A stretch of DNA of 24,317 nt, from the NCBI RefSeq assembly GCF_004010195.1, contig NC_057717.1:102650572-102674888 (forward strand), read 5' to 3'. Positions 1-24,317 of the stretch are shown here, in pieces. Made by a program: the position numbers and the translations under genes. This DNA is from Chiloscyllium plagiosum (taxonomy: Eukaryota). Each line of letters begins with the position of its first letter. Within the stretch, counting starts at the first letter, position 1. A model generated the notes under the pieces. That model was not told the origin of the DNA. It searched no databases and saw only the letters and a list, made by a program, of their open reading frames with translations.

Positions 1-377
1 CAATGACTCCAGTTTCCGCTACTCTCTGGGCAAGAGATTCCCAAACACTGATGGAAGAAATCTCAGCTCACTGAGGAGTGAGGTAACTACAGGCTTCGAA
101 ATTTAATCGAAACCAGGAATCCTTGGCATCTCATGAGGTATCCGCAGCGCAAATGGTTCTAGAAAGTTCCATTCAGGGAGAGGGTGATGCCAATGGAGAA
201 AAAAAGTGGTGTAGTGCCTCGAGTAGGCCAGGTCGGTGCCTGTGTGAAATGTTGAAAGACTCTCAAAAAAAATGGTAGTCATTCGTTTCGATGTGTGTGC
301 CTTTAAGGAATGTAATCACGCCATATTTTGTTAATAAGTGTGTTTATAAATACTTCTTTTCCCTATAAAACTTTTAG

Positions 378-591
378 ATGGACATTTTCCAGAGAATTTC
401 TCCATCCTAATGACACTGAAGGCCAAGAAAATGTCTCAGTTTTTCCTGCTGTCCATTTACAATGACCAAGGAATACAACAGCTCGGGGTAGAGATTGGGC
501 GATCTCCTGTCTTCCTTTATGAGGATCAAACAGGCAAACCAACCCCTGAGGAATATCCCATCTTCAAAAAAATTAACCTGGCTGATGGCAA
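378..591 (+). CDS. COL5A3: Coding exon (equivalent to exon 3) of a type V/XI fibrillar collagen alpha chain, TSPN/LamG N-propeptide domain; probably COL5A3
   Basis: Acceptor cttttag|AT at 377/378 and donor AA|gtaagt at 591/592; 214 bp, matching the exon 3 size I recall for COL11A1/COL5A1. Translates (D)[70 protein letters not shown](K), clearly COL5/COL11 TSPN. The paralog call rests on GHFPENFS and is less certain (~0.6). Confidence 0.93.
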
Positions 592-804
592 GTAAGTACA
601 GCACACTTTCACCCTTCCTCCTACTGTTCAGTCACTCGTCAATGTTTACCTCAGATGCATCTTTGCATGAACCACTGGCGGAGTCAGTTAATGTCTCCAG
701 TTTACTATCTGCGTTCCAAAGGTAGTGTATTCCATTGCGTCCAGTTATGCAGCATGTTTAAGAAGGGAGATGTCCCCAAGGCACATTATAGCAGGGTTAT
801 ACTC

Positions 805-1136
805 AGAATCCCTACAGTGTGGAAACAAGTCCTTCGGCCCAACAAGTCCACACCGACCCTCCGAATAATAACCCATCCAGACCCATTCCCCGACCTTAAT
901 TATTCTATATTTACCCCTGATTAATGCACCTAACCTACACTTCCCTGGACACAATGGGCAACTTCCCATAGCCAATCCACCCTAACTTGCACATCTTTGG
1001 ATTGTGGGAGGAAATCCACGCAGACACTGGGAGAACGTGCAAACTCCACACCGACAGTCAACCAAGGTTGGAATCGAACCCGGGTCCCCGGCGCTGTGAG
1101 GCAGCAGTGCTAACCACTGAGCCACCGTGCCGCCCC
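805..1136 (-). mobile_element. HE1-like V-SINE (tRNA-derived)
   Basis: Reverse complement reads GGGGCGGCACGGTGGCTCAGTGGTTAGCACTGCTGCCTCACAGCGCC...GGTTCGATTCC (A/B boxes), V-domain GTGTGGAGTTTGCACGTTCTCCC, and CR1-type tail GGGCCGAAGGACTTGTTTCCACACTGTAGGGATTCT. Confidence 0.9.
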
Positions 1137-1165
1137 AATGACCAACATATGTCAAGAAAGGTCCT

Positions 1166-1258
1166 GTGACGTGGTGGTAGTGTCCGTATCTCTCGGCCAG
1201 AAGGTCCCACGTCAGGACGCGACGAAGACGTGCCGATAAAAATGTCCGAGCAGATAGC
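1166..1258 (+). mobile_element. Short tRNA-derived SINE remnant (B-box-deleted variant)
   Basis: GTGACGTGGTGGTAGTGTCCGTATCTCTCGGCCAGAAGGTCCCAC is similar to the copies at 4121 and 5161. Confidence 0.5.
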
Positions 1259-1702
1259 TTCATGTTATAAAGAAAACCAAAACCTGATTGTGAGATAGGA
1301 GGAGAGGTGTCCAAGAGGTTCCGGAACAGAGGTTGGGTTTACGGGACTCTGTAAACAAAGAGAGCTGGAGAGCTCCTTCCAAGGTACCACAGTTTAAAGC
1401 AACAAGCAGCAAGGAGCAAAGGTCCTAAGGTCATTCTAGTTTCCCCAAAGCGGGTGTGACATATAATTGTTTGATGCACTTTGTTGGCAGGGTCCTGTTG
1501 TCAATATACCTTCTACCAGTGGTGCTATCAATGGGATTGTGGTGAAGCATCATGACAGAATGTTCTAATTGCTTCCACATGGTCTGGACAATATCCAGAA
1601 TATTTGTAGGAACCAGATCATCCAGGATAAGGGCGTTGGATATGAGCCAAGACTCGGTCATGAAAGGAGTGTTCTCTGATGATAGCCGCAGTGGGAATCA
1701 CA

Positions 1703-2033
1703 GATTGCCTACAGTGTGTGAGCAGGCCATTCGACCCATCCAGACCACACCAATCACCTGAAGAGCTTCCCACCCAGTCACTGTAACCCTGCATTTCCCC
1801 ATGGCTAACCTACCTGGCTTGCAAATCCCTGGACACAATGGGCAATTTAGCATGGCCAATCCACCCTAACCTGCAGAAACTTTGGAAGAAAACCAGAGCA
1901 CCCAGAGGAAACCCACCCAGACACAGGGAGAATGTGCAAACTGCACACAGACAGTCACCTGAGAGTGGAATTGAATCTGGGTCCCCATTGCTGTAAGGCA
2001 GCAGTGCTAACCACTGAGCCACCATGCCTGCCC
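1703..2033 (-). mobile_element. HE1-like V-SINE
   Basis: Same head (gcagcagtgctaaccactgagccaccatgcc on +), V-domain and tail as the copy at 805-1136. Confidence 0.88.
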
Positions 2034-2216
2034 AATGATTAGAATTTTTCAGAATATTTGTCTTAATCGTTGGCTGTCTTGTCCGTCAGAATACTGTTTA
2101 GATTATTGAACATGTTCACTGCTCTCTACTTCACTACTAATGACCCTCTGAAGGAAGAAATCTGACCTCCTTGAAGAGTGGCACACACCAGCCCCCTCCT
2201 CACTCTCTCAATGAAA

Positions 2217-2388
2217 GCAAATGCTGGAGATTGAGACAAATGCAAAAAAAAACTGCTGGAGGAACTCAGCAGGGTCAGTGAAGAGAGAAAGAGAGACAGA
2301 GTTAACATTTTGAGTCCGTTATGATCCTTGTTCAGGACTGGAGACCCAGAGAGCTGCCAGACCTGCTGAGTTTCTCCAACACTTTCTG
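2217..2388. mobile_element. Degenerate inverted pair of PLE terminal repeats (family P2)
   Basis: Inverted arms ctgctggaggaactcagcagg / cctgctgagtttctccaacac. The middle gagttaacattttgagtcc...ttcagga is a decayed antisense hammerhead-like core, similar to 18666-18760. Confidence 0.6.
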
Positions 2389-2751
2389 CGCTGGCCCCTC
2401 CTCCACCTCGTCCTTTCGATGCACCCCCTTATGCCGAACACTCTGGCGAACCTTGGGATCACGTGGCCGAGTGCTCCCCCCATCGGGTATGATCGAAACC
2501 GTTCTGTGCAAGGCCGCTCCCCACGCCCGTGAAGTGCGTTGGGATGATGTTGAAGGCGCTATGTAAATGCAGGCTATCGGGGTGTGGGGTGGGCAGACTG
2601 AGTGCACAATTGTTGCTGGATGGGAGTGTTCGGTTGTCGCTTGAGCGAGTGCTGTTTCTTCCGGTGAGTAACCCTCGCGCCCAGCAGTGCGTCAGGCTCA
2701 GGTCTGTTCACGCCCTCGTCTCTGACGGTACCCGCTGGTTGTGTTTTGCAG

Positions 2752-2914
2752 GTGGCACCGCCTGGCGATCAGCGTTGAAGGGAAGAATGTCACGCTGATC
2801 ATTGACTGCAGCCAGCAGATATCTGAGCATCTAGCTCGAAGTGACAATCCAGAGATCAGCACCAATGGAATCACCGTGTTCGGTACCAGGATATTGGATG
2901 AGGAAGTGTTTGAG
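2752..2914 (+). CDS. COL5A3: Coding exon (equivalent to exon 4) of the same type V/XI collagen, TSPN/LamG domain
   Basis: Acceptor gttttgcag|G at 2751/2752 and donor GAG|gttagt at 2914/2915; 163 bp. Phase-compatible with the previous exon (AA+G = Lys). Translates (K)[54 protein letters not shown], ending in the diagnostic [11 protein letters not shown] of COL5A1/COL11A1-type chains. Confidence 0.93.
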
Positions 2915-3059
2915 GTTAGTGTGATGGTTTGTCAGCCAATAGAGTCTGGCATGCCTTTGTTTTATTCTGTGGGCTCCCCTTATGTGTCTTTTGGGTCCCC
3001 CCCTCCATCAACCAGTAGCTAATCTCACCGATTCAGACAGAGTGGAAACAAGCCCTCTT

Positions 3060-3975
3060 ACTCGGGGCATGGAGTTGGCAAACCATGTTGCAGCTGTAGA
3101 AAGCCCTTGTTAGGCCGCACTTGGAGTATTGTCTGCAGTTTTGATTGCCACACTACCAGAAGGACGTTGGAAGCTTTGGAGAGAGTGCAGAGAAGGTTCA
3201 CCAGGATGTTGCCTGGTCTCGAGGGCGTGGCTGTGGGGAAAGGTTGGGTGGCACGGTGGCTCAGTGGTTAGCACTGCTACCTCACAATGCCAGGGACCCG
3301 AGTTCAATTCCAGCCTCGGGCGACTGTCTGTGTGGAGTTTGTACATTCTCCCCGTGTCTGTGTGGGTTTCCTCCGGGTGCGCCGATTTCCTCTCACAATC
3401 CAAGGATGTGCAGGTCAGGTGAATTGGCCATGCTAAATTGCCCCATAGTGCTAGGTGCATTAGTCAGGGGTAAAGATCGGGACTGTGCACTCTTCAGCAG
3501 GTCAGTGTGGACTTGATGGGCCAAAGGGTCTGTTTCCATACTGTAGGGAATCTATAAAAGAAAGACCAGGATTGTTTTCACTGGAAAGACAGCAGCTGGT
3601 AGGAGACCTGATAGAGGGCTACACAATGATGACAGGATGGATAGTTTCCCAGGGTTAAAGTTTCAATTAAAGTTTCAATTACAAGAGGGTATAGGTTCAA
3701 GGTGAGAGCGGGAACATTTAAGGGGAGATGTGAGAGGGAAGGTTTTCACACGGAGAGTGTTAGGAGCCTGGAATGCACTGTCAGAAGAGGGGGGGGAATC
3801 AGGATATTGGAGACATTTAAGAGGCACCTGGATGGTTACATGAATAGGGAGGGAATAGGGGGATATGGACCGAATAAGGGCAGATGGTTTGTTCTTTAGT
3901 TTAGTTGAGGCATGATGATCAGCACAGGCTTGGAGGGCCGAAGGGCCTGTTCCTGAGCTGTACCTCTCCTTTGTT
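3060..3975 (+). mobile_element. CR1 (HER1-like) LINE 3' fragment, interrupted by an HE1 SINE
   Basis: Encodes LVRPHLEYCLQF and FKRHLDGYMN CR1 ORF2 C-terminal motifs; 3' tail GGGCCGAAGGGCCTGTTCCTGAGCTGTAC. Confidence 0.85.
3246..3554 (+). mobile_element. HE1-like V-SINE nested in CR1
   Basis: GGGTGGCACGGTGGCTCAGTGGTTAGCACTGC head, V-domain, tail ending CTGTAGGGAATCTA. Confidence 0.9.
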
Positions 3976-4120
3976 TTTACTCCATGAGTGTTATGCAGCC
4001 GTGACCTTTGAACTGTTTGCTGATCTCATCTGGAGTTATGACTGGGGTATTTTAAGAAGGAAGATGTCCCCGGGGCACATCATAGAAGGGTCATCGAACA
4101 ACTTTCGACACGAGGGTCGC

Positions 4121-4202
4121 GTGACGCTGCGGTAGTGACCCTATCTCTCAGCAGAAGGTCCCACCTCGGGAGATGTGCCGCTAAAACGCCTGAGCAGATT
4201 TC
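4121..4202 (+). mobile_element. Short tRNA-derived SINE remnant (B-box-deleted variant)
   Basis: GTGACGCTGCGGTAGTGACCCTATCTCTCAGCAGAAGGTCCCAC...GATGTGCCGCTAAAACGCCTGAGCAGAT aligns by eye with 1166-1258. Confidence 0.5.
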
Positions 4203-4643
4203 TTAACGTAACAAAGAGAACCAGAAACTGCTTGAGGGCTCTGCTCTGGAACGAAACAGCTGCTTCAAGATCCTGATCAGACAGGGACTGAGGTAATGTG
4301 CATGGCCTTCCACAGTTGAATAGTCTCACTCCTATCTTGGCTCGTGTGTGAGGGAAGCTTAGGGACCTGGTGGGTGCAGGGCAAGCTAAAAACACCAACA
4401 TAGTACGGGCACAGTTGGGAGAGGTGGCATGTGAAGGAACAGGGTGGGGGGGTGTAGTGGGTATAGTCCCTGTTAGTCGCTGCTTACGTTTCAGTTGGTA
4501 TCTGTCACCATACATTTATTATTCAGAATGCATCTGCAAAGGACCATCCAAAACGTCCATTGCAACTAAAGAAACTGGTTCATTTCAGAATCGAACTGTG
4601 AGATTGCGAAGTGGCGGACTGAAGGAGGGCTCAGTTATTCAGT

Positions 4644-5000
4644 AGGAGTGGCACAGTGTCTCAGTGGTTAGCACTGCTGCCTCACAGCGCCAGGAACCCA
4701 GCTTCGATTCCAGCCTCGGGCGACTGTCTGTGTGGAGTTTGCACATTTTCCCCATGTCTGCGTTGGTTTCCTCCGGGTGCTCCAGTTTCCTCCCACAGTC
4801 CAAAGATGTGCAGGTCAGGTGAATTGGCCATGCTAAATTGTCCATACTGTTCAGGGATGTGTGGGTTAGGAGCATTGGTCAGGGATAAATGTAGGGTAAT
4901 TGTGTAGGGGAGCGGGTCTGGGTGGGTTACTCTTCAGAGGGTCGGTGCGGACTTGTTGGGCTGAAGGGCCTGTTTCCAAGCTGTAGGGTTTCTATGATTC
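4644..5000 (+). mobile_element. HE1-like V-SINE (full length)
   Basis: tRNA head, V-domain TGTGGAGTTTGCACATTTTCCCCATGTCTGCG, tail CTGTTTCCAAGCTGTAGGGTTTCTATGATTC. Confidence 0.9.
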
Positions 5001-5160
5001 TTGGCACATGATGACTCTGGATGGTGTCGGGGGTTGGGGTTAGGGAAGAAGCATTGACATGTGCCATGGGTGAGTTGGCTACAAAAAGCTTGCTGCTCTT
5101 CCAGGAATATTGAAGGAATGGCTTGGAAAGCCTCTGTTGAATTCCTTTCCTCGAAGGAAA

Positions 5161-5262
5161 GGCACGGTGGTAGTGTCCCTACCTCTGGCTCAGAAGGCCT
5201 GGGTTCAAGTCTCACCTGCTCTGGAGGAGTGTCACAGTTGTGAAAGGGTTGATTTGAAAATC
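5161..5262 (+). mobile_element. Short tRNA-derived SINE (~100 bp) with B box
   Basis: GGCACGGTGGTAGTGTCCCTACCTCTGGCTCAGAAGGCCTGGGTTCAAGTCTCAC contains an A-box-like and a B-box (GGTTCAAGTC) motif. Confidence 0.55.
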
Positions 5263-5468
5263 CCGAGAGTTCCAGCAGGCTCTCTGACCCTCCCCTTTCG
5301 AAGCTGTGTGTGATGGAGCCCGATGCGTGAGTACATTGGACTATCTTGAGGACGTCTTGACTGTGGAAAACATTGAGCAGAAAGATGGGTCTGTCCCTTC
5401 ATTCCTGCATCTGTCGCATTTGGGCACGTTCTTCAACAATCCCTGGTGCACTCTCCTTCCCAATCGAC

Positions 5469-6085
5469 ATAGAAGTCATCCAGCACGGAAGAAGGCCCTT
5501 CGGCCCAGCTCATCCATGCTGACCGGGTTTCCTGAACTGAACTAGTGCCATTTGCCAGCACCCAGCCCATATCCCTCTAAACCCTTCCTATTCATATACC
5601 CATCCAGATGCCTTTTAAATGTTGCAATTGTACCAGCCTCCACCACTTCCTCTGGCAGCTCATTCCATTCACGTACCACCCTCTGTGTGAAAACGTTGCC
5701 CCTTAGGTCCCTTTTTATATCTTTCCTTTCTTACCGTAAACCTCTAGTTCTGGACATCCCCTCACTCTGGGGAAAAGACCTTGTCTATTTACCCTATCCA
5801 TGCCCCTCATGATTTTATAAACCTCTATAAGGTCACCCCTCAGCATCCAATTCTCCAGGGAAAGAAGTCCCAATGTATTACCATCCTATCCAGGCTCTCC
5901 CTGTAACTCAAACTCTCCAGTCTCGGTAACATCCTTGTCAATCTCATTTGCACCCTTTCCAGTTTAATAGCATCCTTCCTGTAGCATGGGGACCAGAATT
6001 GCATGCAGTGCTCTGAATGTGGCCTTACCAATGTTTGTCCAGCCATAACATGATGTCCCAGCTCCTGAAATAATATACTCAATGC
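5469..6085 (-). mobile_element. CR1 (HER1-like) LINE 3' fragment
   Basis: Minus-strand ORF TLVRPHSEHCMQFWSPCYRKDAIKLERVQMRLTRMLPRLESLSYRESL; CR1 tail near 5470-5520. Confidence 0.9.
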
Positions 6086-6997
6086 CCACTCCTGCAAAGA
6101 GTCACCCTCGGTGACCACCCTCATGTCTGAAACTGGTGCCCTCCCATCTGGCATCAGGACTGTCCTCAATTGACATTATTCCAGCCAAGTTCACCCCAGT
6201 GAGTTTGTCCATTCAGATGGTGGTCTGACTTGCTTCTGAAGCAATAAGGGACTCTGCCTGAACAAAGACTCTTCACCGTTTACACAGTGATCAACCAATC
6301 GATCGATTTTGGCACATTGTGTCCTCGGCAACTCCACGACAACTGAGGCCTGAGTAAAGGCCGATCCCAATGATGGGAGCAGGCTGTCAGAGCCAGGTTA
6401 GTACAGGCTGGTAAATGGGCAGAGGCAGATGCACATGGCTTCTGTTGTAGGCACTGGTGCCAAGAGCTGGTTACCAAGGAGCAGATGTTACTGAACAGCA
6501 TTGTGGATGACCTCCAAGTGGTTTCCACGTCTGACTGGCATACCCTTGATGTGATATTTCCATTGACTCAGCATGGCTACCCTGATGTGCTGGGCGGGTG
6601 TGGCCCCATCCGATCTGCTCCCGCCCCAGACCGGTGCCTTACTGAAGCCCCATCTCCCCACCACTAATCCCGGGGGAAATGGCAAGTTCAAACAAGCCCC
6701 TCATCAGCTCCATAATCTCCGATGCAGTCAGGGACCATTAAACCCACAACTGTTCTCTAAACGAAATGCGCATCAATTATGAACATGCTTGGATTAATCT
6801 GAGATAAACTGCAAAGCAGTTTGTTGGTAATGGTCTATTCTCTGAGTCTCATTGTTTGTTTGTTTTATTGTTCAATGACAGAGAAAATGAAAACAGAATA
6901 AACGTACCTCAAAGAGATTTGACTTCTAAAGATGGACTTCTAAAGATGGCTGATTTTGCTTTCTGAATTTTGCCCTTTATATTTCCTTCCAAATCTC

Positions 6998-7690
6998 ATT
7001 CTCTGTCTCTCTCTCTCTCTTGTCTCTCTCTGTCTTTCTCTCTCTCTGTTTCTCTCTCTCTCTGTCTCTCTGTGTGTCTCTCTCTCTCCTTTTTTGGATC
7101 TTATTCTCTGTCTCTCTCTGTCTGTCTGTCTGTCTCTCTCTCTGTCTCCCTCTCTCTCTGTCTCTCTCTCTCTCCTTTTTTGGATCTTATTCTCTGTCTC
7201 TCTCTGTCTGTCTGTCTGTCTCTCTCTCTGTCTCCCTCTCTCTCTGTCTCTCTCTCTCTCCTTTTTTGGATCTTATTCTCTGTCTCTCTCTGTCTGTCTG
7301 TCTGTCTCTCTCTCTGTCTCCCTCTCTCTCTGTCTCTCTCTCTCTCCTTTTTTGGATCTTATTCTCTGTCTCTCTCTGTCTGTCTGTCTGTCTCTCTCTC
7401 TGTCTCCCTCTCTCTCTGTCTCTCTCTCTCTCCTTTTTTGGATCTTATTCTCTGTCTCTCTCTGTCTGTCTGTCTGTCTCTCTCTCTGTCTCCCTCTCTC
7501 TCTGTCTCTCTCTCTCTCCTTTTTTGGATCTTATTCTCTATCTCTCTGTCTCTCTCTCACACACATTCTCTCTCTCTCTCTCACACATTCTCTCTCTCTC
7601 TCTCTCTCTCTCATTTTCTCTCTCTCTCTCTCTGTCTCTCTCTCTGTCTCTCTATCTCTCCTTTTTTGGATCTAATCCTCTGTCTCTCTC
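6998..7690. repeat. (CT)/(CTGT)-rich minisatellite with 86-bp unit
   Basis: The anchor TTTTTTGGATCTTATTCTCT recurs with GGATC at 7096, 7182, 7268, 7354, 7440 and 7526 (exact 86-bp period), plus a diverged copy at 7668. Confidence 0.95.
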
Positions 7691-8034
7691 GCTGAGTTCA
7701 GTTGCATGCTGTTTCGGGACATCTCTACTCAAGTTTTCCTATGTGTTCACTGGTCGTGGTTATGAGTTTTATTGTAACAGCTCAGGCATGACCCTAGTTC
7801 CCTTGGGTCAGATGTGACGCCTCCTGTTGTTGAACAGCTGTGATGAACAGACTCAGCATCAAACCTGGGCATTTTCTTGAGTAGAAAAAGTCATGTGTGG
7901 TGAAAATGTGAATGAAAGTCAAACTTCTGATTGTATACTTTTAAAAAACTTTGTTTTGATTAAGCTTTAGTAATGAAGGCATTTTTAAAATGAAGTTCAA
8001 ACATTTGCAATCTCAGGGAGTTGTCTCCACTTTT

Positions 8035-8990
8035 TTAAAATTCATTAATGGGATGTGGGTGTTGCTGGCTGGGCCCAGTATTTATAGCTGTCCCTAGCTG
8101 CCCCTTGAGAAGGTGGTGGTGAGCTGTCATATTGAGATGCTGTAGACCATGTGCTGTAGGTAGACCTACAGTTTGACCCATTAGGGAGGGAATTCCAGGA
8201 TTTTGACCCAATGACACTAAAGGAACAACAATATATTTCCAAGTCAGGATGGTGAGTGGCTCGCAGGGGAACTTGCAGGGGGTGGTGTTCCCATGTATCT
8301 GCTAATCCTGTCCTTCTGGATGGATTGAGAGTGGTTTGGAAGGTGTTGTCTGAGGATCTTTGGTGAATTTCTGCAGTGCATCTTGTAGATGGTACACACC
8401 GCTGCTACTGAGCATCAGTGGTGGAGGGAGTGGATGTTTGTGGGTGTGGTGCCAATCCAGCGGGCTGCTTTGTCCTGGATGATGTCAAACTTCTTGAGTG
8501 TTGTTGGGGCTACACCCATCAGGCCAGGGGGGAGTATTCCATCACACTCCTGACTTATGCCTTGTAGATGGTGGACAGGCTTTGGGGAGTCAGGAAGTGA
8601 GTTTCTCACCTCAATATTCTTACCCTCTGACTTGCTCTTGTAACCACTGTGTTTATATGACAAGTCCAGTTGAGCTTTTGACCAATAGTAAACCCCAGGA
8701 TGTTGACAGTGGGGGATTCAGTGATGTTAACACCATTGAATATCAAGGGGCGATGGTTAGACTGTATCTTGTAGATGATGGCTATAGCCTGGCATTTGTG
8801 TGGCAGAAGTGTCACTTGCCACTTGTCAGCCCAAGCCTAGATAATGTCCAGATCTTGTTGCATTTGAATATGGACTGCTTCAGTATCTGAGGAGTCATGA
8901 ATGGTACTGAACATTGTGCAATCATTGGTGAACATCTCCACATCTGACCTTATGATGCAGGGAAGGTGGTTGCTGAAGCAGCTGAAGATG
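8035..8990 (-). mobile_element. Non-LTR retrotransposon (LINE) ORF2 3' fragment, a second family distinct from the CR1 copies
   Basis: Minus strand encodes RT C-terminal pieces (NILGFTIGQKLNWTCHINTV, APTTLKKFDIIQDKAARWIG, SKSWNSLPN, AHHHLLKG) with frameshifts. The 3' end ...CCCACATCCCATTAATGAATTTTAAAAAA is shared with SINE family B. Confidence 0.85.
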
Positions 8991-9344
8991 CATTGCACCT
9001 GGCCTCAAGTGACATAACGGTCCTACATTCAGGGTGACTGGCTGTGATCAACATTCAGTCAGTGTATACTCGGAGCTGACGGGAGAGCTGGGTTCCCGAA
9101 GATTAATAATCAACGAAGGATCCTTTGGGTTTTGTGTTTCTATTAACAGTACACATGAGGAAGGCCATGGGAAAAACCACCTCATTGATTCTTTTCCAAA
9201 GTAATATCCCTCATGGGAGCTGAGAAAGGGAAATTCCTATCGGTGGTTGAAGAGGAAATTGCAGGACAGTGTGGTGTCGAGAAATGAATTTTTCTTTCAG
9301 CTGATCATCACTTTGCAGTGTTGGAGAGGTCTCTATTTTTATTT

Positions 9345-9660
9345 TTTTCATTCCCGCGATATAAGAATCACTGGCCAAGCCAGCATTTATTGCCCATCCC
9401 TAATTGCCTAGAGGGCAGTTAAGAGTCAACCACATTCTGGAGTCACATGTAGGCTAGACCAGGTAAGGATGGCAGATTTATTTCCCCAGTAGGGCATTCG
9501 ATAGATTTTTAATAACAATCAACAGTTCTGATTGGTTTTGGTTGCTATTGGCTAGCTTTTCCTTGGATTAAAATTTCCCCCAAGTGCCAGGTCAGTGTGT
9601 GAACTCAGATCCCCAGACCATTAAATTATGATCCTGGATTACCAGTCCAGTGACAGTATC
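9345..9660 (-). mobile_element. tRNA-derived SINE family B, 3' part (split by the PLE insertion)
   Basis: gccagcatttattgcccatccctaattgcc...gggcagttaagagtcaaccaca...gaccaggtaaggatggcagattt matches the copies at 11980-12304 and 18826-19402. The head continues at 11339-11372. Confidence 0.8.
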
Positions 9661-11338
9661 CCGTTTCCCTGGCCCCCACTGCCTCATCTTCACTGTGGAC
9701 GTCCAGTCCCGATACACTTCCATCCGCCATGACCAGGGCCTCCACGCCCTCCGTTTCTTCCTCTCCCGACATCCCCAACTGTACCCTTCCACTGACACTC
9801 TCAGTCACTTGGCTGGACTGGTCCTTACCCTCAACAATTTCTCCTTTGAATCCTCCCACTTCCTCCAGACGAAAGGGGTAGCCATGGGCACCCGCATGGG
9901 CCACAGCTATGCCTGTCTCTTCATCGGGTACGTAGAACAGTCCATTGTCTGCAGCTACACCGGCACCATACCCCACCTTTTCCTCCGCTACATTGATGAC
10001 TGCATCAGCATGACCTCGTGCTCCCGCGAGGAGGTTGAGCAGTTCATCAACTTCACCAACACATTCCACCCCGACCTTAAATTCACCTGGACCATCTCTG
10101 ACACCTCCCTCCCCTTCCTGGACTTCTCCATCTCCATCAACGGTGACTGACTCAACACTGACATCTTCTACAAACCCGACTCCCACAGCTACCTGGACTA
10201 CACCTCCTCCCACCCTGCCTCCTGTAAAAATGCTATCCCTTATTCCCAATTCCTGCGCCTCCACTGCATTTACTCTCAGGAGGACTAATTCCACCATCGA
10301 ACACACACCAGCTGACCTACTTCTTTAAAAACTGCAATTTCCCCTCCTGTGGTTGATGATGCCCACCAGTGCATATCATCCACTTCCCGCACCTCTGCCC
10401 TCGAACCCCACCATTCCAACCAAAACAAGGACAAAAGGCCCCTGGTCCTCACTTTCCACCCCACCAACCTCTGCATATAACACATCATCCACCGCCATTT
10501 CCACCACCTACAAACCGACCCCACCACCAGAGATATATTTCCGTCCCCACCCCTATCCACTTTGCATAAAGACAATTCCCTCCACAACTCCCTTGTCAAG
10601 TCCACGCCCCTTAACAACCCACACTCCCCTCCCGGCACCTTCCCCTGTCACTGCAGGAATTGCAAAACCTGCGCCCACACCTCCCCCCTCACCTCCATCC
10701 AAGGTCCCAAGGACCCACATTTATCAGAGTTTCACCTGCACTTCCACACATGTCATTTACTGTATCCAACGCTCCTGATGCGGTCTCCTCTACATTGGGG
10801 AGACTGGACGCCTCCTGGCAGAGCGCTTCAGAGAACATCTCCGGGACACCCGCACCAATCAACCCCACCGCCCCGTGGCCAAACACTTCAACTCCCCCTC
10901 CCACTCCGCCAAGGACTTGCCGGTCCTGGGCCTCCTCCATCGCCACTCCCTCACCACCCGACGCCCGGAGGAAGAACACCTCATCTTCTGCCTCCAACCC
11001 CATGGCATCAATGTGGATTTCAGCAGTTTCCTCATTTCCCCTCCCCCCACCTTATCCCAGTTCCAACCTTCCACCTCAGCGCTGCCCTCATGACGTGTCC
11101 TACCTGCCAATCTTCCTTCCAACCTATCTGCTCCACCCTCCTCTCTGACCTATCACCATTACCTCTGTCTACATGTCATACTCTCAGCTACCTTGCCCCC
11201 AACCCAAGCCCCCCTCCCATTTACCTTACCACTCCCCCCACTCANNNNNNNNNNNNNNNNNNNNNNNNNNNNNNNNNNTGCTTTTCCAGCACCCCACTCT
11301 CGACTCTAATCTCCAGCATCTGCAGTCCTCACTTTCGC
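9661..11338 (+). mobile_element. 5'-truncated Penelope-like retroelement (Neptune-type): RT, Cys-rich linker and GIY-YIG endonuclease, pseudogenised
   Basis: RT motifs TVDVQSRYTSI, GVAMGTRMG, LRYIDD, LPFLD; thumb YKPDSHSYLDYTSSHP..KNAIPYSQFLR; linker PCHCRNCKTC; EN VIYCIQRS*CGLLYIGETGRLLAERFREH. Several stops and frameshifts. Flanked by the 14-bp TSD CCAGTGACAGTATC (9647-9660, 11339-11352). Confidence 0.92.
11245..11278. other. Assembly gap (34 N)
   Basis: Run of N. Confidence 0.99.
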
Positions 11339-11372
11339 CCAGTGACAGTATCAATTAGCCACCACCTTCCCT
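11339..11372 (-). mobile_element. 5' head remnant of the SINE family B copy split by the PLE
   Basis: ccagtgacagtatcaattagccaccaccttccc corresponds to ccagcgataatac...cattgcctcccc at the end of the 18826-19402 copy. Confidence 0.6.
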
Positions 11373-11504
11373 AAGACCAGAGCCACTTCTGTAATATTAT
11401 CTGCCAATTGGGTAAGTCGCCCTTTTTAGATACCTCTGCTTTCCACTTCTTTGTTTGTTAAAAAAAGGAAATCTGTGTTTTAATTGTAAAAGTCCTGTGT
11501 TTTG

Positions 11505-11575
11505 TCTGGAAACATTGACTCTCCTGCTCCTCTGATGCTGTTTGACCTGCTGTGCTTTTCCAGCTCCATGTTTAT
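11505..11575 (+). mobile_element. PLE terminal-repeat fragment (family P1)
   Basis: gaaacattgactctcctgctcctctgatgctgtttgacctgctgtgcttttccagc matches the P1 unit. Confidence 0.7.
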
Positions 11576-11979
11576 TAACCTTTGTCTGTGAAACTCTCAC
11601 AGGAAGATCAGAGGCAAAGCACTGGTTTGGAATGCAGTAGTGATGGCCCAGTGAGAAGGGGAGATCTCAGGGGCTGGGGACTCTTTTCGGGGAGGCTGAA
11701 TGGTTCTGAGACTTTTCCGGGAAAGGTTCGGACCTGGTCAGGGCTGGGGAGGTCACAATTTCTTCTCAAAACTGGCTCTTGACGCTGGGCTGTGGAAGCC
11801 TTCACAGTCAAACATTTCCCGACCTTTCCTGAGGAACAGGTGATGAACGCGCTGCCTCACAGCGGATTGTACACTGGCTGGCTCAGTGCTGCCTCTGCTG
11901 ATCCCATCGTCGTATTACGCAAAGGAGATATATTCAGTAGCACCCAGCAGAGCTGGGAGCAGGATTTTGGCCACGAGCT

Positions 11980-12304
11980 ATTATCACTGGAGTGTTAATC
12001 CAAAAACCCAGGTAATAATCTGGGTGGACCTGGGTTCAAATCCCACTACAGCAGGTGGTGGAATTTGAATTTAATGAAAGAAATTCTGGATTTAAGAATC
12101 TAATGATGGCCATGAATCAATTGTCATGGGAAAAAACATCTGGTTCATTAATGTTATTTAGGGAAGGAATGTACCAACGTTACTTGGTCTGGCCTAAATA
12201 TGACTCCAGACCCACAATCATGTTGTTTCCCTATGAGGCAATTAGGGGTGGCAGTAACTGCTGGTCTAACCAGATATGCCCACATCCCACGAATGAATAA
12301 AAAA
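11980..12304 (+). mobile_element. tRNA-derived SINE family B
   Basis: B box GGGTTCAAATCCC, body TGGTTCATTAATGTTATTTAGGGAAGGAA...TGACTCCAGACCCACA, tail GCCCACATCCCACGAATGAATAAAAAA. Confidence 0.8.
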
Positions 12305-12544
12305 GCACTTCAGCACTTTCAAAATGCTTTAAGACCCATTAAGTACCTTTTCAACTGTAGCGGACATAAACACAGCTGTTCTGCTGGAGCTGATTAGTGA
12401 ATATAAGCTTTGAGCTGGATGGCCCCAGGTTAGAGTCGCTCTCTGGGACCCATTGACCGTGAAGGAACCCTCCAAAGCCTCTGGTGGGGGCAAGTCTACT
12501 GTCTCCCAGAGAAAAAGGGGCAGGGTGGCTGCAAGCAGGACAAA

Positions 12545-12675
12545 GGCGCAGGTTCAATTCCTACACTGCCTGTGGGGTACCTTGAAGGACTCTCCCTGTG
12601 CCTGAGGTACGGTCAGTTTGCACCCCCCACCAGTCATCTCCCTCTAACAAGAGTGGCATTATGGTGACGTCACCT
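12545..12675 (+). mobile_element. Degenerate tRNA-derived SINE remnant
   Basis: B-box-like GGTTCAATTCC followed by GAAGGACTCTCC...GCCTGAGG...CCACCAGTCATCTCCCTCTAA, resembling a shark SINE body recalled from memory. Confidence 0.4.
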
Positions 12676-13637
12676 TAAGAAATTCTGAAGTCATCAGTGG
12701 AGTGTGGTGCTGATTCTGTCCTGTTGCTGTGTTGACCCCTGACCTGTGGTGCCTTTGGAGGAGCGGAGGTGGGGGGGAGATCATTTCAAGGAGCACTGAG
12801 CTGAATGGTTTAACAGAGACTAAATCCTGGGGGATTTTATGACCACCCTGGGAAACAATGCAAATGGTTCTACAGTTAGAATACCCTGAATTCTTTTAAA
12901 TGTTCTGAGCCTGGGAACCCTGTCTCTCGCGATGCCAAGCCATGGTCTGGACTGGCACGGCGCCATATAAATTCAGCAATTCCAAGCTTACGTTCGCTTA
13001 GGACGGAATGTTTCTGGCACAAAATGGCAATTAGTACTGGGTATCTTAAAGCTTTGATGTGGAAGAGGACAAGGGAACAATGTGAAGGATGGGATGGAGG
13101 GGAGATGTTGACAATGTGCTCAGATATGAGCGTTCAGCTTGGATGATTGGACTGCGTCCACACAGAGGGGCTAAGATTTGTTGACATGGCCAATTTGTTA
13201 GTGGCGTGCTATAAATACACTCCAAAACCGTACTCAAATGGGATTTCTAAAGTCAAAGATTGGAAAGTTTGAGTTCTCAACAGAGGATGGATAGGCTCAG
13301 ACCTCTTTTGCTGGAGTGCAGGAATTTGAGAGATGACTTTAGAGAGATTTATAAAATAATGAGAGGTATTGGTAGAGTTGATGGTAGTTGTCTTTTTCAT
13401 AAAATGGGGAATTTCAAGATGAGGGGGCACATTTTTAAGGTGAGAGGAGAGAGATTTAAAAAAGACATGAGAGGCCATTTTTTTTTACACAGAGGGTGGT
13501 TCAGGGTGTGGAATGAACTTCCTGGGGAAGTGGTGGATGCGGGCATAGTTACAATGTTAAAGACGTTTGGTTAAGAACATGAATAGGAAAGGTTTGGAGG
13601 GATATGGGTCAGGAGCAGGCAGGTGGGACTAGTTTAG

Positions 13638-13733
13638 CCTTGACCCAGGGTCATTTAGACTCGAAACGTGAGCTCTTTTCTCTCCTTACAGATGCTGCCA
13701 GACCTGCTGAGATTTTCCAGCATTTTCTCTTTC
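13638..13733 (+). mobile_element. Solo PLE terminal repeat (family P2) with decayed hammerhead motif
   Basis: AGGGTCATTTAGACTCGAAACGTG...GATGCTGCCAGACCTGCTGAGATTTTCCAGCA; flanked by the 7-bp direct repeat AGTTTAG (13631-13637, 13734-13740). Confidence 0.75.
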
Positions 13734-13982
13734 AGTTTAGTTTTTGATTATGTTCAGCATGAGTCGAAAAGTGTGGCACTAGAAAAGCGCAGCAGGTCAG
13801 ACAGCATCCAAAGAGCAGGAAATTCCACGTTTCGGGCCTAAGCCCTTCATCAGGAATTCCTGATAAAGGGCTTATGCTCGAAACGTCGATTCTCCTGCTC
13901 CTCGAATGCTGCCTGACCTGCTGCGCTTTTCCAGCGCCACACGTTTCAACTCTGGCTCTCCAGCATCCGCAGTCCTCACTTT

Positions 13983-14187
13983 GGCGGGTTTTGAGAAGAT
14001 TTGTAGCTCAGGTTGAAGTTCTGGATGTAGATTTGTTCGCTGAGCTGGTAGGTTCATTTTCAGACGTTTCGTCACCCTACTAGGTAACATCTTCAGTGAG
14101 CCTCCGGAGTCCGGAGATGTCACCTAGCCGGGTGACGAAAGGCCTGAAAATGAACCTTCCAGCTCAGCGAGCAAACCTGCATCCACA
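13983..14187. mobile_element. Palindromic PLE terminal-repeat element (family P3)
   Basis: Inverted arms tggatgtagatttgttcgctgagctggtaggttcattttcag / ctgaaaatgaaccttccagctcagcgagcaaacctgcatcca; 12-bp TSD AGTCCTCACTTT (13971-13982, 14188-14199). Confidence 0.85.
14060..14099 (-). ncRNA. Minimal type I hammerhead ribozyme motif (PLE-associated, family P3), core intact
   Basis: Minus strand UCA-CUGAAGA-U-GUUACC-UAGUAG-GGUGAC-GAAAC-GUC-UGA: conserved cores, 6-bp stem II, UCA/UGA stem I, palindromic ACGU in place of stem III. Confidence 0.75.
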
Positions 14188-14680
14188 AGTCCTCACTTTC
14201 TCCATTATGTTCAGCATGGACTGGTTGGAGTGAAGGGTCTGTTTCCATGCTGAGTATGACTCTATGACTCTTAAAGAAAGGCTCGTCTCAGCTCCCAGTT
14301 GGAGTGCCGATGGGTTACCTCGATAAGCACTGAGCCCTTTGCACTGAGAAAGTTGCTGTTCCTCGCTTGTCAGCTTGTGTGGTGCGAGACTTTGAGAAGT
14401 GGCATCCGAAGTCCCTGAGCGGGTGCGGGTGACATCGCCCACCCCCCCCACCTTTCCCATTCACATACGGCAATTGTCGGAAATGCTTTGTAGCTCAGCC
14501 GGTATTAATAACGGAGGAATGGAGTTCTTGCACTGGAGCAATGAATGTTCCTTGAAACTGGAAGGTTTTTACCCAAACCTGGAGCAGGGGAAAGGTTGGC
14601 ATGAGTTGAGCAGGGAATGGTAGCAGGAATGGTGAGGTCCCTGATGGGACAGGAATATGCTCCCAGCGAGACCCAGTAAC

Positions 14681-14976
14681 ATTCCTATAGTGTGGAAGCA
14701 AGCCATTTGGCCCATTGGGTCCACACCAACCCTCTGAAGAGCATCTCACCTCCCTCCCCTATTCACCTTTCCCCATGGCTAACCCACCTAGTGTGCACAT
14801 TATGGGGTAATTTAGCATGGCCAATCTTCTTAACCTGCACATCTTTGGACTGTGGGAGGAAACCCACGCGGACACGGGGAGAATGTGCACACTCCACACA
14901 GACAGTCACCCAAGGCTGGAATCAAACCCAGGTCCCTGGTGCTGTGAGGCAGCAGTGCTAACCACTGAGTCACCCC
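14681..14976 (-). mobile_element. HE1-like V-SINE
   Basis: gctgtgaggcagcagtgctaaccactgagtcacc head and V-domain on the minus strand. Confidence 0.88.
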
Positions 14977-15084
14977 AATATTCATAGCTAAGCAACTCTT
15001 AATGTTCTTCAGTGGTGAAGTGGATCCCTTGACGTTGGAAATCCAGTCAGACAAAGATCAGATCTGTGGGAAGGTCAGATCTGG

Positions 15085-15150
15085 AATGTTGATTCTGTTT
15101 TCCGTCCACAGATGTTGACTGACCTGCTGAGCATTTCCATTCCTCTTTTT
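15085..15150 (+). mobile_element. Decayed PLE terminal-repeat fragment (family P2)
   Basis: gttgattctgttttccgtccacagatgttgactgacctgctgagcatttcca resembles 13680-13730. Confidence 0.5.
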
Positions 15151-15681
15151 CTTGTCATTATTATCCCATAGCAAAGGGGTGGTGGTCTTTGGAGGAGAGG
15201 TGAATGGCAGAATTCCGGCTCAGGATCCCAGACTGAGGTTCTGCTGGGGTTGCCTAGGAGACTGTAACAAAGCAGATTGTGCGTCTGTACAATGCAGGAT
15301 CCTCTATCAGTTTAAATCACTCCCCGTGACAGTTTTACAGAATAAATATTATTGATATCTGGGTAGAACTATAATGTTCCGTCTTTATATAATAGGGACT
15401 CGTCAAGTTTTCAGCGAGTGAACTGAACTCGAGATAAGAGTTGAGACTTGTCAGAGAGTACAGTAGGATTGAAACTTCTGTATATGAATCAAGAACTAAA
15501 TAGCTCTTAACAGGAAAAGCTCAATTCAGCATCCCATTCCACGACTATAATAGAAAGAACATGCTTTTTATCTGCAACTTCCCCTTCTAAAATATCATAC
15601 AGTGCCCTGGGACTTCTAATGTTTACAAGAAAATGCACTTTGTTCTTTTTACATCTTAGTTGGATGGTAGCAACTCTGACA

Positions 15682-16265
15682 GTCACAGAGTCATACACGG
15701 AAACAGACCCTTCGGCCCAACCACTCCATGCCGACCATAATCCCAAACTAAACTAGTCCCACCTGCCTGCACCTGGCTCATACTGCTCCAAACCTTTCCT
15801 TTCATGAACTTATCCAAATGTTTTTTAAACATCGTAATTGTACCCACATCCACCACTTTCTCAGGAAGATCATTCCACACATGAACCATCCTCTGTGTAA
15901 AATATTTGCCCCGCGTGTCGTTTTTAAATCTCTCCCCTCACGCCTTAAAAATGTGCCCCCTAGTCTTGAAATTCCCCATTTTAGGGAAAAGACAACTACC
16001 ATTAGCCCGATCTGTACCTCTCATTATTTTATAAACTTCTATCAGGTCACCTCTCAACTTCCGACACTCCAGTGAAAGTGGTACCAGGTTATCTAGTCTT
16101 TCTGTATAACTCAAACCTTCCATACCCAGCAGCATCCTGGTAAATCTCTTCTAAAACTTCTCTGGCTTGATGATGTCCTTCCTATAACTGGGCGACCAGA
16201 ACTGGACATAGCATTCCAGATGAGGTCTCACCGATGTCCTGGGTCAACCTCAATGTAATATCCCA
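15682..16265 (-). mobile_element. CR1 (HER1-like) LINE 3' fragment
   Basis: Minus ORFs MEGLSYTERL...LRGDLIEVYKIMRG and VWNDLPEKVV...FKKHLDKFM; same subfamily as 13265-14270. Confidence 0.9.
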
Positions 16266-16995
16266 GTATTCGCTGAGTGTCAGTCTGGGCTGGGATTGGG
16301 GGGGGGGGGGTCGGGTGACACTGAAGAATTTAGCTGATTGAAGAGGAATGGGCTGGCTCTCCCAATGTTCTTCCAATACGTAATGACTGACCCAGCGTCC
16401 ACAAACGGGGATGATTGCGCTGTTTGACCTGGCCCCCGTGTTTCTCTGCGTCAAAGCAGTGACCAGTCTTTGGAAAGTCCCTCCTCGATTGTTCCAACAC
16501 TCTGGGGAAATCCCTGGGGTTGAGAGGGGCGCTATGGGAATGCAGGCTCTTCCTCTCAGTTCTTTCCCACATGAGTTTCCAGTGCGGGGAGTGGAACTTG
16601 GCTTCAGACCATGACGAGCAGCTGGTATAAGCAGCAACATGAGAGACATCTGCTCCTGGTGGGATTTATGGGAACTGGGAGCGATCCAGAGCTGGTTCCT
16701 TTCCAGTGACAAATGTGGAATGAAAGCGATACCCAGCGAAAGCTTCTCAAGTCATCAGGGAGTTAATTCTTGGCCACCCCTGAGTGATCCCCGATGACTG
16801 ACTGACTTTTTTTGGTTAAAATTGTAATACTCAGATGAGATTCCTGGGTCTGAGTGGGGTTGATAGCAAAATGTTCTGAATCTTAAAATTGTCAGCTTAA
16901 TAGCATTTCAGTGTATAGCACTGGCTGAATAGGATTATGTGGTTTTGTGTCCCACTGTAGAGACAAGACTGAGACTGACACTTCAGTGTGGTGTT

Positions 16996-17465
16996 GTGGC
17001 CAAACACTTCCACTCCCCCTTCTACTCGCACAAGGACATGCAAGTCCTGGGCCTCCTCCACCGTCAAACTCTAACCACCCAACGCCTGGAGGAAGAGCGT
17101 TTCATTTTCCACCTTGGGATCCTCCAACCCCATGGCATCAATGTGGATTTCACCAGTTTCCTCAACTCCCCTCCCCCTGCCTTATCCCAGATCCAACCCT
17201 CCAACTCAGCACCACCCTCTTGAACTGTCCCACCTGTCTACCTTCCTTCCCACCTATCCACTCCACCCTCCTCTCCGACCTATCACCACCGAACCCCCCC
17301 ACCTTCGTCTACCTATCGCATTCCAGCTGCAATCCCCTCTCCCGTTTATCTCTTCTCCTTAATCATTGACTCTCCTGCTCCTCGGATGCTGCCTGACCGG
17401 CTGTGCTTTTCCAGCGCCACATTTTTCGACTCTGATCTCCAGCATCTGCCAGTCCCCACTTTCTC
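16996..17465 (+). mobile_element. 3' fragment of the Neptune-type PLE (GIY-YIG C-terminus plus P1 terminal repeat)
   Basis: VAKHFHSPFYSHKDMQVLGLLH...RLEEERFIFHLGILQPHGINVDF is homologous to 10875-11030; ends in the P1 tail CTCCAGCATCTGCCAGTCCCCACTTTCTC. Confidence 0.85.
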
Positions 17466-17711
17466 TGAGTGCTGTCTTTCCCCATGAATCTCTTCCCCAA
17501 TCTCTGTCCGCCCAGTTCCAAATAAAACTTCCTGGGGCACAATCTCAGAGGTGTTCTCCCTGATCTTCTCGACAATATTGATGCCCCAGTCAATGCGGAT
17601 TATCCGGTAAAAATCAAAAGAACTGTGGCCGCTGGAAATCAGGAACAGAAACAGGGAAAAGCTCTGAAGAACTGATGGTAGCTGGGAAAATGTTGGTTTA
17701 CATGCAGAGGT

Positions 17712-18025
17712 GGGGCAGCACGGTTGCTCAGTGGTTAGCACTGCTGCCTCACAGCACCAGGGTCCCAGCTTCAATTCCAGCCTCGGGGGACTGACTGTGT
17801 GGAGTTTGCACATTCTCCCTGTGTCTGCGTGGATTTCCTCTGGATGCCCTGGTTTCTTCCCACAATCACAAAGATGTGCAGGTCAGGGTGAATTGGCCAC
17901 GCTAAATTGCCCATAGTCCTAGGTGCATTAGTCAGAGGGAAATGGGTCTGGGTGGGTTACTCTTCGAAAGGTCGGTGTGGACTTGGTGGGACAAAGGGCT
18001 TGTTTCCACACTGTAGGGAATCTGA
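17712..18025 (+). mobile_element. HE1-like V-SINE
   Basis: GGGGCAGCACGGTTGCTCAGTGGTTAGCACTGCTGCCTCACAGC head, V-domain, tail TGTTTCCACACTGTAGGGAATCT. Confidence 0.9.
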
Positions 18026-18029
18026 TCAT

Positions 18030-18160
18030 AAGGAGAAAGTGAGGACTGCAGATGCTGGAGATCAGAGCTGAAAATGTGTTGCTGGAAAAGCGCAGCAGGT
18101 CAGGCAGCATCCAAGGAGCAGGAGAATTGACATTTCACGCATGAGCCCTTCTTCAGGAAT
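18030..18160 (-). mobile_element. Solo PLE terminal repeat (family P1) with decayed hammerhead motif
   Basis: Minus strand runs ATTCCTGAAGAAGGGCTCATGCGTGAAATGTC...GTCCTCACTTTCTCCT; direct repeat GGAATCTGATCAT at 18017-18029 and 18156-18168. Confidence 0.82.
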
Positions 18161-18348
18161 CTGATCATGAGGCAGGGATGGGGGAAGGAGTAAGCAATAG
18201 GTGGAAATAAAGCCCAAGGAAAGAGAAGAACAGTTGGACAGACAAAGGATTGGGTAACGATCTGACTAGGAGGGAGAATAGCTGTTATTGGGGACTGTTA
18301 GTGGCAAACAATGGGTTGTGTGTAATAGCAGACTGTGTGATAACAAGG

Positions 18349-18475
18349 AGAAAGTGAGGACTGCAGATGCTGGAGATCAGAGCTGAAAATGTGTTGCTGG
18401 AAAAGCGCAGCAGGTCAGGCAGCATCCAAGGAACAGGAAAATCGACGTTTCGGGCAAAAGCCCTTCATCAGGAAT
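18349..18475 (-). mobile_element. Solo PLE terminal repeat (family P1)
   Basis: Near-identical to 18030-18160; direct repeat TGTGATAACAAGG at 18336-18348 and 18488-18500. Confidence 0.85.
18441..18475 (-). ncRNA. Minimal type I hammerhead ribozyme motif (PLE-associated, family P1), core intact
   Basis: Minus strand AUUC-CUGAUGA-A-GGGC-UUUU-GCCC-GAAAC-GUC-GAU: both conserved cores, perfect 4-bp stem II, GUC cleavage triplet. Confidence 0.75.
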
Positions 18476-18665
18476 GTGACAACAATATGTGATAACAAGG
18501 CCTAGTGGATGGGGGTTGGGGTCAGGACATGGGATAAAGTTATTGAACTCGATATTGAGTCTGGCGGGCTGCAGGGTGCCCAAGTGGAAAACGAGGTGCT
18601 GTTCTTCCAGTTTACGCTGAGCTTCGCTGAGATGTTGGCCAGGGAACAGGGTGGGGTGTTGAAGT

Positions 18666-18760
18666 AAAAACAGAAATTGTTGGACATGCTCAGCAGGTCT
18701 GGCAGCATCTGTGGAGAGAAATCAGAGTTAACGTTTTGGGTACGGTGACCCTTCCTCGGG
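18666..18760 (-). mobile_element. Solo PLE terminal repeat (family P2) with decayed hammerhead motif
   Basis: ctcagcaggtctggcagcatctgtggagagaaatcagagttaacgttttgggtacggtgacccttcctcgg; minus strand CCGAGGA-AGGGUCACCGUACCC-AAAAC-GUU. Confidence 0.7.
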
Positions 18761-18825
18761 GCAGGTATGTTGAAGGGGCAGGCAACTGGGAGTTGTGGCG
18801 AGATTCTCTTGTGATGGGATTATCT

Positions 18826-19402
18826 TTATTTATCCATTTATGGGATGAGGATGTCTCTGGCTCGGCCAGCGTTTATTGCCCCATCCCTAATTGCCCAGAG
18901 GGCAGTTAAGGGTCAACCACATGGCTGTGGGTCTGGAGTCACATGTAGGCCGGACCAGGTAAGGATGGCAGATTTCCTTCTCTGAAGGGCATTAGTGAAC
19001 CTGATGGGATTTTCCCAACAATTGACAATGGATTCATAGTCATCATCAGATTTTTAATTCTAGATATTTTTAATTGAATTCAAATTCCGGGCATCTGCCG
19101 TGGTGGGATTTGAACCCAGGTCCCCAGAACATGACCTGAATCTCTGAATTAACAGTCCAACAACAAGTGTTGAGAGTGTGGTGCTGGAAAAGCACAGAAG
19201 GTCAGCAGCATCCGAGGAGCAGGAGAATTCCTCACCTCATTCCTGATGAAGAGCCAATGCCCGAAACATCAATTTTCCTGACCTGCTGTGCTTTTCCAGC
19301 ACCATGCTCTCGACTCTGATCTGCAGCATCTGCAGACCTCACTATCTCCTCGTTGATTTCAACCAGTCCAGCGATAATACCCCCAGAACATTGCCTCCCC
19401 CT
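18826..19402 (-). mobile_element. tRNA-derived SINE family B, split near its head by a P1 element
   Basis: gtttattgccccatccctaattgcccagagggcagttaagggtcaaccaca...gggatttgaacccagg (antisense B box); the head resumes at ~19356-19402. Confidence 0.85.
19167..19350. mobile_element. Palindromic PLE terminal-repeat element (family P1) with hammerhead motif at 19243-19270
   Basis: Arms gagagtgtggtgctggaaaagcacagaaggtcag / ctgacctgctgtgcttttccagcaccatgctctc; + strand CUGAUGA-AGAGCCAAUGCCC-GAAAC-AUC. Confidence 0.82.
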
Positions 19403-19414
19403 GGTCGTTTACAC

Positions 19415-19530
19415 GCAGCTAGTTGTGGGAGCTGCAAACTGCCAGTTGTGATCGCTATTTAAAAATAGCGACGACACTTCAAAAGTACTTGGTTTCTGCC
19501 GCAGTGCTTTGAGACTCGCTAGAGTTTTGA
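19415..19530 (+). mobile_element. Old DeuSINE (SacSINE1-like) 3' remnant
   Basis: GCGACGACACTTCAAAAGTACTT...GTGCTTTGAGAC resembles the recalled Deu-SINE 3' region GTGACTACACTTCAAAAGTACTT...GCGCTTTGGGAC. Confidence 0.45.
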
Positions 19531-19940
19531 CCAACTCCAATGCGCTGCCAGCCTCCCTTGCTCATCAGCCTGATCTTCAGTCAGCTCCTGGTGTTACCGG
19601 TGCTTGAATTGTGACAGTGGCATCAGTGATTTAGTGCATGTGTTAATGATTCAGATGCTGGGGCAACCAAGCCACCCCTTCGCATACTTGCAGCAGTGCA
19701 GATAGAAGCTTAAAATAACAAAGAGGCAGTGATAGACTGGATCAATGGGCCAAGCTGAACAAACAAGTGAACAGAATGGAGCAAAATACTCTCGGGAGGT
19801 GAAAAACCTCAAAACATTGGAAATTCAGATTGACTTGGGGAGCGGGAAGGAAATGATGCAAGTCTGGTGATCACAAGGGTGTCTGAAGTCACGTTTGGCC
19901 TCAGCACCCAAGCTGACATTCCCACGTGAATGCTGTCAAA

Positions 19941-20240
19941 ACACGGTGACTCAGTGGTTAGCACTACTGCCTCACACCTGCTGTGCTTTTCCACTACTAC
20001 AGCGCTAGGGATCTGGGTTCGATTCCCACCTCGAGTGACTGTCTGTGTGGAGTTTGCACATTCTCCCCGTGTCTGTGTGGGTTTCCTCCCACAGTCACAA
20101 AGATGTGCAGGTTAGGTGAGTTGGCCAAGGGCAATACAGGGTTAAAGTGATCGTGTTGGGGTCTGGGTATGAGTGGGATGGTCTTGGGACGGGTCACTGT
20201 GGGTCAAATAGCCTGTGTCTGTACGGTAGGGATTCTATGA
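19941..20240 (+). mobile_element. HE1-like V-SINE with a small P1-derived insert in its tRNA head
   Basis: CACGGTGACTCAGTGGTTAGCACTACTGCCTCACA-[CCTGCTGTGCTTTTCCA]-CTACTACAGCGCTAGGG; V-domain; tail GTAGGGATTCTATGA. Confidence 0.88.
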
Positions 20241-20640
20241 CCATGGCAGCAAGTTAGAGCCAGTTTCTGGTTTGGTGGTAGGGGGTGTATAATATCAGGT
20301 TGATTATGATTTTGAAAGTTTTTCATTGAAGAGTTCAGGTTAGGGGAGATGTCTGGAGCAGATTAGCTCTTTGCAAAGCACTCTCGCAGACACCAGAGCC
20401 TTGAGAAAGTGTAGGCCCAGATGTAACCTGAGGCTGATTGAAGTTCCTCATGTCCCCAACGGAGCCTGAGTTTGTTTGCATCCGCATTAACCTCTGCGCT
20501 CCAGGGAATTTGAGGAATTCTCGGCGAGGCCGTTCTCTGTGGATTCTCCCGAGCGAAGGGTCAGACTCATTCTCAGCTGTAATAGGGTGAGACTACAATG
20601 AAAGGAAGGGGGATGGTGGTGGTGGGGGGGGGAGTGGGGA

Positions 20641-20758
20641 NNNNNNNNNNNNNNNNNNNNNNNNNNNNNNNNNNNNNNNNNNNNNNNNNNNNNNNNNNNN
20701 NNNNNNNNNNNNNNNNNNNNNNNNNNNNNNNNNNNNNNNNNNNNNNNNNNNNNNNNNN
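20641..20758. other. Assembly gap (118 N)
   Basis: Run of N. Confidence 0.99.
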
Positions 20759-21609
20759 CCCCACCCCCACCCCCCACTCCAGGGCAGTCAGTCCAGGAGA
20801 CCCCTCTGCCTGGCAGCTTACTGATGAACTAAAAATGGCTATTCTGTAAAATCAGATTGCAGAAAGCAGTCCTTGGCCCAGTAACCTATCTGAAAGGATT
20901 TCCTTTGCCATGTTTGAGCACCTTTTGTAACAGGGAAGCCTTTACAAGCTCTTTCATTCCGTTCCGCAGTGTAGATAGGCTGTGCTGGAGATAGCTGACG
21001 AGATTCAGAGATATTATCAGGAAGCACTGTGCAGTCTGTAAGATTTCAATTGGCGATTTATCTTGTGTGCTGAAGAATGCTTTTTGTGCGAGTGAGTGAT
21101 TTGCTTTTGCTGTTTGTTTGGACTGGGGGAGAAAAAGCTCATATCTTTTCTCTTCGAGCAGCACTTGGCATTTACCTTAGCCTTCCTTTCTCTTTCATTT
21201 TAAATAAAGCTCTGGGATCCCCGGAGCCCTGGAGAATATTGCTTCATTAAAACCGAGGCACATGGCTGTAGGTGGTGCAGGAAAACTGGTGTTAAAACGC
21301 TGGAAAATGTTCACTGGGCTCTGTAGGGAGAGAAGCAGGATAACTGGGTGCAATCTGTTCAGTCGCCGGGGGCGACCACAGGGTGGGGAGGTTTCTGGGA
21401 GGGTCCATACTGCCCCTTTGAGGGAGGCAGAGTGGTTTGTTAGGGGTACGGGGGTTTCCTTTTCTGTGCAGTTTGGGTGATTAACAGATGAGGCCAGGTG
21501 AGTTGGGTACAAGGCTAAAGGGGTATTATCTCCCCTGCATCTGGTACTTTGTTCAGTTACTGACTGGCCACCCCCATCCCCCAAAAAAATCCCTGCCCAC
21601 CCCCATACA

Positions 21610-23230
21610 CCAGCACACGCCCACACACATAGACCCACAAAAAAAACCCATACACACACATGTGCACACACACACACTATCACACGTGTATGTGTGTGTG
21701 CGCGCATGCATGAGTGGGATAATGCGCGTGTGGATGAGTGAGAGACTGGGACTCACACACGCACTCTCTCACACACCTACAACCCACTCGTGTACATACA
21801 CACAATTCCACTTAATCTCTCTCTCTCACACATACACACACAATCCCACTCTCTCACTCACACACACACATGCGCGCGCACTCACACACACACACGCAAT
21901 CCCACTCTCTCTCTCACATACACACAATCCCACTCAATCTCACACACATGCACACAATCCTACTCAATCTCTCACACACACATACACAGAATCCCACTCT
22001 CTCTCTCACTCACACACACGCGCACGCATGCACACACACAATCCCACTCTCTCTCTCTCACGCGCACATACACAATCCCACACTCTCTCATACATACACA
22101 CAATCCCACTCAATCTCTCTCACACACACACAATCCCACTCTCTCACTCACACACACACATGCGCGCACACTCACACACACACACGCAATCCCACTCTCT
22201 CTCTCACATACACACAATCCCACTCAATCTCACACACATGCACACAATCCTACTCAATCTCTCACACACACATACACAGAATCCCACTCTCTCTCTCACT
22301 CACACACACGCGCACGCATGCACACACACAATCCCACTCTCTCTCTCTCACGCGCACATACACAATCCCACACTCTCTCATACATACACACAATCCCACT
22401 CAATCTCTCTCACACACACACAATCCCACTCTCTCCCTCACNNNNNNNNNNNNNNNNNNNNNNNNNNNNNNNNNNNNNNNNNNNNNNNNNNNNNNNNNNN
22501 NNNNNNNNNNNNNNNNNNNNNNNNNNNNNNNNNNNNNNNNNNNNNNNNNNNNNNNNNNNNNNNNNNNNNNNNNNNNNNNNNNNNNNNNNNNNNNNNNNNN
22601 NNNNNNNNNNNNNNNNNNNNNNNNNNNNNNNNNNNNNNNACACAATCCCACTCAATCTCACACACACATACATACAATCCCACTCAATCTCACACACACA
22701 ACCCCACTCATGAGCACACACACACAATGCCACTCAATCTCTCACAAACCCGCACGCGCACACGCAATATCCTGCTCATGCGTGCACACACACACATACA
22801 CATGCGACACAATCCCACTCGCACACACACATATACACACACACATGCACATGTGACACAATCCCACTCGTACATACACATGCGACACAATCCCACTCGC
22901 ACACACACATATGCACACACACACAATCCCACTCGTGTGCACAGAGACACAAACACACACATGCACACAGACATGCAAATGCACACAGACACATGCATGC
23001 ACACACATACTGACACACTCACAAACACACACACAAACATGTGCACGCTCTCACATTCAGATGCTCACACATGAATACAACAACCTCACTCATGCACGTA
23101 TACACACGCGCATGCACACACACACGTATTTATGCACACACCCAAACACACACACATGTTCACATACACACAGGCACACAGACACACACTCACACATACT
23201 CATGGATACACACATACATACCCACCCACC
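21610..23230. repeat. (CA)-rich minisatellite built on CACAATCCCACTC monomers, with a 290-bp higher-order unit
   Basis: Units start at 21841, 22131 and 22421 (CAATCCCACTCTCTC...). The first two are almost identical; the third runs into the N gap. Confidence 0.93.
22442..22639. other. Assembly gap (198 N)
   Basis: Run of N. Confidence 0.99.
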
Positions 23231-23639
23231 ACCCTGCAATGATAGAAAGCTCTGTTGTCCACATTACAGCAGCAGCCAATACAGAGACTACCGTCCATCG
23301 AGTCTGTTACTGGCCCACGGGAGCAGAATGTCCCAGGCAGTATTCCTCATAGTCTCTCTCTCTTTCTCTCTCATGCTCAGTACTATCCAGCCTTGATGAA
23401 TACTCTTTGACAAGGTTGGATACTCGCCCAATTGCCCAGCACCAAGTTAACTGATGGTAGCCCTGTTTTCAGTGGCGTTTGTGTAAAGTGATCTGTTGAA
23501 CCATCTGTATTGCACTACTATTTGATGGACTAGCACTGTGATAATGACCAGATGCACAGTTTTCTCTGTGATGATGACATTAGAGTGAGAGATATTAAGC
23601 AGGGCCATGGCGAGAGCTCCCTCTGTCTCCTTCGGAATT

Positions 23640-23760
23640 CCACGGAGAAAGCTTGGTTTAGTGCCTCACCTGGAAGACTGCAGCATTGCTCACCAGCTTC
23701 ACTTTCTGGTCTCTAGCCATTGGACTGGCTTCAGAGCTGAGTGTGCTGTACTGGACCATG
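23640..23760 (-). mobile_element. Old DeuSINE-like remnant
   Basis: GGTTTAGTGCCTCACCTGGAAGAC resembles the antisense Deu-domain GGTTTAACGTCTCATCTGAAAGAC; heavily diverged. Confidence 0.35.
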
Positions 23761-24049
23761 GCTGGTTAAAGCTCAAACCAGGCGGGACATTAAAATACAA
23801 GAGCACTGCAGCAGTATGATATTCAGAGCAGCAGGAAGGCAGCAGAGTAGTGTCTTCAATTCCCTATCGATGTCTATCCCCCCACCCGCCACTCAGTCTC
23901 CCTCTCTTGCTCTATCCCCCATTGCTTCCACTATCTGCATTCACACTCCCCCCACCTCCCCACCCTCTCCCTCACGTATTGTACCCCATACCCCACTATT
24001 CATGCTCCCTGTCCCTCACATGTCAACGCTTTCACCAGTAGCTACACAC

Positions 24050-24262
24050 ATGAGATCCAGAGGTTTTGTTTTCAGGCAGAGATTGTGAATCTTAGGAATT
24101 TCAGGGCTGTGGGTGTTCAGGATATACAAGTTAGAGTTGGATAGGTGTTTGGTTATCAATGGCATGAATGGCATGGGGATAAAATGATTTGATTTGGGAA
24201 ATCAACTGTGGTCAGCATCAGGCTCAACAGGCTGAATGGCCTACTCTTGTTCATGTGTTCCT
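24050..24262 (+). mobile_element. Old CR1 LINE 3' end
   Basis: GATTGTGAATCTTAGGAATT...GAGTTGGATAGGTGTTTG...GGCTCAACAGGCTGAATGGCCTACTCTTGTTC is a typical fish/shark CR1 terminus. Confidence 0.7.
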
Positions 24263-24317
24263 CTTCACACTCGTTCCATCACACAGCAAAACCCCCTTCT
24301 CCAACATATCCCCTCCA

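Follow-up and report, generated by a model that had tools for sequence, protein, structure and literature searches.

The locus analyzed here raises the question of whether short repeated units headed by hammerhead ribozyme motifs are elements in their own right or fragments of something larger. The window, meaning the whole stretch of DNA that was analyzed, is 24,317 nucleotides long. A sequence-only reading had described two intact hammerhead cores, at 18441–18475(−) and 14060–14099(−), and seven mutated versions, distributed over three families of units (P1, P2 and P3). Our analysis rests on a sample of approximately 14 units from this one 24-kb window.

Both strands of the window were searched with a strict minimal-hammerhead descriptor (CTGANGA, zero or one unpaired nucleotide, a stem II with 4 bp or more, a loop of 3–8 nt, GAAA, CGT and then H). 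Exactly two matches were obtained, at 18471–18444(−) and 14096–14063(−), which are the two cores previously called intact, and first-order Markov shuffles gave 0 of 300 windows with any match. All seven mutated sites align as homologues of the heads (MAFFT, 14 units) and their defects can be identified, so that this part of the sequence-only reading was confirmed. The heads are as follows:

18444–18471, minus strand: P1a intact minimal hammerhead, with CUGAUGA, an unpaired A, stem II GGGC/GCCC, a UUUU loop and GAAAC-GUC.
14063–14096, minus strand: P3 intact minimal hammerhead (P3L), with CUGAAGA, an unpaired U, a 7-bp stem II and GAAAC-GUC.
13826–13854, minus strand: mutated head, cleavage-site C changed to G.
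13859–13890, plus strand: mutated head, core G8 changed to A.
18128–18160, minus strand: mutated head, stem II broken and ACGT changed to ATGT.
19243–19270, plus strand: mutated head, stem II broken and ACGT changed to ACAT.
14111–14150, plus strand: mutated head, box 1 and/or box 2 altered.
13640–13670, plus strand: mutated head, box 1 and/or box 2 altered.
18730–18760, minus strand: mutated head, box 1 and/or box 2 altered.

The core boxes CUGANGA and GAAA and the UH cleavage triplet are all intact in two of 11 heads (P1a and P3L). Each of the other nine has at least one defect, and this decay is partly through CpG transitions within CCCGAAACGTCGA. The copies in the window are relics, now mostly decayed. 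An unpaired nucleotide after A9 (before 10.1) was found by script in 10 of the 11 heads, being A in P1 and P2 and U in P3, while the first stem II pair, G10.1–C11.1, is present in nine and at least 4 contiguous base pairs of stem II in eight. ACGT spans the cleavage site in six heads (palindromic 15.2–16.2, no helix III loop), the rest having CpG-type or other changes. Compensatory changes in stem II were judged between families, the copies within one family being too similar. At the second pair P1 and P2 have G-C and P3 has U-A, while at the fourth P1 has C-G, P2 U-A and P3 A-U. Pairing is kept from one family to the next, a pattern of covariation whose absence the sequence-only reading had held would speak against it.

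Searches of the window with Rfam, whose hammerhead models that reading had also proposed to use, gave no match at the gathering threshold, and the 19 matches at E ≤ 10 did not include a hammerhead. This is expected, because the motifs lack helix III. That Rfam does not recognize the motifs and that helix I is weak could be taken to mean that an unrelated short repeat resembles a hammerhead by chance. This is close to refuted by the shuffles and the stem II data, since three sequence-divergent versions of stem II keep both pairing and the same unpaired position, and the units moreover have a 3' module in common with copies coding for RT/GIY-YIG. We give it practically no credence.

Folding of the 40-nt P1a head gave −11.4 kcal/mol (z −2.13), and stem II is present in the minimum-energy fold of the P3 head at 14063–14096(−). 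For the P1a unit as a whole, the fold is no better than that of shuffled sequences (z −0.71, 52 of 200 shuffles equally good). In the monomer fold the core UGAUG is paired with CGUCG, which would fit an inactive monomer. With a helix I of only about 3 bp within one unit, and with P2 units starting 1–2 nt ahead of the core, solo units may be incapable of any cleavage. Since the ACGU at the cleavage site is self-complementary, an active ribozyme would require the pairing of two copies.

The units are approximately 96–130 nt in size and contain no ORF. They consist of a minimal type-I hammerhead at the extreme 5' end, a conserved box of approximately 35 nt, found in 10 copies in the window versus 0.06 expected, and one of two 3' ends, either a short one at about position 95 or a long one at positions 127–129 with the tail GTCCTCACTTTCTCC. 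The five P1 copies with a head all share one starting nucleotide, (A)TTCCTGA, and the tail is exact in two copies and near-exact in four more, which bears out the shared ends previously ascribed to P1. The proposal of three families holds in part. Heads do occur in P1, P2 and P3 units, yet P1 and P2 are related subfamilies, alignable over the head and the box, rather than independent families, and P3 is found at a single locus in the window, as two inverted arms. The units map as follows:

2205–2400, both strands: P2-type pair outside the region of the sequence-only reading, made of P2d 2205–2337(−) and P2e 2338–2400(+).
11490–11600, plus strand: P1i, degenerate P1 copy with the head partly deleted.
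13638–13733, plus strand: P2a, 96 nt, with decayed head, conserved box and short 3' end; target duplication (TSD) AGTTTAG at 13631–13637 and 13734–13740.
13762–14203, both strands: composite insertion of 442 nt holding P1d, P1c and P3; 15-nt TSD ATTATGTTCAGCATG at 13747–13761 and 14204–14218.
13762–13856, minus strand: P1d, inverted partner arm with full head, its sole head defect being the cleavage-site C to G.
13857–13982, plus strand: P1c, P1 unit with the head defect G8 to A.
13983–14188, both strands: P3, two inverted arms, 13983–14105(−) and 14106–14188(+).
15058–15155, plus strand: P2c, decayed P2 unit with uncertain boundaries.
18030–18160, minus strand: P1b, solo P1 unit with decayed head, within the tail of a SINE; TSD CTGATCAT at 18022–18029 and 18161–18168.
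18347–18475, minus strand: P1a, solo P1 unit of 129 nt with intact head, within the 3' UTR of an older PLE fragment.
18665–18767, minus strand: P2b, P2 unit with decayed head; TSD TGTTGAAG at 18657–18664 and 18768–18775.
19160–19363, both strands: inserted inverted pair, consisting of a 7-nt filler, P1f 19167–19229(−), a 9-nt spacer, P1e 19239–19349(+) and a 14-nt filler.

The units are discrete insertions. Target duplications of 7–15 bp are found at seven of 11 tested elements, in agreement with the claim that several units have duplications of their own. Six have exact flanking repeats of 7–15 nt, and the seventh is the 19160–19363 pair, with 7 nt once fillers are allowed. TSD lengths are 7, 7, 8, 8–11, 11–13 and 15 nt. 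Random placement, repeated 20,000 times, gave flanking repeats of at least 7 in 468 cases (2.3%) and of at least 15 in 48. The TSD of P1b extends to 11 nt if 3 nt common with the head are counted, and that of P1a (11–13 nt, TGTGATAACAA(GG)) lies at 18336–18346/48 and 18488–18498/500. The 12-nt filler beside P1a (18476–18487) is a near-copy of the target, and TRF reports 1.9 copies of a 13-nt unit at 18474–18498. The TSD scan found none for P2c (15058–15155) or P1i (11490–11600), and the 2205–2400 pair has no clear TSD (6 nt).

Empty paralogous sites in the window prove three of the insertions. For P2a, an uninterrupted paralogue (reverse complement of 15600–16300) has a single AGTTTAG at this point, and for the composite 13762–14203 the 15-mer (ATTATGGTCGGCATG) occurs once in a paralogue that lacks the insert. 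Alignment of the 19160–19363 pair with its paralogue (reverse complement of 11850–12400) gives the TSD CAGTCCA at 19153–19159 and 19364–19370. In an older PLE fragment, PLE-B (roughly 18161–18800, minus strand), P2b breaks the GIY-YIG reading frame.

Inverted 5'-truncated partners are located at three loci (13762–13856, 19167–19229 and 2338–2400), and junction fillers measure 7–14 nt. P1d, whose outer end is at about P1 position 97, is joined head-to-head with P1c via a 2-nt overlap, the inverted-repeat arms being 101 nt long and 0 nt apart. P3 either interrupts or follows the P1c tail, coming after GTCCTCACTTT. It has GTCCTCACTTT on both sides, either as an 11–12 nt TSD that lies within the tail of P1c or as a tail common with P1. 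At 2205–2400, P2d has a decayed head and the long 3' end, and P2e is the inverted 5'-truncated arm.

A classical SINE, with an internal Pol III promoter in a head of tRNA, 7SL or 5S origin, was considered and rejected. ARAGORN found 0 tRNA-like genes in the window, Rfam gave no tRNA, 7SL or 5S match, and the head is the hammerhead motif.

The window also holds coding copies of a Penelope-like element (PLE):

16996–17467, plus strand: PLE-A, 5'-truncated coding copy, with the GIY-YIG C-terminus, a 3' UTR of ~200 nt and then ~105 nt homologous to P1 positions ~25–127.
9632–11339, plus strand: longer PLE-A copy, outside the region of the sequence-only reading, with an RT fragment, a Cys-rich linker and a GIY-YIG domain that contains a single in-frame stop.

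Over its final ~105 nt, P1 matches the 3' end of these RT/GIY-YIG-coding copies. P1 positions ~25–127 match 17361–17467 of the shorter copy, and positions ~84–127 match 11280–11339 at the 3' end of the longer one, where a run of N (11246–11279) covers the expected place of the head. The shorter copy has 71% amino acid identity to 10779–11093 of the longer. Within the latter, Pfam RVT_1 (E=1.1e-5, 25.7 bits) and, on the same strand, GIY-YIG (E=7.8e-4, 20.1 bits) fall below their cut-offs of 29.6 and 22.6, and RT relatives at up to 85% identity have RVT_1 above the Pfam cut-off. The best RT relatives carry elasmobranch source names, consistent with the shark host proposed earlier. In the closest annotated shark proteins RVT_1 was found and GIY-YIG was not.

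With the 3' part of P1 being the PLE-A 3' end, the units could be ordinary, extreme 5'-truncated insertions of autonomous PLEs with no separate non-autonomous family, the common 5' end marking either a strong RT stop at the hammerhead fold or the genuine start of the PLE transcript. Such truncation is described as usual for PLEs (PMC8557442), solo minimal hammerheads were interpreted as ‘probably related to truncated PLEs’ (PMC4209133), and an Anolis PLE is reported to need in vitro only a short RNA starting near the hammerhead cut site (PMC11167929). However, the five head-bearing P1 copies share one start nucleotide, and the PLE-A copy at 16996–17467, the only one readable at this place, lacks both the CUGANGA box and stem II at 17330–17360, ahead of the P1-like stretch. 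P1 is thus not just a shortened form of this copy. We regard truncation as an unlikely explanation.

Unit-length copies with fixed ends would also result if tandem masters were transcribed, cut by paired hammerheads and ligated to small circular RNAs, one RT round from a fixed site then yielding unit-length copies with the head directly after the tail. This retrozyme-type model was proposed in PMC4209133 and PMC7229834, tandem retrozymes are reported in one chondrichthyan (2026 preprint, 10.64898/2026.07.22.740005), and the inner (5') end of P1f coincides with the predicted cleavage site, although this is a single case. Yet no head-to-tail pairs or arrays of P units were found in 13000–19800 (TRF, periods up to 500) or in the whole-window BLAST map, a survey covering 24 kb only, and therefore no dimer-competent arrangement is visible in 13000–19800. 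At their closest, P1 heads on the same strand are 315 nt apart, and the sequence in between is unrelated. We hold this origin to be distinctly improbable.

We consider it probable that P1, P2 and, with P3 itself only a probable member, P3 are short non-coding retroposon units from the PLE terminal (pseudo-LTR / 3') module, non-autonomous and with dimer-type minimal hammerheads. What stands of the SINE-sized, non-autonomous, PLE-linked element first proposed is a discrete, TSD-flanked unit without an ORF, whose 3' module is common with the RT/GIY-YIG copies; its mobilization would proceed as follows. The RT/GIY-YIG protein of coding PLEs would recognize the common 3' module and copy the units into new sites in trans. 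Target-primed reverse transcription would then generate the duplications of variable length (7–15 bp), the short fillers and, in many cases, an inverted 5'-truncated partner. The hammerhead may process multimeric or read-through transcripts.

The idea itself is already in print, as dispersed solo PLE minimal hammerheads (PMC4209133) and as PLE-derived non-autonomous vertebrate retrozymes, including one chondrichthyan (bioRxiv 10.64898/2026.07.22.740005). For the minimal hammerheads of PLE pseudo-LTRs, Cervera & de la Peña (2014, PMC4209133) describe several consensus families per genome, mostly dispersed as single copies, opposite-strand pairs ~100–700 bp apart and poor cleavage in vitro. The motifs found here carry all four signatures published for PLE minimal hammerheads. 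The likeness to that account includes the lack of helix III, the palindromic 15.2–16.2, the G10.1–C11.1 pair and the short helix I, along with several families, dispersed single copies and opposite-strand pairs. Here, however, the head lies at the extreme 5' end of a 96–130 nt TSD-flanked unit, whereas the main text of that paper gives no ends or TSDs for solo copies; nor does it name cartilaginous fishes.

By definition, metazoan non-LTR retrozymes form head-to-tail tandem repeats and give rise to circular RNAs (Cervera & de la Peña 2020, PMC7229834; Li, Clavereau & Pollet 2026 preprint, 10.64898/2026.07.22.740005). As described in these two sources they resemble our units in being non-coding type-I-hammerhead repeats, seen as non-autonomous PLE pLTR derivatives, with TSDs of more than 4 bp when present, dispersed ‘solo’ monomers and one reported chondrichthyan host. 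Unlike them, the units form no head-to-tail tandem repeats in 13000–19800, and they are 96–130 nt long as against a mean consensus of 363 bp for the chondrichthyan retrozymes of the preprint, which also reports exclusion of retrozymes from introns in Xenopus. The schistosome Sm-alpha and Sj-alpha elements (PMC2770079, PMC6155905) are likewise described as short, dispersed, non-autonomous SINE-like retroposons with a type-I hammerhead, but they are tRNA-related and their hammerheads are canonical, while ARAGORN found no tRNA-like part here.

For canonical PLEs, insertions with an inverted 5'-truncated copy and a short junction sequence have been described (Craig et al. 2021, PMC8557442), and a short RNA around the hammerhead is reported as a sufficient template in vitro, with both DNA strands cut and extended (PMC8557442; Frangieh et al. 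2024, PMC11167929). According to the same two papers, heavy 5' truncation, an inverted truncated copy beside the 5' end, a junction ‘tail’ or filler and a hammerhead near the terminal module are features of canonical PLEs as they are of the insertions in this window. The difference is that the same architecture is formed here by units of ~100–130 nt without an ORF and with two alternative 3' ends.

Because the hammerhead models of Rfam describe forms with helix III, we wrote our own descriptor for the form without it (CTGANGA, 0-1 unpaired nucleotide, stem II of at least 4 bp, loop of 3-8 nt, GAAA, CGT, H). Searched on both strands, the window gave two matches to this strict descriptor, 18471-18444(-) and 14096-14063(-). 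These are the heads, or 5' minimal hammerhead motifs, of unit P1a and of the minus arm of unit P3, and the same two places that the sequence-only reading had called intact. Shuffling the window 300 times with a first-order Markov model produced no strict match at all, and an origin of the hammerhead-like strings by chance is scarcely credible. Of the search with Rfam and a minimal descriptor that had been envisaged, only the latter was productive, as Rfam gave no hammerhead in the window at gathering thresholds and none among its 19 matches at E<=10. Seven further places that had been read as mutated hammerheads proved homologous to the intact heads in a MAFFT alignment of 14 units, each with specific defects.

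Defects of the mutated heads
13826-13854, minus strand: cleavage-site C changed to G
13859-13890, plus strand: G8 changed to A
18128-18160, minus strand: stem II broken; ACGT changed to ATGT
19243-19270, plus strand: stem II broken; ACGT changed to ACAT
heads of the P2 units and plus arm of P3: boxes altered

Several of the head changes are CpG transitions inside CCCGAAACGTCGA, as would be expected where vertebrate DNA is methylated and the copies decay neutrally.

Passages of PMC4209133 describe features beyond that study's own descriptor in the minimal hammerheads of Penelope-like elements (PLEs), including a short helix I and a rather long helix II. Among the 11 heads that were dissected, an unpaired nucleotide follows A9 in 10 (A in P1 and P2, U in P3), the exception being P1b, whose stem is too disrupted for the script to read. 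The first pair of stem II is G-C in 9/11, at least four contiguous stem II pairs are retained in 8/11, and ACGT spans the cleavage site in 6/11. Helix I is only about 3 bp long (AUUC/GAUU with one mismatch in P1, UCA/UGA in P3). Stem II covaries, with both sides differing between families and pairing preserved: P1 and P2 have G-C as the second pair where P3 has U-A, and the fourth is C-G in P1, U-A in P2 and A-U in P3. The 40-nt head of P1a folds at -11.4 kcal/mol (z -2.13; 6 of 200 shuffles were equally good) with stem II present, yet with the core UGAUG paired with CGUCG, as expected of a motif inactive as a monomer. Whole units folded no better than shuffles for P1a (z -0.71) and P2a (z +0.08), and these energies lend no support to structure other than the head and a local hairpin.

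BLAST against the window and the alignment of the 14 units show that P1 and P2 are related, having in common the head and a conserved box of about 35 nt. With at most two mismatches the box GCTGCCWGACCTGCTG occurs 10 times in the window against 0.06 expected, a number that none of 100 shuffles reached. P2 ends about 13-15 nt past CCAG/CCAA, while P1 continues to a second CCAGCATCTGCAG and then the tail GTCCTCACTTTCTCC. The common ends ascribed to P1 are borne out by this tail and by the start nucleotide, which is identical in all five head-bearing copies ((A)TTCCTGA, 4 nt upstream of the core). P3 occurs once in the window with GTCCTCACTTT on either side, which at this one locus may be its own target duplication (TSD) within the P1c tail or else a tail held in common with P1. 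The division into three families is weakened by the relatedness of P1 and P2 and by the single locus of P3. Summed by unit coordinates, the hammerhead-type units account for a substantial part of the 5.7-kb region, about 1.2 kb.

Several units have target duplications of their own, as the sequence-only reading had stated.

Insertions and their target duplications
13638-13733, P2a: AGTTTAG duplicated; uninterrupted paralogue of the host repeat in the window
13762-14203, composite of P1d, P1c and P3: ATTATGTTCAGCATG duplicated; uninterrupted paralogue of the host repeat in the window
19160-19363, pair of P1f and P1e: CAGTCCA duplicated, with fillers of 7 and 14 nt; uninterrupted paralogue of the host repeat in the window
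18030-18160, P1b: CTGATCAT at both flanks
18347-18475, P1a: duplication of 11-13 nt plus a 12-nt filler
18665-18767, P2b: TGTTGAAG at both flanks; splits the GIY-YIG frame of an older PLE fragment

The first three, which have empty paralogous sites, are proven insertions. At its 5' junction P1a carries, as its 12-nt filler, a near-copy of the adjacent duplication, so that the target sequence is present threefold, and TRF reports 1.9 copies at 18474-18498 (filler plus duplication). In the TSD scan, 6 of 11 elements proved to be flanked by exact repeats of 7 nt or more, P1a being counted with and without its filler (tested twice). The remaining five, with 0-6 nt, are the 19160 pair (fillers disallowed), P2c, P2d/e, P1i and the PLE-A fragment. 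Random placements reached at least 7 nt in 468 of 20,000 and at least 15 nt in 48 of 20,000 cases, mostly in the window's simple-repeat tracts; this control is raised because the minisatellite arrays at 6939-7700 and 21590-23220 inflate the counts. These arrays are long and CT-rich or CA/CT-rich, with for example an 86-nt period at about 7025-7500.

Other repeats surround the units. The stretches 13261-14260 and 15680-16250 (inverted) are two copies of one interspersed repeat and share 80% identity across 379 nt; for two of the insertions the latter copy provided the empty site used as reference. A further repeat is also present twice, at 18826-19159 and 11950-12300 (inverted), with 74% identity across 338 nt, and one of its copies hosts P1f/P1e. 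One SINE-like repeat is represented by at least seven copies or fragments (3248-3553, 4648-4993, 17715-18023 and 19942-20096 on the plus strand; 797-1137, 1879-2034 and 14831-14974 inverted). Their tails finish ...CTGTAGGG(A/T)(A/T)TCT, one tail carries the P1b insertion, and ARAGORN found no tRNA in the copies.

Coding PLE sequence is also present in the window. The PLE-A copy at 9632-11339(+) holds a reverse transcriptase (RT) fragment (Pfam RVT_1, E=1.1e-5, 25.7 bits; cut-off 29.6) and a GIY-YIG endonuclease match (E=7.8e-4, 20.1 bits; cut-off 22.6) with one in-frame stop read as X, both scores falling short of the cut-off. Among 284 candidates the RT fragment had 26 longer relatives at E<=1e-5, with identity up to 85%, whose source names are uncharacterised proteins of sharks and rays; a protein-atlas search with the fragment returned unnamed RT-like clusters only. 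The top two relatives have RVT_1 above the cut-off and lack the endonuclease part, and the closest annotated relative has no GIY-YIG part, so that this protein leaves the RT-plus-endonuclease architecture unconfirmed. A second PLE-A copy (16996-17467, plus strand) is 5'-truncated, with an endonuclease C-terminus 71% identical to that of the longer copy. The minus strand carries an older, different PLE fragment at about 18161-18800 (40% identity over 35 aa).

Both PLE-A copies end in the P1 module, with P1 positions ~25-127 at 17361-17467 and ~84-127 at 11280-11339. Upstream of the module, the one readable copy has no CUGANGA box and no stem II; in the longer copy a run of N (11246-11279) covers the exact head position, and further N runs lie at ~20640-20760 and ~22430-22640. 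Judged from that one readable copy, P1 has its 3' end in common with a coding PLE and carries a head which that copy lacks. The shared 3' end can be cited for the view that the units are plain extreme 5' truncations of coding PLEs, a view we consider unlikely, as the presence of the head in P1 and its absence from the one readable copy argue for a distinct short element rather than a piece of a coding copy. In published work, retrozymes are non-autonomous repeats with type I hammerheads and TSDs of >4 bp (PMC7229834), derived from PLE pLTRs across vertebrates, one chondrichthyan included (2026 preprint, 10.64898/2026.07.22.740005). That the units are retrozyme-type copies of circular RNAs from tandem masters is nevertheless very unlikely, since 13000-19800 contains no tandem array. 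Probably the units are non-autonomous PLE derivatives, which the RT/GIY-YIG of a PLE would copy through the 3' module common to both.

Dispersed solo minimal hammerheads and opposite-strand pairs have been published (parts of PMC4209133), as have SINE-like elements with a hammerhead in schistosomes (parts of PMC2770079 and PMC6155905). Titles and abstract openings yielded nothing on these shark units, and the word 'shark' is absent from the searched portions of the preprint, PMC8557442 and PMC7229834. The units are a known kind of element, with local proof of mobility. The box was also searched for in other collections: a 28-nt pattern had no match in metagenome and viral contigs, and the 15 metagenome loci matching a 21-nt pattern were all rejected as chance, their flanks being without similarity.

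Three Rfam matches at E<=10, at 14039-14168 (mir-642), 19172-19311 and 13691-13808, are inverted arms of P units. They were rejected as miRNA genes because all three fall far below gathering, mir-642 scoring 45.8 bits where gathering requires 90. Such arms risk mis-annotation as hairpin precursors; in annotation, P units should be masked as PLE-derived repeats and not taken for miRNA-like hairpins.

PLE insertions are described in parts of PMC8557442 as heavily 5'-truncated, with an inverted 5'-truncated copy beside the 5' end and extra junction tails. Inverted partners likewise occur here, at three loci.

Inverted partners
13762-13856, P1d: head-to-head with P1c, with a 2-nt overlap
19167-19229, P1f: adjoins P1e
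2338-2400, P2e: adjoins P2d

In the alignment, P1d and P1f have their outer ends in identical columns, at about P1 position 97 and near the ends of the P2 units, a coincidence that suggests a second defined copying start site. The inner end of P1f coincides with the predicted cleavage site in this single case, which seems worth noting as one coincidence and is not evidence. Quite unlikely is the idea that the fixed ends are in-vivo footprints of PLE copying on a minimal template, with two start sites, two-strand priming and an exact 5' end. Reverse transcription would begin just 3' of the GAUGCUG/CAGCAU hairpin, at about position 95 or 127-129, and both target strands would prime, giving head-to-head pairs with outer ends at those two sites. 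The exact 5' end would come either from a hammerhead-processed, circularised monomer copied in a single round or from an RNA 5' end set by the head itself, and P1f, by starting exactly where cleavage is predicted, would preserve a trace of the ribozyme cutting in vivo. If true, natural 'minimal templates' would exist by the thousand in sharks, and PLE retrotransposition and the role of its hammerhead could be dissected with them.

PMC8557442 and PMC11167929 describe that role as still open. The units reduce the element to a ribozyme head and a terminal module of about 100 nt with clean ends, TSDs and inverted partners, and are convenient natural material for the study of PLE enzyme recognition, the start of copying and ribozyme cutting in vivo. 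For the Anolis PLE, passages of PMC11167929 report that both DNA strands are cut and extended, that reverse transcription starts internally at a stem-loop, and that an RNA starting near the hammerhead cut site is a sufficient template; insertion persists in hammerhead mutants, and hammerhead cleavage depends on protein. The shark units are consistent with this Anolis picture.
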